Positions 1 through 64,000 of a DNA stretch of 64,000 nt are shown here, in pieces. A program made the position numbers and the translations under genes. Below the pieces are notes generated by a model. It was not told the origin of the DNA. It worked only from the letters and a program-made list of their open reading frames with translations, and did no database searches. The DNA is from Thermoplasmataceae archaeon (GTDB lineage Archaea; Thermoplasmatota; Thermoplasmata; Thermoplasmatales; Thermoplasmataceae), in contig JBJKSW010000004.1 of NCBI GenBank assembly GCA_046703525.1, forward strand, positions 11,638 to 75,637, written 5' to 3'. Numbering within the stretch: the stretch's first letter is position 1; each line of letters opens with the position of its first letter.

Positions 1-1
1 C

Positions 2-178
2 GTTCCTGTCGGGCAATCACTCGAGCTGTTCAGGAAACTGAAGGATGCTGGAAAAGTTGTTCGCCTCCTCCTGTTCCCCAGAGAAGGGCATGGCTTCAAG
101 GAAAGTAAGCATATAAGGATGGAGATTGAAGAATCAGTCAGGTGGTTCAGAAAATATATGAGTCAGAAAAAGGAATGA
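2..178 (+). CDS. C-terminal fragment of an S9-family serine peptidase (prolyl oligopeptidase / acylaminoacyl-peptidase type); the 5' part lies outside the window
   Basis: The frame is open from the window edge to TGA at 176-178. The translation ..VPVGQSLELFRKLKDAGKVVRLLLFPREGHGFKESKH.. carries the EGHGF catalytic-His context typical of S9 C-termini. It is absent from the ORF track because it has no start in the window. Confidence 0.6.
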   Translation, partial: VPVGQSLELFRKLKDAGKVVRLLLFPREGHGFKESKHIRMEIEESVRWFRKYMSQKKE

Positions 179-186
179 GGAGACCC

Positions 187-729
187 TCACTCAACATTCT
201 TCCTGACAAGTTCGGCATTAACCTCAAACTTGACCTTGCTGCCTACCAGAACTCCTCCGGTATCAAGCGCAGTGTTCCACTTAAGGCCAAAATCCTCCCT
301 GACAATTTCACCCCTGGCCGTGAGCCCCATCCTCTGGAATCCCCAGGGGTCTGTGAGTTTTCCTGAATATTCCACGTCCAGGGTCACTTCCCTTGTTATA
401 TCCCTGATTGTGAGGTTACCGGTCACGATGAATTCCTCATCGTTCTTTTTGCTGATCTTGCTGCTTCTGAAATGCAGTTTCGGAAACTTCTCAGCGTTGA
501 AGAAGTCATCAGATTTCAGATGTGCATCTCTCTTCCCGTCAAAGGTTTCCACCGAATCAACTTCGATCTCAACACCCGCTGTTCCTTTTGTCAGGTCCTC
601 AGCATCTCCCTCATAGCTGACAGAGACATTTCTGAATCTTACCTTTACCGTTGAGACCATCATGTGCCTCACGGAAAAGTCTGCGGAGGTGTGCTGTGGA
701 TCTGAATTCCATGTGCTTGTTTTCAACAT
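187..729 (-). CDS. YceI-like (polyisoprenoid-binding) domain protein
   Basis: WNSDPQHTSADFSVRHMMVSTVKVRF..FFNAEKFPKLHF..GNLTIRDITREV matches the YceI family pattern. The track ORF begins at TTG 762; the first in-frame ATG is at 729. Confidence 0.75.
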   Translation of the reverse strand: MLKTSTWNSDPQHTSADFSVRHMMVSTVKVRFRNVSVSYEGDAEDLTKGTAGVEIEVDSVETFDGKRDAHLKSDDFFNAEKFPKLHFRSSKISKKNDEEFIVTGNLTIRDITREVTLDVEYSGKLTDPWGFQRMGLTARGEIVREDFGLKWNTALDTGGVLVGSKVKFEVNAELVRKNVE

Positions 730-834
730 TCTTTTCACCTTTTCTTGCAAAACACGTTTCAAGCCTTTCCGTTCCTATGTTAGGAAAGTGATTGCATTTT
801 GCAAGCTGGTATATTCATTATAGTTAAATACTTT

Positions 835-1239
835 ATGAGACTTACTATTAAGCAGGTGACATCTATGCTATCTGAAAATAACGACGAAATCCCGCCGGGA
901 GGACATGAAGTGTGCCCCATAGTGTCAGCAGTAAAACAGATTGGGACAACGTGGAATCTGATTGTCATCCGCTACATGTTTGAAAAACCCATGGGATTCA
1001 ATGAAATACTCAGGAGCATAGAAGGCATCAATTCCAAAACACTTTCTAGGGTCCTGAAACACCTGCAGGAAATGGGGATCATTACAAGGACTGTGCTGAG
1101 CACCCAGCCTTTTTCAGTTCAGTATGCTCTCACTGAGAAGGGAAGATCTCTAGAACCTGTTATGGACAGCCTCCGGGAGTGGGGCGACCGATGGGTGCTC
1201 AAACTGCGAACCGCAAAAGAAGGCACCAGGGCAGTGTGA
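835..1239 (+). CDS. HxlR-family winged-helix transcriptional regulator
   Basis: CPIVSAVKQIGTTWNLIVIRYM..FNEILRSIEGINSKTLSRVLKHLQEMGII..YALTEKG is a typical HxlR core. The track start 799 is TTG; in-frame ATGs lie at 835 and 865, so the start is uncertain. Confidence 0.8.
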   Translation: MRLTIKQVTSMLSENNDEIPPGGHEVCPIVSAVKQIGTTWNLIVIRYMFEKPMGFNEILRSIEGINSKTLSRVLKHLQEMGIITRTVLSTQPFSVQYALTEKGRSLEPVMDSLREWGDRWVLKLRTAKEGTRAV

Positions 1240-1252
1240 CCTTTTGCCAGAA

Positions 1253-1828
1253 TCATATGTTCTGGATTGACTCCATTCCTGAAGGTTCAGACTGGCCGTC
1301 TTTGTACTGAACATACTTTTTGTACACCCTTATTGTTTCTCCGGCCAGCAATCCTGTTGAACCAGCCAGCAGAATGTCCACTATGATGCCTGCAATAGTT
1401 GCTCCTGACGTGAATGAGAATGCAGTTGGGTTCAGTTCCTCCACTACTATTCGTGCTACGAAAGCTCCAAGCCAGACAACAAGAATAATAGGCGACCTCT
1501 TGTAGAAAATCCTGTTTTCCTGCATGTAGAATGTGGCTGTATTTCCAAACATCATACCGGCGGCAAGGCCTATCACGCCGGCGGCGAGACTGAAGAAAAC
1601 GTCTGCAAGCGGAAGGAAAATTGAGGAAATTGCTGTAATAATTGTATAAACAATAGGAATACGAAGAAGCCTTGCCATTGAAAATGGAGCCCCGTACATG
1701 CCCCTGTAAACTCTTCTGTATGCTATGATTACTACCAGCACCAGAAGGAAACCGAGAGAGAATATCTCATTCCCAGCTCCAGTGTTCGTGTTCTGGGAAA
1801 CAGCTGCCAAAAGGCTCTGGTAATCCAT
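1253..1828 (-). CDS. Integral membrane protein (DUF1453/CcdC-like), paralog of 2890..3417
   Basis: It has an ATG start and multiple hydrophobic helices. It shares ..YKRS..(TM)..GE(T/A)(I/L)R(V/I)Y.. with the 175-aa protein at 2890..3417. Confidence 0.6.
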   Translation of the reverse strand: MDYQSLLAAVSQNTNTGAGNEIFSLGFLLVLVVIIAYRRVYRGMYGAPFSMARLLRIPIVYTIITAISSIFLPLADVFFSLAAGVIGLAAGMMFGNTATFYMQENRIFYKRSPIILVVWLGAFVARIVVEELNPTAFSFTSGATIAGIIVDILLAGSTGLLAGETIRVYKKYVQYKDGQSEPSGMESIQNI

Positions 1829-1948
1829 AAGCAGGGCAGATGATTATTCCTTAAAAAGTTATTAGTAGAAACTACTGCAAAATAGGTTTGACGTGAAAGA
1901 ATTGAAATCCCATGTTTCTCTATATACTGCTACGGAATCCGGAAAGTA

Positions 1949-2461
1949 ATGATCAGAGAACTGAAATGGGCAGACAAGGACCAGCTTGTATCCAACTACT
2001 ATTCTTACTATGAGGAAGTCAAGGAAAACACTGATCTCGGACTAATTTTTTTCAGGGAAACGCCTTCGGAAGAAAGTGAGTTGAAGTGGTTCTGTGGCCT
2101 GTATGATGAATTACTGCGGGGAGATGCCGTTGCTGTTGTAGCTGAGGTCGATGGTACAGTTGCAGGCATATGCGATATACACAGGCTCAGGCCAGGATCT
2201 GAAGTTGATCATATAGGCAATCTTGGGATAGCGATAGCCAGAGATTATCGAAGCAGGGGGTTGGGCAGAGGACTCATGAATGAAGCAATCAGACTGAGCC
2301 GTGGAAAGTTCAAGAAGATCATACTGAGCGTTTTTTCAACAAACACCAATGCTATTTCGTTGTACAGCAAAATCGGCTTTATCGAATACGGAAGGATTCC
2401 AGGTGGTGTCAATAGAAATGGCAGGATGATTGATGAGATCATGATGTATTATGATCTGTAA
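1949..2461 (+). CDS. GNAT-family N-acetyltransferase
   Basis: The acetyl-CoA binding motif ..LGIAIARDYRSRGLGRGLMNEAI.. (R/Q-x-x-G-x-G/A) is present, with a length typical of GNAT. Confidence 0.8.
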   Translation: MIRELKWADKDQLVSNYYSYYEEVKENTDLGLIFFRETPSEESELKWFCGLYDELLRGDAVAVVAEVDGTVAGICDIHRLRPGSEVDHIGNLGIAIARDYRSRGLGRGLMNEAIRLSRGKFKKIILSVFSTNTNAISLYSKIGFIEYGRIPGGVNRNGRMIDEIMMYYDL

Positions 2462-2483
2462 CCAACTCCATTTTTCAATGGCA

Positions 2484-2564
2484 CGCGGGGAGAGGGATTC
2501 GAACCCTCGCACTCAAAGAGTAATAGCTTAGCAGGCTATCGCCGTACCACTGGGCCATCCCCGC
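2484..2564 (-). tRNA. tRNA-Ser (anticodon GCU), class II with long variable arm
   Basis: The reverse complement GCGGGGA-TG-GCCCAGTGGTACGGCG-ATAGC-CTGCTAA-GCTAT-TACTCTTTGAGTGC-GAGGG-TTCGAAT-CCCTC-TCCCCGC-G folds as a cloverleaf. The anticodon loop is CU-GCU-AA. No CCA is encoded. Confidence 0.85.
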
Positions 2565-2570
2565 TTATGA

Positions 2571-2732
2571 CTAAGAACTGTATCTTTCCTGTAAATCGTT
2601 TGCAATCTGCTCGAGAACTTCTTCAAAATCTTCATTCTCAAGTGTAACAACTTCGCCGGAAGGCAGGATAATCTTGGCGTAATATATCTCGCCCTCTTTC
2701 GTGATTTCAACTTCCGCCATCTTTTCGCTCAT
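2571..2732 (-). CDS. Small acidic hypothetical protein (53 aa), below the ORF-track length cut-off
   Basis: ATG at 2732 to TAG at 2571-2573 translates as MSEKMAEVEITKEGEIYYAKIILPSGEVVTLENEDFEEVLEQIANDLQERYSS. The composition is protein-like, and it fills the gap between tRNA-Ser and the next gene. Confidence 0.45.
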   Translation of the reverse strand: MSEKMAEVEITKEGEIYYAKIILPSGEVVTLENEDFEEVLEQIANDLQERYSS

Positions 2733-2889
2733 TGGATCATTCGGTTAACTATGCGTCATATATTATTCTTTTCTGTTCCCTTCCTGATTGCCGTCAATAA
2801 AGGCTGAGGCAGCAAGCAATGTCTTATGCGGTAACGTTGTCATACAAAATAGATACAGTCTAATATGATGTACATTATTCCCTAGATGC

Positions 2890-3417
2890 ATGAACAGCGC
2901 GGGAACACTCTATTCCTTTCTCCATACGGTGGCAGGCTACTTCGGAGTATCACTTACCATATACATTGTTGTTGGCTTCCTCGGATTGCTGTTTCTGTAC
3001 AGGGTGATCAGGACAGCGCTCGGCGAAAAGTTCTCTGTAACCTGGCTTTTCATGACGCCTGCCTTCTATTCCGTTCTTGTTCTGATATCATTTGTCTCTT
3101 CAGACGTGATACAGCAGCTTTCTGCAGCAATAACAGCAGCCATGGGGATAGGGATTGGATTGAAGCTAAGCAAGAAAGACGAAGTCTATGACAAGAAAAA
3201 CCTGATGTACTACAGGAAATCACTTGCAGTGACTTTTCTATGGTCCCTGTTCTTTTCCATAAAGATGCTCACTTACGTGTATTATCCCAAGTTCTATTTC
3301 CAGACCCTGTTTACGGCACTTCTTACACTTGTCACAGGCATGATTGTTGGTGAGGCGCTGAGGATATACCACAGGGGCAGGAAATTCAGAAAGAGTTCTC
3401 CTGCAGATCCTTCATGA
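2890..3417 (+). CDS. Integral membrane protein (DUF1453/CcdC-like), paralog of 1253..1828
   Basis: It has an ATG start and 4-5 predicted TM helices. It shares the YYRKS and [13 protein letters not shown] segments with 1253..1828. Confidence 0.6.
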
Positions 3418-5490
3418 GGCTTTTTTTCTGATCATATCTCTGACTTCACCGAAGCCTTCAGTGGGAAGGTAACATTCGCTGCCGCTGCAAAGCTGGTATT
3501 TTCCACCCTTCAGTGCTCCAGAAGCCCCTATCTCACTGAACTGCTCAAGTTCGTATTTTTCATACTCCCTAATTGGAATGAAAAGAAGGTCAGGGATGTA
3601 TTCCTTCCTGAGATTGCAGTATTCATCGAATTCATGACCCTTTTCAACCAGCTTTCTCACTGCGAAGTGTGACTTCATGTGTTCAATGCCGATGAGCAGA
3701 AGGGAATGATACCGTGGTGCAGCCTGAAGGGAGTCAGCAAGCGTAAGCGGAATCGATTCAGCTCTCTCCATGTAAACAGGATCATCCAGAATCTGGAAAA
3801 GGTTGACAAGGTTCAGCAGCTGGAATGAGTTGCCGCTGGGGATTGCTCCATCCATGTCCGGCCTCATCCTGTATATGTTTGATGATTCATAATCTGCAGC
3901 AAGGTAGTATCCGCCATTCTCATCTTCGAAATGAAGTTGCAGGTGCTTCTGCAGTTCCCCTGCCATCTGAATGTAATTTTCCATGCCTGTTGCCTGAAAA
4001 GCTTCAATCAGCGCAGCAGTAAGGAACGAATAATCGTCCAGAAAACCTTCATTGCCCGTCTGGCCGTCCATATAGCTGTGCATTATCATCCCTCCGTTTC
4101 CGGCCATTTTCTTCTCTATGAAATCGAGAATGCCAAGTGCAGAGTCGAGATATTTCCGTTCCCCGAATACCGCGGCCGCCTTTAACAGGGAATAAGACAG
4201 AAGTGAATTTATGTCGGTGAGTATCTTCCTGTCAACGTGGGGCATGGTCCTCTTTTTCCTTTCATTCTTGAGAGATTCCAGAGTTGATCTTACCACTGGG
4301 ACCTCCCAGGGCAGCTTTGAGTCACCCTGCACTGCTTCTTCAGACAGATAGAGGATGTTCTCTCCAGGCGGAATATTTCCTTCTGACACGTTGAAATTAC
4401 CATCACCTGACACATTATACAAAGAGCAGAATGCATCACTGCCATCTCCCGCCGCACGTTCTATTTCATCCTTTTTCCAGATGTAATACTTGCCTTCCAT
4501 TCCTTCTGAGTCAGCATCAATTGCAGAGAAATACACCGGATCATCACCTTTCATGTCTTCTTCCAGAAAACTGAAGATATCGCTGACCACCGATTTGTAC
4601 AGTTCTTTTCCTGTGACCTGAAATGCCTCGGTGTAGGCCCATATCAGCATTGCCTGGTCATACAGCATCTTCTCAAAGTGAGGAACTATCCAGAACGGGT
4701 CGGTTGAGTATCTGTGGAACCCGTTTCCAACATGATCATATATGCCTCCCAGCCTCATTCTCAGGAGCGTTTTTTCGGCCATCTCGAGAGACCTTGCATT
4801 CCCGGTTCTGGAATAGTCCTGCAGAAGGAAGACGAGATTGTGCGGGGACGGAAATTTCGGGCTTCCACCGAAACCGCCATTTTCTGAATCGTATGATCCG
4901 GCAAAATCTCTGACCGCCCTGTCTGCCATGTCTTCAGGAATGCTCTCCCTCTTCTGGGTACGGGTCATGTTCTTCAGGTCCTCCATTATGCTCTCGGAGC
5001 GCTCAGCGAGCTCAGACCTCTGGTTTTTCCAGAGTTCGCCCACGCTTGATGCCATTTCCGTGATTCCCATGAGACCCCTTCTTGTCGTCCGGGGCATGTA
5101 TGTCATTGCAAAGAGAGGTTTCCTGTCTGGAGTGAGTATAACATTAAGGGGCCAACCGCCTGAGCCCGTGGTCGCCTGGCAGAAGTGCATGTAGATGGAA
5201 TCTATGTCCGGCCTTTCTTCCCTGTCGACCTTGATGCACACAAATGTGTCATTGAGAAGTTTTGCAACAGCCTCGTCTTCAAAGCTTTCCCTCTCCATGA
5301 CATGACACCAGTGGCAGGTTGAATATCCAATACTGAGAAGTATGGGCTTGTCAAGGGCTGTTGCTCTCCTGAAGGCTTCCTCGCCCCAGGGGTACCAGTC
5401 AACCGGGTTGAATGCGTGCTGCTGCAGGTAAGGGCTTTTCTCGTTAGCAAGATGGTTTGGCTGTTTCGCTGATTTTGCACTACTTTCCAT
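3412..5490 (-). CDS. Thioredoxin-domain protein of the DUF255/YyaL (SSP411-like) family
   Basis: [58 protein letters not shown] is the family hallmark, followed by a long six-hairpin-glycosidase-like C-terminal part. The track start 5544 is TTG; an ATG at 5490 precedes the conserved N-terminus. Confidence 0.85.
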
Positions 5491-5618
5491 CTCTTTATAA
5501 TTGAACAAAATTAGATAAATTTGTCCTGTCAGGTTCAGCAACAATTCTGAGATTCTGCCTTAATTTGACAAAATCAGCTGCTGAAATGTTATATTAACGT
5601 TGTAGGCATTTCAATGTA

Positions 5619-6200
5619 TTGAACAAGTTCATTGCAGTACGCCACGGTGAGAGTGAAGCAAATGTCCTGAAGATTTTTTCAAATGACAGGACGAAGTACC
5701 CTCTGACAGAGACTGGAAAGGCGCAGGTCCGCGAGGCTGCAAACCAGATGAAGGGGCTCTCTTTTGACGGAATACTCTGCAGCCCGGTCCTCAGGACACG
5801 CCAGACTGCCGAAATACTGGCTGATGCGCTAGGTCTTGACTGTGATGTGGATGAAAGAATAAGGGAAACTGAAATCAGGGGCATGGAAGGAAAGCAAATC
5901 AGGGAAATGTCTGCGGCCGACAGAAAGCTTCTTGGAATTGAAAGCTGGGAGTCACACGTCAGTCGCATGACAGAATGCGTTGATTCCAGGGACGGCAGCT
6001 ATATCATAGTTTCACACGCCCTTCCGATAAGGACGCTTGTATGCTATTATGCCGGAATCACAGACGAAGACTCGTGCAAAGGGGTTGAGATACGGTATGC
6101 TTCCATGTCAGCAATTCTCTGCAATCACTCTGACATCCTGTCATTTGGTGCAATAATCCTGTCCCCGGAGCTCAGGAAAAAGTACACCAACCATAATTGA
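5619..6200 (+). CDS. Histidine phosphatase family protein (phosphoglycerate-mutase-like)
   Basis: The RHGESEAN catalytic motif sits at the N-terminus and SHALPIR lies later. The start codon is TTG, with no in-frame ATG available upstream of the motif. Confidence 0.75.
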   Translation: MNKFIAVRHGESEANVLKIFSNDRTKYPLTETGKAQVREAANQMKGLSFDGILCSPVLRTRQTAEILADALGLDCDVDERIRETEIRGMEGKQIREMSAADRKLLGIESWESHVSRMTECVDSRDGSYIIVSHALPIRTLVCYYAGITDEDSCKGVEIRYASMSAILCNHSDILSFGAIILSPELRKKYTNHN

Positions 6201-6202
6201 AA

Positions 6203-6664
6203 TTATTCGGCAAGCCCTGCAACTATCTCCGAGAGATCTTCCGCCAGTCTTGACATAGCCTGCTCATCCCTCATTGTAAACGCTGCTTTTGTGTCTGAAT
6301 CAACATCAATCTCACCGACAGCCTTTCCGTTGAACGTAATAGGAACAACCAGCTCTGATTCAGTTGTTGGAAAGCATGCGAGGTACTCTGTGTTCTCCTT
6401 CACGTTTGATTCGTTTACAGTTTCATTCCTGATTATTGCGAGGCTGCAGAGTCCGTCTCCAATCTTTATTTCATTGTGCTCAGTGGGTTCTCCGTCATAG
6501 CTGAAAAGTTTGAGTTTGTCTCCGCTCACAACATAAATGCCAACCCAGTTGTATGTCTCCAGGTTTGTCCTCAGGAAACTGCAGAAGTGATCAAGCACAG
6601 CCTTCGCCCCGGAATTCCTGTTAGATTCAATCCACGACCTGAGCTGCTCAATTTGTTCTTCCAT
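6203..6664 (-). CDS. GAF-domain protein (free methionine-R-sulfoxide reductase-like)
   Basis: NWVGIYVVSGDKLKL..GDGLCSLAI..ACFPTTESELVVPI..GKAVGEIDVDS resembles the single-GAF fRMsr/YebR family. The track start 6715 is GTG; an ATG lies at 6664. Confidence 0.65.
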   Translation of the reverse strand: MEEQIEQLRSWIESNRNSGAKAVLDHFCSFLRTNLETYNWVGIYVVSGDKLKLFSYDGEPTEHNEIKIGDGLCSLAIIRNETVNESNVKENTEYLACFPTTESELVVPITFNGKAVGEIDVDSDTKAAFTMRDEQAMSRLAEDLSEIVAGLAE

Positions 6665-6789
6665 CAAGGTAGAGTAAGGCTGATTTGCCTTATCAACTTG
6701 CGCTGCGCTTCTCACAGGAGGGGCATGCTGCAGTTCCTAAAAATACGCAAATAATTAATTTATTTCAAACTATTTCTAGTTGTACTGGA

Positions 6790-8136
6790 ATGAAAATATA
6801 CAACACGCTGAGCAGAAAAGTGGAGGAGATTGTACCCGGTTCAGGAGGGAAGATCAACATGTTTGTCTGCGGCCCTACCGTGTACGATGAAATACACATT
6901 GGAAACGCAAGAACCTTTGTTTTCTTCGACTCCCTTGTAAAATATCTCAGGTACAGGGGATTCCTCGTTTTCTACCTTCTGAACATCACTGATGTAGATG
7001 ACAAGATAATAAAGAAGGCGGAAGAGGAGTCTGTTTCAGCCGAGCAGATTTCATCAAGGTATTACAGATCATTTGAAAGGAGCATGCAGCGACTCAGAGT
7101 CGACAGTGTTTCTGTAGTCGCACCGTCTTCAAGATTTGTTGACGAGATAATATCACAGATTGCAAGGCTAATGGAAAAAGGTTTTGCGTATGCAGCTGAA
7201 GATGGCGTATACTTCAGGGTGGAAAGATTCAGCGACTATGGAAATCTCTCCGGGCAGAAGACGGAACAGCTCATTCCGGGAGCAAGAGTTCAGGCAACGG
7301 CAACAAAGGAGAGTTTCATGGATTTCGCCCTCTGGAAGTTCAGGAAGCCGGGAGAACCGTTCTGGAACTCACCATGGGGTGAGGGGAGGCCAGGCTGGCA
7401 CATAGAAGATACGGCAATAACTGAATACTACTTCGGTCCGACCTATGACATTCACGGAGCCGGATCAGATCTGATTTTTCCGCATCATGAGGCGGAGGTT
7501 GCCCAGATGAGGTCAATATCAGGAAAAGAACTGCTTTCCCGGTACTGGATCCACACTGGAATGCTCAACATGACAGAGGAGAAGATGTCAAAATCGCTTG
7601 GAAATATAGTCAAGATAAACGAGGTTCTGGACAGGTACTCTGCCGAAGACATCAGGTTCTTTTTCCTGAATTCCAGCTACAGGAGCACTCTCGAATACAA
7701 CAGCGACCGGATAGGAGAGGCATCAGCTTCCAGGTCGAAGATTCAGAACCTGTACGAGAAGCTGAAAGAAGTCAGGAATGATGCAGGGAGTTTCACGCCG
7801 GACATCAAATCTGCAAGAAAAAGGATGGTATCAGTACTTGATGATGATTTTGACACGAGGACATTTTTCAGAGACCTCCTTGAATTCTCATCAGATGTGT
7901 TCAGGAATTTCGACGGCCTTTCCGTGGAATCAGCATCTGAAATCACCAGATTCCTTGATGAGGTTGATTCTGTTTTCGGGATCATTAGCCATGAAGTCCA
8001 GGGTGCAGGGTCGGAGGAGCTTGTGAACGGACTTCTGAATTTCAGAAATATGCTGCGGGAGAGGAAAATGTATGACCTGTCCGATGAGCTGCGCAGAATA
8101 ATGAAAGAATCAGGTCTTAGGGTGGAAGACAACTGA
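6790..8136 (+). CDS. cysS: Cysteine--tRNA ligase
   Basis: The class I motifs HIGNART (HIGH) and KMSKSLGN (KMSKS) are present, plus GWHIEDTA.. and HGAGSDLIFPHHE. The ATG at 6790 (MKIYNTLSRK) matches the usual CysRS N-terminus. Confidence 0.95.
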   Translation: MKIYNTLSRKVEEIVPGSGGKINMFVCGPTVYDEIHIGNARTFVFFDSLVKYLRYRGFLVFYLLNITDVDDKIIKKAEEESVSAEQISSRYYRSFERSMQRLRVDSVSVVAPSSRFVDEIISQIARLMEKGFAYAAEDGVYFRVERFSDYGNLSGQKTEQLIPGARVQATATKESFMDFALWKFRKPGEPFWNSPWGEGRPGWHIEDTAITEYYFGPTYDIHGAGSDLIFPHHEAEVAQMRSISGKELLSRYWIHTGMLNMTEEKMSKSLGNIVKINEVLDRYSAEDIRFFFLNSSYRSTLEYNSDRIGEASASRSKIQNLYEKLKEVRNDAGSFTPDIKSARKRMVSVLDDDFDTRTFFRDLLEFSSDVFRNFDGLSVESASEITRFLDEVDSVFGIISHEVQGAGSEELVNGLLNFRNMLRERKMYDLSDELRRIMKESGLRVEDN

Positions 8137-8154
8137 GAATGAGGTGAAATCACT

Positions 8155-8697
8155 ATGGGTGAGGAAAAGAAAGCATGGCTTGTTGTTGATCTTGTCAATG
8201 ATTTTGTTAAGGGTAAGTTCGGTTCTGACCGCTCAGTCAGCGTTGCTGAGAAAACGGGAAGAGTCCTTTCGGAAGTTGAGGGGAAGATAGACGTTATATT
8301 CACGCTTGATACACACATAAAGGATGACCCGGAATTCAGGGTCTGGAGCGAGCACTGCCTCATAGGGACTGAGGCCTGCGAACTCCATGCTTCAGTTTCC
8401 GGGCATGAAGGATACAGGATCAGGAAGAGGCATTTTGACGCATTCTACGACACAGATCTCGACGGATACCTCAGGGCACTGGGCATAGATGTTCTTTACA
8501 TGTCAGGAATAAGCACAGACATATGTGTGCTCCACACTGCTGCAGGCGCTTTCTACCGTGGGTACATCCCCTTTGTGATAGAGGACCTGTGTTCTGCCAT
8601 AGACGATACCAGGCATAACGATGCAATTATGGCCATGAAACGCAACTATGGTGCGAAGATTATTGATTCAGATTCGTTTAAGGGAGATGTAATTTAG
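8155..8697 (+). CDS. pncA: Nicotinamidase / isochorismatase-family hydrolase
   Basis: LVVDLVNDF (Asp), a Lys, and GISTDICVLHTA (catalytic Cys) are present. A GAGGTGA RBS-like element lies 8 nt upstream. The gene is directly followed by the NaPRTase gene. Confidence 0.8.
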   Translation: MGEEKKAWLVVDLVNDFVKGKFGSDRSVSVAEKTGRVLSEVEGKIDVIFTLDTHIKDDPEFRVWSEHCLIGTEACELHASVSGHEGYRIRKRHFDAFYDTDLDGYLRALGIDVLYMSGISTDICVLHTAAGAFYRGYIPFVIEDLCSAIDDTRHNDAIMAMKRNYGAKIIDSDSFKGDVI

Positions 8698-9882
8698 ATG
8701 GCACTCAACATAGCACTGGAAGGAGATATCAGGAAGGGGCTTGCTTCGGACGTTTATTTCCACAGAACAGTTTCCAACCTGCCAACAGACCTTGATGACA
8801 GGGTTGTCGCAGAATTCACGGTTTCCGGATACAAGAACGGCGGAATTGTTTTTTCCGGCCTCGATGAAGTTCTGGATATCCTGGAAGGCGTGAACGTTGA
8901 TCTGTATTCCATTCCGGAGGGGACCGTTTTTCTCCCAAGGGATTCGGCAAATGTTTCAATACCAGTAATGGCAATTGAAGGGAGGTACAGAGACTTCGGT
9001 GTGCTTGAGACAGCCATACTTGGCCTGATATGTCAGGCATCAGGCATAAGCTCTTACTCATCCAAGATAAGGATGGCGGCAGGAGAGAAGCCATTTATTT
9101 CATTCGGCATAAGGAGGATGCATCCAGCTCTTTCTCCCATGATAGATCGTGCCGCATACATAGGCGGGGCAGACGGCGTTTCTGGAATAATGGGTGCACG
9201 AATAATAGGGAAGGAGGCATTTGGAACGATGCCGCACTCCCTGTCAATACTTCTGGGAGACGATGAGGCCTGGAAGCTTACGCTTGCCAGCATGAAGAAA
9301 GAAGAAGTCAAGTCACTTCTAATAGACACCTACATGGATGAGAAGTTTGCAGCCATCAAGGCAGCAGAGATGTTTCCCAACCTTGAGTACATAAGGCTGG
9401 ACACACCTTCTTCCAGAAGGGGAAATTTTGCCAGGATTGTGAGCGAAGTCAGGTGGGAACTCAATCTCAGGGGCTACAGCAACGTGAAGATCATGGTTTC
9501 TGGAGGCCTTAACGCGGAAGATGTTATTGAACTCTCCAGGGCCGGAGCCGATTCCTTTGGTGTGGGCACGAGCATTTCTTCAGCTTCTCCTGTGGATTTC
9601 GCCATGGATATAGTTGAAGTTGCAGGAGAGAGCAAGACAAAGAGGGGAAAATTCTCCGGAAGGAAGAATGCATTCAGATGCAATAACTGTGGAAAACAGT
9701 CAGTTGTTCCATGGGCCGTAAAATCACTGAAATGCTCATGCGGTTCGGACATGGAGAGCATGCTCAGGAAATTCCTTTCAGACGGGCGGCTTCTTGAGAA
9801 GTATGAGAAACCAGTACAGATCAGGGAGAGAACACTGAAAGAACTCAGGAGATTCACCGATCTTCATAGCGAAGGGAAATAA
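8698..9882 (+). CDS. pncB: Nicotinate phosphoribosyltransferase, archaeal type with C-terminal Cys4 zinc knuckle
   Basis: The length and the ..GTMPHS.. and ..IMVSGGL.. motifs fit. The C-terminal CNNCG..x..CSCG cluster resembles the one described for the Thermoplasma NaPRTase structure. The gene abuts pncA (stop/start adjacent). Confidence 0.85.
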   Translation: MALNIALEGDIRKGLASDVYFHRTVSNLPTDLDDRVVAEFTVSGYKNGGIVFSGLDEVLDILEGVNVDLYSIPEGTVFLPRDSANVSIPVMAIEGRYRDFGVLETAILGLICQASGISSYSSKIRMAAGEKPFISFGIRRMHPALSPMIDRAAYIGGADGVSGIMGARIIGKEAFGTMPHSLSILLGDDEAWKLTLASMKKEEVKSLLIDTYMDEKFAAIKAAEMFPNLEYIRLDTPSSRRGNFARIVSEVRWELNLRGYSNVKIMVSGGLNAEDVIELSRAGADSFGVGTSISSASPVDFAMDIVEVAGESKTKRGKFSGRKNAFRCNNCGKQSVVPWAVKSLKCSCGSDMESMLRKFLSDGRLLEKYEKPVQIRERTLKELRRFTDLHSEGK

Positions 9883-10022
9883 TCCTTCTGCAATTCAGTG
9901 GAACGGGTGAACCTTTCTTGCTTACCCGGACCAGCTGAGTGATGATTACCCTGTACCCCGGCAGCGGTCGTAAGATGCGCAAAACACAGAAAATAAATAT
10001 AAACTAATGCTTATAGATAGCA

Positions 10023-10709
10023 GTGAAAAAGAGTTCCTCTATTGCTGCCATTGCCATGAGCATATTCACTGCAGTACTTATCATTTCAGTGATTTCCGCA
10101 TACCAGTCAACTTATGGTTTCAGCCTTCAGTCTGTGGAAGATTCGGTTGTAATTAACGGCAGCTCAGTTGGAATAAACGAGACTGTAATGGGGAACAATT
10201 TTGGATTGACTGCAGTCAACCTCTTTCTGATGAATAAGTCTTATACAGTTTCGCCTGGCGAAAAGGTGATACACGACCTTCTGCTCCCCCTGAATCTTGA
10301 CAAGCTTACCCAGATGGGATATCCCACGCATAATGTGAGCATAGGGGTTTCGCTTCTTGCTTTTCTGGCTGCACTGTTCTTCAATCTTTCAAAGACGTTC
10401 ACTCTTGGCAAGTCTGTGATCCCTGCGCCTTTTGACAATTTCAGCGTGGCCCAGTTCTCGTCAAACAGAAACGGTACTGCACTCATTTCTGTTACCTTCA
10501 ACTACCTTCTTCCATTCATAATGCACGTATCAGAAATACTGGTCAAGACAGGAAACATCACTGTGGGCAACCTTTCACTAAATGGCCTGTCACATGGATT
10601 CAACAGGCTTTCTTCGCTGATTTCTCTTCCAAGCGGATTCAGCAACGGAAACCTGACTTTCAGTGCCGGCCCGCTGAGCTGGAATTCAACCGTAACAGTC
10701 AGGGCCTGA
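10023..10709 (+). CDS. Secreted/membrane-anchored hypothetical protein with many N-x-S/T sequons
   Basis: A GTG start gives a KK-hydrophobic signal/anchor (VKKSSSIAAIAMSIFTAVLIISVISA). Several NxS/T sites are visible (NGS, NET, NKS, NVS, NLS, NFS, NGT, NIT). I recognise no domain. Confidence 0.55.
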   Translation: MKKSSSIAAIAMSIFTAVLIISVISAYQSTYGFSLQSVEDSVVINGSSVGINETVMGNNFGLTAVNLFLMNKSYTVSPGEKVIHDLLLPLNLDKLTQMGYPTHNVSIGVSLLAFLAALFFNLSKTFTLGKSVIPAPFDNFSVAQFSSNRNGTALISVTFNYLLPFIMHVSEILVKTGNITVGNLSLNGLSHGFNRLSSLISLPSGFSNGNLTFSAGPLSWNSTVTVRA

Positions 10710-10714
10710 TTCTC

Positions 10715-11344
10715 TTACTTCCCCTTGTTTATTTTTCTTATGATTTCCGGGATTTCACCTATTCTGTCGGCGTAATAGTGGGAATTGCCGGATTCTATGC
10801 TGCGGCCGTCCCTGAAGAATACGCAGACAGATCCTATGCTGATGCACGGTATCATGTCATTCTCGGCATCACCCACCACGAGCACATTTTCCGGTTCCAG
10901 TCCCATGAGCCTGCATGCGAGTGAATAAGGTTCAGTTCCGGGCTTACCGGCTTTCACGTCGTCTATGCAAACAACAATTTTCGCGGGAAGGTCCATTTTT
11001 TCCAGCAGAGACCTTCTGGACGATGTAACAATGGAAACTCGGATTCCTTCATTCTCCAGGCCCTTGAGCGTTTCCCTTACGTCCGGAAAGTACTCAATGG
11101 AAGGAAGAAGCTCTGTGAAGAATTTCTCTTCATCATTCTCAACAGAAGCGGGATCGCTGCAGTACCTAGATCCAAGTGTGATTCCCGGCAACCCGATTAG
11201 GGGCCTCAATTCTGAGTCGGGCACTTCAACTCCGTGCAGCCTGAAAGCCTTTGACCAGGCTATAACACGTTCGTCCCTCGAATCCAGAAGCGTCCCGTCA
11301 AGGTCAAATATTACCCCTTTGATCTCCCTCTTTCCCGATTTCAC
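10715..11344 (-). CDS. HAD-superfamily hydrolase (phosphatase, subfamily IA-like)
   Basis: Motif I is VIFDLDGTLLDS, motif II is VTSS, and motif IV is VVGDAENDM. The start codon is GTG. Confidence 0.8.
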   Translation of the reverse strand: MKSGKREIKGVIFDLDGTLLDSRDERVIAWSKAFRLHGVEVPDSELRPLIGLPGITLGSRYCSDPASVENDEEKFFTELLPSIEYFPDVRETLKGLENEGIRVSIVTSSRRSLLEKMDLPAKIVVCIDDVKAGKPGTEPYSLACRLMGLEPENVLVVGDAENDMIPCISIGSVCVFFRDGRSIESGNSHYYADRIGEIPEIIRKINKGK

Positions 11345-11429
11345 GTAACGGCATAACAGCGATCCGTTTAAACCATTCAGCAGGAATCCCCGTTAAATTG
11401 AAAATGGAGATAGCTATATTGCACATGAC

Positions 11430-12446
11430 ATGAAAGCAGCGGTACTTGAGGAGATAAAGCATCCATTGCATATCAGAGAGCTTGACATTCCAAAACCCGG
11501 CCCCGGGGAACTTATACTCAAGCAGAAAGTCACCGGAATATGTTACAGGGACATACTGACCCAGGAAGGTTACTTTCCAAGGGCACAGCTTCCCATAGTA
11601 CCGGGGCATGAGATCTCCGGAACTGTTGTTGCGGTTGGACCGGATGTCAGTGATTTCAGTGTCGGAGACAGAGTTTCTAGCCTTATTTACCGCCCATGCG
11701 GAGAGTGCAAATACTGCCTGTCCGGAAGGGAAAACCTTTGCCCATCAAAGCAGATCTACGGTGAGACTTTACAGGGTTCGTATGCAGAGTATATAGCAGT
11801 GCACCAGAACAGTGCGGTTAAAGTGCCGGATAACGTGGGAGATCACGAAGCCGCTATTGCCGCGTGTGTGACAGGCATGATCCTGCACGCCCTCAAAAGG
11901 GAGGGGGGAATGAAAGAAGGAGATACACTGCTCATATCCGGTTCCGGAGGCGGAGTGGGCATCCACGCCGTACAGATCGGTAAAATTCTCGGCGCACGCG
12001 TTATCGCTGAGACAAGCTCCGAGGAAAAAGTTGACGCAATAAAGTCACTTGGGGCGGACGAGGTTGTACTATATCACGAGCATTTTGACAAGGACGTTAA
12101 GAAAATTGCACCGGGAGGTGTAGACGTCGCCTTCGAGACGACTGGAATCTATACGTTTGAGCAATCGTTGAGAAGCCTTTCTCCGGGCGGCAGGCTTGTT
12201 GTGGTTGGAAACCTTAAACCTGATCCGGTCAGGCTTCCTCTTGGCCTAATCATCCTCAAAGGCAATTCCGTAATTGGAAGCATAAGCTCCACCAGGGAAG
12301 ACCTGAGGGAAGCACTTGAATTGAGCAGCAGGGGTGCCTACAGGGCAATGAAGCATGATGTAAGGCCAATTTCAGAAGCGAACCAGGCATTCGAATCCAT
12401 GAAAAAGAAAGAAAGCAGAGGGAGGGTATTCCTGAATTTTGAATGA
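11430..12446 (+). CDS. Zinc-dependent medium-chain dehydrogenase/reductase (alcohol/sugar dehydrogenase family)
   Basis: The evidence is GHEISGTVVAVG, a structural-zinc Cys cluster CGECKYCLSGRENLC, and the nucleotide fold ISGSGGGVG. Confidence 0.85.
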   Translation: MKAAVLEEIKHPLHIRELDIPKPGPGELILKQKVTGICYRDILTQEGYFPRAQLPIVPGHEISGTVVAVGPDVSDFSVGDRVSSLIYRPCGECKYCLSGRENLCPSKQIYGETLQGSYAEYIAVHQNSAVKVPDNVGDHEAAIAACVTGMILHALKREGGMKEGDTLLISGSGGGVGIHAVQIGKILGARVIAETSSEEKVDAIKSLGADEVVLYHEHFDKDVKKIAPGGVDVAFETTGIYTFEQSLRSLSPGGRLVVVGNLKPDPVRLPLGLIILKGNSVIGSISSTREDLREALELSSRGAYRAMKHDVRPISEANQAFESMKKKESRGRVFLNFE

Positions 12447-12558
12447 TTTGCTGCCCAAATCTGAAGAAAATGTTGCACTGGATCACGATTGCATGATTCC
12501 CGAATGATACCTTTTCCAAATCAAAAAATTTTATACTTAAGTAACAATCATTTTCCCA

Positions 12559-13224
12559 ATGCCCATTTATGAAATTGGCGAACATGAGATACTCTCGGAA
12601 GAGGCAATTATGATTAAGGACGATGGAGACACCGAAACCGGAATGCTCTATCTATCAGACAGGCGGCTGATTTTTGAGAAGAAAGGAAAGAGGGGGCTTC
12701 TGAAGGCAACCCCGGCCCAGATAACAGTGGATGTGCGCCTGTATGATGTGACCAATGTATCGAGTGCTGTGCCCAGAATAAAGGCAATGACCAAGAAGAA
12801 CCTCATAGTTGAGTACCAGTCTGAGGGGAACATCAAGAAGAACAGATTCAGGATTGATGACCCAAGGGACTGGGAGGACAAGATGAGGAAATGGGTTTCA
12901 GATGCAAAACGCCTTGAAGAGGAGAAACTGGAGAGGAGAAAGGAGGAAAACCACAGGAAGGATGTGGAAATGGCAAGGGCAAAAGCAGGAACCACAAATG
13001 TTGGCGTGGCATATTACGGAAAACCTGAAAACTCTCAGAAACAGCGCGGAAAAAAGGCTCCCCCGGATGAGAACTTCATCGATGCCGAGGTATCTGATTC
13101 AACAGAAATCAGAAAGATGGAAACGGGGCAGTTGGAACCTTACACGGAATCAAAATGTCCACATTGCGGCTCTTCAGTATCCAGAGGAATGAAATTCTGC
13201 CCCAACTGTGGCGAAAAGATCTGA
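12559..13224 (+). CDS. Hypothetical protein: PH/GRAM-like N-domain, charged coiled-coil linker, C-terminal zinc ribbon
   Basis: GMLYLSDRRLIFEKKG...NLIVEYQSEG..RFRIDD resembles GRAM/bacterial-PH domains. The linker is rich in E, K and R. The C-terminus is CPHCG-x10-CPNCG. Confidence 0.55.
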   Translation: MPIYEIGEHEILSEEAIMIKDDGDTETGMLYLSDRRLIFEKKGKRGLLKATPAQITVDVRLYDVTNVSSAVPRIKAMTKKNLIVEYQSEGNIKKNRFRIDDPRDWEDKMRKWVSDAKRLEEEKLERRKEENHRKDVEMARAKAGTTNVGVAYYGKPENSQKQRGKKAPPDENFIDAEVSDSTEIRKMETGQLEPYTESKCPHCGSSVSRGMKFCPNCGEKI

Positions 13225-13281
13225 TTCTGCTCAATGATCTCTCTGATATATCCTGTTTGCATACTGATCATCTGATAGTAT

Positions 13282-14142
13282 ATGGCAAAACTGAAAATCT
13301 GCCCGATGATCACAATATTTGACGGGAATTCAGTTGATACTGAAAAAATGCTGGAGTTTGGAAATCTCATCCTGTCAAAGGGAATCGACTATCTTTTTCT
13401 CTGCGGAACAACGGGGCTGGGGCCTGCACTTTCATTCAGTGAAAGAATGAAGATCATTGATGCTTTTGAACCTCTTGCAGACAGTTCAATTATTCAGGTT
13501 GGGTCCCTGAATCTACAGGAAAGTGAAGAGCTTGCACGGAAAGCGGCTGATGGAGGTTATCATGCCATTGCTTCACTCCCTCCGTATTATTATTTCAATG
13601 TACCCGGCGAATGGATCATAAGGCATCTGCTTTCACTTTCTAAAATCTACAGACTCTATGCCTACAACTTTCCGGTTGCTTCCAATAACAGGATTGATCC
13701 TTCAATGGTACAGGAAGTCAACAGGCGAGGAGGAAATATTATCGGCATAAAGGAGACTGTTCAGGAAATTTCAGACATGCTGGATTTCAAGTACCGCCTG
13801 GGAGATGAGTTCAGAGTCTTTAACGGCCCGGACAATCTGCTGATACCATCACTCCGGGCTGGAATGGACGGAGCAGTGGGGAGCAGTTCCAACTACCTAA
13901 CAGAACTCTTTGTCAGCACTATAGAGAAACATATCCTGGATGAAGCGCATCAACTGCAGAAGAAGCTCAGCAGCGCACTCAAAATTGTGAAATCTTACGG
14001 CCAGTGGGCTGCCATATACAGTGCAGTCAGAATGCTCCACGGATTTGACCCGGGAAAACCGAGGCCACCTATTTTTCCATTGGAGCCAGATCAGGAATCA
14101 GAACTTGAAACAAGGCTCAGCGCGGCTCTGACCCTTCATTGA
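13282..14142 (+). CDS. DapA/NAL-family class I aldolase (candidate 2-keto-3-deoxy-gluconate aldolase)
   Basis: It has the CGTTGLG motif and a Schiff-base Lys context GIKET. The length is about 286 aa, as in archaeal KDG(P) aldolases. Substrate assignment is inference only. Confidence 0.7.
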   Translation: MAKLKICPMITIFDGNSVDTEKMLEFGNLILSKGIDYLFLCGTTGLGPALSFSERMKIIDAFEPLADSSIIQVGSLNLQESEELARKAADGGYHAIASLPPYYYFNVPGEWIIRHLLSLSKIYRLYAYNFPVASNNRIDPSMVQEVNRRGGNIIGIKETVQEISDMLDFKYRLGDEFRVFNGPDNLLIPSLRAGMDGAVGSSSNYLTELFVSTIEKHILDEAHQLQKKLSSALKIVKSYGQWAAIYSAVRMLHGFDPGKPRPPIFPLEPDQESELETRLSAALTLH

Positions 14143-14146
14143 TTTT

Positions 14147-14386
14147 TCACTTCTTGAAGAATCTCGAAAGCTGTATCCAGAGCAGCACAATCCCTATTAC
14201 GAACATAATCAGTCCTGCAATGAGCAGAGTTTTGTCGATGCTGGCTATGATTTTAGAGAAAACTGTGCCTATGAAATATCCTCCGAGGATCGTCAGTGCT
14301 ATGCCTGCAACGAATATTATCAGCGTGTTCAGCCATGGTTTGGAACCTGTGGATTCAGCCATAATGCAACGGAATAGCAGTGTCAT
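14147..14386 (-). CDS. Small two-TM membrane protein
   Basis: It has an ATG start and two long hydrophobic helices (FVAGIALTILGGYFIGTVF; LLIAGLIMFVIGIVLLWI). It lies downstream of the methyltransferase on the same strand. Confidence 0.5.
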   Translation of the reverse strand: MTLLFRCIMAESTGSKPWLNTLIIFVAGIALTILGGYFIGTVFSKIIASIDKTLLIAGLIMFVIGIVLLWIQLSRFFKK

Positions 14387-14448
14387 GAACTAATTAAATC
14401 TTTGCTGAATATATTAAGAACAATTCCAACATTTTGCGGCATGTGCCA

Positions 14449-16110
14449 TCAGTGCAGGAATGAAACCACACGGGTTTCGCCGTACCGCAAGGTGGAAAAG
14501 TTCACTTTTCGCCCAGCGAATTCAGCAAGAGGGATCCTCAGTGGAGCATTTCCACCTTTTTTCCCTGCATATAGCCTTGTTCCCGGGCGTGTGATCATAA
14601 TCTTTCCGTTGTAGTCAGGATCAATGTGCCATGATACCACATCTTTCACGTCAAACGACTTCCCCTCCGCAGAACTGTTTCCGGCCGCACTCATCCGGAA
14701 TTCCCTGATTTCAAGGAATTTCCTGTCCGGATTCGGTGACAGCCGCAATCCTGAAATTTCGTGCAGTTGTTGCGGAACAGAACCTGTGATGTTGTTCAGC
14801 TTAATGCCGCAGGCCGAAGGTGCGTTAAGAAGCCTGACAGGACCATTGCCTTTTTCCAGCCGCCAATCTCCGTTTTGATCAGTTTCAAGCTTCCAGAGAG
14901 CTCCCATGATGTTAAGGCCGCAGCCATAGGATTTTTCTGAAGCATTCACCAGCTGCTCAATCGTGTGGCCGGACACTGGAGCAGACGGGTCTGCTATGTG
15001 GACCGGTTTTCCTTCCATGAAAGCATGGAAATCGGGGTCATCTTCAATGATTTCAAGAGAATAAGACTTGGCCACATCCTTTCTGTAATCATTGACCCCC
15101 CCACGAAAAGTCTGATTGTATAGGACTGCCGAACCGTTCAAAGGCTGATTGACAGGGAAGTGCACCTTATCCCCCGATCCGCTTTTGCCGGCACCCAGTA
15201 TTCTGTCCAGTGCGATCCTGGCAGCCACTGGTGAGATATCACTGCCAATCCACCTTCTGCCCATTGACTGTGCAACAGCAAGAGTTGTTCCGGAACCGCT
15301 GAAGAAATCGGCCACGGTGTCACCCGCATCGGTGGCAGAACCCACTATGCGCTCAAGAAGTGCAAATGGTTTCTGGGTTGGATAGCCGCTGTATTCGTTG
15401 CTGAGGTTGAAGACGCCGGAAATTTCCCATACATCATCTGCAGTGACGATGCTGTACCATCCGGCCTCATCCTTTCCTGTGCTGTCTTCAACGGGCTTTC
15501 CTGATGATGACCTTACTGGAAGTCCCGGAACATAACCGAGCCTTCTTTTGGCTTTCTGTGGCCTGAATTTCCACTTCCCGGATTTGGAATAGAAGAGAAT
15601 GTTATCGTGTTTTCTTGCGAAGAACTGCTTTGATTTGCCACCAAGATAATAATGCCAGATGATCTCATTCCTGAAATTGCCTCTTCCGAAAATTCCATCC
15701 ATTAGAATCTTTGCATGGTGGACCATGTGCCAGTCCAGATGCAGAAAAATCGAGCCGGTGTCCTTGAGAAGCCTGTGCATGAGCTTCAGCCTTTCTTCAA
15801 GGAATGAAAGGTAAGCATTCCCGTCATGATCGGTGAAATCTGAAAATGCAGGAGTGTTTTCTTTTCTGCCCTTCATTCCGTATGTCACGTTAGAGAAAAA
15901 GGGAGGGTCTGCATATATCAGATCAATATAGTTCTGAAATCCGCTGTCAAGCAGTGCTTCCATTACATCAGCATTGTCGCCACTGAAGAGAAAGTTGTTC
16001 CCCTGCCTGAAGAATTGAAGACCTGGCATCAGTGTTTCATACTGGCCTGAAGAGGAATTAACCTCCGCATCAATAGAATGTATTTCAGTGGCCTTGAACC
16101 CGCTGCCCAT
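14449..16110 (-). CDS. Beta-class DNA amino-methyltransferase (N6-adenine or N4-cytosine) with a long uncharacterised C-terminal extension
   Basis: Motif IV (LIYADPPFFSN) precedes motif I (VADFFSGSGTTLAVAQ), which is the beta-class order. About 230 aa follow the core without a motif I recognise. The track start 16125 is GTG; an ATG lies at 16110. Confidence 0.8.
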   Translation of the reverse strand: MGSGFKATEIHSIDAEVNSSSGQYETLMPGLQFFRQGNNFLFSGDNADVMEALLDSGFQNYIDLIYADPPFFSNVTYGMKGRKENTPAFSDFTDHDGNAYLSFLEERLKLMHRLLKDTGSIFLHLDWHMVHHAKILMDGIFGRGNFRNEIIWHYYLGGKSKQFFARKHDNILFYSKSGKWKFRPQKAKRRLGYVPGLPVRSSSGKPVEDSTGKDEAGWYSIVTADDVWEISGVFNLSNEYSGYPTQKPFALLERIVGSATDAGDTVADFFSGSGTTLAVAQSMGRRWIGSDISPVAARIALDRILGAGKSGSGDKVHFPVNQPLNGSAVLYNQTFRGGVNDYRKDVAKSYSLEIIEDDPDFHAFMEGKPVHIADPSAPVSGHTIEQLVNASEKSYGCGLNIMGALWKLETDQNGDWRLEKGNGPVRLLNAPSACGIKLNNITGSVPQQLHEISGLRLSPNPDRKFLEIREFRMSAAGNSSAEGKSFDVKDVVSWHIDPDYNGKIMITRPGTRLYAGKKGGNAPLRIPLAEFAGRKVNFSTLRYGETRVVSFLH

Positions 16111-16207
16111 GTCTGCACTCTCCACTGTTAATGCACTATCAGTAGTTTATACTGTCCTTTTCAGCTGCATTGAACTGTCGTGTGGGCAGTATTCCCTTCA
16201 CTTCTCC

Positions 16208-17452
16208 TTAGAACATTGATATTCCGCCGGCCAGAATGCTGTAGATCCCTGTTGCTTCTATTATTACGAAGAATATCCAGTAAAGGAACATCGTGCCTCT
16301 TGAAAGAAACTTCTTCTTTACCATTCCCTCTCTTCTGACAATCAGGCCGACCATCATGAGCACAGGAACGTCTACAAGCACATATATCACCATTAAGTTG
16401 ATAAGTAGAGATATCAGGTTGGAAGAGGCGACAATGCTCAGTATGACGGCCGGAACGCTTTCCATGAGGAATATTGAGTAGAAACCCTTTCTTTCAGAAA
16501 TTTTCTGCGAAAACCTGAATTTTATCCCTGCTGCCTCGCAGACTCCCCACGCCGAAGACAGTGATATGACGACAAGGGCCAGGAATCCGGCAGAAATAAA
16601 GCCGATTGCAATAAACACATGGCTGGCACCGTTCAGGAAAGAAAATGCTGATATGAGTGAAAACAAACCCGCACTGCCTTCTCCGGACATCCCTTTTGAA
16701 GCTATTATAATGGCGACCATGATCAGTTCGCTCACAAGTGCACCTATTGCTGTTTCCCACTTCTGTCCTCTTGCTGATGTTCTGCCTATTCTTTTCTCAA
16801 CGCTTGCACCGGCCTGGTAGAAGATCATCCATGGCATTATGACAGCCCCTATGTTAGCCACAGTAAGGAAGAGATAGTTGGAATTTCCGTAGGGCTGCAC
16901 GGGGTTGAGGCCCTCACTGACTATGCTGGAAAGAACGGGATGGGATAAAACGGCAGCTATTACAAGTGCTGCAACCAGAACCATGCTTACGACAATAAGG
17001 GGAAATTCCACTTTTTCAAATCTCCTGAAAGTAATAAGCGCGTTATGAAGCACGAATGCAATTATAATGCCAATAACAGGATTCATGCCGAGAAGCGCAA
17101 AACCTATTGCTATACCGGAATACTCGGCAACATAGGACAGAAAATCAGTGAAAGCCATGGGAAGAGCGGCCGCATACGCATATCTTTTCCCCCAGTTTTC
17201 CCTGATATTCTCGGCAATACCTCTTCCGGTGAACATTGCAACCCCTCCGGAGACATACTGTATGAGTGCGAGGGGAATAGTCAGTATAAGCTCAATGAAT
17301 ATCAGATGGTATCCGAATGAAGCACCGGACTGGACGCCCGTAATGATTGAAGCTACGTCAACGTCTGCAATCATAACGATCCATGCAGGGCCAAAGTACC
17401 GAAGCAGGCTCCTTGTGCCGGAATTCCGCCTGTTTCCAAAACTGTAGTTCAA
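16208..17452 (-). CDS. NRAMP-family divalent metal (Mn/Fe) transporter-like membrane protein
   Basis: It has about 11 TM segments. The N-terminal ..YFGPAWIVMIADVDVASI.. aligns with the NRAMP GPG(F/W)L..DPGN region (variant), and the size is 414 aa. The start codon is TTG. Confidence 0.65.
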   Translation of the reverse strand: MNYSFGNRRNSGTRSLLRYFGPAWIVMIADVDVASIITGVQSGASFGYHLIFIELILTIPLALIQYVSGGVAMFTGRGIAENIRENWGKRYAYAAALPMAFTDFLSYVAEYSGIAIGFALLGMNPVIGIIIAFVLHNALITFRRFEKVEFPLIVVSMVLVAALVIAAVLSHPVLSSIVSEGLNPVQPYGNSNYLFLTVANIGAVIMPWMIFYQAGASVEKRIGRTSARGQKWETAIGALVSELIMVAIIIASKGMSGEGSAGLFSLISAFSFLNGASHVFIAIGFISAGFLALVVISLSSAWGVCEAAGIKFRFSQKISERKGFYSIFLMESVPAVILSIVASSNLISLLINLMVIYVLVDVPVLMMVGLIVRREGMVKKKFLSRGTMFLYWIFFVIIEATGIYSILAGGISMF

Positions 17453-17504
17453 GAGCCTTTGCCTCCGATCGTTTCTGGAAGATGTGATCTGCCTGAATCC
17501 TAAA

Positions 17505-17518
17505 TTAGGTTAACCTAA
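17505..17518. promoter_or_regulatory. Perfect 14-bp palindrome TTAGGTTAACCTAA; candidate DtxR/IdeR/MntR-type operator upstream of the NRAMP gene
   Basis: It is seen directly in the divergent intergenic region, 53-66 bp upstream of the NRAMP start. Its arms equal the outer 7 bp of each arm of the DtxR/IdeR consensus TTAGGTTAGCCTAACCTAA. Confidence 0.4.
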
Positions 17519-17618
17519 AAAAAGATATTGTCATCGTTAAAATTGCGGAATTTAGCTTCACGTATCATGTTCTGGTTGCATCAATGGTTTGTGCTGTGGA
17601 AAGAAAATTCTGCAGACA

Positions 17619-19547
17619 ATGATTAAAGTATACATTGTAACTTCATTTGCCGTTGACATGATTCACTCAGTTGCATTTTCTGGAAATCTTGAAGTTGCTT
17701 CCGGCGTGATGGCTGGTTTTGCCGCGTCCGGCACAGAAGTAATTGTTTATGTACCTGACAGCAAATCTGCAGAATCGGTCAGGAAGCGGGCCCCGGGACT
17801 GGCTGAAAACATGGAATCTGAACGCGGAATTTCCTTCACGTCAGAAATCGGCGACCTCAGGCATGCAGACATGATCATAGATTTGAATGAGTCGGATGAA
17901 AGCAGCTTAAGGTTCCTTGAGGAAGTTGAAAGAGTGGTTGGCGAAGACTGCATTATACTTATCTCTCCCGTACGGAACAGAACTTCGAAGCTTTATGGCA
18001 GATGCATTCATCCTGAACGGTTTGCAGGCATTACCCTGACAGATATTTCAGGTTCAACGCCCCTGGCAGAAGTGATAAGCCTCGGGAGGACTTCAACCAG
18101 AACAGTTTCTTCTGCCAAGGAGGCCTTTGCCGATGCAGGGGCAGCAGTGGTTGTAGTTCATTCAGAAATCCCATTTTCGGTCCCTGAAGTAATATTACAC
18201 GGATACCTGGAAGGTGTAGCCAGCATTATGGATGCAGGCTGGTCAATAAAAGACGTGGATACCATGGTCAGATACAGATTCAATACCCCGATTCTCCCCA
18301 GCAGCATACTTTCTTATTCCGGATCACGTAAAATCACGTTTTCATTTGAACAGAATGCAGGGTATGCCGGGAGCAGAAAACTTTCAGAGCGTCTGGAAGC
18401 ACATAGTGAACATGAAAGCAGGAGCCATTCTGCAGGAAATATTCCGGAATCAGCGGATGATATCATAGCCTACATGATGAATCCTGTGGATATCCTGAAA
18501 GGAGTCCTGGTGAGCTGCATCAGGGTCCTTTCAACCGGCAATGCCTCTATTGAAGAAATTGGCAAGGCAGTTTCAGCGTGCACAGGCTGGGCTGAGGGGA
18601 TTTTTGAGATCTGTGACATGATTGGGCTTGAATCAATGGCTGCATTTCTGAAGGACACGGAATGCATTGATTCAGACTGCAAACTCGCTCTGGACATGCT
18701 TGAGAATCTGATCACAAAGGGAAAATCCGGAACCCTGAATGGGCAAGGATTCTTGGCGTGGGAAGCAGAATTCGATAATCTTGGACCCGTGAATTACACC
18801 AGTGCTGGCCATACAGCATACATAACAATGAAAAGAGAGGAGAAGCTCAACGCGCTGAACGAAGAAATGTGGGCAGGCCTATTGAAATCATTTAAGCGAG
18901 CAGAGGAAGATGATGATGTCAAACAGGTTGTGCTTCAGGGCTCAAGCAATGCATTCTCGGCCGGCGACGACATTTCCATGATGGCGGGGTGGAACGGCAC
19001 GGATGCGGAAACCTGGATGGCAACATATGCGGATCCGCTTGTGAAACTCCTGCTTCACTACAGTAAACCGGTAATAGCCGCGGTGAAAGGAATAGCAGCA
19101 GGCGGCGGCTGCGAACTCCTGATGCTTTGCGACATTGTCATATCTTCAGAGAACGCAGTTTTTTCAATCCCGGAGGGGAGGATTGGTGCAATGCCGCCAA
19201 TTGCTTCCTCCCTTGGTTATGGAGTTATCAGCAGAAGGCTCCTGAGGTACGCTCTCACTGGTGAACAATTCTCTGCGAAGACTGCATGGATGCTTGGTCT
19301 GGCAGACATATTAGTCGATTCTTCCCAGATTGGTTTCACTGTTTATGAGATCATAAAAAAACTCGGTACTGTTTCGTCGGTGTCACACAATTCAGTGAAA
19401 AAAGTGTCAAATCAGGTTAAGGATATTATGGCTGAAGCGATCGATTCGGGAAAGAAGGAGCTTGTCCGCCTTTCTGGAACCGATGAATTCAAGGAGGGGC
19501 AGAAAGCATTTATCAACAGGAGAAAACAAAACTGGAGGAATAAATGA
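17619..19547 (+). CDS. Fusion protein: 3-hydroxyacyl-CoA-dehydrogenase-like N-terminal region (motif-degenerate) plus enoyl-CoA hydratase (crotonase) C-terminal domain
   Basis: The C-terminal part has crotonase motifs (NAFSAGDDI; KPVIAAVKGIAAGGGCELLMLCD; SIPEGRIGAMPP). The N-terminal part has HAD-like architecture but lacks GxGxxG. The track start 17589 is TTG; an ATG lies at 17619. Confidence 0.75.
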   Translation: MIKVYIVTSFAVDMIHSVAFSGNLEVASGVMAGFAASGTEVIVYVPDSKSAESVRKRAPGLAENMESERGISFTSEIGDLRHADMIIDLNESDESSLRFLEEVERVVGEDCIILISPVRNRTSKLYGRCIHPERFAGITLTDISGSTPLAEVISLGRTSTRTVSSAKEAFADAGAAVVVVHSEIPFSVPEVILHGYLEGVASIMDAGWSIKDVDTMVRYRFNTPILPSSILSYSGSRKITFSFEQNAGYAGSRKLSERLEAHSEHESRSHSAGNIPESADDIIAYMMNPVDILKGVLVSCIRVLSTGNASIEEIGKAVSACTGWAEGIFEICDMIGLESMAAFLKDTECIDSDCKLALDMLENLITKGKSGTLNGQGFLAWEAEFDNLGPVNYTSAGHTAYITMKREEKLNALNEEMWAGLLKSFKRAEEDDDVKQVVLQGSSNAFSAGDDISMMAGWNGTDAETWMATYADPLVKLLLHYSKPVIAAVKGIAAGGGCELLMLCDIVISSENAVFSIPEGRIGAMPPIASSLGYGVISRRLLRYALTGEQFSAKTAWMLGLADILVDSSQIGFTVYEIIKKLGTVSSVSHNSVKKVSNQVKDIMAEAIDSGKKELVRLSGTDEFKEGQKAFINRRKQNWRNK

Positions 19548-20713
19548 CAGAAGTGTTCGGGAGAAAAGTTTCAGGAATGGAATTGAAAGATGAACAGAAA
19601 GCGGTGTTAGACACCTTTGAAGAATACTGCAGGAGAAAACTCCCAGCTCACAGGAAAAACTGGGAAATTGAGAAAAAATTTCCGCCTCTGCTGATGAAGG
19701 AAATCGGTGTAATACTGGGGGACGCGCTGATTTCTGAAAACCAGGAGGAAAGATTAGATGAAACCACCTCCGGATATCTCTCAGAAATAATGGGCAGATA
19801 CGGAATGCCTGTTCCTGCGTTCCTGACGCTTCACTTTTCCAAACTCATACCGCACATCAGGGACAGAGAGAAGAGGGAACATTACAGGTCAATGCTCAGG
19901 AATGGCAACCTGTTGCTCTGTGGAGCCTTTTCTGAACCTGGATGCGGATCAGATTCTGCTTCCATAAGGACTGTGGCATTACCCGGTAATGAAAAATTCA
20001 CAGTGAATGGAGAGAAATCGTTCGTAAGCAGCCCGGGAATGGCCAATGCTTTCATGTTTTCGGCAAGAACTTCCGGTGAACACGGGAACCACAGGGGAAT
20101 AAGCCTTATGATCGCTGAATCCGGCATTCCGGGATTGGAGCCGTACTCTATAGACAGCATGGCAACAGAGATAGAGGGTGATTTCGGAGGGGTCAGGTTG
20201 CAGAACGTGGAACTCGAAAAGAATTCCATTATAGGGGAAATAGACAGAGGATTCTATCTTCTGATGGACACTTTCAATGTTCAGAGAGTGCATGTTGCTC
20301 TCTATTCCCTCGGAATTGCTGAGGCAAGCCTTGAGGAAGCAATTGAATATTCTCGCATGCGAAATGCTTTCGGCAATCCTATTTCGAAATATCAGGCGGT
20401 TTCTTTCAGGATTGCAGAGAACTGGGTCAGGGTAGAGGCTTCGAGATTGCTTGCATTCAGGGCCCTGTCATCCGGAAACAGCAGTGAGGAGAACAGCCTT
20501 TACGGTGCAGCCACAAAATGGTATGCGTGCGAAAATGCCTTCCATGCCGTTGATGATTCCCTCCAGACTTTGGGTGCATCGGGGTACGTCAGAACATCAG
20601 ACATGGAAAGGCGGTTCAGAATGTCCAGGGGATTTCTGATAGGGGACGGAACCCCGGATATTCAGAAACTGATTATTTCAAGAAGCCTGCTTGGAAGGGA
20701 TGCGGCACCATGA
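19544..20713 (+). CDS. Acyl-CoA dehydrogenase family protein
   Basis: FSEPGCGSD, the ..GEKSFVS.. middle domain, and the C-terminal ..LQTLGASGY..ERRFR..IGDGTPDIQKLIISRSL all match the ACAD fold. ATGA overlaps the upstream gene, and a GGAGG RBS is present. Confidence 0.85.
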   Translation: MTEVFGRKVSGMELKDEQKAVLDTFEEYCRRKLPAHRKNWEIEKKFPPLLMKEIGVILGDALISENQEERLDETTSGYLSEIMGRYGMPVPAFLTLHFSKLIPHIRDREKREHYRSMLRNGNLLLCGAFSEPGCGSDSASIRTVALPGNEKFTVNGEKSFVSSPGMANAFMFSARTSGEHGNHRGISLMIAESGIPGLEPYSIDSMATEIEGDFGGVRLQNVELEKNSIIGEIDRGFYLLMDTFNVQRVHVALYSLGIAEASLEEAIEYSRMRNAFGNPISKYQAVSFRIAENWVRVEASRLLAFRALSSGNSSEENSLYGAATKWYACENAFHAVDDSLQTLGASGYVRTSDMERRFRMSRGFLIGDGTPDIQKLIISRSLLGRDAAP

Positions 20714-20731
20714 GCCCGATTTCAGGTACAA

Positions 20732-21685
20732 TCAGTGCATAAGCGTGCCAAGTGTTTCCACCTGCTCAACTATGTTCTCATGGTTTCCCCTGTGGGGCAT
20801 CATCCAGTGCCTGGATAGCGACTTGAAAAAGTTTATTTTCTTCGATGTCTCGACAATGTAATAATTTGTAAGCTTCCCGGGCTCAACCTTCATTCTGTAG
20901 AAAACCGGGCCGGAATACTGTTCCACAACATTTTCGTAGAAATCCTTCATGAAATGGGAGCTGAACTGGAATTCATATAGCCTCTCTGATTCATCAACTG
21001 TAATATGGCTTGCACTGCCAAGCACAGTCGAGTTTTCCAGCTTTGCGATCATTGATATCCTTCCGTTGTTTTCGAAGTACTTCGGTATAAATGTCCCATT
21101 GTTCTGGAAAACACCTTCATTTTCGATCTTCACGGTCTCGGAGTCAAAATTCCAGCCAGTTTTCACAAAGAGGAAGTTGTCCAGAGGATCGGTTTCAGAA
21201 AAATAGTATGAGAGGAGCTTGGACAGGCCATTCTGTTCTTTGCCGTAATATATGAGGTTTGACTCAATCTCTTCAACATTGCTTACAAAATCAAGAATCA
21301 ATGACGATGCTTTGGGAATGGCACTTTCATGGAATTCAACCAGGAAATAAAGGTCGCCGCCCTTCTGCAGGACATTTGGAGATATCCTGCACCCTGGCGT
21401 AGCTGTAATGCCGTTTATGGCATCCCAGGACTGGGATGGCAGGCCTATCTGCAGCATGTCTCCCTTGCTGACTGCTCCAGATTTGGAATCGATGGATTTG
21501 AGGTATTCGTTTAACGGCCTGATTTCCTGATCAGAAAGACGCCGTCCCACGTTCTGGTAGAGGAACCATCCGTTATCCACTTTCACCATGAAATGAAAAT
21601 GGTCTCTTCCAGGTTCCTTAAGGTCGGTGATTTTTATGTGCTCGGGTATCAGATCTTTTACTTCAACCACAGCACAGTGGTTCAT
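20732..21685 (-). CDS. Hypothetical protein, no recognisable domain
   Basis: This is a long ORF with protein-like composition. The track start 21757 is TTG; the first ATG is at 21685 (MNHCAVVEV..). The true start is uncertain. Confidence 0.5.
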   Translation of the reverse strand: MNHCAVVEVKDLIPEHIKITDLKEPGRDHFHFMVKVDNGWFLYQNVGRRLSDQEIRPLNEYLKSIDSKSGAVSKGDMLQIGLPSQSWDAINGITATPGCRISPNVLQKGGDLYFLVEFHESAIPKASSLILDFVSNVEEIESNLIYYGKEQNGLSKLLSYYFSETDPLDNFLFVKTGWNFDSETVKIENEGVFQNNGTFIPKYFENNGRISMIAKLENSTVLGSASHITVDESERLYEFQFSSHFMKDFYENVVEQYSGPVFYRMKVEPGKLTNYYIVETSKKINFFKSLSRHWMMPHRGNHENIVEQVETLGTLMH

Positions 21686-22260
21686 TAGCGAGGTACCAAC
21701 AACATCGTTGAGCTTCTCAAGCAATTCTAATCTGTAAAAGATAATAACGATTACCAATTAAAGCTATTGCCTTAGATATTTATCAGTAAAAACGCCTGGA
21801 CAGCTGGCTGGGTGGCATTTGGTGATTCAAGATGCCTTCTGAATCCTTTCTATTCAGTTGCAGCAGCTCCTGTAGAAAGAAGACTGAACAGAAGAATCAG
21901 CCTTTGTTGAAAATGCAGTATTCAAAAAGATGGAAAACCACATTTTTCTGAGTCACTTTTGCAGACGTGATCTGCTGTCCCGCTTTCAGGGCGCATCCCA
22001 TCTCCGCCCGACAAGTGCAATAAAAGTGCAGAGTCTTTCTGCAGATATGCCTCCGGTTGTCCCGCTGGCCCTTCACGATGCCTGAATCACCCAAATGAGA
22101 AGAATATAATATGGATTCTCATCATTTCTTCTTCTATCCTGGATGAAACAGTATCCATGGCAAATGATGCCGATTTACAACATGGCTGTTAAAATCAAAA
22201 GAAGAAATGATGTTTAACATAAATCACTGGCTGTATAACATCCCGAAAGTGATGCACTTA

Positions 22261-25200
22261 TTATTTTTCCCCCCTCCGCAACAGATAATACAGCATCACT
22301 GAAACTGCCAGTGCGGATCCGTAGACACCTATAACAAGCAGTATTCCGGCCCAAACATATCCTGCATCTCTTGAAAACTGTATGCTGACAATGTGGTCAC
22401 CGTCTGTGACATTGACGTATCCAGCTCCAGAACTGGAATGGAACCCTCTGACTTCGGAAATTGTGTATGTGTAGTTGCCGTAGGGGACTCTGAATGTAAT
22501 GGACGTGTCACTGCTGTTGGCAATGGATCCATTGAATGCAATTCCCCATCCAGTACCTGATGGCAGCCCGCTTATCTTAAAGGTAACGTTGTATATGTTC
22601 AGTGTGAATGTCACTTCTGTGTAGATGTCACCGTCCAGTATCTCTACTGTGCCGGAAGATTTTTCTGAGCCATACTGAACAGGGACATTGATATTGTAAT
22701 TGTACACTCCGTTCTCCAGCATCAGATAGACGCTGTTGACGGACGATGACGCATGGAATCCTCCAATGTCCACTGACCACTGCGTTCCGTCAGGAAGCCC
22801 GTTTACCTTGAAGGTTGCCCTGTGAAGTGTGTATGAAAATGTCACTGCATAAGATAAGTCTGAGCCATCCACTGTAACTTCTCCACCGGACGGGCTGATA
22901 TTGAAGTGATCCGGTCCGCTAACGCTGTAATCATAAGTTCCGTTAGTTAAGCCGAATGTTATGTTGTCCTCCGATGAAGTGATTGAACTTCCTGACATGC
23001 TGACAGTCCAGTTAAGGCCGCCGACAAGGCCTGTTTGCACAAAACTGATGCTGTATGTTACTGGAACAAAGGAAACATTCACATTCACGTCTGACCCAGA
23101 TATTATGATGTACCCGCTAAGGTATGAAGATGTGTATCTTGAATCCCTTGTAAAATTGTAAAAGTGTGTCCCGTCGCGTGCCTGAAGTGTGATTGATGTA
23201 TTCTGCCCTCCGGCATAATTTCCGTCAAAGGTTACACCCCAGTGCAGCCCCTTTCCGTATCCGTTTATTGAGAATGTTACGTTGTGCAAAGGTGTTATAA
23301 GCGGATGATAGTCTCCGCCGTTTGCAATTGCTCCAGAACAGTTGTAAGGTATGTTCCCATCGAAATGCGTCCAGTAGTTGCCTCCCTGGTAATCCACATC
23401 CACTATAGATCCGGTAAGGACTGCGCCATTAACTGAGTTACTGTAATTGAGCGGCTGCACTGAAGTAAGATTCCAGTCGTTTGAAAATGCTGCAAGTGAT
23501 CCGGAATCAAACATATCATGGCCAGGGCTGTACGCAGATTTGACAGAATCAAAAAAGTTGTTGTAGATCAGATTTCCTGAGCTGAACATTTGTAATGCAG
23601 AAGGGTTGAGCCCGGACAGTGTGTTTTCCAGGCGGTCTCCCTTCTGCCTGGCAGCATCATGGAAGTAGTTGCCCCAGATAACTCCGTTTCCGCTTTCATT
23701 ATCCGGGTTGTATATGAGAAGCGATGTCCCCATGCTGTGGAAGACATTCGAGCTAATGAGGAAGATGTGTGAATCAATAAATTCTAGATCCGCAGGTCCA
23801 TAAGACTTCATGAAGGGAGTTGCCCAACCGGAAATGTCGGTGAATCCTGTAACAGTTATGCCGGAAGTGTGATAGAACACAGAGTTCAGGTTGTTGTTTT
23901 CCGGAATGCCCAGAGTTGAGACCTGAATGCTGCAGTATTTTGTGAGATTCACGGAGAATGCCGGAATATCAATGAATTTCGCATAACTCACTGTATTCCT
24001 TACAAATATGCCTGAAAAGGCCGGAAAACCGAAGCTGTTTAGTCTGCTGAAAAGTGGGTTAATGCTGCTTGCAACGGTTCCTGCCACTACATATGGGTCT
24101 TCCATGCTTCCGTTGCCCTGAACTGAGAGATTGGCGCCATTCTGCAACTCCGACAACTGTGCCAGCTGATTATCCCCCGATGCATACAGGGGAGTATAAA
24201 TGCCGAATGTACTGTTGAAAGAAAGGGTTGCATTGACATAGCTGGAAGTTTCATTGCCTTCTCCTCCGCCATGGCCTCCGCCCCCGCCACCGCCTCCTCC
24301 ACAGCCTCCGCTGTCTTCTTCACCGTCGGCGGATCCTTCTGCAATGATGGTGAAATACTCTGGAGCGTGGTTGCTCATTAATATCATTCCTGAGTAAGAG
24401 ATTCTTCCTGGAAGCGAAAACTTGAAACTTCCGTTCTCTCCAATCGGTGCCCATGCTGCAGTTCTGTTATCGAAAGAAGTGCCCATGCTTACAAATACGA
24501 AAGCGTTTGAAGGCGATATTGTGCCCTTGATATTTACAGCTCCTGAGTGGCTCACCTGGGAACCCCACATTGACACAAGAATAGACGGTCCGGAACTGAG
24601 ATGTATCCTTGGTTTCATCAACGATGACCACCAGGAAGAGAGCCCCTGTACAGTTTCACCCGTGTTAGATCCATAATTGTAAGCTGCCGGAAGCCTGGTA
24701 TAAATTCCTGTCGGTCCCATGAACATCAACTGAAGCTGTCCGTTTGCACTGTACACAGTCGTGGTGCTTCCGCCGCCCGGGCCTCCGATCACGAGTTCAG
24801 CATCATACAGAAGACCTGAGGCAGTCTTCTGGAATCCGTCAACTCTGAAATCAGCCGATTTTGAGACGGAATTTCCTGAATTGAAGACCACAGTGTCAAA
24901 TACTACAGGAGATGATGCATTTCCAAGATCACCTGTGCCGGTGGAATACGAGAAGTAAACGGCATCATTGCCGTCGTAGACGCCGGATGTGACATAGAGG
25001 AACAGTGATGTCTCTCCGCCAAGAATAATTGTCGGCCCAACGGAATAGTAAAATAGCCCGTCAGACACAGTTCCATTTCCAGAAGCAATTGTTCCTGCGG
25101 GAAATTCCAGTGATTCACTGGAAAGATTCCATATGTTTGCAACCAGTGTCACTTCACCAGTTTGTGGAGTGAAAAGAGCTACATTCTTTACCCAGAAGTC

Positions 25201-25710
25201 GTATCCGGAATTACCTGTCACTGTTACGCCGCTCATAACAGCGCTCAGCTGGATTGAAACTGATTCCGGGTTGTCACTTAGCGGATAGAATGTGTCAAGC
25301 GTCTCAAACATGGCCGATCCCATGAACCCTGGTGTCTCGTATACATACGGTATGTTCAAATTTGGCTCCATAAACCCGTAATCAGCCAGCCCCATTGGAG
25401 CGGGAGCAGCATCATACAGTCTTGAAACATTGTTGCCGGCCGTTTGCGCAGCACCGATGTTCGGGAGGTAAACATACTTAGAGGGCACAGTTATTTTTTT
25501 CAGACTGTCCATGGCAGGAGCATCCGGTACAGACAACTGACCTGCAGACGAAAGCGAATTCTGCCCAACGTCAGTGTTTTCAGTTGCGTTTTGTATCAGC
25601 ATTGATCCTGAAGAACTGCCGGCATTTCCAGCAAGTACCGACAAAGACGTCAGAGCAACTATAATTGAAATGCCTATTGAAAGCGCCTTGACGAAACGTT
25701 CAGTATTCAT
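22261..25710 (-). CDS. Large secreted, C-terminally membrane-anchored protein: thermopsin (peptidase A5)-like N-terminal domain, Gly-run linker, beta-rich middle region and four ~77-aa repeats
   Basis: It has a signal peptide (MNTERFVKALSIGISIIVALTSLSVLAGNA). PAPMGLADYGF..SIQLSAVM..DFWVKNVALF resembles thermopsin. The C-terminus is a TM helix plus RRGEK. N-x-S/T sequons are dense. The track start is GTG 25719; an ATG lies at 25710. Confidence 0.75.
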   Translation of the reverse strand: MNTERFVKALSIGISIIVALTSLSVLAGNAGSSSGSMLIQNATENTDVGQNSLSSAGQLSVPDAPAMDSLKKITVPSKYVYLPNIGAAQTAGNNVSRLYDAAPAPMGLADYGFMEPNLNIPYVYETPGFMGSAMFETLDTFYPLSDNPESVSIQLSAVMSGVTVTGNSGYDFWVKNVALFTPQTGEVTLVANIWNLSSESLEFPAGTIASGNGTVSDGLFYYSVGPTIILGGETSLFLYVTSGVYDGNDAVYFSYSTGTGDLGNASSPVVFDTVVFNSGNSVSKSADFRVDGFQKTASGLLYDAELVIGGPGGGSTTTVYSANGQLQLMFMGPTGIYTRLPAAYNYGSNTGETVQGLSSWWSSLMKPRIHLSSGPSILVSMWGSQVSHSGAVNIKGTISPSNAFVFVSMGTSFDNRTAAWAPIGENGSFKFSLPGRISYSGMILMSNHAPEYFTIIAEGSADGEEDSGGCGGGGGGGGGHGGGEGNETSSYVNATLSFNSTFGIYTPLYASGDNQLAQLSELQNGANLSVQGNGSMEDPYVVAGTVASSINPLFSRLNSFGFPAFSGIFVRNTVSYAKFIDIPAFSVNLTKYCSIQVSTLGIPENNNLNSVFYHTSGITVTGFTDISGWATPFMKSYGPADLEFIDSHIFLISSNVFHSMGTSLLIYNPDNESGNGVIWGNYFHDAARQKGDRLENTLSGLNPSALQMFSSGNLIYNNFFDSVKSAYSPGHDMFDSGSLAAFSNDWNLTSVQPLNYSNSVNGAVLTGSIVDVDYQGGNYWTHFDGNIPYNCSGAIANGGDYHPLITPLHNVTFSINGYGKGLHWGVTFDGNYAGGQNTSITLQARDGTHFYNFTRDSRYTSSYLSGYIIISGSDVNVNVSFVPVTYSISFVQTGLVGGLNWTVSMSGSSITSSEDNITFGLTNGTYDYSVSGPDHFNISPSGGEVTVDGSDLSYAVTFSYTLHRATFKVNGLPDGTQWSVDIGGFHASSSVNSVYLMLENGVYNYNINVPVQYGSEKSSGTVEILDGDIYTEVTFTLNIYNVTFKISGLPSGTGWGIAFNGSIANSSDTSITFRVPYGNYTYTISEVRGFHSSSGAGYVNVTDGDHIVSIQFSRDAGYVWAGILLVIGVYGSALAVSVMLYYLLRRGEK
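22360..23286 (-). repeat. Four tandem ~76-78-aa protein repeats inside the thermopsin-like gene
   Basis: The units start at HNVTFSINGYG, YSISFVQTGL, RATFKVNGLP and YNVTFKISGLP. Each has the pattern [YH]xxTFxxxGLPxGxxWxVxxxG...SxxFxxxNGxYxY...GxxxVxGxxxxxxVxF. The same repeat type builds the protein at 61536..64000. Confidence 0.7.
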
Positions 25711-25916
25711 AGTGATCACTAAAATATCGACAAATCAGTTTATAAGGTAGCAATCTAATCGGTAAGGATAACTGATTAAGTAGCACAGACAACGGCATTT
25801 TTCTACTTTCTGCAATTTGCTGTCAGTCCACACTGCATAACCGTACTCCGCCATTGTTCAGCATATCAGCGTTGATCAGAAGATGAGTGGAAGTCGATGT
25901 ATCGTGTGAATAAGGA

Positions 25917-25989
25917 CGCCCCGATCGGGATTTGAACCCAAGTCACGGGCTCGACAGGCCCGTATGATCGGCCGCTACACTATCGGGGC
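25917..25989 (-). tRNA. tRNA-Asp (anticodon GUC)
   Basis: The reverse complement is GCCCCGA-TA-GTGTAGCGGCCGATCATAC-GGGCC-TGTCGAG-CCCGT..GGGTTCAAATCCCGATCGGGGC-G, with anticodon loop CU-GUC-GA. It closely resembles canonical archaeal tRNA-Asp. Confidence 0.85.
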
Positions 25990-26060
25990 TGAAACAGCAA
26001 ATACTTAGAGATTATTTATATTTAGCGAAAGCTCAAACCGCGACTTGTTTCCATGTTTTC

Positions 26061-26074
26061 CTGATCCGGATCAG
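26061..26074. promoter_or_regulatory. Perfect 14-bp palindrome CTGATCCGGATCAG just upstream of a TATA-like element of the amidohydrolase gene
   Basis: It is seen directly, 35-48 nt upstream of ATG 26109. A TATA-like ACTATAT follows about 5 nt downstream. Confidence 0.25.
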
Positions 26075-26108
26075 AAAAACTATATCCAATAGGGCTCTAA
26101 AACATTCC

Positions 26109-27242
26109 ATGAGATTTTTTAAGGCAAACATGCTCTATGATGGAATAACGTCCAGAAAGGATGTTTATGTTGGTTTTGAGGGCAAGGAAATAAAATATGT
26201 TGGGCCGGATAAGCCTGATGGCGAAAATCTTGGTGAGGGTGTTGTCACACCTGCGTTCATAGACTCCCACAGCCACATAGGAATGGACCGGGCAGGAGAG
26301 CCATACCTTGAGAGTGAGGCAAATGAGAAGTTCCAGGCGATACTTCCACTCGCCAGGGCTATTGACAGCGTTTATATGGACGATGAAGCGTTCAATGGCT
26401 CCGTTGAGGCAGGTATCCTGTATTCAACTGTCCTTCCCGGCAGCGGCAATATAATGGGTGGAATGGGATCGCTGGTGAGGAACTATGCAAAGAATGTGGA
26501 TGAAGCATTCGTGAAAGACATCGGAGTCAAGATGGCCCTCGGCTACAATCCAAGAAGCACCACTGAATGGAAGGGAGAACGGCCGAGCACAAGGATGGGC
26601 GCAATTGCAATGCTCAGGGAACAGCTTCTGCAGGCAAGAAAGACAAAAGCACTGCTGGATTCCGGAAAGAAAACCATTGACGAGATAGACTCAAAGATGG
26701 AGATCTTCATGAAGATCCTTTCAGGAGAGATCAGAATAATGTGCCACCTTCACAGGGAAGACGATGCACTCCAGCTCCTGAAGCTCTCTGATACATTCGG
26801 GCTGAAGCCAATAATAAACCACGGAATAGATTTTTACAGACCGGAAATATTCAATCTGGTACGGGAAAAGGGAATTCCTATGGTGTATGGCCCTCTTGAC
26901 AGCCACCCGTACAAAGTTGAGCTCAAACACGAGTCATGGAGGAACTGCAAACTTGTTTATGATTCGGGAGTCAAGTTTTCCCTGATGAGCGACCATCCTG
27001 TGATTCTCCAGAGGAACCTTTTCCTGACAGTGAGGCACTTTATGAGATTTGGAGCAACTAGGGAAGAGTGCATTTCATACCTCACTTCGAGGCCCGCTGA
27101 GATACTCAACCTTCCTGACCTGGGAAAAGTGGAAGCTGGCAGGAAGGCGTCTCTTGTGCTGTGGAACGGTGACCCGTTCAGCCTGGAATCCTATCCGGTA
27201 AAAGTTGTTGGTGAGGGCAATCTCGTTTATGATGAAGCCTAG
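26109..27242 (+). CDS. Metal-dependent amidohydrolase superfamily protein
   Basis: The evidence is the N-terminal metal-ligand motif PAFIDSHSHIG, later His/Asp positions (..MCHLH.., ..MSDHP..), and the length. Confidence 0.75.
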   Translation: MRFFKANMLYDGITSRKDVYVGFEGKEIKYVGPDKPDGENLGEGVVTPAFIDSHSHIGMDRAGEPYLESEANEKFQAILPLARAIDSVYMDDEAFNGSVEAGILYSTVLPGSGNIMGGMGSLVRNYAKNVDEAFVKDIGVKMALGYNPRSTTEWKGERPSTRMGAIAMLREQLLQARKTKALLDSGKKTIDEIDSKMEIFMKILSGEIRIMCHLHREDDALQLLKLSDTFGLKPIINHGIDFYRPEIFNLVREKGIPMVYGPLDSHPYKVELKHESWRNCKLVYDSGVKFSLMSDHPVILQRNLFLTVRHFMRFGATREECISYLTSRPAEILNLPDLGKVEAGRKASLVLWNGDPFSLESYPVKVVGEGNLVYDEA

Positions 27243-27457
27243 TACCAATATTTTATTTTTATATCAACAAGGTTTGGTGCCATTCTTTCTTTAATCAGGT
27301 CTTTCAGCTGAACGCCAAGCCTCTCTGATTCCACACACATACCGTAAGATATTCCATGGTCTAGCCTTTCAGTTCTGCCTCCAGCTTCTATGATGTATAT
27401 GTATTCAATCCTCTCACAGTGGCTAGTTACTGTGTCTTCGCCGGTCTTCAGCTTCAT
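27239..27457 (-). CDS. Small hypothetical protein (72 aa)
   Basis: This ATG-started ORF fills an otherwise 275-bp gap. I recognise no domain. Confidence 0.35.
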   Translation of the reverse strand: MKLKTGEDTVTSHCERIEYIYIIEAGGRTERLDHGISYGMCVESERLGVQLKDLIKERMAPNLVDIKIKYWY

Positions 27458-27540
27458 GGATGAGTAATTGCTAAAGGATAGTAATAGATTGTGCCTTCTA
27501 TGGGTCGATCTATATATTGATCACGCATATCAGGAATGAA

Positions 27541-28908
27541 ATGAATTCGCCTGAATTCTCATATGCCACCAGAAAGAAGCACCTCGAATCCCTTGATGGA
27601 AGCACAAGAGAGTTTACAGTTATCGGCGGAGGAATAACCGGCTCTGGTGTAGCGGCTTTGCTCGCGCAGAATGGAATCCAGCCTGTATTGCTTGACAGAT
27701 CTGATTTTTCATCCGGCACGAGTTCAGGAAGTTCGAAACTGATCCATGGCGGCCTCAGGTACCTGGCCCAGGGTGAAGTAATGCTGACAAGGCATCTTCT
27801 CAAGGAACGGAACTACCTCCTGAAAAACGTCAATTTTGTCACTCCCCTGAACTTTGACATACTCATTGATGACAATTCATGGAGCAAACGCGAAATCACG
27901 CTTGGCCTGTTTCTTTACAATCTTCTGGCAGGCAGGATAGCACTCCCCCGCATGAAGAGAAATGCAGGCAAGTACCCGGAACATGTGAAGGGGTACTTCA
28001 CGTACTACGATGCCTATGCAACTGATTCTGTACTTGTTATCCACAACATTGTTTCAGCTGTCAGGAACGGAGCATCCTGCATTAATTACGCAAACGTTGA
28101 ATCAATAGAAGAGGTAGACGACGGGCACTACAGAATCACAGTTGAGGATCGGGCAACCGGAAGGAAGATCAGTTTCAGGTCAAAGTATATTGTGAACTGT
28201 GCAGGGCCGTGGGTGAAGGAAGTGGCAGACATGATCGGTGTACCCGGCAAAGGAGTTTTCAGGCTGAGCAAGGGGGTGCACCTTATATTCAGGAAAGAAG
28301 ACTGCCCGGCTGTAAATGCAATTGCGTTCAGATCCCACATCGACAGGAGGCAGATGTTTGTTATACCGGCCGGAAAAGTCACGATAATAGGGACTACAGA
28401 CACATTTGTCGACTCGCCTGATGATTTCAGCGTCACAGATGAGGACATTCATTACATAATCAGCAGCTCAAAAAGGCTCTATCCTGATCTGACTGCTGAG
28501 AAAGTGCTCACATCTTACTCCGGGATAAGGCCGCTCTTCGGAACCGGTGAAACGCCAGGCGAAATATCAAGGGACTTTTACATCAGCAGCCGTGGGCATG
28601 CAGTTTCAGTATTCGGCGGCAAGCTTACGGACTACAGGAACGTGGCCAGAAAGGTCGCCAGGGCAGTATCTGCTGTTTCCGGAAGGGGGATCAGGACAAA
28701 AGGGCTCCCCGTCATTGATTACAGGAGGCCTGAGGTGATAGACGGATATGATTACTACATTGATCACGAATGTGCTCTTACTCCTGAAGATGTTTACAGA
28801 AGAAGAACTGCCGTATCACTGTATGAGCCCGAATTCGAAAGCCTGAAAGAGGGCATAATCGAGACCTTCAGACGGGTGGAAGAAATCCCGGAAATAAGGC
28901 CCCTATAA
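27541..28908 (+). CDS. FAD-dependent glycerol-3-phosphate dehydrogenase/oxidase family protein (GlpA/GlpD-like)
   Basis: VIGGGITGSGVAALLAQNG..LLDRSDFSSGTSSGSSKLIHGGLRYL is the GlpD/GlpA N-terminal signature. The track start 27517 is TTG; an ATG lies at 27541. Confidence 0.8.
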   Translation: MNSPEFSYATRKKHLESLDGSTREFTVIGGGITGSGVAALLAQNGIQPVLLDRSDFSSGTSSGSSKLIHGGLRYLAQGEVMLTRHLLKERNYLLKNVNFVTPLNFDILIDDNSWSKREITLGLFLYNLLAGRIALPRMKRNAGKYPEHVKGYFTYYDAYATDSVLVIHNIVSAVRNGASCINYANVESIEEVDDGHYRITVEDRATGRKISFRSKYIVNCAGPWVKEVADMIGVPGKGVFRLSKGVHLIFRKEDCPAVNAIAFRSHIDRRQMFVIPAGKVTIIGTTDTFVDSPDDFSVTDEDIHYIISSSKRLYPDLTAEKVLTSYSGIRPLFGTGETPGEISRDFYISSRGHAVSVFGGKLTDYRNVARKVARAVSAVSGRGIRTKGLPVIDYRRPEVIDGYDYYIDHECALTPEDVYRRRTAVSLYEPEFESLKEGIIETFRRVEEIPEIRPL

Positions 28909-29299
28909 TAGTGAGGCCAAAACGCCTCCCACCCGGGAAATTTACAGCAAAATAAGAGAATGTGCCCAGAAGCAGGAGCACTATGAATGAGATTATTACT
29001 GCTATTATTGCTATCAGCAGGCCGCCAAGAAAAGACGTGTCAAATATTGCGGAGTAGAAGAATATCAGCATTATGAGGGCTACAATAAATGCAATTGGCA
29101 GCATTATTGCATAAACAAGCAGCGTGAGTGCCCCGACTATAACAAAAGTGACATAGAATATGAGGGGCCCAAGGAATGCCGCAATGAGCGCCCTTCCAAA
29201 TGATGCTTTCCTGGAAACTATCTTTGCAGAAATGTAGATTGGCAGTGTGATAATCACCATTCCTATTATGATGAGGGCGATCAGCGCCAGTATGTCCAT
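28868..29299 (-). CDS. Integral membrane protein (4 TM), unknown function
   Basis: It has an ATG start and is almost entirely hydrophobic helices. Its 3' end overlaps the convergent glpA-like gene by 41 nt. Confidence 0.55.
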   Translation of the reverse strand: MDILALIALIIIGMVIITLPIYISAKIVSRKASFGRALIAAFLGPLIFYVTFVIVGALTLLVYAIMLPIAFIVALIMLIFFYSAIFDTSFLGGLLIAIIAVIISFIVLLLLGTFSYFAVNFPGGRRFGLTIIGALFPGFLPPV

Positions 29300-29342
29300 A
29301 AATAAAATAGAAATGGGGAATTAATAAAAATTTTGTAGAACT

Positions 29343-30035
29343 TTAATCGGAAAGGCCGTTCCAGAATTCTGTTTCCAGTTTGAGAATTCCGTCTGCGCCC
29401 ACTTTGAAGTTCTTCCTGGCGACAGGGTCGCTCTTGTGCGTTCCCAGAACGTCCTCCATTGCCTCCTCATGTTGTATCTCCAGTTCCCTGTGGAACGTGA
29501 AGTAATCTATGTCCATTCCTGAATAGGAGGGATTCTTGGATCTCCATATGCTGAGCCCTGCAAGTATCTTGTCCCACATGGGTATTGCCATGTTCTCCAG
29601 TCCGAATTCGGCCCCGAGAGCCTCAAAATGCTCACCTGCGAAATAGTTCCTCATTCCGTCCAGCCATGCCTTTGTTGTCATGAGCTGTTCTTTCTTCACA
29701 AGATCCTCAGGCTTGATGCCCAGGCTCCTGAGGTACTTCCTGTAAAGCAGTTCATGCCTCTTGGCCGGGTTGTCATCGCCAAGTTCTGATACGAGTATTG
29801 TTGTAAGGTTAGCAGCGTCAGCCTCGTCAGGAGTGTTCACCAGCAGCGTGGAAAGAATGGACGGCCACTCTCTCGTAAAATGATAGAACTCCGTTGAAAA
29901 CCTGATAAACTCGGCTTCTGAAATGTCACCTCTTGCGAACCTGTCGATGAATGCGTTGTTTGTTGCACTGTGTCTCTTTACAAAATCATATGTTTCCTTG
30001 TAAAAATCTTCCGGATTGGTACTTTGTGCTTCCAT
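29343..30035 (-). CDS. Heme-oxygenase-like di-iron protein (PqqC/CADD/'iron-containing redox enzyme' family)
   Basis: A four-helix ligand pattern is visible: ..SELGDDNPAKRHELLYRKYL.. (E..H), ..FGLENMA.. (E), ..FHRELEIQHEE.. (HxxxExxH). The size is about 230 aa. Confidence 0.6.
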   Translation of the reverse strand: MEAQSTNPEDFYKETYDFVKRHSATNNAFIDRFARGDISEAEFIRFSTEFYHFTREWPSILSTLLVNTPDEADAANLTTILVSELGDDNPAKRHELLYRKYLRSLGIKPEDLVKKEQLMTTKAWLDGMRNYFAGEHFEALGAEFGLENMAIPMWDKILAGLSIWRSKNPSYSGMDIDYFTFHRELEIQHEEAMEDVLGTHKSDPVARKNFKVGADGILKLETEFWNGLSD

Positions 30036-30180
30036 GATAGTTAATATGAAGAAGTACTTATTAAAATTTATTAAAATACATTGCTACGAATTTCAGAACC
30101 TGAAACCAAGTATGCCCGGAATGGCCATTTAAGAGTGAAAGGAGACCGGATCGATCTCCCCTTGATGCCCCCTGAGGAGT

Positions 30181-31332
30181 TCAGCGCATTTCCAGCGGCA
30201 CGTAGTCGGCCAGCGTGCGGTCACCAACAAACTGTGCTTTTGGCCTGAAAATCCTGTTATCCGAAAGGTACTCCAGCGCTCTCGCAACCCATCCTGTCAC
30301 CCGGCTGACTGCAAATATTGGTGTGAAAATGTCAGGTTCGTATCCAAGGGCACTGTATACAATTCCAGAATAGAAGTCTACGTTGGGGAATATTCCCTTG
30401 CTGCCCAGCCTGTCAATCATGTATTCCTCAATCCTCTCTGCAGTCTCGTAAGTGCTCCTCATGTCAGTTCCCCTGGTAAGGCTGTCCGCATATTTCTTGA
30501 TTATTTTTGCTCTCGGATCGTAGACTTTGTACACCCTGTGGCCGAATCCCATGATTTTCTCTTTTGACTCAAGCATATGGCCAATGACTTCCGGTACTTT
30601 ATCCGGTGTGCCCACTTTCTTGATCATCTCAAGCGCCCTTTCATTTGCGCCCCCATGAAGAGGGCCCTTCAGTGATGCTGTTGCGGCCGTAACCGCGGAA
30701 TACATGTCCGAGAGAGTGGAAATAACAATCATGGAAGTGAATGTTGATGCATTCATGCCGTGATCTGCGTGCAGAAGAAGTGCTGAATCCAGTATTTTCA
30801 GGTGCTCATCGCTTGGTTTCTTTCCGAAGCTCTGGTAAAGAAAGTTCGCAGTGTATGAGAGTTTCGGGTCCGGCTTAATGAAATCAAGACCCTGCCTTGC
30901 CCTGTAAATTGCTGATACAAGAGTCGGCATTTTTGCAATTATGTCTATTCCCATTGCTTCCTGTGACTCATAGCTCTCCTTATCTCCTATGTCTGACTTG
31001 GAGCCGGCGTATGATATTGCTGTCCTGAGGGAACTCATTGAGTGGCAACCTGACCCGATCTTCTTTATCACTTCATAGATCTCATCGTCAATGGTCATTC
31101 TGCTCCTGAGCTGGTGCACAAATTCCTCGTATTCCTTCCTGTTCGGAAGCTTTCCTTTAAGCAGAAGATATGCGGTCTCTTCGTAATTTGAGTTATCAAC
31201 AAGCGTGTTGATCTCATAATTTCTGTATACAAGATGGCCTTTCTCTCCGTCAACATAGCCTATTTTTGTCTGTGATGCAACTACCCCTTCCAATCCCTTT
31301 GAAAACTGTTGACTTGTACTGACCTCTGTCAT
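30181..31332 (-). CDS. gltA: Citrate synthase
   Basis: The evidence is GFGHRVYKVYDPRA, LLHADHGMNASTF, and SRVTGWVA near the C-terminus. The size of 383 aa matches Thermoplasma-type citrate synthase. Confidence 0.95.
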   Translation of the reverse strand: MTEVSTSQQFSKGLEGVVASQTKIGYVDGEKGHLVYRNYEINTLVDNSNYEETAYLLLKGKLPNRKEYEEFVHQLRSRMTIDDEIYEVIKKIGSGCHSMSSLRTAISYAGSKSDIGDKESYESQEAMGIDIIAKMPTLVSAIYRARQGLDFIKPDPKLSYTANFLYQSFGKKPSDEHLKILDSALLLHADHGMNASTFTSMIVISTLSDMYSAVTAATASLKGPLHGGANERALEMIKKVGTPDKVPEVIGHMLESKEKIMGFGHRVYKVYDPRAKIIKKYADSLTRGTDMRSTYETAERIEEYMIDRLGSKGIFPNVDFYSGIVYSALGYEPDIFTPIFAVSRVTGWVARALEYLSDNRIFRPKAQFVGDRTLADYVPLEMR

Positions 31333-31464
31333 GTTAATCCTCTAAGGTATTGTTTTTACAGACATTAATGTTAGTGCTAATCTCTTTAGTAGGAAGTATG
31401 AAGAACAGATCACTTTTCCATGACTGCCGGTATAATGTCCAGATTAGAAGAATAATAGATTGGA

Positions 31465-31483
31465 AACGGCCTCAGGGGCCGTT
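31465..31483 (-). terminator. Hairpin AACGGCC-tcagg-GGCCGTT abutting the flavodoxin stop codon
   Basis: A 7-bp perfect stem is seen directly. It overlaps the first base of the TGA (31483-31485) of the minus-strand flavodoxin gene. Its function as a terminator is speculative in archaea. Confidence 0.2.
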
Positions 31484-31968
31484 CAGGCTGGCTGTAGAAG
31501 CGAACAGATGTTTCCGGCCCATTCAGATGCCCTGTCCAGTTCCCCGTCCCTCAACGGGCCCTCCTTGTCCTCGACAATGAAGCCTTCCGGTTCAGCAAGC
31601 AGCCTTCCTCCCCTGGAAACCAGTTTTTTCGCTATTTTTTCTGCAGCATAGCCTATGGACTTCATGAGCAACCTCAGACCCATGTTCTGGTCAGGAGCAT
31701 AAATTCTCGTGTCAAACGCTGCAACTCCAATGTCTCCGCGATCTCCCAGGGAAAGCCTGTCCATGAATGACTGTATTGCTGGAGTGGGCCTTCCGCCATG
31801 TGTCGGAGATCCAACAATCAGCAGATCAACGGAGTCCAGCATGTCTCTCTTGAAGTCTGCAGCGTGGATGCCCTCGACTGTTCCGTGCATTGCCAGGCCT
31901 TCGACTATTGCTCCCGCCACCTTTCCAGTATTCCCAAATTCTGAATCGTAAACCACAAGTGCTTTCAT
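31483..31968 (-). CDS. Flavodoxin-family protein
   Basis: It has the N-terminal FMN-phosphate loop MKALVVYDSEFGNTGKVA and later ..VGSPTHGG... The track start is GTG 31977; an ATG lies at 31968. Confidence 0.8.
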   Translation of the reverse strand: MKALVVYDSEFGNTGKVAGAIVEGLAMHGTVEGIHAADFKRDMLDSVDLLIVGSPTHGGRPTPAIQSFMDRLSLGDRGDIGVAAFDTRIYAPDQNMGLRLLMKSIGYAAEKIAKKLVSRGGRLLAEPEGFIVEDKEGPLRDGELDRASEWAGNICSLLQPA

Positions 31969-32183
31969 TATTATCACTACCAGGAAAGAAGAGGAACCCC
32001 CTGTAATTCAATCCTTATTTTTTACTAGTGATTTGCCGCTTATAACATTTCTGTAGAAATTTTATTCCGGCCATCCAGCCACACTTGACAAGCATCTGAT
32101 GTTTCAAGTATCAGGCACAATAATTGCCTTTATTTCGGCCGAAGCCAGAGTTAACTTCTTTTAATAAGCAATCATGAACGTTC

Positions 32184-32909
32184 ATGGAAGAGAAGGCAAA
32201 AGATACCTCACTTCTGATTGGTGTAAGTGAAAATTTTGGAAAAGCACTGGCATACTTCTGCCTGACTAATAACCAGAATGTCGTCATTTCATCCAGGGAT
32301 GACAAGAAACTGAAACTAATGAGGGATGAACTGAAGAAATACGGAAGCATCATCTCAATTGCAGCTGATTCGTCTTCCACGGAAGAGTGTGAAAGCCTGT
32401 TCAGGGAAGCAACTGCAAAATCCGGCAGGATATCCAATGTGGCAATACTCATTGGCGGGTTCGTCAATGATAATCCCGAAGTCCCGTCCGGCCTCGATTA
32501 CATGCTGAAGAACCATGTGATTATTCCGACGAACATCATAAGCGTGGCAGCAAAATATCTGCATAGCGGATCCTCCATTGTTCTGGTGAGCAGCACCCAG
32601 ACTTTTCATACTTCAGGCGCGCTTCCCTATTCATATACGCTTGCGAAGTCTGCACTCAACAAAATTGTTGAGATGTCAGCTTCCTACTTCATAAGGAAGG
32701 GGATTCGCATAAATGCAGTTGCACCATCTGAGATCATGGAGAGCTTTGAGATTGGAAGGACCTGGAAAGACCTCAGGAAGATGGGGGACAGCATTACTCC
32801 TCCAGAAGACATAGCCCAGGTCATACAGTGGCTCTTTTCAGAGAAATCACAGTGGGTGACGGGCACGATTGTTCCGGTGGACGGCGGCCACAGGTTCACG
32901 AAAAAATAA
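32184..32909 (+). CDS. Short-chain dehydrogenase/reductase (SDR) with atypical cofactor-binding motif
   Basis: The catalytic YSYTLAK (YxxxK) and upstream Ser are present. The N-terminal TGxxxGIG is replaced by IGVSENFG. Confidence 0.7.
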   Translation: MEEKAKDTSLLIGVSENFGKALAYFCLTNNQNVVISSRDDKKLKLMRDELKKYGSIISIAADSSSTEECESLFREATAKSGRISNVAILIGGFVNDNPEVPSGLDYMLKNHVIIPTNIISVAAKYLHSGSSIVLVSSTQTFHTSGALPYSYTLAKSALNKIVEMSASYFIRKGIRINAVAPSEIMESFEIGRTWKDLRKMGDSITPPEDIAQVIQWLFSEKSQWVTGTIVPVDGGHRFTKK

Positions 32910-33884
32910 TCATCCAAGTGAGCTGGCCATCATTGCCAGTGATTTTTCCATTCTGTACACTGTTCCAAAGTGGCCGTCTTCATATTCTTCATAGGTGTGG
33001 TTGATCTTGGATTCCATAAGAAACGCGTCAACTGCCCTGGAACCCCAAATAAGGGAGAATTCATCCTGTGTGCCGGCGTCGAGGTAAATGAATTTCATCA
33101 TGTCTATCTGCCTCGAGAACCTGTTCACATTCTTCGCAGGATCCCATGCAAGCCATTTGTTCCACACTTCCTGGTTGAATCTTCCTGTTATCCAGTTGAA
33201 CGGGAAATCTATGCCCATCTCCTGGGAAGAAGGGTTTGGGCTGTAGAAGGCGGAATAAGCAAGGACGGAGAGTGTCCTGATGGAGCTTGAACGCATCCTG
33301 TTGAAACTCTGCAGGTATTTTTCGAGCCACTTTGAGGGGCTGCCTGCGCGCCTGAATTCTTCCAGGGCAAGCGGAAAGTCAGGCATGTAGGAGTATTCAA
33401 ACCCAGCGTCCATGGAGTGGGAGGCAAAACCGTTAATCACGCCCGGATTTCTCAATGCAAGTGTGTAAGCGCCGAATCCTCCAGACCCTTTCCCAAACAG
33501 GCCTGTTGCACTTGTTCCAAACTTGGTCCTGAGCTGCGGAATCAGTTCCTGAACTATGAAATTCTCATACATTCCAACTGCAGAAGAATTGATGTACTGA
33601 TTGCCTCCGTATTTTGTGAAACAGTCCGGAATGGCTATTATGGAGCCATTTAGCTTCTCGTTCCTGTAGAGGCGCACAATAATATCTTCCAGGCTTTCTG
33701 AAAGCGCGCTCCCTGCGACAAAACCCGTGTGGTTGATGCCAAACGGTGGAAGGCCAATAAGAAGGGGAGGGCGCGATCGCAGTGTGTCGGGAGTATACAC
33801 TATTATCTCCCGCTCAACGCCATCTCCGGGTGCATTACCGCCTAGAGCCTGACTCTTTAACGTGATGAGGCTCTTTTTCACCAT
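32910..33884 (-). CDS. Putative esterase (alpha/beta-hydrolase, esterase-D / enterochelin-esterase-like family)
   Basis: The layout ..PPLLIGLPPFG..., FGKGSGGFGAYTLAL (nucleophile-elbow-like) and ..YEEYEDGHF.. (His) is typical of 'putative esterase' family proteins. Confidence 0.6.
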   Translation of the reverse strand: MVKKSLITLKSQALGGNAPGDGVEREIIVYTPDTLRSRPPLLIGLPPFGINHTGFVAGSALSESLEDIIVRLYRNEKLNGSIIAIPDCFTKYGGNQYINSSAVGMYENFIVQELIPQLRTKFGTSATGLFGKGSGGFGAYTLALRNPGVINGFASHSMDAGFEYSYMPDFPLALEEFRRAGSPSKWLEKYLQSFNRMRSSSIRTLSVLAYSAFYSPNPSSQEMGIDFPFNWITGRFNQEVWNKWLAWDPAKNVNRFSRQIDMMKFIYLDAGTQDEFSLIWGSRAVDAFLMESKINHTYEEYEDGHFGTVYRMEKSLAMMASSLG

Positions 33885-33917
33885 ATCCAGAGTGAATTAG
33901 AGGTGAGTTTATAAATA

Positions 33918-34310
33918 TTGAGAGAAAAGCGCAACAGAAATAACGAATATGCGTATGTGGAAGAGTTGCAAATAGAAGGAGACTATTCGGATGTGCTCAC
34001 CTATCTGGCAAATCTCTTTTCCATAAAGAGGATAGAGGGTGTGGACATTGACAGGTTCAGGGTCTCGTACTCGGGCTGCGATGTGATTCGGGATGCCTCG
34101 ACGGGTTCGTCGGAACACATAACGCATATGCCTGAAAGGGATGATGTTGACAGGATAAAACTGCTCTCCCTCAATGTGGACGGCATCGGAGACAGCAGAA
34201 TTCAGGTGAACATAGGATGGGATTCTGTTGTTTTCATCGGTAATCCGGACGGAGAAATTGCGCGCTATTTCCTTGAAGTCCTTGATAAATCAACTTTCAG
34301 GTATTTCTGA
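33918..34310 (+). CDS. Hypothetical protein (130 aa)
   Basis: The ORF has only TTG (33918) or GTG (33957) start options. The composition is protein-like, and I recognise no domain. Confidence 0.4.
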   Translation: MREKRNRNNEYAYVEELQIEGDYSDVLTYLANLFSIKRIEGVDIDRFRVSYSGCDVIRDASTGSSEHITHMPERDDVDRIKLLSLNVDGIGDSRIQVNIGWDSVVFIGNPDGEIARYFLEVLDKSTFRYF

Positions 34311-34351
34311 ATTCTTAGAATACAAAGCAGGAAGCCTGTGGTGGCTGATTC

Positions 34352-34876
34352 TTATCCCACTATGTTTACAAACCTGCCTATGAACATCATGACTACCCCG
34401 ACAGATGCCAGCAGGGGCGGCCAGAAAAAGTAATTTCCGGACTGGACTCTTGCAACGAGGACTCCAAGCAGCGCAAGGCTTAAGTCTGCTCCGAGGAGTG
34501 AGACCCAGTATTGCGTTATAAAAACTGAACTCAGGGCCAGTGGAATTAGGGCACCCCCAAATCCAGCCAGGGCCGACAGAAGAGTCTTTTCAACAGATTC
34601 ACTGACTATTCTCCTTCCCAGCTGTGTTTCCAGCAGTTCAAATGGTGTGTTTGGATTCACAATTTTTGACAGTCTGACGAGCTCCTGTTTCAGACTTGAA
34701 TAATCCGCCATGAAGAAACTCACCGCACCAACAGACGCAGAACCGAGTGCAATCCTGATGTAAAGGTTGAACTCTGGAACAGTCACAGTGAGTATCTCGT
34801 TGGTAGCGATCATGAGAGCGGTTACAATTCCGTCCGTGAGCCCGAGAATGACAGGAAAAGTGTAATCTTTATTCAA
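34352..34876 (-). CDS. VIT1/CCC1-related integral membrane protein (archaeal short form)
   Basis: It begins with the FPVILGLTDGIVTALMI motif (GLxDG) typical of VIT-family TM1 and has 5 hydrophobic helices. The TTG start lies 2 nt after the DUF211 stop. Confidence 0.5.
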   Translation of the reverse strand: MNKDYTFPVILGLTDGIVTALMIATNEILTVTVPEFNLYIRIALGSASVGAVSFFMADYSSLKQELVRLSKIVNPNTPFELLETQLGRRIVSESVEKTLLSALAGFGGALIPLALSSVFITQYWVSLLGADLSLALLGVLVARVQSGNYFFWPPLLASVGVVMMFIGRFVNIVG

Positions 34877-34878
34877 CT

Positions 34879-35157
34879 TCAGTTCCGTGACGCTTCAGTA
34901 CCATTGCTAGAAGCGACAACTTCATCTATTGACCTGATGGCACAGCCCGATTCTTCCACACCCTCTATAAGTGTGTCAAATTCTATCCCATCGCCATCAA
35001 TTGTTACTGTGAGGCCCATAACCTCCATATCCATCTCACTAACAGAAATCTTGACGTCACCGACACCTTTTATCTTGACAATCTCTTGAGCAAGTTCAAC
35101 AAGTGTTGGTTTATTCAGTCCCTTCACAACATCCAGTACAAGTTTCTTTAAATTCAT
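34879..35157 (-). CDS. DUF211-family archaeal protein
   Basis: KKLVLDVVKGLNKPTLVELAQEI..GVGDVKISVSEMDMEVMGLTVTIDGDGIEFDTLIEGVEESGCAIRSIDEV matches the DUF211 pattern (LVLDVLKP..P.i.ela..l..GV..vnisv.E.d.et....iti.G..id.d.i...ie..Ga.iHSIDeV). Confidence 0.7.
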   Translation of the reverse strand: MNLKKLVLDVVKGLNKPTLVELAQEIVKIKGVGDVKISVSEMDMEVMGLTVTIDGDGIEFDTLIEGVEESGCAIRSIDEVVASSNGTEASRN

Positions 35158-35345
35158 TGCCTATCACGTATGTATTTACACCGTACCCATTGGTAGCAAA
35201 TCGCCATAACACATACTCAACGTCTCTGAGTAAATCATTATTTTCCCTTATTATTTAATTCTTCTTTTGTCAGGCTACTTAAATCTGGCATCTTTATCCC
35301 ATATGAAATGGTAAGTTTTATCTGAAGACAACGATCAGCTTCCAT

Positions 35346-35846
35346 GTGCCACCAGTCAAGCTTAAGGAAGGTGTTGCAAGCGTATTCAGGCTAAGTGTAG
35401 TCCTGATTCTTTCTGGAGTTATCACATTCCTGTTGTCGAACACCTATTTTAATTTCTTCCCCAATCAAAATTGGGCAGACGTCTTCAACAATTTCTTTGG
35501 CAACACATCACTTCCTGTCTTATATGGAACGCTGGTCGGCCTTCTTCTCTCTTCTTTTGCAATAGTCATAGCAGTAATCCCTGTGTTCTCAGCAGCAAGC
35601 CTCAGACAGCCAATCTTCACGCAGATGAACAGGCTGTATACCTTCACAATACTTGACGGCATCTTTCTGCTCATCATCTACTTCATGAACGGTACTCTTC
35701 CGTTCAACGCTGTATTCTTCTTCATCTACATTGAGATCTTTTTCTTCCTTGCACTTATTTTCGGCCTGATATTCTGTGTCCTCACGCTGTCAGACCTCTT
35801 CCGGATTATCAGGTTCAGGGGCGAAAGGGAAACCAGGCCAAAGTGA
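35346..35846 (+). CDS. Integral membrane protein, unknown function
   Basis: It has a GTG start and four hydrophobic helices. I recognise no domain. Confidence 0.45.
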   Translation: MPPVKLKEGVASVFRLSVVLILSGVITFLLSNTYFNFFPNQNWADVFNNFFGNTSLPVLYGTLVGLLLSSFAIVIAVIPVFSAASLRQPIFTQMNRLYTFTILDGIFLLIIYFMNGTLPFNAVFFFIYIEIFFFLALIFGLIFCVLTLSDLFRIIRFRGERETRPK

Positions 35847-35912
35847 AGAGATGCCAGAGTTCAGGAAAATTTGCACTTCTTTTAATAGAGCCCGCTCATT
35901 ATTGGATTGCCA

Positions 35913-36746
35913 ATGACAGAGGAAGAAAGAGATATAGAGATTCACTCTGAAGACATGTTCCTTCGTGTCGGCAGAAAGGGAGCATACGTGAAGAAGCTCT
36001 CGCTTGACGGTGAGCCGCTAATTGTTCCCGCCTCCGACGGAAAGGAAACACATGGCGGGGCAACTGTCATGGTTCCTTATGCAAACAGGATAAGGGATGG
36101 ATCATACAGTTACAATGGAAAGGACTACCATTTCAGGAAAAACACTGAGGGCAATTCAATACACGGGTTTGCAAGGGATGCATTGTTCAGTGTTATGAAC
36201 GCTTCAGAAACGGAAGTAACACTTATTGCAACCCTGGAAGATAATGGATATCCCTCACCTATCGAGGTGGAAATAACCTATTCTTTGACCGCAGGCTCGT
36301 TTGCAACGGATGCCAAAGTAAGAAATCCCGGGAAAACCTCTGTTCCGCTGATGGTAGGTTTTCACCCTTACATAGCCGTGAGCGGATCTTGGAGCCTTAA
36401 GACAGACGAGCCGGCCAGGAAGCTGGAGTATGAGGACAGCTATTTCCCGAGCGGAAAGATGTATGATTTTGACTTCAACAGTCTTCCTGATCTTTCAGGG
36501 AGGACTTTTGACAATACCTTTCTGGGAGGAGGAACGATCCGGCTGGAGTCCGGTGGAAGAACAGTGAGATTCGAGAGAAGAAATTTTCCATATTTCGTCG
36601 TGTACAACGGAGAATACAGCCGGGGAATTTCTGTGGCACTTGAACCTATGACTGGCGCCCCTGACTGCTTTAATAATGGCATGGGGTTGATCTCACTTAA
36701 TGGCCATTCTGCTTTCCACTGTTCGTACAGGCTGGTTTTGGAATGA
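35913..36746 (+). CDS. Aldose 1-epimerase (galactose mutarotase-like) family protein
   Basis: HGGATVMVPYANRIRDGSYSYNGKDYHF..NSIHGFAR..GFHPY is characteristic of the family. The track start is TTG 35907; an ATG lies at 35913. Confidence 0.8.
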   Translation: MTEEERDIEIHSEDMFLRVGRKGAYVKKLSLDGEPLIVPASDGKETHGGATVMVPYANRIRDGSYSYNGKDYHFRKNTEGNSIHGFARDALFSVMNASETEVTLIATLEDNGYPSPIEVEITYSLTAGSFATDAKVRNPGKTSVPLMVGFHPYIAVSGSWSLKTDEPARKLEYEDSYFPSGKMYDFDFNSLPDLSGRTFDNTFLGGGTIRLESGGRTVRFERRNFPYFVVYNGEYSRGISVALEPMTGAPDCFNNGMGLISLNGHSAFHCSYRLVLE

Positions 36747-36903
36747 TTTTCAAAATTAATATAAAGAATACACTATGTATGGCGGAATCAGCATTTTACC
36801 CGTTAAAAGCAGTGTCAATCAATGGCAACTGGAGGCACAACATTTAATATCATCGGTGGAATTGTAATATAAAAAGTTCAGCATTAAAGGATGGAGAATA
36901 GAA

Positions 36904-37803
36904 ATGGTTAATTGTCCAGTATGCGGAGAAAGTTTCGATCGTGGCGACTACGACTCTCTTGCTACTCATTTCAACAGGTATATCGATAGAAACGAACCCT
37001 CGCACATAGACTGGGTTCGAATTAATGTTCCACTCTCTGATTACGAATCAAACGCCTTCATTGAAAAGTTGCAGTCGTTTTTCACAGTTACACCAGAAAA
37101 TATCGAGAACTGGTTCTGGAAACGTATAGTTGAGAGATTCTATACAGACAGGCCGAACACATTTATTGAGGCCATGCAGAGGCCCAAGAAAGCTACGTTT
37201 ATGGGGTATGCGATGGAAAACTACAGCTTTGCCAAGCAGCGTGTGAAGTCGCTTGCCTATGTGATTGCCAAGACAGACAAGGAAGACGTGCAGATCTATG
37301 AGGGAACACTACTTACTGGAGATCTTGTGTACAACGGATCTTCAAACAAGTCCAACGTGGCGCTCCTGGTGCAGATGGCAGAAAGTGTGGGATTGCCGAA
37401 AGACACGCTAATGACATCAATGCCACTGCCTCCTACACTGCATTCAATAAAACTGTGGAATGGCATAGCAGAGAACGGGCACTGGCTAGACATTATGGCT
37501 TCTTCAAACCTCCTTGACCTTGTTCATTCACCGAAGATCAAGGATGCGGGTTCCAAACTCTACTATTTTGGCAATGGAGTTGTTGACAATGAGTGGATTC
37601 CAGACCCTGTGAAAGAATATCTTAAATTCACCAGAGATGTCATAGGCACCAATGCAGAAGAGGGCCTCCATCTAGTGGCCAAGTATGCCATAGAACTCAA
37701 GATGGTGGAAGAAGTGCAGAGCATTTTCCTAAGGTCCCTGGACGCCTTCGAGAGGCATCTTCAGGCAAGAATGACCAGGGCAAAGCAGTTCGAAGCGAAG
37801 TAG
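36904..37803 (+). CDS. Hypothetical protein with N-terminal CxxC..H zinc-finger-like motif and a helical C-terminal domain
   Basis: It begins MVNCPVCGESFDRGDYDSLATHF. The remainder is helical with no motif I can name confidently. Confidence 0.5.
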   Translation: MVNCPVCGESFDRGDYDSLATHFNRYIDRNEPSHIDWVRINVPLSDYESNAFIEKLQSFFTVTPENIENWFWKRIVERFYTDRPNTFIEAMQRPKKATFMGYAMENYSFAKQRVKSLAYVIAKTDKEDVQIYEGTLLTGDLVYNGSSNKSNVALLVQMAESVGLPKDTLMTSMPLPPTLHSIKLWNGIAENGHWLDIMASSNLLDLVHSPKIKDAGSKLYYFGNGVVDNEWIPDPVKEYLKFTRDVIGTNAEEGLHLVAKYAIELKMVEEVQSIFLRSLDAFERHLQARMTRAKQFEAK

Positions 37804-37832
37804 TTTTTTAGTTAGTCGCGTTGCAGTGTCAG

Positions 37833-38090
37833 ATGTCTGATCTACTCACCGCGACAAAATATATTGAGTCGCTTGACCTGACTTTCGAGTTCAGGTACAG
37901 GCTGAATTTCACTGAAGAGAAATCTTGCGGTTTCACCAAGGTATACAAGGGAAAACTTGCAGAGGATGACGAGAATTATGAACTCTACATGGAAATGTAC
38001 GAGTGCGGCCTTACAAAGGAGCAGGCCCTTTCAAAATTCGAAAGGGTAATAAAAGAGGTTGAGCAGGGCGAACTCGACCTGGAACTCTGA
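37833..38090 (+). CDS. Small acidic hypothetical protein (85 aa)
   Basis: The in-frame ATG at 37833 lies downstream of the track TTG 37821. The composition is protein-like, and the gene is on the same strand directly after 36904..37803. Confidence 0.4.
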   Translation: MSDLLTATKYIESLDLTFEFRYRLNFTEEKSCGFTKVYKGKLAEDDENYELYMEMYECGLTKEQALSKFERVIKEVEQGELDLEL

Positions 38091-38091
38091 T

Positions 38092-38772
38092 TCACAGGTC
38101 AACTTCCACTGTTACTTCGTCTCCATCCTTGAGGTTCAGAGTCCCTCTGAGAAATTTTTCTGAAATAAATTCTATTACATCTGTGTATACTGTGCGCTCA
38201 GGCATTATCACGGCCCCTTCCACGCCGTTTATTCTCGCTGGAAAGGCCTTTACATCACCAAAGGTCCGGTCATCTGTGCTGAAGCCGTCGATGTGTATTC
38301 CTTCAGATGACCTTAAACGCCTGAGCTGATCCCAGTCTGCCTGCTCAACTTTTACGTTGAGTGTGCCCAGGTATGGGATCATGTTCAGCTTGTATTGGAA
38401 CTGGCGAATGTAATTTTTCCTTGAAATGTAATATCTTCCTTCTCCAAGGCCGCTTGACACACGCCCCGGTATCCTTATTCTTGCCTCCATTCCAAGTATC
38501 CTTGAGAGTGAAGAAAGTTCCGAATACAGAAGATGAAGGCCCTGTTCCGTTATCTTCAGAGTCTGTTTTCTGTTTTCAAGGCTTCTTGTGAGATAACCCT
38601 TCTCAACAAGCTGGAGTATGAATCTGGAGGCGGATTGCTGGCTCTGCCCTATCTTTCCGGCCAACTCTGTAGAGGATACGGTTATCCTGTTTGACTGCCC
38701 CGCCATCCTCTTTATTTCTTTCAGGACAAAGTAAAACTTGAGCTGATCCGCATCCGGCTTTGTGTACACCAT
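38092..38772 (-). CDS. ribK: CTP-dependent archaeal riboflavin kinase fused to an N-terminal winged-HTH domain (RbkR-type bifunctional regulator/kinase)
   Basis: The C-terminal half GRVSSGLGEGRYYIS..YLGTLNVKV..AVIMPERTVY matches the MJ0056-type kinase. The N-terminal ..STELAGKIGQSQQSASRFILQLVEKGYLTR.. is a wHTH. Confidence 0.8.
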   Translation of the reverse strand: MVYTKPDADQLKFYFVLKEIKRMAGQSNRITVSSTELAGKIGQSQQSASRFILQLVEKGYLTRSLENRKQTLKITEQGLHLLYSELSSLSRILGMEARIRIPGRVSSGLGEGRYYISRKNYIRQFQYKLNMIPYLGTLNVKVEQADWDQLRRLRSSEGIHIDGFSTDDRTFGDVKAFPARINGVEGAVIMPERTVYTDVIEFISEKFLRGTLNLKDGDEVTVEVDL

Positions 38773-39141
38773 TTATCTTGCCTCACCTATATACCTTCGT
38801 TCCTTAACAAGGTATACCTTTGTGCCTGCTTCTTTGAGCCTTTTAGTGAGTTCTCTGTCATTTGTCAGAACGGGCCAGCCTGTATTTGATGCAAGCTTCA
38901 GAATGCAGTCATCCCCCTTTCCTTCAGAACTTATGGCTTCGAAACGGGAAGACATTGATAGCGCGGTCCTGGCGTGCATGTTAGTCCTGGACAGCCCCCT
39001 AAGTTCTGATATGACACATTCCGGTATCACGGGATATGAACCAGGAACGGCTATCTTTAGCTCAAGCTCAAGATTAACATGATTTCTGACTGCATAAATA
39101 ATCGAGTTTGAATCCAGTATTACCGGTTTTCTGTCTTGCAT
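38773..39141 (-). CDS. PIN-domain protein (Fcf1/Utp24-like archaeal family)
   Basis: It has VILDSNSIIY (first acidic residue) and ..VLTNDRELTKRL.. (C-terminal acidic motif). It is wedged between the aIF2-beta and ribK genes with no intergenic space to ribK. Confidence 0.7.
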   Translation of the reverse strand: MQDRKPVILDSNSIIYAVRNHVNLELELKIAVPGSYPVIPECVISELRGLSRTNMHARTALSMSSRFEAISSEGKGDDCILKLASNTGWPVLTNDRELTKRLKEAGTKVYLVKERRYIGEAR

Positions 39142-39162
39142 GTGCCCAGTGGAATCCTGTGA

Positions 39163-39780
39163 CTACTTGACAACTTCACTTATTGCCGTTTTTCTTCTAA
39201 TCTTCTTGATCAGAACTTCGACTGTAACTCCCTTTTTGCCGCCGGGAACTAGAATTGTATAGCCCATGTAATTGGCTTTTCCTTCGCCGGATGTACCAAC
39301 ATCTGTGACGGTAACAGTGTATTTCTTTCCCTCTTCCACATCAGCCTCAAGCCTCTTGGAATCCCTGGAAACTCTGACAGAGTGCTGAGCTCCACACGCC
39401 TTGCACACGAGGACATCAACTCTGCCGACCCTTTCCATTTCCGTGTCTGGAGAACCGCATTCGTAACAGATAACATAAGTTTCCATGTATTCCCTGATTT
39501 TTTGCTGTATTGTGTTTGCATCCACTTTCTTGTTTATGATCAGCCTGCGTCCGTCCATTGCAACACCGATTCCGAGCTCCCGCGTGAAATGTTTCATGAT
39601 CGCCTTTGCTGGCCTGTTTATGAGCTCCCCTATGTCCTGAAAATTCCTTATGATTGTCACTTTACCCTCAGATATGACGTCCGGCTCCGGGATCTTGAGT
39701 CTGCTTTGGACTTTGGTTGAATCAGAAAAGGCGCCCTCAGCCTTATTGAGGAGTTTCATGTAATCATCTTCTACTGCCAT
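39163..39780 (-). CDS. eif2b: Translation initiation factor aIF-2 subunit beta with C-terminal TRAM-like extension
   Basis: It has the core ..IRNFQDIGELINRPAKAIMKHFTRELG.. and the zinc ribbon CYECGSPDT..CKACG. An extra ~60-aa C-terminus (KKYTVTVTDVGTSGEGKANYMGYTILVPGGKKGVTVEVLIKKI) is beta-barrel/TRAM-like. The track start is GTG 39801; an ATG lies at 39780. Confidence 0.85.
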   Translation of the reverse strand: MAVEDDYMKLLNKAEGAFSDSTKVQSRLKIPEPDVISEGKVTIIRNFQDIGELINRPAKAIMKHFTRELGIGVAMDGRRLIINKKVDANTIQQKIREYMETYVICYECGSPDTEMERVGRVDVLVCKACGAQHSVRVSRDSKRLEADVEEGKKYTVTVTDVGTSGEGKANYMGYTILVPGGKKGVTVEVLIKKIRRKTAISEVVK

Positions 39781-40006
39781 AAATGCAGTATGCAATTTCA
39801 CTATTAATATTAATCAGGAAAGAACTGGACCAACCTTTCATTAGCGTTTACCGCCCCAAAAACCGGCGATGTCTGAGCCATCTTAACATAACATAACGGC
39901 AATAATTATAGTTGTATATTTTCTTTGTATGGACAACCAATTTCATCAAAACAGGATGATGTGATATAAATCAGCTAAAATAAGCTTTTATGTGTGTCTT
40001 CGATTT

Positions 40007-40025
40007 AATTATTAATTTAATAATT
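40007..40025. promoter_or_regulatory. 19-bp palindrome AATTATTAA-T-TTAATAATT in the AT-rich region upstream of the RHH gene; candidate RHH operator
   Basis: It is seen directly, with 9-bp perfect arms, 67-85 nt upstream of ATG 40092. A TTTATATA box lies at 40056-40063. The AT-rich context lowers its statistical weight. Confidence 0.3.
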
Positions 40026-40055
40026 GTATAGACATATGTATGACGATGAGATATC

Positions 40056-40063
40056 TTTATATA
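40056..40063 (+). promoter_or_regulatory. TATA box (TTTATATA) for the RHH/FtsZ-like operon
   Basis: The consensus archaeal TATA is centred about 32 nt upstream of ATG 40092, implying a very short or absent leader. Confidence 0.4.
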
Positions 40064-40091
40064 CTACCTAAATAATATTGTTTAGCTCATC

Positions 40092-40520
40092 ATGGACCAG
40101 GGAGAAAAAATAACACTGAGGATATCCAGAGACAATCTGGATGAAATTGACGAGTTTCTGGACAGAAACCCCAGATACGGCAGCAGGTCAGAGTTTCTTA
40201 GAAACCTGGCAATAGATTTCATTGCCAAGACCAGAGTTCAAATGATACAGTCCAACGAGACTGTGTGCGTTAAATTGCCTGCTTCCATTGACACATGGAT
40301 CTCCCAAGCAGTAAACAAGGGTATTTTCAACAATGTCAGCGAGGCAGTTGGAATACTACTGAATGATCTTGACGCGAGCGGAAAACTTCTCGAGATCATA
40401 GAGAACAGGTTTAAGCTTGAAGAGAAGAAGAGAGAGGTCCTGCGCAAGTATACAGAAAACCCAACTGATTCCGATGAAAGTGAGCAATATAACAGATTCA
40501 GAACAGGAAGAGAGGTGTAA
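40092..40520 (+). CDS. Tandem ribbon-helix-helix (CopG/Arc/MetJ-type) DNA-binding protein
   Basis: There are two RHH-like units: KITLRISRDNLDEIDEFL..GSRSEFLRNLAIDFI and VCVKLPASIDTWISQAV..NNVSEAVGILLNDL. These are followed by a charged helical tail. Confidence 0.65.
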   Translation: MDQGEKITLRISRDNLDEIDEFLDRNPRYGSRSEFLRNLAIDFIAKTRVQMIQSNETVCVKLPASIDTWISQAVNKGIFNNVSEAVGILLNDLDASGKLLEIIENRFKLEEKKREVLRKYTENPTDSDESEQYNRFRTGREV

Positions 40521-40523
40521 AAA

Positions 40524-41342
40524 TTGGAAACTGAAATGGAAGAATATGGAGCTATGCTGAGTCAGAAAGAAATAAATGACCTGACATCAAGAGTCGTAAA
40601 GGAATACTTTGAGGAGCACAGTGACAGTACAATAATATCCTTCGGCAAAGCAGGAAGCAGAATAATAAAGAGAATGCTTCCCTTTGAAAGCGGCAGGACA
40701 AATTTCCACACTGTCAACCTTGACAGAGAGACGGTAACAAAGATGCCAAAGGGCAAAGGGAAGATAGCAAAAAGGCTGCTCAAGAGATCAAACTACCTTG
40801 AAGTTGACCTGGACGGGAGTTCTGTGAGCGTCAGCGGATACAAGAACACGGGAGTGAGCGTTGAGAGCATATATTACAAAGTGAGCAACCTTAATGTCAG
40901 GTATGACAAGTTCATGTCATCACCCAGGTTTGTTGCCAACGAAATACTCGCCAACATAGAGAAATCATCAATGTTCATACTTGTGACAGGCTTTGGCGGT
41001 ACCTTTGGCCAGACAATGCACATCGAATTTTCCAGGATGCTCAGGCAGAGGAAGATACCTCACATGAATGTTGTAATCAAACCGTCCAGGCTGGAAAAAC
41101 AGAGAAGGTCCCTTGCGCAGAGAGCAATAACTGAACTCATGAACGAAGACGGCCCTGTGTTCGTCTACGACAACGAAGACTACATCGACAAGGGAAGAAT
41201 GTTCGATTCACTCCACGCAGCTGAGATTACTGACAGGATAAACGAGAAGATAGGAATGGATATCTGGCTTTACAATCTCAGGCTGACCGATCAGTTCGGC
41301 GTTCTGAAAGAAGACAACAGTATTTTTTCAAGCATACTCTGA
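40524..41342 (+). CDS. FtsZ/tubulin-superfamily-like protein: N-terminal GTPase-domain homolog with degenerate signature motif, lacking the T7 loop and C-terminal domain
   Basis: It aligns by eye to FtsZ: IISFGKAGSRIIKRM, TVNLD, SMFILVTGFGGTFGQT (FtsZ has GGGTGTG), NVVIKPSRLEKQRR, AQRAITELMNEDGPVFVYDNEDY. The TTG start lies 6 nt after GAGGTG; an alternative ATG is at 40536. Confidence 0.6.
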   Translation: METEMEEYGAMLSQKEINDLTSRVVKEYFEEHSDSTIISFGKAGSRIIKRMLPFESGRTNFHTVNLDRETVTKMPKGKGKIAKRLLKRSNYLEVDLDGSSVSVSGYKNTGVSVESIYYKVSNLNVRYDKFMSSPRFVANEILANIEKSSMFILVTGFGGTFGQTMHIEFSRMLRQRKIPHMNVVIKPSRLEKQRRSLAQRAITELMNEDGPVFVYDNEDYIDKGRMFDSLHAAEITDRINEKIGMDIWLYNLRLTDQFGVLKEDNSIFSSIL

Positions 41343-41822
41343 TCAAAGGGCGGAGTGTATTTCGCCCTCTGACATATTTCTTTCACAAAAAACACAGGTT
41401 ACAACAAGCGGTTTTGTTGATTTAAGCACAAATTCTGAATTCACGGGTTCTCCTGAATTCGTTATGCAGTTCTGGTTCTTGCACGGAATTATTCCAACAA
41501 TCCTCTCAGGCAGTTTCACGGTGAATTTCTCAGATATGCTGTAATTCCTGATTATACTGATTGTTGCCTCCGGTGCAACCAGCGAGATTCTATCCAGTTC
41601 ATCCCTCTCCAGAAACCTTGCCTCAATCTTGACTACGTCCTTGTATCCTATCCGCTTGCTCTGAACAAACATGCCAACGCTGATGGAATAGTGGACCTTT
41701 TCATCAATCCCGAGTATTGATAGAACCTTCAGCGCCTTTCCTGCAGGGATGTGGTCAATAACTGTGCCCTCCTTGATTTTAGAAATCTTCAGTGTTCTTT
41801 CAGGTTCTGTGTCCAATTTCAT
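41343..41822 (-). CDS. pyrI: Aspartate carbamoyltransferase regulatory subunit
   Basis: It has [13 protein letters not shown] and the C-terminal zinc domain [14 protein letters not shown]. It overlaps pyrB by 4 nt. Confidence 0.95.
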
Positions 41823-42736
41823 TCCTCCAGTATCTTGCTTATGAGCGCCATTCTAACAGGTATACCGTTTGCTGCCTGCTTGAAATACCTTGCTCTCTTG
41901 TCCGTGTCAACTTCGGCCTTTATTTCGTCAACTCTTGGCAGAGGATGCATGATGATGGCCCGCTCCTTCATCTGGGCCAGCATCTTCTGGTCAATTGAAT
42001 ATGAGCCTATCACTCCCTTGTACTCGTTCATGTCCGCGAATCTTTCCTTCTGTATCCTTGTGACATATATGACGTCAGAATCTGCCAGTGCATCATCCAG
42101 TTTTTCAGTCTCAAGGACGTCTATTTTTCCGGATATCCTCCCAAGTATGTGATCTGGTATCCTGAGTATTCCCGGTGAGACCAGATTTACCTTGACATCA
42201 TACCTTGCAAGTGCAAGTAGAAGCGAATGTACGGTCCTGCCGTATTTCAGGTCTCCGAGCAGAGTGATTGTCAGGCCGCTGAGGCTCGAAAATTCACGGA
42301 ACACTGTGTAGAGGTCAAGTAGCGTCTGTGTCGGGTGCTGCCCTGACCCGTCACCGCCGTTTATTACGGGGACAGAGGAAAATTTGGCGGAAAGTCTTGC
42401 AGCTCCCTCCATTGGATGCCTGATGACAATTATGTCAGAATATGAAGAAATGACTCGTATTGAGTCGGAAAGTGTCTCTCCCTTTGTTGCAGACGAACTC
42501 TTTGAATCTGCCATTGTCAGTACAGAACCGCCAAGCCTGTGCATTGCGCCCTCGAAGGACATCCTTGTCCGCGTGCTTGGCTCAAAAAAGAGCGTGGACA
42601 TTACCTTCCCCTGCATTGTTGTTATTTTCTTGCCTCTTTCGAGCGACTCCTGCATTTCGGTTGACAACCTGAAAATTTCATTCATTTCGTCTGTTGTAAT
42701 ATCATCCACAGAAACTACACTGCGATTAGCCAGCAT
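41819..42736 (-). CDS. pyrB: Aspartate carbamoyltransferase catalytic subunit
   Basis: The motifs are [13 protein letters not shown] and IMHPLPR, at a length of 305 aa. Confidence 0.95.
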
Positions 42737-42859
42737 TCATTTTGATAGACTTCAGATGCTTATTAAACTTTCAGGAAAGGATCAGAAACAGAGTTCCTCA
42801 CCCTGTTCTGGTATTGAGGACAACAGAAAATTCATTATGACCTGTTGGAATTCAACTGC

Positions 42860-44122
42860 ATGGGAAATTCTGCCATGCCGGGATTCAACAAACTCTCTGT
42901 AAGAGAGAGAATGGCAAAGTTAGCCGAATTCGCAGGGCTCACAGAAGAGGAAAAGGAAATTCTGCAGATAAGGGGATCGCTTCCCGAAGAGATTGCTGAC
43001 CATATGATTGAGAATTATGTAACAAATATGGAAATCCCTATGGGAATTGCCACGAATTTCAGAATAAACGGAAAGGATTACCTGATTCCAATGGCCATTG
43101 AGGAGCCGTCAGTCATCGCGGGCTGTTCATATGCTGCCAAAATAGCAAGGGAAAAAGGGGGTTTCAGGTCTTATTCATCTGAGCCGCTCATGGTCGGCCA
43201 GATCCAGATTATGGACCTGCATTCACCGGAGGCTGCTGCAATTGACATATACGGCCATAAGGAAGAATTGCTTAATCTGGCAAACGAAAAGAGCAGAACC
43301 CTGTCTAAACTCAACGCGGGTGCGAAGGACCTTTACACGGAGAGATATGAAAGCCCTCAGGATATGCTCATCCTCAACCTGATCGTCGATGTAAGGGATG
43401 CAATGGGCGCTAACGTGGTTAACACAATGTGCGAGCACATTTCACCAAGAGTAGAAGAAATTACCGGAGGGAGGGTGAACCTGAGAATTCTCACCAATCT
43501 CACTGATCTGCGAATGTCCTACTCCACAGCCACGTTCAGCAGTGAATTGATTGGAGGGCCGGAGGTTGCCATGAACGTGATCGAGGCATACAACTTTGCC
43601 AGAGCAGACATACACAGGGCTGCCACGCACAACAAAGGCGTCATGAACGGTGTGGATGCCGTCCTTCTTGCCACACTTAATGACTGGAGGGCGGTGGAGG
43701 CCGGCGCCCATTCATACTACTCCAGAAACGGATACGGCCCCTTCACCGAATTCAGCCTGAACGATGAGGGCGACATTGTCGGAACAATCAGGATCCCAAT
43801 GGCTGTGGGAACAGTCGGAGGGTCCACGGGAAGCGTTCCCAAGGCTGGAATTGCAAGAAAGATACTGGGCGCGAAATCATCCGGCGAATTTGGAGAAATA
43901 CTGGCTGCTGTCGGGCTCGCTCAGAATTTTGCTGCCGTCAGGGCCCTTTCCAGCGAGGGCATACAGAAGGGCCACATGAAACTGCATTCGAGGAACCTGG
44001 CAATGAGCGCAGGCGCTTCCGGCGATCTCATTGACAGAATATCCGCCATTATGGTGAAGGAAGGAAACATAAGCCTTAGCAGAGCCAGAGAGATTCTGGC
44101 TGAACTGAGTGGCAAAAGATAA
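42860..44122 (+). CDS. hmgA: Hydroxymethylglutaryl-CoA reductase, class II (bacterial/NADH-type)
   Basis: ENYVTNMEIPMGIATNFRINGKDYLIPMAIEEPSVIAGCSYAAK, DAMGANVVN and GTVGG match the class II (Pseudomonas mevalonii-like) pattern. The track start is TTG 42845; ATGs lie at 42860 and 42875. Confidence 0.9.
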   Translation: MGNSAMPGFNKLSVRERMAKLAEFAGLTEEEKEILQIRGSLPEEIADHMIENYVTNMEIPMGIATNFRINGKDYLIPMAIEEPSVIAGCSYAAKIAREKGGFRSYSSEPLMVGQIQIMDLHSPEAAAIDIYGHKEELLNLANEKSRTLSKLNAGAKDLYTERYESPQDMLILNLIVDVRDAMGANVVNTMCEHISPRVEEITGGRVNLRILTNLTDLRMSYSTATFSSELIGGPEVAMNVIEAYNFARADIHRAATHNKGVMNGVDAVLLATLNDWRAVEAGAHSYYSRNGYGPFTEFSLNDEGDIVGTIRIPMAVGTVGGSTGSVPKAGIARKILGAKSSGEFGEILAAVGLAQNFAAVRALSSEGIQKGHMKLHSRNLAMSAGASGDLIDRISAIMVKEGNISLSRAREILAELSGKR

Positions 44123-44155
44123 ATTACTGTGGTAAGAGATACGGAGTTGACTCAA

Positions 44156-44887
44156 ATGGGAGAATTTGAAGAAGCTGTCAAACAGGGAGATTCGTTCTAC
44201 GACAAGGGTAAATTTCTGGATGCCGTCAGATCGTACCTGAAGGCCCTTGAACTCGACGTGAAGGATGACCAGTCTATGGCAGACCTTCACTACAAACTGT
44301 CACAGGGATTCCACGAAATGGACAGGAAGAGGACAGATGAATCAATACAGCATGGAACTGCCGCACTGGAACTGCACAGGAAGATTTCAGACCAGGAATC
44401 CGTTGTGGGGGATCTTCTCAACCTTGCTTACATAATGCTGGACGTCAAGGATGACAAGACAGCGGAGGAATACGTAAACACAGCTCTCAAGGAAGCAAGC
44501 GGACGCGAAGACCTTGAAGTGGAAGTGAAGCTGACTCTTGCGGACATGTATTCCTCAAGCAAGAGGAAGAGAAATGATGCCCTCAAACTCTATGAGGAAA
44601 TTGCCAGGACATCAAGCGAAGCGGGCCTCCACGATTCTTACTTTGCAGCCTATTACGGGATCATAAGCATCAGGAGAGACAGCGGAGATGTCGATGGTGC
44701 ATTCAAGATGGCGATGAAGTCGCTCGATGACATTGATTCCCTTTGTGCCCAGATAAAGAACAAGAAGGAGAGGGCAAACGTGAAGAAATCTCTCTCTTTC
44801 ATGTATGACATGGCTTCTGATCTCGCCATGGACCTTGAGAACATAAGCCAGGCAATTGAGATAGCGGAGAGGATGAAAAAAGAGTGA
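44156..44887 (+). CDS. Tetratricopeptide-repeat (TPR) protein
   Basis: It shows repeated A/Y/L heptad TPR patterns (..GDSFYDKGKFLDAVRSYLKALEL..). The track start is GTG 44129; an ATG lies at 44156. Confidence 0.6.
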   Translation: MGEFEEAVKQGDSFYDKGKFLDAVRSYLKALELDVKDDQSMADLHYKLSQGFHEMDRKRTDESIQHGTAALELHRKISDQESVVGDLLNLAYIMLDVKDDKTAEEYVNTALKEASGREDLEVEVKLTLADMYSSSKRKRNDALKLYEEIARTSSEAGLHDSYFAAYYGIISIRRDSGDVDGAFKMAMKSLDDIDSLCAQIKNKKERANVKKSLSFMYDMASDLAMDLENISQAIEIAERMKKE

Positions 44888-44889
44888 AA

Positions 44890-45360
44890 TCACTGCCTGA
44901 TTTCTTCCAGGAACTGTGATATTTCTATGCCTTCTTCCTGAAGCACCGCAAGGAGCGCAATCTCGAACCCAAGGTAATGCATCTGTTCGTTGAGTTCCTT
45001 GGCTTTTCTCGCTGCGTCCTCCTTTCTGAGTTTACCGGAGGCGGCAACTGCGTCAAGCATCCTGTCAACAAGCGGCTTTTCCCTGTCAGTATACAGTTCA
45101 TCGAGCTCAATTACAAAATCAAGCGGCACAATTATTCCGCTGACACTGAAATTCGGTACATAATCATCCCCGTTCTGGTTCAGTATCTTCTCTTCCACCG
45201 CCTTTCTGACAAATTTTTCTACTTCATCGGCCGGAAGGAGATTTTTCCTGAAGTTTATTTCTTTTATGAAGTCCTGGAGTTTCAGAGTGCTGCTGCCCTT
45301 CCTGGCCGAAGACACAAGTGCAACGATTTTACGGGCGATGTCTTTGTTCACAACCCGCAC
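44890..45360 (-). CDS. Conserved archaeal hypothetical protein (possibly DUF2240-like)
   Basis: The 156-aa ORF has a GTG start and helical, charged composition. The family assignment is tentative and from memory. Confidence 0.45.
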   Translation of the reverse strand: MRVVNKDIARKIVALVSSARKGSSTLKLQDFIKEINFRKNLLPADEVEKFVRKAVEEKILNQNGDDYVPNFSVSGIIVPLDFVIELDELYTDREKPLVDRMLDAVAASGKLRKEDAARKAKELNEQMHYLGFEIALLAVLQEEGIEISQFLEEIRQ

Positions 45361-45467
45361 ATGCGCTTCATATAAAGTAATGTTTCGATGAGTCCCGCAT
45401 GATTGTGCTCTATTTTATTATTTAAGAATCACACAAAGTTTTGATAATAAGTTGTGTTTACTAAGTT

Positions 45468-46451
45468 GTGCTATCCGATTCATGGGGGAGACAGGTTACC
45501 AGTCTCAGAATTCAGCTTAATACCCTCTGCAACTTCAAGTGCATTTTCTGCCACATGGAAGGTACGCCTGTCAACGGCGAGCAGATGTCCCCGGAGGAAA
45601 TAGAAAGAGTTCTCAGGATAGCACACGGCATGGGAGTCAACAAGGTGAAATTCACCGGCGGAGAACCGCTTCTGCGTAGAGACATTGTTGAAATCATATC
45701 AAGAACAAGATCTGTCATCTCAGGAGACATATCTCTTACCACAAACGGCACCATGCTAAAGAACAGGGCCCTCTCCCTGAAAGAAGCGGGCCTGGACAGA
45801 ATAAACATTTCCCTTCACTCCATTGAAAGGTCGGAATTCCAGTTCATCACAGGCACTGATGCGATTGACAGGGTCCGTGAAGGAATAAGGGCTGCAAAGG
45901 AAGCAGGTTTTGACAGGATGAAAGTCAACTTTGTCGTATTGAAGGGAGTCAACATAGACCAGATTCCGAAAATGATAGATTTCTGCGCTGAAGAGGATGT
46001 AACACTGCAGCTGATTGAGTATGAGACCACGAAGGACAATGAGAACAGTGAAGAATTCCTGAAATACCATATTGATCTCGAAGTAATAGAGGAACAGATT
46101 GCCCCGGAGGCAATACTCCTGGAAAAGAACGAATTGCACAGCAGGCCTGTCTATACCATAAGGAATAATGGAAAACTCGTCAGGATTGAGTTTGTGAAGC
46201 CCATGCATAACAGTGAGTTTTGCATGAACTGCACCAGGCTCAGGCTGACTGCCGACGGAAAGCTGAAAACGTGCCTGATGGTCGATAACGACTACCTGGA
46301 CATAGGCACGGAAATCAGAAGTTCAAACAGGACAGACGAACTGAAGAGAATCTACACGGAGAGCGTTAAGTCCAGGAAACCGTACTGGAGGGATGCAAAT
46401 GATAGTAGAAGTGAAGTTTTTTGCAAGGTACCGAGAAATAACGGGAATTGA
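45468..46451 (+). CDS. moaA: GTP 3',8-cyclase (radical SAM Moco biosynthesis protein A)
   Basis: It has the CNFKCIFCH radical-SAM cluster, ..KFTGGEPLLR.., and the C-terminal auxiliary cluster C..C..C (CMNCTRLRLTADGKLKTC). The start codon is GTG. Confidence 0.9.
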   Translation: MLSDSWGRQVTSLRIQLNTLCNFKCIFCHMEGTPVNGEQMSPEEIERVLRIAHGMGVNKVKFTGGEPLLRRDIVEIISRTRSVISGDISLTTNGTMLKNRALSLKEAGLDRINISLHSIERSEFQFITGTDAIDRVREGIRAAKEAGFDRMKVNFVVLKGVNIDQIPKMIDFCAEEDVTLQLIEYETTKDNENSEEFLKYHIDLEVIEEQIAPEAILLEKNELHSRPVYTIRNNGKLVRIEFVKPMHNSEFCMNCTRLRLTADGKLKTCLMVDNDYLDIGTEIRSSNRTDELKRIYTESVKSRKPYWRDANDSRSEVFCKVPRNNGN

Positions 46452-46638
46452 GGCAGAAGAACTGGAAACAGCTGCTGCAGACCTGGAGGGCTTTATGCTT
46501 GACCTGTTCAGGAAATATCCTAAGCTTTCCTCTGAAAAGAATATGCTTGTCGCAGTTAATGAGGCTTTTGCAGATCCAAAAGCTCCCCTGAACGAGGGTG
46601 ACACAGTGGCAGTCCTTCCGCCGGTGAGTGGTGGATAG
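46399..46638 (+). CDS. moaD: Molybdopterin synthase sulfur-carrier subunit / ubiquitin-like small modifier (MoaD/SAMP-like)
   Basis: The sequence MIVEVKFFARYREITG...GDTVAVLPPVSGG ends in the diglycine. A GGAGG lies 7 nt upstream of ATG 46399; an alternative ATG is at 46393. It overlaps the moaA 3' end. Confidence 0.85.
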   Translation: MIVEVKFFARYREITGIEAEELETAAADLEGFMLDLFRKYPKLSSEKNMLVAVNEAFADPKAPLNEGDTVAVLPPVSGG

Positions 46639-46671
46639 TTATGGCAGCCCGCGACGGGAGTTGATTTTTCT

Positions 46672-47400
46672 TTGAGGACTGACAGGTACCGCGGGCAGAT
46701 AGTACTGCCTGAGATTTCTCTTGAGGGCCAGAAGAAACTGGGAAAAAGCAGAGTTACCATAGTTGGAATGGGTGGCACCGGATCCATGGCGGCAGAAATT
46801 TTTTCAAGAATAGGGACAGGATACCTGAGGCTTATAGACGGAGACAGGGTGCACGAATCGAACCTGCACAGGCAGATACTGTATGATGAAGGAGACCTGG
46901 GTTCATACAAGGCCGTCAGTGCCGCCAGGAGGCTCAAGTCCGAGAACAGTGAAGTTGAAATTGATGCCAGGACTGAATTCCTGGACGGTGAAAATGCAGA
47001 AAGACTTCTTTCCGGCTCAGACCTCATTTATGACGGCACAGACAACATTGCTTCAAGGAGAGCAATAAACAGCGCATCAATATCACTCAGAATACCATGG
47101 ATCATGAGTTCTGCAATAGAATACTACGGCCAGGTGAAGGCGATAATTCCTGGCAAGACGTCATGCCTCTCGTGCATGAACTATCCGGAGGAGGAAGCAG
47201 CACTATCCTGCAGCGAACAGGGCATATTTCCCTCAGTTCTTCTGTGGGTCACTTCTATCGGAATAACAGAGGCTGTGAACATAATTCTCAACCGGGAAGT
47301 CAACGGAGACTTCTACCATGTGGATGTCAAAAGGTTAGACATGCAGAGGATCAGGGCCGAAAGGAATGCATCTTGCAGTGAATGTTCATCCATAAGGTAG
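46672..47400 (+). CDS. moeB: MoeB/ThiF/UbaA-family E1-like adenylyltransferase
   Basis: It has RYRGQIVLPEISLEGQKKL, the nucleotide loop IVGMGGTGS, and CxxC pairs (CLSC; CSEC). The start codon is TTG. Confidence 0.85.
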   Translation: MRTDRYRGQIVLPEISLEGQKKLGKSRVTIVGMGGTGSMAAEIFSRIGTGYLRLIDGDRVHESNLHRQILYDEGDLGSYKAVSAARRLKSENSEVEIDARTEFLDGENAERLLSGSDLIYDGTDNIASRRAINSASISLRIPWIMSSAIEYYGQVKAIIPGKTSCLSCMNYPEEEAALSCSEQGIFPSVLLWVTSIGITEAVNIILNREVNGDFYHVDVKRLDMQRIRAERNASCSECSSIR

Positions 47401-47402
47401 AT

Positions 47403-47891
47403 TCATTTCCTGTTTGCTTCGTGGTGCGCATGAAAGGCCATTTCAAGCACAAGAGGAATTCCTGTTTCCTGGGCATCGGGTGAACCGGGAAGGCAGAAAA
47501 TGATTTTTCCCCCGTATGAAAACATGGAAGCATCTGAAAGATAGGCAACACTTTTGCCTGACCTGCTCCTGAAGAGTTCACCGAAGCCTGCAACTTCTTT
47601 GTCTGCTATCTTCCTGATGGATGAGGGCGTCAGGTCATACCTGCTGAGTCCTGTACCTCCCATATAGACAAAGCAGTCATAATCATCCATGTTCTTGAGC
47701 AGGGTGAACAGGATCTCCCTTTCATCGTCCTTCACAACTGTACGGGCGTGTTCCAATCCGTTCTCTTCCATGATACTGCCGGCTCTTTCGCCTGTGGTAT
47801 CATTTTCAGCGCTTCTCGTTGTGGAAACAGTGACAAGGAGAAATTTCAGGTCTTTCCTGTCTTCTGAGAAGTGCGTGTGGTGATGGCTCAT
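47403..47891 (-). CDS. moaB: Molybdenum cofactor biosynthesis protein B (MoaB/Mog family)
   Basis: It has ..LVTVSTTRS.., ..D..G.. and VYMGGTGLSRYDLT, typical of the MoaB/MogA fold. It overlaps moaC by 4 nt. Confidence 0.85.
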   Translation of the reverse strand: MSHHHTHFSEDRKDLKFLLVTVSTTRSAENDTTGERAGSIMEENGLEHARTVVKDDEREILFTLLKNMDDYDCFVYMGGTGLSRYDLTPSSIRKIADKEVAGFGELFRSRSGKSVAYLSDASMFSYGGKIIFCLPGSPDAQETGIPLVLEMAFHAHHEANRK

Positions 47892-48319
47892 ATTGGTTCC
47901 TTCGTCTTTTCCGTGACTCTAATCTCACTTATGCGTGTCTCCGGATAGTTTCCCGTCTTGTCCTTTTCCAGATACTTCACCATGTCCCAGACGTTGAGGA
48001 GTGAGCCGCTCACGCATGATAGGGCCTCCATTTCAACTCCTGTTCCATATGACGCAGAAACTTCGCACCTGAACTTTATGCTTTCTTCACCGATTTCAGC
48101 ATCAGCTTCAACGTATTCAAGCGGTATCTGATGGCAGTGCGGAATAAGGTCCCAGGTTCTCTTAGCCCACTGGATGCCTGTAGTCTTTGAAATTTCTATG
48201 ACGTCACCCTTTTTCACCTTTCCATCAAGGATGGCATGGATTGTTTCTTTTCTCAGCTTTATGGTGCCCTCTGCAGTCGCCTTCCTCTTCACGATGGGCT
48301 TTTCAGAGATATCAATCAT
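47888..48319 (-). CDS. moaC: Cyclic pyranopterin monophosphate synthase accessory protein
   Basis: MIDISEKPIVKRKATAEG.., ..IPHCHQIPL.. and ..TGVEMEALS.. are MoaC hallmarks. The track start is TTG 48361; an ATG lies at 48319. Confidence 0.9.
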   Translation of the reverse strand: MIDISEKPIVKRKATAEGTIKLRKETIHAILDGKVKKGDVIEISKTTGIQWAKRTWDLIPHCHQIPLEYVEADAEIGEESIKFRCEVSASYGTGVEMEALSCVSGSLLNVWDMVKYLEKDKTGNYPETRISEIRVTEKTKEPI

Positions 48320-48379
48320 GAAAGGACATTCATTGAAAAATATTAAAGATGCTATTCTCAAATTCTCTGTTTCTGGAAT

Positions 48380-48991
48380 TTATCGGCTGCCAAACCTGTT
48401 AACATCAGACCTTACGTCAATATCAATGATGTCGCTCTCTTTCAGTTCCACAGGCACGACATTCCCGAATCCCCGTATGATAGCTCTCGCGCCAAAGTCA
48501 CCGCTCAGTTTTTTCATCTCTCCAAACAGGGACCGTGGAAAAACTGCGGGCACCATGAATTCATTCCTGACCATGCCTGATATTATTGATTCTGGATTTT
48601 TCCGGCTCAATTCAGTGAACTTTTCAATGATTCCTGAAGTGATGTTTGGCATATCACCGAGCATCACAAGGGCAGCATCAGCGTGTTTGGAGGCTTCCTG
48701 GATGCCGAGCCTGACTGAATAGCTCAGGCCGGCAGCCGGATTGTTGTTTATTACTACACTGATTCCGTTCGTGTCCTTAAATGATCCAGCTGTCTCGCCT
48801 GAAATGACAAGTATTACCGAATCCACGGGCGAATTCCTGGCTGCGTCCACCACATGCTGCAGCACTGTCTTGCCCCTGATCTCGGCCAGAAGCTTGTTCC
48901 CTCCAAATCTCCTGGAGGAGCCGGCTGCAAGAATGACTGCACTTATATGCATCTGACCCGGAATTGCAGAACAGGTCATAACTCTGTCCAT
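48380..48991 (-). CDS. MobA/MocA-family molybdenum cofactor nucleotidyltransferase (MocA-like, probably cytidylyltransferase)
   Basis: It has AVILAAGSSRRFGGNKLL. NNNPAAGLSYSV and MLGDMPNITSGIIEKF resemble MocA (HNPDYAQGL; HGDMPTL) more than MobA. Alternative ATG starts lie at 48979 and 48952. Confidence 0.75.
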   Translation of the reverse strand: MDRVMTCSAIPGQMHISAVILAAGSSRRFGGNKLLAEIRGKTVLQHVVDAARNSPVDSVILVISGETAGSFKDTNGISVVINNNPAAGLSYSVRLGIQEASKHADAALVMLGDMPNITSGIIEKFTELSRKNPESIISGMVRNEFMVPAVFPRSLFGEMKKLSGDFGARAIIRGFGNVVPVELKESDIIDIDVRSDVNRFGSR

Positions 48992-49012
48992 TGCCCTTGA
49001 TCCGAACGTTTA

Positions 49013-51670
49013 TCATGTTTCCGTAATGGCATCCTTAACCTTTCCGGCATTCTTGCCTGAGTGGCTGGAGATCTTCAGGATTTCCAGCCATGATGTCGAA
49101 GCGAAGGATGCTATGGCCACAAGCAGCCAGTCAAGAGGAGTCAGGGACTGCGTGCTCACTATTACCTGCAATTCCGGGAAAGCTGTTATGACAAAAAGAA
49201 GTACTGCAACTGCCATTGCCCATATCAGAATGGGCGTGTTCGAGAAGAAGCCCCTTCTGAATACCGGCTCCCTCTCTGTGCGGAAGTTCTGGGCCAGGAC
49301 TATCTGGGCGATGACCCATGTCGCAAAGGCGGTTGTTTGTGCCTCAACAGGCCCTCCATTACTGTAATATTCCCAGAGATAGAGAAGAACCACTGAAATT
49401 ATCATGCCGGAAGTCCCGCCCGCGATCAGCTTTGCCAGCGTTCTGTCTATGAATTTTTTCCCCTGTCTGCGTGGCCTTTCAGTCATGAAGCTTTTCTCAG
49501 GCTTTTCGGAGAGGAACCCCCAGAGGGCCCCTATGTCCATGAATATTTCCAGCAGTATTATCTGTATGGGAGAAAAAGGAAAAGGAATTCTGAGAATCAG
49601 CGGAACAACCAGAATTCCAACCAGGGCAAACTGAACAGTCATGTAGAATGATACTCCCTTCCTGAGAGTGTGGTAAATGTTCCTGCCGATCCTTACAGAT
49701 TCAACTATGGTGGAAAAATTGTCGTCAGCCAGTATTATGTCTGCTGATTCTTTGGCCACATCCGTTCCCCTTTCACCCATTGCGATTCCAATCTGTGCAG
49801 CCTGAAGTGCCGGTGCATCGTTGACGCCGTCTCCTGTAACTGCAACAATTTCTCCCATGTCCTCCAGAATCCGAACTAGCCTCAACTTGTCCTCTGAAGT
49901 AATCCTGGCGAAAACCGAGAACCTGTTTATTGAAGTGCTCAGTTCCTGGTCTGTCATCTCTGTCATTTCACTTCCGGTCACGACTCCTGAATTTCCTTCC
50001 AGACCAACCATTCCTGCAACTGCCCTGGCTGTTTCCGGATGGTCTCCCGTCAGCATAATGACCTTTATTCCTGCCCCCTGGCACTCCTTGATCGCCTGCC
50101 TTACTTCCTTTCTTGGCGGGTCGATGAAGCTGATTATTCCTGCAAAGGTCAGGCCATTCTCCAGAACATTCCTGTCTTCAGACTCCGTGCAGTTCTCCCT
50201 GTAGGCTATAGCGATAGTGCGTTCGCCCATTCTAGAAAGTTGTTCAAGTGCTGAAATGGCGGATATAGAATCTTCGTCCAATAGAGGCCGTGCGGCACCT
50301 CTTTCAACCACGGACACGGACCTGCTGAGTATTACCTCGGGGGCCCCGCTTGCAAACAGGGTCAAGCTGTCCCCCTCCCTGTAAAGGCATGAGGATATTT
50401 TCAGCCTGTTGTCAAAGCTGAACTGGTCCACGAACCTGAACCTGCTTCTGAGGCTTCCGAAGTCGATCCCCAATTCAATGGAGGCATTGTAAACCGCTAT
50501 TTCCATAGGATCGCGGTGCTTCTTGAAATCTGAAATGCGCAGCAACTGGTTGGCAGCGGCAAGGTTGGCCCCTGCAAGAATCGGCATTTCTCTGTCGGAT
50601 AATTCGTTTATATCTCCGTCAGGTGTATAAAAGTGTTTCACTGTCATGAGATTCTCTGTCAGAGTGCCTGTTTTGTCGGTTGCAATGACTGTCACGTTCC
50701 CTAGAGTCTCTGCTGCGCGCAGGTTCTTGACAATGGCATTTTTCCGGGTAAGTGCGTAGGCGCCCAGAGCAAGCGTCAGGGATACGATTACCGGCAGTTC
50801 TTCCGGTATTATTGCAAAGGCAAGCGAAAGCCCAGTCAGGATCATCAGCCTGGGGTCACTGCCCTGGATATATCCTGCGAGAGGTATAACTATGCTGAAC
50901 GCTGCTGCAATGTATGCAAGAATCACCGTCAGCCTGTTCAGGGAAGACGCCAATGGCGTCGGAGGCTCCTCAGCTTCCTCCACCATGCCCGTAATCCTGC
51001 CGATCTCTGTCCTGATTCCGGTTGAAGTGACGATTGCCCTTCCATTCCCCTGAACCGCCAGTGTGCCGGCGAATATCATGTTCACGGGATCCCCGGGTTG
51101 TGAGGAGTCATTTACGAATTCTGAATCCTTCAGCACCGGGAAAGACTCTCCGGTCAGGGATGATTCATCAACTTTGAGCCCGAACTCCTCCACCAGCCTT
51201 GCATCCGCAGATATCCTTTCTCCGGCTGAAACCAGCATGATGTCCCCTGGCACCAGTTCAAACGAAGAAATTTCTTTCACCTGGCCGCCTCTGATTACTG
51301 AAGAATGCGGAGAAGTAAGGTTTCTCAGGGCTTCCATAGATTTCCTTGCCCTGTTTATGCTGTATACCTCAATTGTAACAACGAGTGAGACAATTACGAC
51401 AATAGTAAGTGTATCTTCAGGGTTTCCAAGGAACGTGTAGATTATTCCCACAAGAACAAGCACAAGGATCATTGGCTCTTTCAATTGCTGCAGTATGATT
51501 CTGAGCAGAGACGGCTGCCTGTATGTTGCCTGCCTGTTATGCCCGAATTTCTTCAGCCTTGACTGTGCTTCCTCATGCTCAAGGCCACGTTCTGCGTCTG
51601 TTGAGAGCATCTTCGCAGTGTCTTCAACAGTGGCTGCTGACCATGACTCCATCCCCTCAGGACCGCCCAT
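49013..51670 (-). CDS. P-type cation-transporting ATPase (P2-like, Ca2+/Mg2+/Na+-type; ion not assignable)
   Basis: The motifs are LTGESFPV, DKTGTLT, MLTGDHPETA and VTGDGVNDAPAL, with TM4 IPEELPV, about 10 TM helices and 885 aa. Confidence 0.9.
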   Translation of the reverse strand: MGGPEGMESWSAATVEDTAKMLSTDAERGLEHEEAQSRLKKFGHNRQATYRQPSLLRIILQQLKEPMILVLVLVGIIYTFLGNPEDTLTIVVIVSLVVTIEVYSINRARKSMEALRNLTSPHSSVIRGGQVKEISSFELVPGDIMLVSAGERISADARLVEEFGLKVDESSLTGESFPVLKDSEFVNDSSQPGDPVNMIFAGTLAVQGNGRAIVTSTGIRTEIGRITGMVEEAEEPPTPLASSLNRLTVILAYIAAAFSIVIPLAGYIQGSDPRLMILTGLSLAFAIIPEELPVIVSLTLALGAYALTRKNAIVKNLRAAETLGNVTVIATDKTGTLTENLMTVKHFYTPDGDINELSDREMPILAGANLAAANQLLRISDFKKHRDPMEIAVYNASIELGIDFGSLRSRFRFVDQFSFDNRLKISSCLYREGDSLTLFASGAPEVILSRSVSVVERGAARPLLDEDSISAISALEQLSRMGERTIAIAYRENCTESEDRNVLENGLTFAGIISFIDPPRKEVRQAIKECQGAGIKVIMLTGDHPETARAVAGMVGLEGNSGVVTGSEMTEMTDQELSTSINRFSVFARITSEDKLRLVRILEDMGEIVAVTGDGVNDAPALQAAQIGIAMGERGTDVAKESADIILADDNFSTIVESVRIGRNIYHTLRKGVSFYMTVQFALVGILVVPLILRIPFPFSPIQIILLEIFMDIGALWGFLSEKPEKSFMTERPRRQGKKFIDRTLAKLIAGGTSGMIISVVLLYLWEYYSNGGPVEAQTTAFATWVIAQIVLAQNFRTEREPVFRRGFFSNTPILIWAMAVAVLLFVITAFPELQVIVSTQSLTPLDWLLVAIASFASTSWLEILKISSHSGKNAGKVKDAITET

Positions 51671-51728
51671 AACCTGATAAAATCAGTTTCGGGCGGTATA
51701 ACCCTTTACCCAAAAAAATGACTCAGAA

Positions 51729-52172
51729 TCACTGTTTCCACACCCTGATTCTCCAGACAACAAGAAGACTTGTCACATAATTCATGGGGTATGCGGCAAG
51801 CGCACCCGCTATATTGGCAATGACCGGGTTAATGCCGAATGCATAGTATATGGCCAGCTGGACCAGTATTCCTACGGCACTCCCCGCAGCATATATGAGC
51901 TGAAACATCAGCATTCTGTAAAACAGGCCTCGCCTTCCACCCTCATGTACACCTTCATTTCTGACAGTCCACCACTCATTGAGGAAGAATCCGAAGGCAA
52001 CGCTCGTAAAGACAGCCGCAACGTTTACAGGAATTATGTAATAAAAGCCGGCTGTATAGAGGCCGAGAGCCAGTATTCCCTCTTCCACTCCGAAACTCAG
52101 GACGCTCACAGCTGAGTATTTTGAGCCCCTGATCAAGTTTGATGCAAGAACACCGCCTCTCTTCACGTTCAT
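51729..52172 (-). CDS. GtrA-family membrane protein
   Basis: It is 147 aa with four TM helices. FGFFLNEWWTVRN is the typical GtrA loop motif. Confidence 0.65.
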   Translation of the reverse strand: MNVKRGGVLASNLIRGSKYSAVSVLSFGVEEGILALGLYTAGFYYIIPVNVAAVFTSVAFGFFLNEWWTVRNEGVHEGGRRGLFYRMLMFQLIYAAGSAVGILVQLAIYYAFGINPVIANIAGALAAYPMNYVTSLLVVWRIRVWKQ

Positions 52173-52297
52173 ACCGGATTCTCCTTTATAGCCGGATTCT
52201 TTTCACTACGAAGCACGCACATGCAGTTTTGAAACCGCTGTGAACCACTTGTTTCCGTCTCACTGTACGCGTATGTCAAAGAATACACTTGACCCAA

Positions 52298-52327
52298 AAA
52301 AAGTGCTTTCCAAAAAGTGCTTTATAG
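52298..52327 (+). promoter_or_regulatory. Tandem direct repeat AAAAAGTGCTTT x2 (14-nt period), the second copy running into a TTTATAG TATA-like box upstream of xdhC
   Basis: It is seen directly, with copies at 52298-52309 and 52312-52323. The TATA-like element at 52321-52327 lies about 27 nt upstream of ATG 52351. Confidence 0.35.
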
Positions 52328-52350
52328 TCATTTTAACTAATAGTAGCAAG

Positions 52351-53202
52351 ATGGAAGACCCAGAATTTTTTGGAAAGGTAAGCGAACTTATTGCTTCCGG
52401 CGGTTCATTTGTGATTGCCACTGTTATATCTGCAGAAGGTTCAACGCTTGCAAAGCCAGGGTTCAAACTTCTCATGACGTCGGACAATGAAGTTGTCGCG
52501 GGTTCTCTGGGTGGTGGATGCCCCGAATCTGCAATAATCCCAACGGCTTCGGAAGCGATCAGGACCGGCGTTCCCAGGCTTCTCAAGGTTCATCTGGAGC
52601 AGAGCGAGAAAGCACTTGAAGCAATGCTTAAGCCTGCTGAAGGAAACGAGGTCTATGTTGAAACATTCTGCGGCGGCAACCTTTCCGTGTTTGTAGAGCC
52701 TTACACTCCAAAGAAAAGGGTCGTTCTGTTTGGTCAGGGGGGAAGAGACAGTGTGGAAGATGCCCTCCTGGACCTGCTCAGATGGTCTGGTTTCAACACT
52801 GTTCTAATTTCACCATCTCCTGATTCGCCTGAAAGGGCAGACAGCATCCTCGATTCCATAAATGAAGATCCGGAATTGTTTGAATTCCGGCCTTCAGATG
52901 CCGCAATAGTGCTCACCAAGGGCAATGAGGACATAAGGATTCTGGAGCTACTCAGCAGGCGGGACCTGCACTATGTGGGACTTCTGGCGAGCAGAAAGAG
53001 GTCACAGAAGGACAGGGAAGACCTAAAGCAAAAAGGGGTTTCTGAGGATTTCCTCAACACAATTCACACACCAATAGGTATTGACATAAATGCAATATCT
53101 CCCAGGGAGATAGCAATGAGTATTGTGTCAGAGCTGATAATGAGTCACAACGTAGGCAGGAGATCTAAAGACCGGAAGGCAGAACCGGAAAAAGCTCTGT
53201 AA
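52351..53202 (+). CDS. xdhC: XdhC/CoxI-family molybdoenzyme maturation (Moco insertion) protein
   Basis: It has ..SGGSFVIATVISAEGSTLAKPGFKLLM.. and the second Rossmann-like half ..VVLFGQGG... The conserved N-terminus begins at ATG 52351; the upstream 37 codons of the track ORF look non-coding. Confidence 0.8.
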   Translation: MEDPEFFGKVSELIASGGSFVIATVISAEGSTLAKPGFKLLMTSDNEVVAGSLGGGCPESAIIPTASEAIRTGVPRLLKVHLEQSEKALEAMLKPAEGNEVYVETFCGGNLSVFVEPYTPKKRVVLFGQGGRDSVEDALLDLLRWSGFNTVLISPSPDSPERADSILDSINEDPELFEFRPSDAAIVLTKGNEDIRILELLSRRDLHYVGLLASRKRSQKDREDLKQKGVSEDFLNTIHTPIGIDINAISPREIAMSIVSELIMSHNVGRRSKDRKAEPEKAL

Positions 53203-53247
53203 AGCTAAGTAGAAAAACTAATTATATCAAGAATTACTGCTAAGCCA

Positions 53248-54126
53248 ATGGCACTGACTCCACCTAAATTTGATTATATAAGGCCTGATTCAGTTGACAA
53301 AGCTATAGAATTGCTTTCTGACAATATGGGAAATGCTAAGCTCCTTGGAGGCGGACAGAGCCTTATCCCTCTCCTTAAGACCAGAATACTGACACTGGAG
53401 AAACTTATCGACATCGGAAATATGGCATCCCTGAACCACATCGGAAGGCGGGATTCCGGCTTTTCAATAGGCTCGACAACAAGGATTAACCAGCTTGAGG
53501 GTTCTCAGCTGGTAAGAGAAGAACTGAAGATGCTTCATGAGGCATCCGAGCAAATTGCAGACCCGCTGGTCAGGAACATGGGCACTGCAGGCGGGAATGT
53601 TTCTCACGCAGACCCGGGCAATGACCTTCCAGTGGTGATGCTTGCATACGGTGCATCCTTCACACTGCAGGGAAAAACGGGAGAGAGAAGGATAAAGGCA
53701 GACGATTATTTCGTTGGCCCGTTTGAGACCGCTGCAAAAGAAAATGAGGTCATGACTGAAATACTGATTCCTTCCCCTGTGAAGGGAGAAGGCTCTTCTT
53801 TCATGAAGGTGAAGAGGACGAGCGGAGACTTTTCGGTTGCAACTTCCTCTTCAAGAATCAGAGTCGGCGAAGACCTCAGGATTACTGATGCCAGGATTGT
53901 TGTCGGTTCTGCGACTCCGGCTCCATCCAGGCTCAAGAGCATTGAAGAAATGCTTGTGGACAGAAGGATAGATGCAGCCACTCTCACCGAAATCAGGAAG
54001 CTGGCAACAGAGGGCCTTGACATAATGGATGATGCGACAGTTTCAAGAGATTACAGGTTATTTTCAGTTTCAAACGCAGTTGCCAGATCAGTTGAAGTCT
54101 CTTACGGGAGGGCAACAGGCAGGTGA
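53248..54126 (+). CDS. Xanthine-dehydrogenase-family molybdoenzyme, FAD-binding medium subunit (CoxM/CutB-like)
   Basis: It has F.Y.RP.SVDKAIELL, AKLLGGGQSLIPLLK and GTAGGNVSHADP, at 292 aa. Confidence 0.85.
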   Translation: MALTPPKFDYIRPDSVDKAIELLSDNMGNAKLLGGGQSLIPLLKTRILTLEKLIDIGNMASLNHIGRRDSGFSIGSTTRINQLEGSQLVREELKMLHEASEQIADPLVRNMGTAGGNVSHADPGNDLPVVMLAYGASFTLQGKTGERRIKADDYFVGPFETAAKENEVMTEILIPSPVKGEGSSFMKVKRTSGDFSVATSSSRIRVGEDLRITDARIVVGSATPAPSRLKSIEEMLVDRRIDAATLTEIRKLATEGLDIMDDATVSRDYRLFSVSNAVARSVEVSYGRATGR

Positions 54127-54131
54127 TTATT

Positions 54132-54638
54132 ATGAAGATAGAATTGAATATTAACGGAAAGGAAAGGAAAGTGGACATTGAGGGAAGAAAGCTTCTCATT
54201 GACGTGTTGAGGGATGAACTGGAACTCACTGCTTCACACATTGGATGCGATACCAGCAATTGTGGTGCTTGCACTGTGCTGCTTGATGACAGGCCGGTCA
54301 AATCCTGCACAGTTCTAGCAGCCGAGGCGCAAGGTCATGTTGTAACAACGCTTGAAGGCCTGTCCTCAAACAGGGAGATGAAAGTTCTGAAGAAATCTTT
54401 CCTGGACAATCACGGCCTCCAGTGCGGGTTCTGCACCTCGGGAATGCTGATCTCCTCATATACGCTTCTCAGAAAGAACAGAAAGATGACCGAGGCTGAG
54501 ATGAGGGAGGCAATATCAGGAAACCTCTGCAGATGCACGGGATACCAGGGAATAATCAGGTCAATAGAGGAAGCGTCCAGGGAACTTGAAAAACAGAAAG
54601 AGGAACAGCCTGTAAAGATCGGGCAGGTGAGAGATTGA
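54132..54638 (+). CDS. Xanthine-dehydrogenase-family molybdoenzyme, [2Fe-2S] small subunit (CoxS/CutC-like)
   Basis: The two cluster motifs are CDTSNCGACTV and CGFCTSGM..CRCTGY. The track start is GTG 54123; an ATG lies at 54132. Confidence 0.9.
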   Translation: MKIELNINGKERKVDIEGRKLLIDVLRDELELTASHIGCDTSNCGACTVLLDDRPVKSCTVLAAEAQGHVVTTLEGLSSNREMKVLKKSFLDNHGLQCGFCTSGMLISSYTLLRKNRKMTEAEMREAISGNLCRCTGYQGIIRSIEEASRELEKQKEEQPVKIGQVRD

Positions 54639-56671
54639 GCAGCATTGAGGATATTGTTAACGGCAAGGGAAAATTCATTGATGACATAAAGCTCCCCGGC
54701 ATGGTCCATCTCGCATTTTACAGAAGCATTTACGGCAGGGCCAGAATCAAGAATGTAAAGGCAGACATAACACACAAGGATATCAGGGGAAATGTGGCTT
54801 CAGTAGGAGAAGGGGCAGGAGAAGAGGATCCGGGCAACAGTTCTCCACCGGTGCTTGCAAAGGATATTGTGCTTTACATTGGGCAACCAATTGCCGCCGT
54901 CTACGCTCCCACAAAGTATGAGGCAGAGGACAGACTTGACACTGTTGAAGTTGATTACGAACCACTAAAGGCTGTTATGGACCCTGAAAAGGCGGTTCAT
55001 TCAGAACCCATTATACCAGGATCTGAATCAAATGTAACTTCAGACGCCTACCTTGGAGAAGATTTTGAAACAGAGGCAGACATTGTCCTGGAAGATACGC
55101 TATACAACCACAGGGTGGCTACAAACCCCATTGAGACCAGGGGCATAGTTGCCTCGTATGATGGTGACAGGCTCACAGTCTGGACATCCACCCAGTCCGT
55201 TTTCAGCATAAAAGAGGGGCTTTCAGAGTCGCTCCAGATGGAGCCGGAAAAGATCAGGGTCATACAGACTGACACTGGAGGGGCATTCGGCCTCAAGGGC
55301 GGACTCTATCCTGAATATGTGGTGGCGGCCGAGCTTGCAATCAAGATCAGGAAGCCGGTGAAGTGGATAGAGAGCAGGAGCGAACACCTGATGGCATCAA
55401 GGCCAGGCAGGGGAGTAGTTGGAAAGATGAAGCTTTTCGCTTCCAAATCCGGAAAAGTTCTCGGTGTCAAGGGCGAGGTAATAGTGGACAGTGGTGCATA
55501 CGGAGGAGGGATTGGAGGTTTTTCATCTTCGTTTATTGCAAGGCAGATCACCGGCCCTTACAACATGAAAAATGCATATATTCACGCCCTGTCTGTTATG
55601 ACAGACAAGGTTCCCCAGGGCCCGTACAGGGGCGCAGGAAGGCCGGAAGCGGCATTCTTCATGGAAAGGATGATGGACCTTCTTGCAGAAAAGACAGGAA
55701 TAGACCCTGTTGAACTGAGGCTCATGAACATGTCTGATGAACCGCTCACGTCGCCAACCGGATTGAAAATAGAGGCAGCAAAGCCATTTTTCCAGCGTGC
55801 TGTGAAGGAGCTTGAGTATGAAAAATACCGGAACAGGAAACCTGGAATTGCGTTCTTTGTGCTTGTTCCTGCGGTTTTTGGCGGCGAGAGTGCAAGAGTG
55901 AAGATTGACCGGGGGAAAGTAACAGTATGGCTTGGAGGAAATTCGCATGGCCAGAGGCACGAGCTTTTCGTCAGGAAACTGGTATCGGAAGAACTTGGAG
56001 TCGATGAAAACGCAGTCACTTCAGAAATGGGCGACACTGACATGATGAAAACGGGAGTCGGTTCGTGGGGGAGCAGATCTGCAATCGTCGGCGGAAATGC
56101 AGTTATCATGGCATGCAGGAAAATCAAGGAGAAAATAGAAAAGGAACACGGAAAGTATGAGCCGTCAATGCTGGACAAGGTGAACATCGAGGAGGAATTC
56201 TATGAAAACCTGCGCGGTTCCCTGAACTCTTTCGGGTCCAACCTTGCAACCGTGGAAATTGACGAACTTGGCCACATCAGTGTTAATGACTGTGTGAGCT
56301 GCTATGATGTCGGGAGGGCCCTCAGCATGGATGTTGTGATCAGCCAGATCGAGGGAGGTTCTGTCCAGGGAATAGGGCAGGCACTTTCAGAGAGCCTGCA
56401 GTACTCCGATGATGGCCAGATGATAACATCCTCGATCTCTGATGCAGGTGTTCTTGATGCAACAAGAGTACCTAACTTCAAGGTCAGGGTGGTTGAGAAT
56501 CCTTCACCTTTTCCGCACGGTGCCAAAGGCCTCGGGGAATCTCCAACAATAGGCGTTCCGGCTGCCGTAGTCTGTGCAGTTGACAGGCTCACAGGAATCA
56601 GAATAAGGGAGACGCCAATAAAGCCAGACCTGTTCATGAACCTGAGGCATTCGGATGAGCAGCCCACTTGA
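54635..56671 (+). CDS. Xanthine-dehydrogenase-family molybdoenzyme, molybdopterin-binding large subunit (CoxL/CutA-like; not a form I CO dehydrogenase)
   Basis: It has GGAFGLKG, GPYRGAGRPEAAFFMERMMD and GLGESPTIG. The CODH active-site loop AYxCSFR is absent. The TTG start overlaps the coxS-like stop. Confidence 0.85.
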   Translation: MSSIEDIVNGKGKFIDDIKLPGMVHLAFYRSIYGRARIKNVKADITHKDIRGNVASVGEGAGEEDPGNSSPPVLAKDIVLYIGQPIAAVYAPTKYEAEDRLDTVEVDYEPLKAVMDPEKAVHSEPIIPGSESNVTSDAYLGEDFETEADIVLEDTLYNHRVATNPIETRGIVASYDGDRLTVWTSTQSVFSIKEGLSESLQMEPEKIRVIQTDTGGAFGLKGGLYPEYVVAAELAIKIRKPVKWIESRSEHLMASRPGRGVVGKMKLFASKSGKVLGVKGEVIVDSGAYGGGIGGFSSSFIARQITGPYNMKNAYIHALSVMTDKVPQGPYRGAGRPEAAFFMERMMDLLAEKTGIDPVELRLMNMSDEPLTSPTGLKIEAAKPFFQRAVKELEYEKYRNRKPGIAFFVLVPAVFGGESARVKIDRGKVTVWLGGNSHGQRHELFVRKLVSEELGVDENAVTSEMGDTDMMKTGVGSWGSRSAIVGGNAVIMACRKIKEKIEKEHGKYEPSMLDKVNIEEEFYENLRGSLNSFGSNLATVEIDELGHISVNDCVSCYDVGRALSMDVVISQIEGGSVQGIGQALSESLQYSDDGQMITSSISDAGVLDATRVPNFKVRVVENPSPFPHGAKGLGESPTIGVPAAVVCAVDRLTGIRIRETPIKPDLFMNLRHSDEQPT

Positions 56672-57128
56672 ACTGAAAGGTGACAGGTACAGGGTCGCAG
56701 TGCAGAGTGATCCGCTGGTCCCGGAAGAGACAGTGCCCCCTTTTTCTGGTGGGCGTGTCACTTTCTCAGGAATAGTCCGGCCGACTGAGGACGGCAGGTT
56801 AATCACTGGCATTGATTACAACGCGTATTCAGAGATGGCACTCAAGAGCCTTGAGTCCATTGTCAAGGATACAATTGGCATTTATGGAAACACGTTCATA
56901 ACGGCTGTGCACAGGACTGGTTTCGTCGGCAATGGTGAAGCGTCCGTTCTTGTTGACGTGTTTGACGGGCACAGGGCCAATGCCTTCAAAGCCTGCTCAC
57001 TAGTCATAGACAGGATCAAGACAGAGGTTCCGGTGTGGAAAAACATAGTTTATAAGGACGGGAAAAAAGGCTGGAAAGAAGGGCAGCATAACGTGGAACC
57101 TTTGAACAGTGATGTTTCACATGAATAA
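56655..57128 (+). CDS. moaE: Molybdopterin synthase catalytic subunit
   Basis: FSGIVRP.., ..AVHRTGFVGNGEASVLVDV...HRANAF and ..IKTEVPVWK are MoaE hallmarks. The ATG overlaps the large-subunit gene by 17 nt. Confidence 0.85.
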   Translation: MSSPLELKGDRYRVAVQSDPLVPEETVPPFSGGRVTFSGIVRPTEDGRLITGIDYNAYSEMALKSLESIVKDTIGIYGNTFITAVHRTGFVGNGEASVLVDVFDGHRANAFKACSLVIDRIKTEVPVWKNIVYKDGKKGWKEGQHNVEPLNSDVSHE

Positions 57129-57198
57129 TGATACTCGATGAAAATATTGGAAAAGCAGTTTTCAGATATTAGAAAAAAATTGAAGTCCTGGAGAGTGT

Positions 57199-57666
57199 CT
57201 AGAATTTCCCCAGTTCCTGTTCAATCAGTGCGTAGTCCGGTTCCTTTCCAGGATCTTCGCTGACCCATTTGTACCTGACTTTTCCTTCCCCGTCAAGTAT
57301 GAAAACAGACCTTTTGGAAGCGCTGAGCCCTGATATTCCTATGAAGTCTTTGTGGAGGGCCCCGTATTTCTCGGACACTTCTCTGCCTGAATCACTCAGG
57401 AGGTCAAATTCCAGCCTGTTCTGCTTTGCGAACTCCGCCAGGGAGAAAGGAGTGTCAACACTGATTCCCACTACTTTGGCGTTGAGTTTGTTGAACTTGC
57501 TCATCGAGTCCCTGAAAGTGCAGAGCTCTTTTGTGCACACAGACGTAAAAGCGCCCGGAAAGAACGCAAGAACCGTCTTGTTCCCCTTATAATCTGCCAG
57601 AGTCTTGTGTTTTATCTGTGTATCCAGTAACTTGAAATCCGGTGCTGTCTCACCTACATTTACCAA
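57199..57666 (-). CDS. Peroxiredoxin (AhpC/TSA family, Bcp/PrxQ-like)
   Basis: It has VGETAPDFKL and the peroxidatic motif FPGAFTSVCTKELC. The start codon is TTG. Confidence 0.85.
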   Translation of the reverse strand: MVNVGETAPDFKLLDTQIKHKTLADYKGNKTVLAFFPGAFTSVCTKELCTFRDSMSKFNKLNAKVVGISVDTPFSLAEFAKQNRLEFDLLSDSGREVSEKYGALHKDFIGISGLSASKRSVFILDGEGKVRYKWVSEDPGKEPDYALIEQELGKF

Positions 57667-57723
57667 CGTTTTTCACCGCGTTTTGAATTGTTTAAATCTA
57701 TAAAACGATTATGTGAGCGCAAG

Positions 57724-58365
57724 ATGAAATCAGTGTGCCTGCTTTCCGGCGGTAAAGATTCGTTCCTCTCGGCTGCCTATGCAATGGAGCAGGGCATTGA
57801 CGTCGTAAGAGCCATTACTGTACTGCCTGAGGAGGACTCCATGATGTTTCACGTTCCAAACATCAGGTTTGCGGAGCAGGTGGCTTCAATCCTGGACCTG
57901 AGCGTGGAATTCGTAGGGGAAGACAAGTTCGCTGAATCGCTGGCAGACGCAAGTAAACATGGAATAGAATGCGTCATCTCCGGTGCAATTGCTTCTGAGT
58001 ACCAGAAAACAAGAATAGAAAGGCTCTGCACCGAACTTGGCCTTGTCTCATTCACTCCACTTTGGAGAAAAACACAGAGAGCAATTCTTGATGAGATCAT
58101 AAATTCAGAGGTTCACGCCATAATTGTCTCCGTTTCTGCGGAAGGCCTGGGCAGGGAAATGCTTGGCAGAAAGCTGGACATGGCCCTGATAGAAGAGCTC
58201 GAGAATATCTCGGCAGGCAGGGAAATAAACATAGCTGGAGAGGGTGGAGAATACGAAACGTTTGTCACCGGATACGACGGAAAAAAGGAACTCGTAATCA
58301 CGGAAAGCGAAATCAGCTGGTCCGGTTCATCGGGTGCACTGATAATCAGAAAAATCGAATACTAG
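57724..58365 (+). CDS. dph6: Diphthine--ammonia ligase (PP-loop ATPase, MJ0570/Dph6 family)
   Basis: It has the PP-loop LLSGGKDS, ..GAIASEYQKTRIE.. and ..PLW... The track start is TTG 57688; an ATG lies at 57724. Confidence 0.8.
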   Translation: MKSVCLLSGGKDSFLSAAYAMEQGIDVVRAITVLPEEDSMMFHVPNIRFAEQVASILDLSVEFVGEDKFAESLADASKHGIECVISGAIASEYQKTRIERLCTELGLVSFTPLWRKTQRAILDEIINSEVHAIIVSVSAEGLGREMLGRKLDMALIEELENISAGREINIAGEGGEYETFVTGYDGKKELVITESEISWSGSSGALIIRKIEY

Positions 58366-59426
58366 ATCTTTACCCTTTCAACTTCTATGGCATCCCAGGT
58401 TGGGTACTCTTCAATTTCGAACATTTCATAATCGAGCAGTTTCCTGAGGTCAGGAAGTATCCACGGTGGAACCTCAACTCTGTTCCTTGGCACGTTTATA
58501 TGGATCATGTCCTGTTCAAGGCCCGAGATCTTCAGATCCTCAACTATACGGTATATGTCACTGCCCTGGATGATGCCCCTGATGATTGTTCCGTCCTTTG
58601 TGACAACATCAATGGGCCTGGCTATGTTTCTGGCCCTTCTCTTCAACCTGTTCTTGAGCTGAACTCCATCCTTGAATCCTGCAGAACAGTAATGCACCGG
58701 GAAGTCCCTGTTGTTCCTGACCATCTTTATGGCCAGTTCCGCGCTTCCTTCTGCCCCTGATTCTACGTCGTTCTTGATAACATATCCCCTGCCGAGCAGC
58801 CTGTCAAAATTTGTTTCAGAGAATTCAAGCTCATTGAGGTTTATGAAGTCAAGATCCATTCTCCTTGCAAAGTCTATGAGGTCCATTGTCTCCTTTTCCA
58901 TCTTCGGAATTGCCGGAACCTCTATGCCGACATCCATCCCGCTGTCCTGGGCCCATTTTACCCTGTTCCTGAATGCAGAGTTGTCCATTCTGGACCAGAT
59001 TTCTTCAGGGGCGTGAAAGCGTATTTCATCAAGTCCCGCCTTGGCCACTGTATCTATTGCGTTCCTGGTGCCGCTTATTGTGTAAAGGTGGATGTGGTGT
59101 TTTTCACCGAATTCCTCTTTCAGGATCTCTATGTACTGTGAAGTCCTCTGGTAGTATTTCAGTGGATCTCCGCCGGTTATGCCAGTGCCCATGGCTTCGA
59201 TCATCTTTGCCTCCAGAATTGCATCTTTCATATTTCTCAGCGGCATTTCATCTGCGTACATCACATCCTTCATCTTCTTCGGTGACGACAATGGGCAGTA
59301 GAAACACTTTGCATCACAGATTCCCGATACAAAAAGGACCATTTTTCCTCCTTTTGCGCATTGCTGGCAACCAGGGGAAAGCGGCCCCGTGTATGCAGAT
59401 CCTCCGGGTAGTCTGTTCATCTTCAT
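58362..59426 (-). CDS. Radical SAM protein of unknown function (PflA-related, COG2108-like)
   Basis: It has the CDAKCFYC CxxxCxxC cluster preceded by a CQQC pair, then ..GITGGDPL... I cannot assign a substrate. Confidence 0.7.
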   Translation of the reverse strand: MKMNRLPGGSAYTGPLSPGCQQCAKGGKMVLFVSGICDAKCFYCPLSSPKKMKDVMYADEMPLRNMKDAILEAKMIEAMGTGITGGDPLKYYQRTSQYIEILKEEFGEKHHIHLYTISGTRNAIDTVAKAGLDEIRFHAPEEIWSRMDNSAFRNRVKWAQDSGMDVGIEVPAIPKMEKETMDLIDFARRMDLDFINLNELEFSETNFDRLLGRGYVIKNDVESGAEGSAELAIKMVRNNRDFPVHYCSAGFKDGVQLKNRLKRRARNIARPIDVVTKDGTIIRGIIQGSDIYRIVEDLKISGLEQDMIHINVPRNRVEVPPWILPDLRKLLDYEMFEIEEYPTWDAIEVERVKI

Positions 59427-59456
59427 ATGAAATGGCGACCTATTATTAAAATACAG

Positions 59457-60053
59457 TCAGTCAAGTGTCTTCTGCACGCTGTCGCTTCTGCCCAGGTATT
59501 CTCCCTTGATCTCGAATCCCTGTGAAATGACCAGCCTGAGCATCTGGTTTATCAAGTCATTGTCCTTTCTTGTTGGTTCAACCATTGAGTTGCTTGGTGG
59601 TATTGTGAGGCCAATCGTGGAAAGCTGGTCTATGTATTCCATTCTCTTTGGGGGCACAACTTTCCTGTAATCCCTGGGCAATCCCACATTGCACCTCTCA
59701 ATCTCCTTTATGAATATTGGCCGCCCGAAAAGCGCATTGAGAAGCATGAGCGCATAATCAGGCATGTTCTCCTCGCCGTAGATCTTGACCACGGATCCGA
59801 TGATTGAATAAATGTCCCTGCTTGATGCCATGTCTATTGAATATATCTTGGATGGCTTTATGTCCCGTTCCTTGAGGATCCCCATGTCAGCCATTGCATT
59901 AAGGTATCCTGTAAGTGTCAGCCTGTGCATATCCACTCCCCTGGCATTAAGCTCCTTCAGTATGCCGGAGATGGAATTTTCACCGTTGCTGAGCACGCTC
60001 AGAATCTGTGCTTTGAGTGTTTCATCGTGGTTCAGACCGGACGTCGTTTCCAC
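59457..60053 (-). CDS. Winged-helix protein, conserved archaeal hypothetical
   Basis: The N-terminal KAQILSVLSNGENSISGILKELNARGVDMHRLTLTGYLNAMADMGILKE is wHTH-like. The GTG start overlaps the purB 3' end by 22 nt. Confidence 0.5.
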   Translation of the reverse strand: METTSGLNHDETLKAQILSVLSNGENSISGILKELNARGVDMHRLTLTGYLNAMADMGILKERDIKPSKIYSIDMASSRDIYSIIGSVVKIYGEENMPDYALMLLNALFGRPIFIKEIERCNVGLPRDYRKVVPPKRMEYIDQLSTIGLTIPPSNSMVEPTRKDNDLINQMLRLVISQGFEIKGEYLGRSDSVQKTLD

Positions 60054-61447
60054 TCACCCGCCTTCGCTTCCATTTCTTCCTTCAGTTTTTCTGATTCCTT
60101 CAGTGTTTCAGAACAAATTCTTTCCGCTGTTCCAAGGAAATTCCTAGGATTCAGAGCATCCGAGACTTCCGCCCTGTCAAGCTTCACTTCCCTTACTGTT
60201 TCAAGTATCAGGGATTCAAAATCTGAACTGGTTGAAGCCGCCTTCATTGAAATCTTTCTGACAGTCTCGTGGGCATCCTGCCTTGAAAGGCCCTTCAGAG
60301 TAAGGAGTCTGACGACAGATTCGGACATGGAAAGTGGATCGCTGAGAAGGTTCTTCAGCATCCGGTCTGTCCTGACTTCAAGGTTTCCAAGTATTGCCTC
60401 GATCCTGCTCACGATAAAATCGCAGATTATTGAGGTGTATGGGATTGTAAACCTTTCCAGTGCACTGTTTGTCAGGTCCCTTTCATGCCAGTACACGGAT
60501 GCCTCATATTCAGGCACAAGGAAAGACCTCATGAGCCTGGAAAGGCTGCAGACAGTTTCTGAATCCACTGGATTCTTCTTGGACGGCATGGAGCTTGAAC
60601 CGACCTGGCTCTCAATGTTGAAATGTTCAGATATCTCACCTATTTCCGGCCGCTGGAGATTTCTGATCTCGGTTGCAAGCCTTTCTATAGTCACTGAAAT
60701 GTTGTTTAGAATTGAAATGTATTCGATGTACCTGTCCCTTCCAACAAGCTGAGTGGGGTTCGTCTCATAATTCAGGCCAAGAACCTTCATTGCGCTCTTC
60801 TGGACTTCGAGAGCCGACTCTCCGATGAATGCGCCAGTACCGACCGGCCCCATAAGCTTGCCTGCAAGGAATCTGGAACTGCCCTGTTCAATACGCCGGA
60901 GATGCCTGTTTATCTCTGAAAGGAAGACAGCCATTTTCAGTCCGAATGTAATCGGGCTTGCGTGCTGGCCATGCGTTCTTCCAAGCATCATATCGCCGGA
61001 ATGCTTTTCCACTATCCTGCAAAGCCTCTGCTGCAGCTTGAGTATCGAATCCGTGAACACACCAAGGAAGTACTTCATCTGGAGTGCGGTGGCAGTATCG
61101 TTAACGTCGTTGGACGTCAGCCCGTAATGCACAAACCCCCCAGAATTCTCAACTCTGGATGAAAGAACAAGAACCATTGCCATAACATCATGATTAATGC
61201 GCGCCTCGTTCTTCTTGACCTCTTCGAGCGTCACAGATCCATTCAGGATGGCATTCCTGATGTCTAAAGGAACGTTCATGGGCACAAGCCCTGCTTCAGC
61301 CTCTGCACTCGCGGCAGCATACTCTACCAGCAAAAGGTTCCGCAGTCTGGCTTCTTCAGAAAATATTTGCTTTGCCTCGGACCTGCCGTACCTGTAATCA
61401 AGCGGTGAAACCAGTCCTGTACCGTGATGAATTTCTTCTGTATCCAA
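60032..61447 (-). CDS. purB: Adenylosuccinate lyase
   Basis: It has the fumarate-lyase signature GSSSMPSKKNP, the N-terminal SPLDYRYG, and ..GRTHGQHA... The start codon is TTG. Confidence 0.95.
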   Translation of the reverse strand: MDTEEIHHGTGLVSPLDYRYGRSEAKQIFSEEARLRNLLLVEYAAASAEAEAGLVPMNVPLDIRNAILNGSVTLEEVKKNEARINHDVMAMVLVLSSRVENSGGFVHYGLTSNDVNDTATALQMKYFLGVFTDSILKLQQRLCRIVEKHSGDMMLGRTHGQHASPITFGLKMAVFLSEINRHLRRIEQGSSRFLAGKLMGPVGTGAFIGESALEVQKSAMKVLGLNYETNPTQLVGRDRYIEYISILNNISVTIERLATEIRNLQRPEIGEISEHFNIESQVGSSSMPSKKNPVDSETVCSLSRLMRSFLVPEYEASVYWHERDLTNSALERFTIPYTSIICDFIVSRIEAILGNLEVRTDRMLKNLLSDPLSMSESVVRLLTLKGLSRQDAHETVRKISMKAASTSSDFESLILETVREVKLDRAEVSDALNPRNFLGTAERICSETLKESEKLKEEMEAKAGEWKRRPV

Positions 61448-61492
61448 TGACGATCATCTCCTGAACTGTCCGAAGTTTAATAAATTTAACAG

Positions 61493-61511
61493 GAAGCGGT
61501 AGGCCCGCTTC
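61493..61511 (-). terminator. Hairpin GAAGCGG-taggc-CCGCTTC downstream of the surface-protein gene
   Basis: A 7-bp GC-rich perfect stem lies 25 nt beyond the stop of 61536..64000 and before the purB start. A terminator role is speculative. Confidence 0.2.
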
Positions 61512-61535
61512 TCTGCCCCTTACTACTAATCCGGA

Positions 61536-64000
61536 CTACTTTCTTCTTCCCTTGGTGTATACTATGAATATCACCAGAAGGCCGATTGCACTAATGGCAA
61601 TCAGTATGTACACCACCAGGCTGTTCAGAGGAACAGTGGCAGGTATTGTCTTCGGTGGAACGTATACAGTCTTGGTTACGGGCTTGAAAGTAACAAATGT
61701 GGTGCTGTTTGCTCCCTTTACAGTGACATTCACTGATTTTTCTGTCACGTTGTATCCGTTTATGTTCACAAGGTTGAATGTGTATGTTCCATTGACAAGG
61801 TTGAAAGTAATATTGCTTGTGGATACAGTGTGGTTAACTCCGCCAAGTGTTACATACCAGGTAGTGTTTTTCGGAAGGCCTGATTCCTTGAGTGTAACGC
61901 CATAGTAGACAGGGGCGAAGGAAACAGACACGCTGGTTCCCGCACCATTAATGGTGAACTGCCCGGATGTCGGGGATGAGACCGTCTTGTTCTCCGATGC
62001 CACCGTGTAGGAATAAGTTCCGTTTAACAAAGAAAATTCTATTGTGGAAGAGGTGGAATTCAAGGCATATGTCCTGCCGGTATCGCTTGTGAGATTAACG
62101 TACCAGGTATCTCCGGACGGGAGGCTTGTTGTATCCTTGAAAACTGCTGTGTAGATATAGAGCCTGAAAGTTATGCTCTCGCTCATGCTGGTCCCGTTTA
62201 CATAGAGTGTTCCAGAGGCTGGTGTTGAGACGTAATTGTCAGATGTCAGTATCATGAATGAATAAGTTCCGTTGGTGAGGTTGAATGTCAGTGAAGTGGA
62301 TGCATTTGTCACCTGTACTCCGGAGCCAGATATAAGGACGCCCCACTGCGTTCCAGAAGACAGGTTGAGTTCATTGAATGTTACGTTGTACTCTTCAGAA
62401 TGGAATGCAACTGTTATCACCTGGCTTGTTCCCGCAACACGCACAAGGGAGTCGGAAGGAACAGGGTTATGGTTTGCAACGGGTATTGTGTTGAATATGT
62501 ATGAGCCGTTCTCTTTCTGCAATACCATGGAGCTCTGGTTGGTCCCGTATACCTTTCCTGCAAGTGAAAAAGACCAGAATGTGCCCGTGGACAGCCCGCT
62601 TTCCTGAACAGTGACATCAAACAGCCTCTGTGCATATGAGACATTAACAGTGGTGTCTTTTCCGGTCATGTATAATGAACCCGAGGAAGCACTGCTCAGG
62701 TAATTGCCTGAGGGCTCCACCATGTAGTAGTATGAGCCGTTTCCAACAGTGAAAGTTATGTTGCTTCCTGTCAGGGAAGACTTGATCATTCCTCCAAGAT
62801 ATACTGACCATGTTGTGCCGGACGGCAGCCCCTGCTCATTGAAAGTGACTGTGTGCGCATCATCATAGAATGAGAAAGCTGTTGTAACTGACTTCCCGCT
62901 TGCGCTCAGAACTCCCGATGACTGTTTCGGATGGAATGCCCCCACTGTGTAGGTGAAATACCTGTAAGTCGAGTTCTGGACAGTGAAGCTTATTGTTCCA
63001 TATATGGAAGTCTTGGAAATTATGTTGCCGTAAGAGGTCGCTATTGATGCCGTCCACTGCGTATATGCAGGCAGCCCGCTCTCCTGGAATGTGAGAGTTG
63101 TGGCATCAGAGACAAAATTGACTGTCGTGAGGTTTGAAGGCACATAATCGGTACCGTTGACGGTTACCGTTCCCTGGTTAAGCTGAGGATGGTAGAATCC
63201 CGTGTCAACGAGCCTGTATGTGTATGTTCCGTTTGGAACACTGAACATCAGAGAGCCTGTCTGTGTGGATTCCACATATGTCTGGCCCGACGGGTAAGAT
63301 AGGGCAACGCTCCATGTTGTGTTGTATGGGAGGCCATTTTCCTTGAATACAAGGGGATGGTTGCCGTTCACGAATGTAACGTTAACTTCCCGTACCGTTG
63401 AAAGATCTATTATTCCTGAGATTACGGTGGGATAATAGCTCCCGACACTTGGAATCGAGTAGAAATAAGTCCCGGTGTGGACAGTAATGACATTGTCCTG
63501 GAAATTAGTCGAAAACGATGAGGCGCCTGAAGTGTTGTTAAGCCCTACGGTCCAGTGCGTGCTTGCAGGCAGTCCTGATTCGACAAAAACGACAGTGGAG
63601 TTTGAACTTGTGCTTGTCAGTGCTGATGTGTTCGTGAAATTCTCAATCACATTCGTGTTGGAGGAAAGAGTAATGACGCCTGTCCTCGGGAACACTGTAT
63701 AGCCGCTGAGGGTGCTGACAGCAAAACTGTATGAACCGCCTGGAAGTAGGAATGAGAGCGTTGAAGTATTGGAATATTCTCTGATATAAGACTTGGACGT
63801 TGAATTGGTGACAGTAACTGACCATTCTGCAATTACAGATCTTCCATTGGAAGAAAACACTGGAAGGCTCTTTTCCGTGAATTTAAGTGTGTAATTTATG
63901 GCCGTGAATGATATGGGAACCAGATAGCTGTTGTCTGTAACGTTGACATATCCGGACTTTACTGAGGGCCTGTAATCATTGAGCTTCAGAACAGAGAAAG
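61536..64000 (-). CDS. Very large repeat-built surface (S-layer/adhesin-like) protein, C-terminally TM-anchored; the N-terminus lies outside the window
   Basis: The reading frame stays open upstream of the track GTG (63860) to the window edge. There are at least 9 tandem ~80-aa units of the same type as in 22360..23286, dozens of N-x-S/T sequons, and a C-terminal TM helix plus KGRRK. Confidence 0.75.
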   Translation of the reverse strand, partial: FSVLKLNDYRPSVKSGYVNVTDNSYLVPISFTAINYTLKFTEKSLPVFSSNGRSVIAEWSVTVTNSTSKSYIREYSNTSTLSFLLPGGSYSFAVSTLSGYTVFPRTGVITLSSNTNVIENFTNTSALTSTSSNSTVVFVESGLPASTHWTVGLNNTSGASSFSTNFQDNVITVHTGTYFYSIPSVGSYYPTVISGIIDLSTVREVNVTFVNGNHPLVFKENGLPYNTTWSVALSYPSGQTYVESTQTGSLMFSVPNGTYTYRLVDTGFYHPQLNQGTVTVNGTDYVPSNLTTVNFVSDATTLTFQESGLPAYTQWTASIATSYGNIISKTSIYGTISFTVQNSTYRYFTYTVGAFHPKQSSGVLSASGKSVTTAFSFYDDAHTVTFNEQGLPSGTTWSVYLGGMIKSSLTGSNITFTVGNGSYYYMVEPSGNYLSSASSGSLYMTGKDTTVNVSYAQRLFDVTVQESGLSTGTFWSFSLAGKVYGTNQSSMVLQKENGSYIFNTIPVANHNPVPSDSLVRVAGTSQVITVAFHSEEYNVTFNELNLSSGTQWGVLISGSGVQVTNASTSLTFNLTNGTYSFMILTSDNYVSTPASGTLYVNGTSMSESITFRLYIYTAVFKDTTSLPSGDTWYVNLTSDTGRTYALNSTSSTIEFSLLNGTYSYTVASENKTVSSPTSGQFTINGAGTSVSVSFAPVYYGVTLKESGLPKNTTWYVTLGGVNHTVSTSNITFNLVNGTYTFNLVNINGYNVTEKSVNVTVKGANSTTFVTFKPVTKTVYVPPKTIPATVPLNSLVVYILIAISAIGLLVIFIVYTKGRRK

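Follow-up and report, generated by a model that had tools for sequence, protein, structure and literature searches.

Does the pairing of a ribbon-helix-helix (RHH) gene with an FtsZ-like gene in a Thermoplasmataceae genome form a DNA-anchored cytomotive or segregation-like module, as an earlier note on this DNA had proposed, or does it act elsewhere, for instance on cell division? We analysed the window, that is, the whole stretch of 64,000 nucleotides, and the features that bear on this question are collected in Table 1. The two genes run in the same direction with an intergenic gap of 3 nt, and their description as same-strand ORFs, with GAGGTG 6 nt before the downstream TTG, was confirmed in its coordinates. 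Among the loci with both ORF ends resolved, the spacing of the two genes ranged from -14 to +14 nt, and in T. volcanium and several MAGs the genes overlap by 4 nt. The RHH and FtsZ-like genes are predicted to be co-transcribed, with the FtsZ-like gene translationally coupled to the RHH gene. The claim of tight coupling between the RHH gene and an FtsZ-fold gene was supported, as was the co-conservation described below.

Table 1. Features of the gene pair, its upstream region and the two predicted proteins (window positions; residues refer to the respective protein)
Feature	Position	Strand	Details
Distal conserved box TGTATGGACA	39926..39935	+	Kept in close relatives L024, L025 and L027
Proximal box TGTATAGACA, putative RHH operator	40025..40034	+	-67 to -58 from ATG, just 5' of BRE/TATA
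Partial third box TGTATGAC	40037..40044	+	12 nt start-to-start from the proximal box; sequence reading
Archaeal TATA box TTTATATA	40056..40063	+	-36 to -29 from ATG; inferred from archaeal promoter architecture
Gene for the 142-aa two-unit RHH protein	40092..40520	+	ATG start; ORF
Unit 1, CdrS/aCcr1-like RHH	residues 5-47 (142-aa protein)		K6, T8 and R10 invariant
Disordered linker	residues 48-60 (142-aa protein)		
Unit 2, weakly ParD-like	about residues 58-97 (142-aa protein)		
Long helix	residues 98-122 (142-aa protein)		Variable tail after it
GAGGTG, Shine-Dalgarno-like	40512..40517	+	Within the end of the RHH gene, 6 nt 5' of TTG; sequence reading
Gene for the 272-aa single-domain FtsZ paralog	40524..41342	+	TTG start; ORF
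N-terminal helix	residues 14-31 (272-aa protein)		Followed by Rossmann-type GTPase-domain core
Altered T1 loop IISFGKAGSRIIKR, replacing GxGGxGxN	40632..40673	+	Residues 37-50; aligned by HMM with FtsZ of T. maritima and of M. jannaschii
Low-confidence insertion at the FtsZ T2-T3 gamma-phosphate-sensing region	40734..40874	+	Residues 71-117; pLDDT <50
Degenerate tubulin-signature (T4) region SMFILVTGFGGTFGQTMH	40968..41021	+	Residues 149-166
H7-equivalent long helix	residues 229-264 (272-aa protein)		Chain ends after it

The fold of the 272-aa protein was assessed by profile and structure searches. Pfam PF00091 (Tubulin/FtsZ GTPase domain) matched residues 37-220 to profile positions 4-185 of 190 (E = 1e-9) and scored 39.4 bits, above the gathering cut-off of 33 bits, while other members of the family scored 19.6-32 bits and often fell under that cut-off. 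A profile built from the family matched FtsZ chains and nothing else in the PDB, with E-values of 3.3e-7 for T. maritima and 2.3e-5 for M. jannaschii. The AF2 model (pLDDT 74, pTM 0.71) retrieved FtsZ/CetZ throughout the top 50 Foldseek matches, with E-values from 2e-7 to 2e-5 and a probability of 1.00. Moreover, the segments that had been matched to FtsZ by eye (T1, T2, T4, T5 and H5-S6-T6) were all aligned identically by HMMER. These results show that the protein belongs to the FtsZ/tubulin fold; its earlier identification as the N-terminal GTPase domain of FtsZ holds, and the profile and structure searches suggested there gave significant matches.

The similarity to FtsZ ends with this domain. 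The C-terminal domain is absent, with no PF12327 match; the C-terminus (...KEDNSIFSSIL) lies directly past H7, and neither a linker nor a SepF-binding tail peptide (archaeal GID motif) was found in the protein. The FtsZ equivalog model TIGR00065 covered residues 138-223 only, at 30 bits against a trusted cut-off of 295. Because all 24 strong family members are 244-285 aa long, the short length is a trait of the family and no truncation artefact. A profile search of 1.84 billion representatives returned just 36 matches at E<=1e-3. The weak tail of this search, considered as a source of FtsZ reference sequences, was rejected because it brought together short or odd FtsZ-like proteins that are unrelated.

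Several motifs of the domain have been rewritten. T1 reads SFGKAGSR, in which G41 is invariant and A43 and G44 are nearly invariant. In the T4 region, which reads GFGGTFGQT in the window, the family consensus GFGG-x-F-x-Q-x-x-H replaces GGGTG(T/S)G, so that the first two glycines alone are kept; G158 and H166 are invariant, and F157, G159, F161 and Q163 nearly so. Residues 71-117 hold no GLGAG-type T3 motif, and the NLRLTD segment of the window protein, at the putative T7, varies in distant members (LSE, LSN, MSG, ISS). With the signature motif, T3, a conserved T7 and the C-terminal domain (which in FtsZ makes up the lower filament interface) all missing, the protein has neither the canonical polymer interface nor the GTPase switch. 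By comparison, T5 (P..E..R) and T6 (YDN) are kept in the family, and the strongest conservation rings the former nucleotide pocket (G41, A43, G44, G158, G159, F161, Q163, H166, P187, D216, N217 and N240). The elements that contact base and ribose (T5, T6 and the H7 Asn) have thus been retained and the phosphate loops rewritten; together with F161, Q163 and H166, they could still bind a nucleotide-like ligand and serve a role that has nothing to do with the FtsZ ring. The insertion at residues 71-117 was also considered as a conserved basic DNA- or membrane-binding patch, and this was ruled out: it is basic in the window's subclade (17/24 sequences) and acidic in the Oxyplasma and Thermoplasma clades.

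For the 142-aa protein, every family match lay far under the trusted cut-off. CdrS was the best NCBIfam family for unit 1 in 19/21 orthologs (below cut-off) and the aCcr1 model was matched, sub-threshold, in 13/21; NikR, HicB-RHH and ParR models were matched too, the last weakly in 4/21. The CdrS model NF058555 gave 24.8 bits (E = 1.6e-5; cut-off 100), a score that leaves room for distant CdrS homology because NF058555 is a haloarchaeal equivalog model. The invariant K6, T8 and R10 of unit 1 lie on its beta-strand. In a unit-1 profile search for canonical cdrS-ftsZ2 loci, all RHH proteins retrieved belonged to toxin-antitoxin pairs with ParE or HicA. Unit 2 follows a strand-helix-G-[FY]-helix pattern and matched the ParD model sub-threshold (E = 1e-5, 25.5 bits, cut-off 46.2) in 6/21 orthologs, with no match in Pfam or the PDB. 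The AF2 model (pTM 0.33) contained two helix-helix units joined by a 13-residue disordered linker, with no strand pairing between them; Foldseek with this low-confidence model gave nothing significant, and the non-significant list was headed by ParD and ParDE chains. The tandem RHH pseudo-dimer of the earlier note therefore stands in part: unit 1 is a clear RHH, while unit 2 is a sub-threshold ParD match with no intramolecular ribbon in the AF2 model and no similarity to unit 1 by hhalign (probability 0.3%). The same value ruled out a recent internal duplication as the origin of the two units. We infer that the protein forms homodimers through unit 1, which is favoured because the box described below has TGT...ACA symmetry and the second strand is variable. 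As a separate observation, the ParD-like unit 2 and the C-terminal long helix may point to a role in protein-protein contacts, one that would be superfluous in a plain transcription factor.

Upstream of the RHH gene, TGTATRGACA has only two exact matches in the 64-kb window, both in the intergenic region. In alignments with close relatives, the AGACA block of the proximal box is invariant, as is GT..GAC of the partial third box; tandem boxes at 11-12-nt spacing also occur in loci L003, L007 and L008, and the window's subclade keeps two box positions that are separated by about 100 bp. A TGTATGGACA-type box or its reverse complement was present at -57 to -91 in 20/26 loci (shuffles: mean 1.8, maximum 7), and the box density of 10.7/kb was about 10-fold higher than the background of 1.0/kb. 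T. volcanium carries a copy as well, in an intergenic region of only about 50 nt. In most loci a TTTA[TA]ATA(C) block stands equally far from the start codon, and a few loci carry variants of it (TAATATAC, CTTATATAC and GTTATATAC); given the TATA position, the transcript would be leaderless or have a short leader. The box has its TGTAT core in common with AGTATTA, the site of aCcr1, and with the ccr-2 box TGTATTAT, and the box position falls inside the -41 to -110 range of CdrS sites (PMC8406309). From this conservation and placement, and from the invariant strand residues K6, T8 and R10, the RHH protein is predicted to bind the TGTATGGACA boxes and to autoregulate the operon, although another factor could bind them. 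A regulon is unsupported, because no second box-bearing promoter was found in the window and the loci, roughly 400 kb in all. The repeat-bearing upstream region had thus been noticed correctly as regards the conserved short repeats, which amount to two or three boxes; it holds no iteron array. A centromere-like repeat array was ruled out, as only short two-copy matches were found, and relatives do not keep the imperfect palindrome at 40000-40032.

The survey of related genomes that the earlier note had called for found the gene pair only in Thermoplasmata, in 23 genomes with T. volcanium and Oxyplasma among them. The two genes occur together in 22/22 loci for which upstream DNA was available, and in T. 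volcanium as well. The aIF2-beta gene always adjoins the pair; the locus lies on the chromosome, keeps a fixed synteny with housekeeping genes and is vertically inherited. Both genes are under purifying selection, with dN/dS of 0.07-0.13 for the RHH gene and 0.04-0.08 for the FtsZ-like gene, values like that of pyrI, and the FtsZ-like ORF is intact and of constant length in >25 genomes, down to 25-30% identity. Searches of PADLOC, viral contigs and Rfam gave no match and no plasmid, viral or defence association for the locus, PHROG matches were weak only (best E 0.0044, to PhuZ), and no recognisable origin gene was found near it; a defence, phage or RNA element was ruled out by the PADLOC, PHROG, viral-contig and Rfam searches.

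The FtsZ-like gene was then placed among the known FtsZs of the same organisms. Two FtsZs (BAB59948.1 and BAB59169.1) and SepF (BAB59368.1) have been tabulated for T. volcanium (Pende et al., PMC8178401), and the member of the present family is a separate protein, BAB59798.1. Similarly, in MAG UBA582 the tabulated FtsZs lie on contigs 78 and 164 and the FtsZ-like member on contig 108. In these two genomes, the FtsZ-like protein is a third, additional FtsZ paralog beside two canonical FtsZs and SepF. The same two genomes ruled out a degenerate stand-in for a lost FtsZ2. The family is missing from the archaeal FtsZ survey (PMC8178401, Supplementary Data 1), and a literature search on the T. volcanium accession numbers returned no papers.

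The reading that we favour, tentatively and with a probability of about 45%, is that the pair forms an autoregulated division-regulator operon on the cdrS-ftsZ2 plan, in which the FtsZ fragment modulates the ring without polymerising; the earlier note had come close to it with its alternative of an autoregulated modulator of the canonical FtsZ ring. The RHH protein would dimerise through its CdrS/aCcr1-type unit 1 and bind TGTATGGACA boxes 5' of the TATA of its own operon, and probably other promoters in the genome too, and box binding would set the expression of both genes. The FtsZ-like protein, consisting of the 'upper' domain and H7 only, would be made by translational coupling to the RHH gene. 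Without T7 and the 'lower' face, it would form no head-to-tail filaments and would not hydrolyse GTP cooperatively. The protein is thus predicted, from its motifs, to be unable to polymerise and to interact with FtsZ1/FtsZ2, and it may modulate the canonical ring by capping or sequestering at the T7 face of a filament end or, alternatively, by acting as a scaffold. An improbable but more far-reaching extension is that the pseudo-GTPase and the two-unit RHH protein remain stably bound to each other on the TGTATGGACA boxes and physically couple this chromosomal site to the FtsZ1/FtsZ2 ring through filament-end capping or docking. If so, it would represent a new kind of chromosome-to-divisome tether, or a nucleoid-aware division checkpoint, built from an FtsZ half-molecule in wall-less archaea.

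Other readings of the pair draw on part of the same evidence. A toxin-antitoxin-like system, with the FtsZ fragment as division inhibitor, unit 2 and the C-terminal helix of the RHH protein as neutraliser, the RHH protein as repressor of the operon and the ratio of the two gating division, is unlikely, yet it would account for the ParD match of unit 2 (E = 1e-5, 6/21 orthologs), for the ParD/ParDE chains that head the Foldseek list and for the gene order, which with the RHH gene first and the effector second is that of type II systems. The coupled or overlapping genes would favour a fixed stoichiometry, and an FtsZ N-domain without the lower face may plausibly cap filaments. However, unit 2 is statistically weak, no PADLOC match or known toxin family was found, and the fixed chromosomal site and vertical inheritance are unlike those of mobile modules. 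Rather doubtful, too, is a repurposing of the FtsZ-like domain as a small-molecule or nucleotide sensor, or as an enzyme-like Rossmann domain, which would work with the RHH protein or merely be co-regulated with it and have no role at the ring. The clustering of conserved residues at the former nucleotide pocket points in this direction, and the retention of T5/T6 beside rewritten phosphate loops is easier to reconcile with a change of ligand than with a dead pocket; but the locus has no functionally linked metabolic genes, division genes are the targets of both CdrS and aCcr1, the nearest regulator families, and we know of no precedent for such a sensor in the FtsZ family.

Considerably less probable still is the cytomotive or segregation-like module of the earlier note's headline, in which the RHH protein on a centromere-like site would load or anchor FtsZ-like filaments. 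The gene order behind a repeat-containing region does resemble type II and type III partition cassettes, and it could draw on the weak ParR matches (4/21) and on the two box positions kept about 100 bp apart. Against this reading, the protein has no GGGTG(T/S)G tubulin signature, T3, conserved T7 or C-terminal domain; two or three boxes beside a TATA are no iteron array, the intergenic region of T. volcanium is about 50 nt, and the locus is off plasmids and viruses, with no recognisable origin gene nearby. That the downstream gene is a decaying remnant, a pseudogenised ftsZ copy trailing a functional regulator, is scarcely credible and was ruled out by selection and conservation. Although its GTP-binding motifs have degenerated and half of the chain is missing, dN/dS is as low as for pyrI (0.04-0.08), and the constant-length ORF of >25 genomes carries new invariant residues (F161, Q163 and H166).

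Current accounts of FtsZ-based division in archaea feature FtsZ1, FtsZ2 and SepF, a small number of accessory proteins, and CdrS as RHH regulator. To these the present data add another FtsZ-family protein under selection in Thermoplasmata, a group with cultured wall-less acidophiles among its members; this protein consists of the upper half only and has lost the signature GTP-binding motif. Its gene always stands behind a CdrS/aCcr1-like regulator gene with its own conserved putative operator. If the FtsZ-like protein caps or scaffolds filaments, it would be a natural 'half-FtsZ' regulator and offer a handle on division tuning in wall-less cells, and the link between RHH proteins and division would span Halobacteria (CdrS), Sulfolobales (aCcr1) and Thermoplasmata. 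These predictions are directly testable, because T. volcanium and Oxyplasma meridianum are in culture and both proteins are small.

Several known systems resemble the pair in part. SulA (T7 face, PDB 1OFU) and MciZ (PDB 4U39) block FtsZ assembly by occupying one filament face, and a protein with one FtsZ-compatible face would cap or sequester FtsZ in the same manner. This is a functional analogy only: SulA and MciZ have unrelated folds, are bacterial and are induced by stress or sporulation. ParR-ParM and TubR-TubZ-tubC share with the locus an adaptor (ParR being an RHH protein) followed by a cytoskeletal-fold NTPase, and upstream repeats that overlap the promoter. These cassettes, however, have intact nucleotide sites, polymerise, use multi-iteron centromeres and are borne on plasmids or phages, none of which is true here; what stands at the locus is two or three operator-like boxes beside a TATA, without an iteron centromere or an intact polymerising NTPase, in chromosomal housekeeping synteny, and the analogy with partition cassettes drawn by the earlier note does not carry over. 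Nor does the locus have the composition of a type II toxin-antitoxin system, since an FtsZ fold stands downstream, with no known toxin, no PADLOC match and vertical inheritance. FtsZl1 and other divergent FtsZ-like families lack T6-H7 or C-terminal filament elements, so that their polymerisation is doubtful (Makarova and Koonin 2010, PMC2875224), and the present family is likewise a divergent branch of the superfamily without filament elements. FtsZl1 nevertheless keeps GGGTG(S/T)G, has both a coiled coil and a C-terminal domain unique to it, and neighbours vWA, OmpA or kinase genes, whereas the family here, of about 260 aa, has no signature and an RHH partner.

The closest parallels are found among division-tied RHH regulators. 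The aCcr1 proteins of Sulfolobales and their viruses are regulators of the cell cycle with an RHH fold (PMC9976878, PMC9976892); the likeness to them extends to the sub-threshold model matches in 13/21 orthologs and the common TGTAT core, and the aCcr1-clade member SIFV gp29, with two RHH motifs in one chain, recalls the two-unit RHH protein. Pairing of an RHH gene with an FtsZ gene, which the earlier note had taken to be undescribed, is already characterised: cdrS-ftsZ2 is a co-transcribed operon conserved across Euryarchaeota (Darnell 2020, PMC7439475), the cdrS ORF of H. volcanii lies 3 nt upstream of ftsZ2 (Liao 2021, PMC8406309), and ftsZ2 has been reported 'frequently with parD' (Pende et al., PMC8178401). 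The present pair follows the same plan, with an RHH gene directly 5' of a co-directional FtsZ-family gene at the 3-nt gap seen in H. volcanii, CdrS as best NCBIfam family (19/21) and putative sites 5' of the TATA within -41 to -110. It departs from the plan in both proteins, and the CdrS and FtsZ cut-offs are missed by a wide margin. CdrS has about 60 aa and one RHH, whereas the RHH protein here has 138-142 aa, a weak ParD-like unit 2 and a long helix; FtsZ2 is a GTPase of full length, complete with C-terminal domain and SepF-binding tail, whereas the downstream gene here encodes a short, degenerate paralog, an N-domain plus H7 with a degenerate G-box, and no FtsZ2 ortholog, though it may descend from ftsZ2 by operon duplication. 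Because the organisms already hold two canonical FtsZs and SepF, the pair is an extra one, found in Thermoplasmata only. The pair is therefore neither cdrS-ftsZ2 itself nor, in all likelihood, a new DNA-segregation machine, but an undescribed, putative offshoot of the cdrS-ftsZ2 plan.

The 272-aa product of the downstream gene carried a PF00091-type Tubulin/FtsZ GTPase domain (39.4 bits, E = 1e-9; Pfam gathering score, 33 bits), with residues 37-220 covering profile positions 4-185 of 190, and HMMER aligned the same segments that the earlier note had matched to FtsZ by eye. An AlphaFold2 model was built from a 24-sequence family alignment (pLDDT 74, pTM 0.71). The core (residues 120-225) reached pLDDT 85-96, residues 71-117 formed a low-confidence insertion, and the chain terminated in a single long helix (229-264). 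Foldseek against the PDB returned FtsZ or CetZ for all 50 top matches (E 2e-7 to 2e-5, probability 1.00), bearing out the proposed FtsZ/tubulin fold. The Pfam match, model and structural matches together showed a protein made up of the N-terminal domain of FtsZ and helix H7, without the C-terminal domain.

We compared motifs by aligning a profile with the FtsZ sequences of T. maritima and M. jannaschii, and in a wide family alignment. T1 reads S-F-G-K-A-G-S-R where FtsZ has GxGGxGNN, and T4 reads G-F-G-G-x-F-x-Q-x-x-H in place of the tubulin signature GGGTG(T/S)G, with G158 and H166 invariant and F157, G159, F161 and Q163 nearly so. The low-confidence insertion takes the place of the T2-T3 region, and an NLRLTD in the window protein that could pass as a T7 loop is unconserved among distant members. 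T5 (P..E..R), T6 (YDN) and the H7 Asn were kept, and the base/ribose side of the pocket was retained and strongly conserved. The phosphate-handling loops and the entire lower filament face are thus gone or rewritten. In FtsZ filaments the GTPase site of each subunit is completed by T7 of its neighbour, and we therefore consider it very unlikely that the protein polymerises head to tail in the canonical way or hydrolyses GTP cooperatively.

A word-index search found just 9 relatives of this protein, and an HMM scan of 1.84 billion representatives gave 36 matches at E <= 1e-3, whose 24 strong members were all 244-272 aa long. In a one-genome-per-species scan the gene occurred at 23 loci, all within Thermoplasmata, Thermoplasmatales or Thermoplasmataceae and including cultured Oxyplasma meridianum; a cluster look-up added Thermoplasma volcanium GSS1 BAB59798.1 ("cell division GTPase") and a Thermoplasma sp. 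member ("hypothetical protein"). Among close relatives, the FtsZ-like gene had a dN/dS of 0.04-0.08 and the RHH gene one of 0.07-0.13 (approximate, synonymous sites being saturated), within the range of neighbouring pyrI. The family-wide length and low dN/dS indicate that the protein is short throughout the family and under selection, and has not been truncated.

The described layout of the two ORFs, with its 3-nt gap and GAGGTG, was present in the sequence, and the pairing proved conserved: an ortholog of the 142-aa protein lay immediately upstream on the same strand in 22/22 loci with upstream DNA, and the pair adjoined aIF2-beta in 4 further close-relative contigs and on the T. volcanium chromosome. 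Where both ORF ends were resolved, the genes overlapped by up to 14 nt or lay up to 14 nt apart (T. volcanium, 4-nt overlap). The order in most of the group was TenA-like gene, riboflavin kinase, PIN, aIF2-beta (-), the pair (+), pyrI-pyrB (-) and HMG-CoA reductase. No PADLOC defence match was found, PHROG matches were weak (best E 0.0044, PhuZ), and there was no viral contig or Rfam match. The pair is chromosomal and vertically inherited, and probably forms an operon.

Among its neighbours, aIF2-beta, the constant divergent one, bears a C-terminal TRAM domain (PF01873 plus PF01938), a fusion also called in T. volcanium and close relatives. The riboflavin kinase has a MarR-type winged helix fused at its N-terminus, presumably resembling a bifunctional RbkR-type regulator/kinase. 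The TenA/THI-4 protein, syntenic with the locus, starts with a CxxC...H zinc-finger-like segment; an ortholog has a faint zf-C2H2_9 match.

Features of the locus (window coordinates)
Feature	Position	Strand	Detail
TenA/THI-4 family gene	36904-37803	+	299 aa
Riboflavin kinase	38092-38772	-	CTP-dependent
aIF2-beta	39163-39801	-	
Distal box	39926-39935		TGTATGGACA
Imperfect palindrome	40000-40032		16-nt arms, 81% complementary
Proximal box	40025-40034		TGTATAGACA
Partial box	40037-40044		TGTATGAC; 12 nt start to start from proximal box
TATA box	40056-40063		TTTATATA; -36 to -29 from ATG
RHH gene	40092-40520	+	ATG start, 142 aa
GAGGTG	40512-40517	+	6 nt ahead of TTG
FtsZ-like gene	40524-41342	+	TTG start, 272 aa; 3 nt after RHH gene
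Abutting stop codons	41342/41343		FtsZ-like gene and convergent pyrI; zero spacer, no terminator-like element between

Unit 1 of the RHH protein spans residues 5-47 and follows the pattern K-I-T-L-R-I-S ... IDEFL ... GSRSEF(I/L)R, with K6, T8, R10, G30 and R32-S33-E34-F35 invariant. Its commonest NCBIfam families were the archaeal cell-division regulator CdrS (19/21 orthologs, best E 2e-6) and the Sulfolobales cell-cycle regulator aCcr1 (13/21), both far under the trusted cut-off. Unit 2 (about residues 58-97) matched a ParD antitoxin model (E = 1e-5 in the window protein; 6/21 orthologs) and nothing in Pfam or PDB. The AF2 model (pTM 0.33) comprised two helix-helix units, a 13-residue disordered linker and a long C-terminal helix, and Foldseek with it gave nothing significant. 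The suggested tandem RHH is thus supported only in part: unit 1 is clear, and unit 2 is weak and without detectable similarity to it (hhalign probability 0.3%). The suggested single-chain pseudo-dimer stays hypothetical, the strands being unpaired in the model. A two-RHH chain has precedent in the aCcr1 clade, SIFV gp29 (PMC9976892).

The upstream layout was read by aligning the region with that of close relatives and by inspecting every locus. Directly upstream of the TATA box lie 1-3 copies of a box, TGTATGGACA or its reverse complement; the 290-bp spacer, earlier called repeat-bearing, contains these and no iteron array. Allowing up to 2 mismatches, the box occurred in 20/26 loci (shuffles: mean 1.8, maximum 7), enriched about 10-fold at -120 to -30 with matches at -57 to -91. 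T. volcanium, with a spacer of roughly 50 nt, kept one TGTATGACA copy, and the distal and proximal boxes were the only exact matches in the 64-kb window. The box has TGT...ACA symmetry and a TGTAT core in common with the aCcr1 site AGTATTA and ccr-2 box TGTATTAT; aCcr1 boxes are reported to be similar to the CdrS motif, and the distance from CdrS sites to the transcription start downstream is 41-110 nt (PMC8406309). Its conservation, position, symmetry and likeness to these sites point to a putative operator of the RHH protein. Outside the RHH promoter, a single further exact copy was seen, the reverse complement TGTCCATACA (L020:10256-10265); it belongs to one Oxyplasma-clade MAG and precedes the likely start of pyrB by about 120 nt. 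The palindrome immediately before the proximal box is unconserved in close relatives and so probably reflects nothing more than AT-rich sequence.

Pende et al. (PMC8178401, Supplementary Data 1) list T. volcanium FtsZs BAB59948.1 and BAB59169.1, SepF BAB59368.1, and MAG UBA582 FtsZs on contigs 78 and 164. The present family, with BAB59798.1 and a UBA582 gene on contig 108, is absent from that list. Given these different accessions and contigs, the protein is an extra paralog coexisting with canonical FtsZs and SepF; the window and the Thermoplasmata loci held no canonical FtsZ.

Our tentative reading (probability about 0.45) is an autoregulated CdrS-like operon, in which the RHH product would control its own transcription and the non-polymerising FtsZ N-domain paralog would modulate the canonical FtsZ ring. 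A TA-like regulated inhibitor complex, to be set beside the ParD match of unit 2, is unlikely, and slightly more doubtful is re-purposing of the FtsZ-like domain for ligand binding, with the base/ribose side kept and the phosphate side rewritten. The DNA-anchored cytomotive or segregation module of the earlier note, modelled on ParR-ParM and TubR-TubZ-tubC, is improbable; the RHH-FtsZ adjacency is real, and iterons are absent. A decaying remnant, which the half-length protein might evoke, is refuted by the selection data.

The family appears undescribed, a literature search found no paper mentioning its T. volcanium member, and it is experimentally tractable. Other complete short FtsZ-like genes (188-229 aa) were seen outside Thermoplasmata (contigs L033:4001-4690, L034:4001-4669 and L035:4001-4567), ending right after H7; their G-boxes are more canonical, and they lack an upstream RHH gene. 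One of these contigs carries BCS91194.1, NCBI-listed from a Micrarchaeota MAG; a second gene follows one for a GerE-type HTH protein, and a third, probably on a mobile element, has an integrase gene and a DUF3987/Toprim primase gene beside it. FtsZ proteins reduced to the N-domain may thus recur as a theme that is so far unstudied. The representative search also returned a tandem-fused double FtsZ (P0030, 826 aa), in which a Q/P-rich linker connects two complete units, each with PF00091 and FtsZ_C.

The RHH-FtsZ pairing, earlier taken as undescribed, is in fact known: Euryarchaeota share a conserved, co-transcribed cdrS-ftsZ2 (PMC7439475), the H. volcanii cdrS ORF lies 3 nt before ftsZ2 (PMC8406309), and ftsZ2 is frequently beside parD (PMC8178401). 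FtsZl1, unlike the window family, retains the signature motif and also differs in domain architecture and partners (PMC2875224). The window pair shares the plan of cdrS-ftsZ2, but membership tests placed it in none of CdrS, FtsZ and FtsZ2; it is instead a lineage-specific extra pair in which the RHH protein has two units and the FtsZ has half the usual length and no signature motif. The arrangement elaborates on a theme already known from archaea and is not a new kind of machine.
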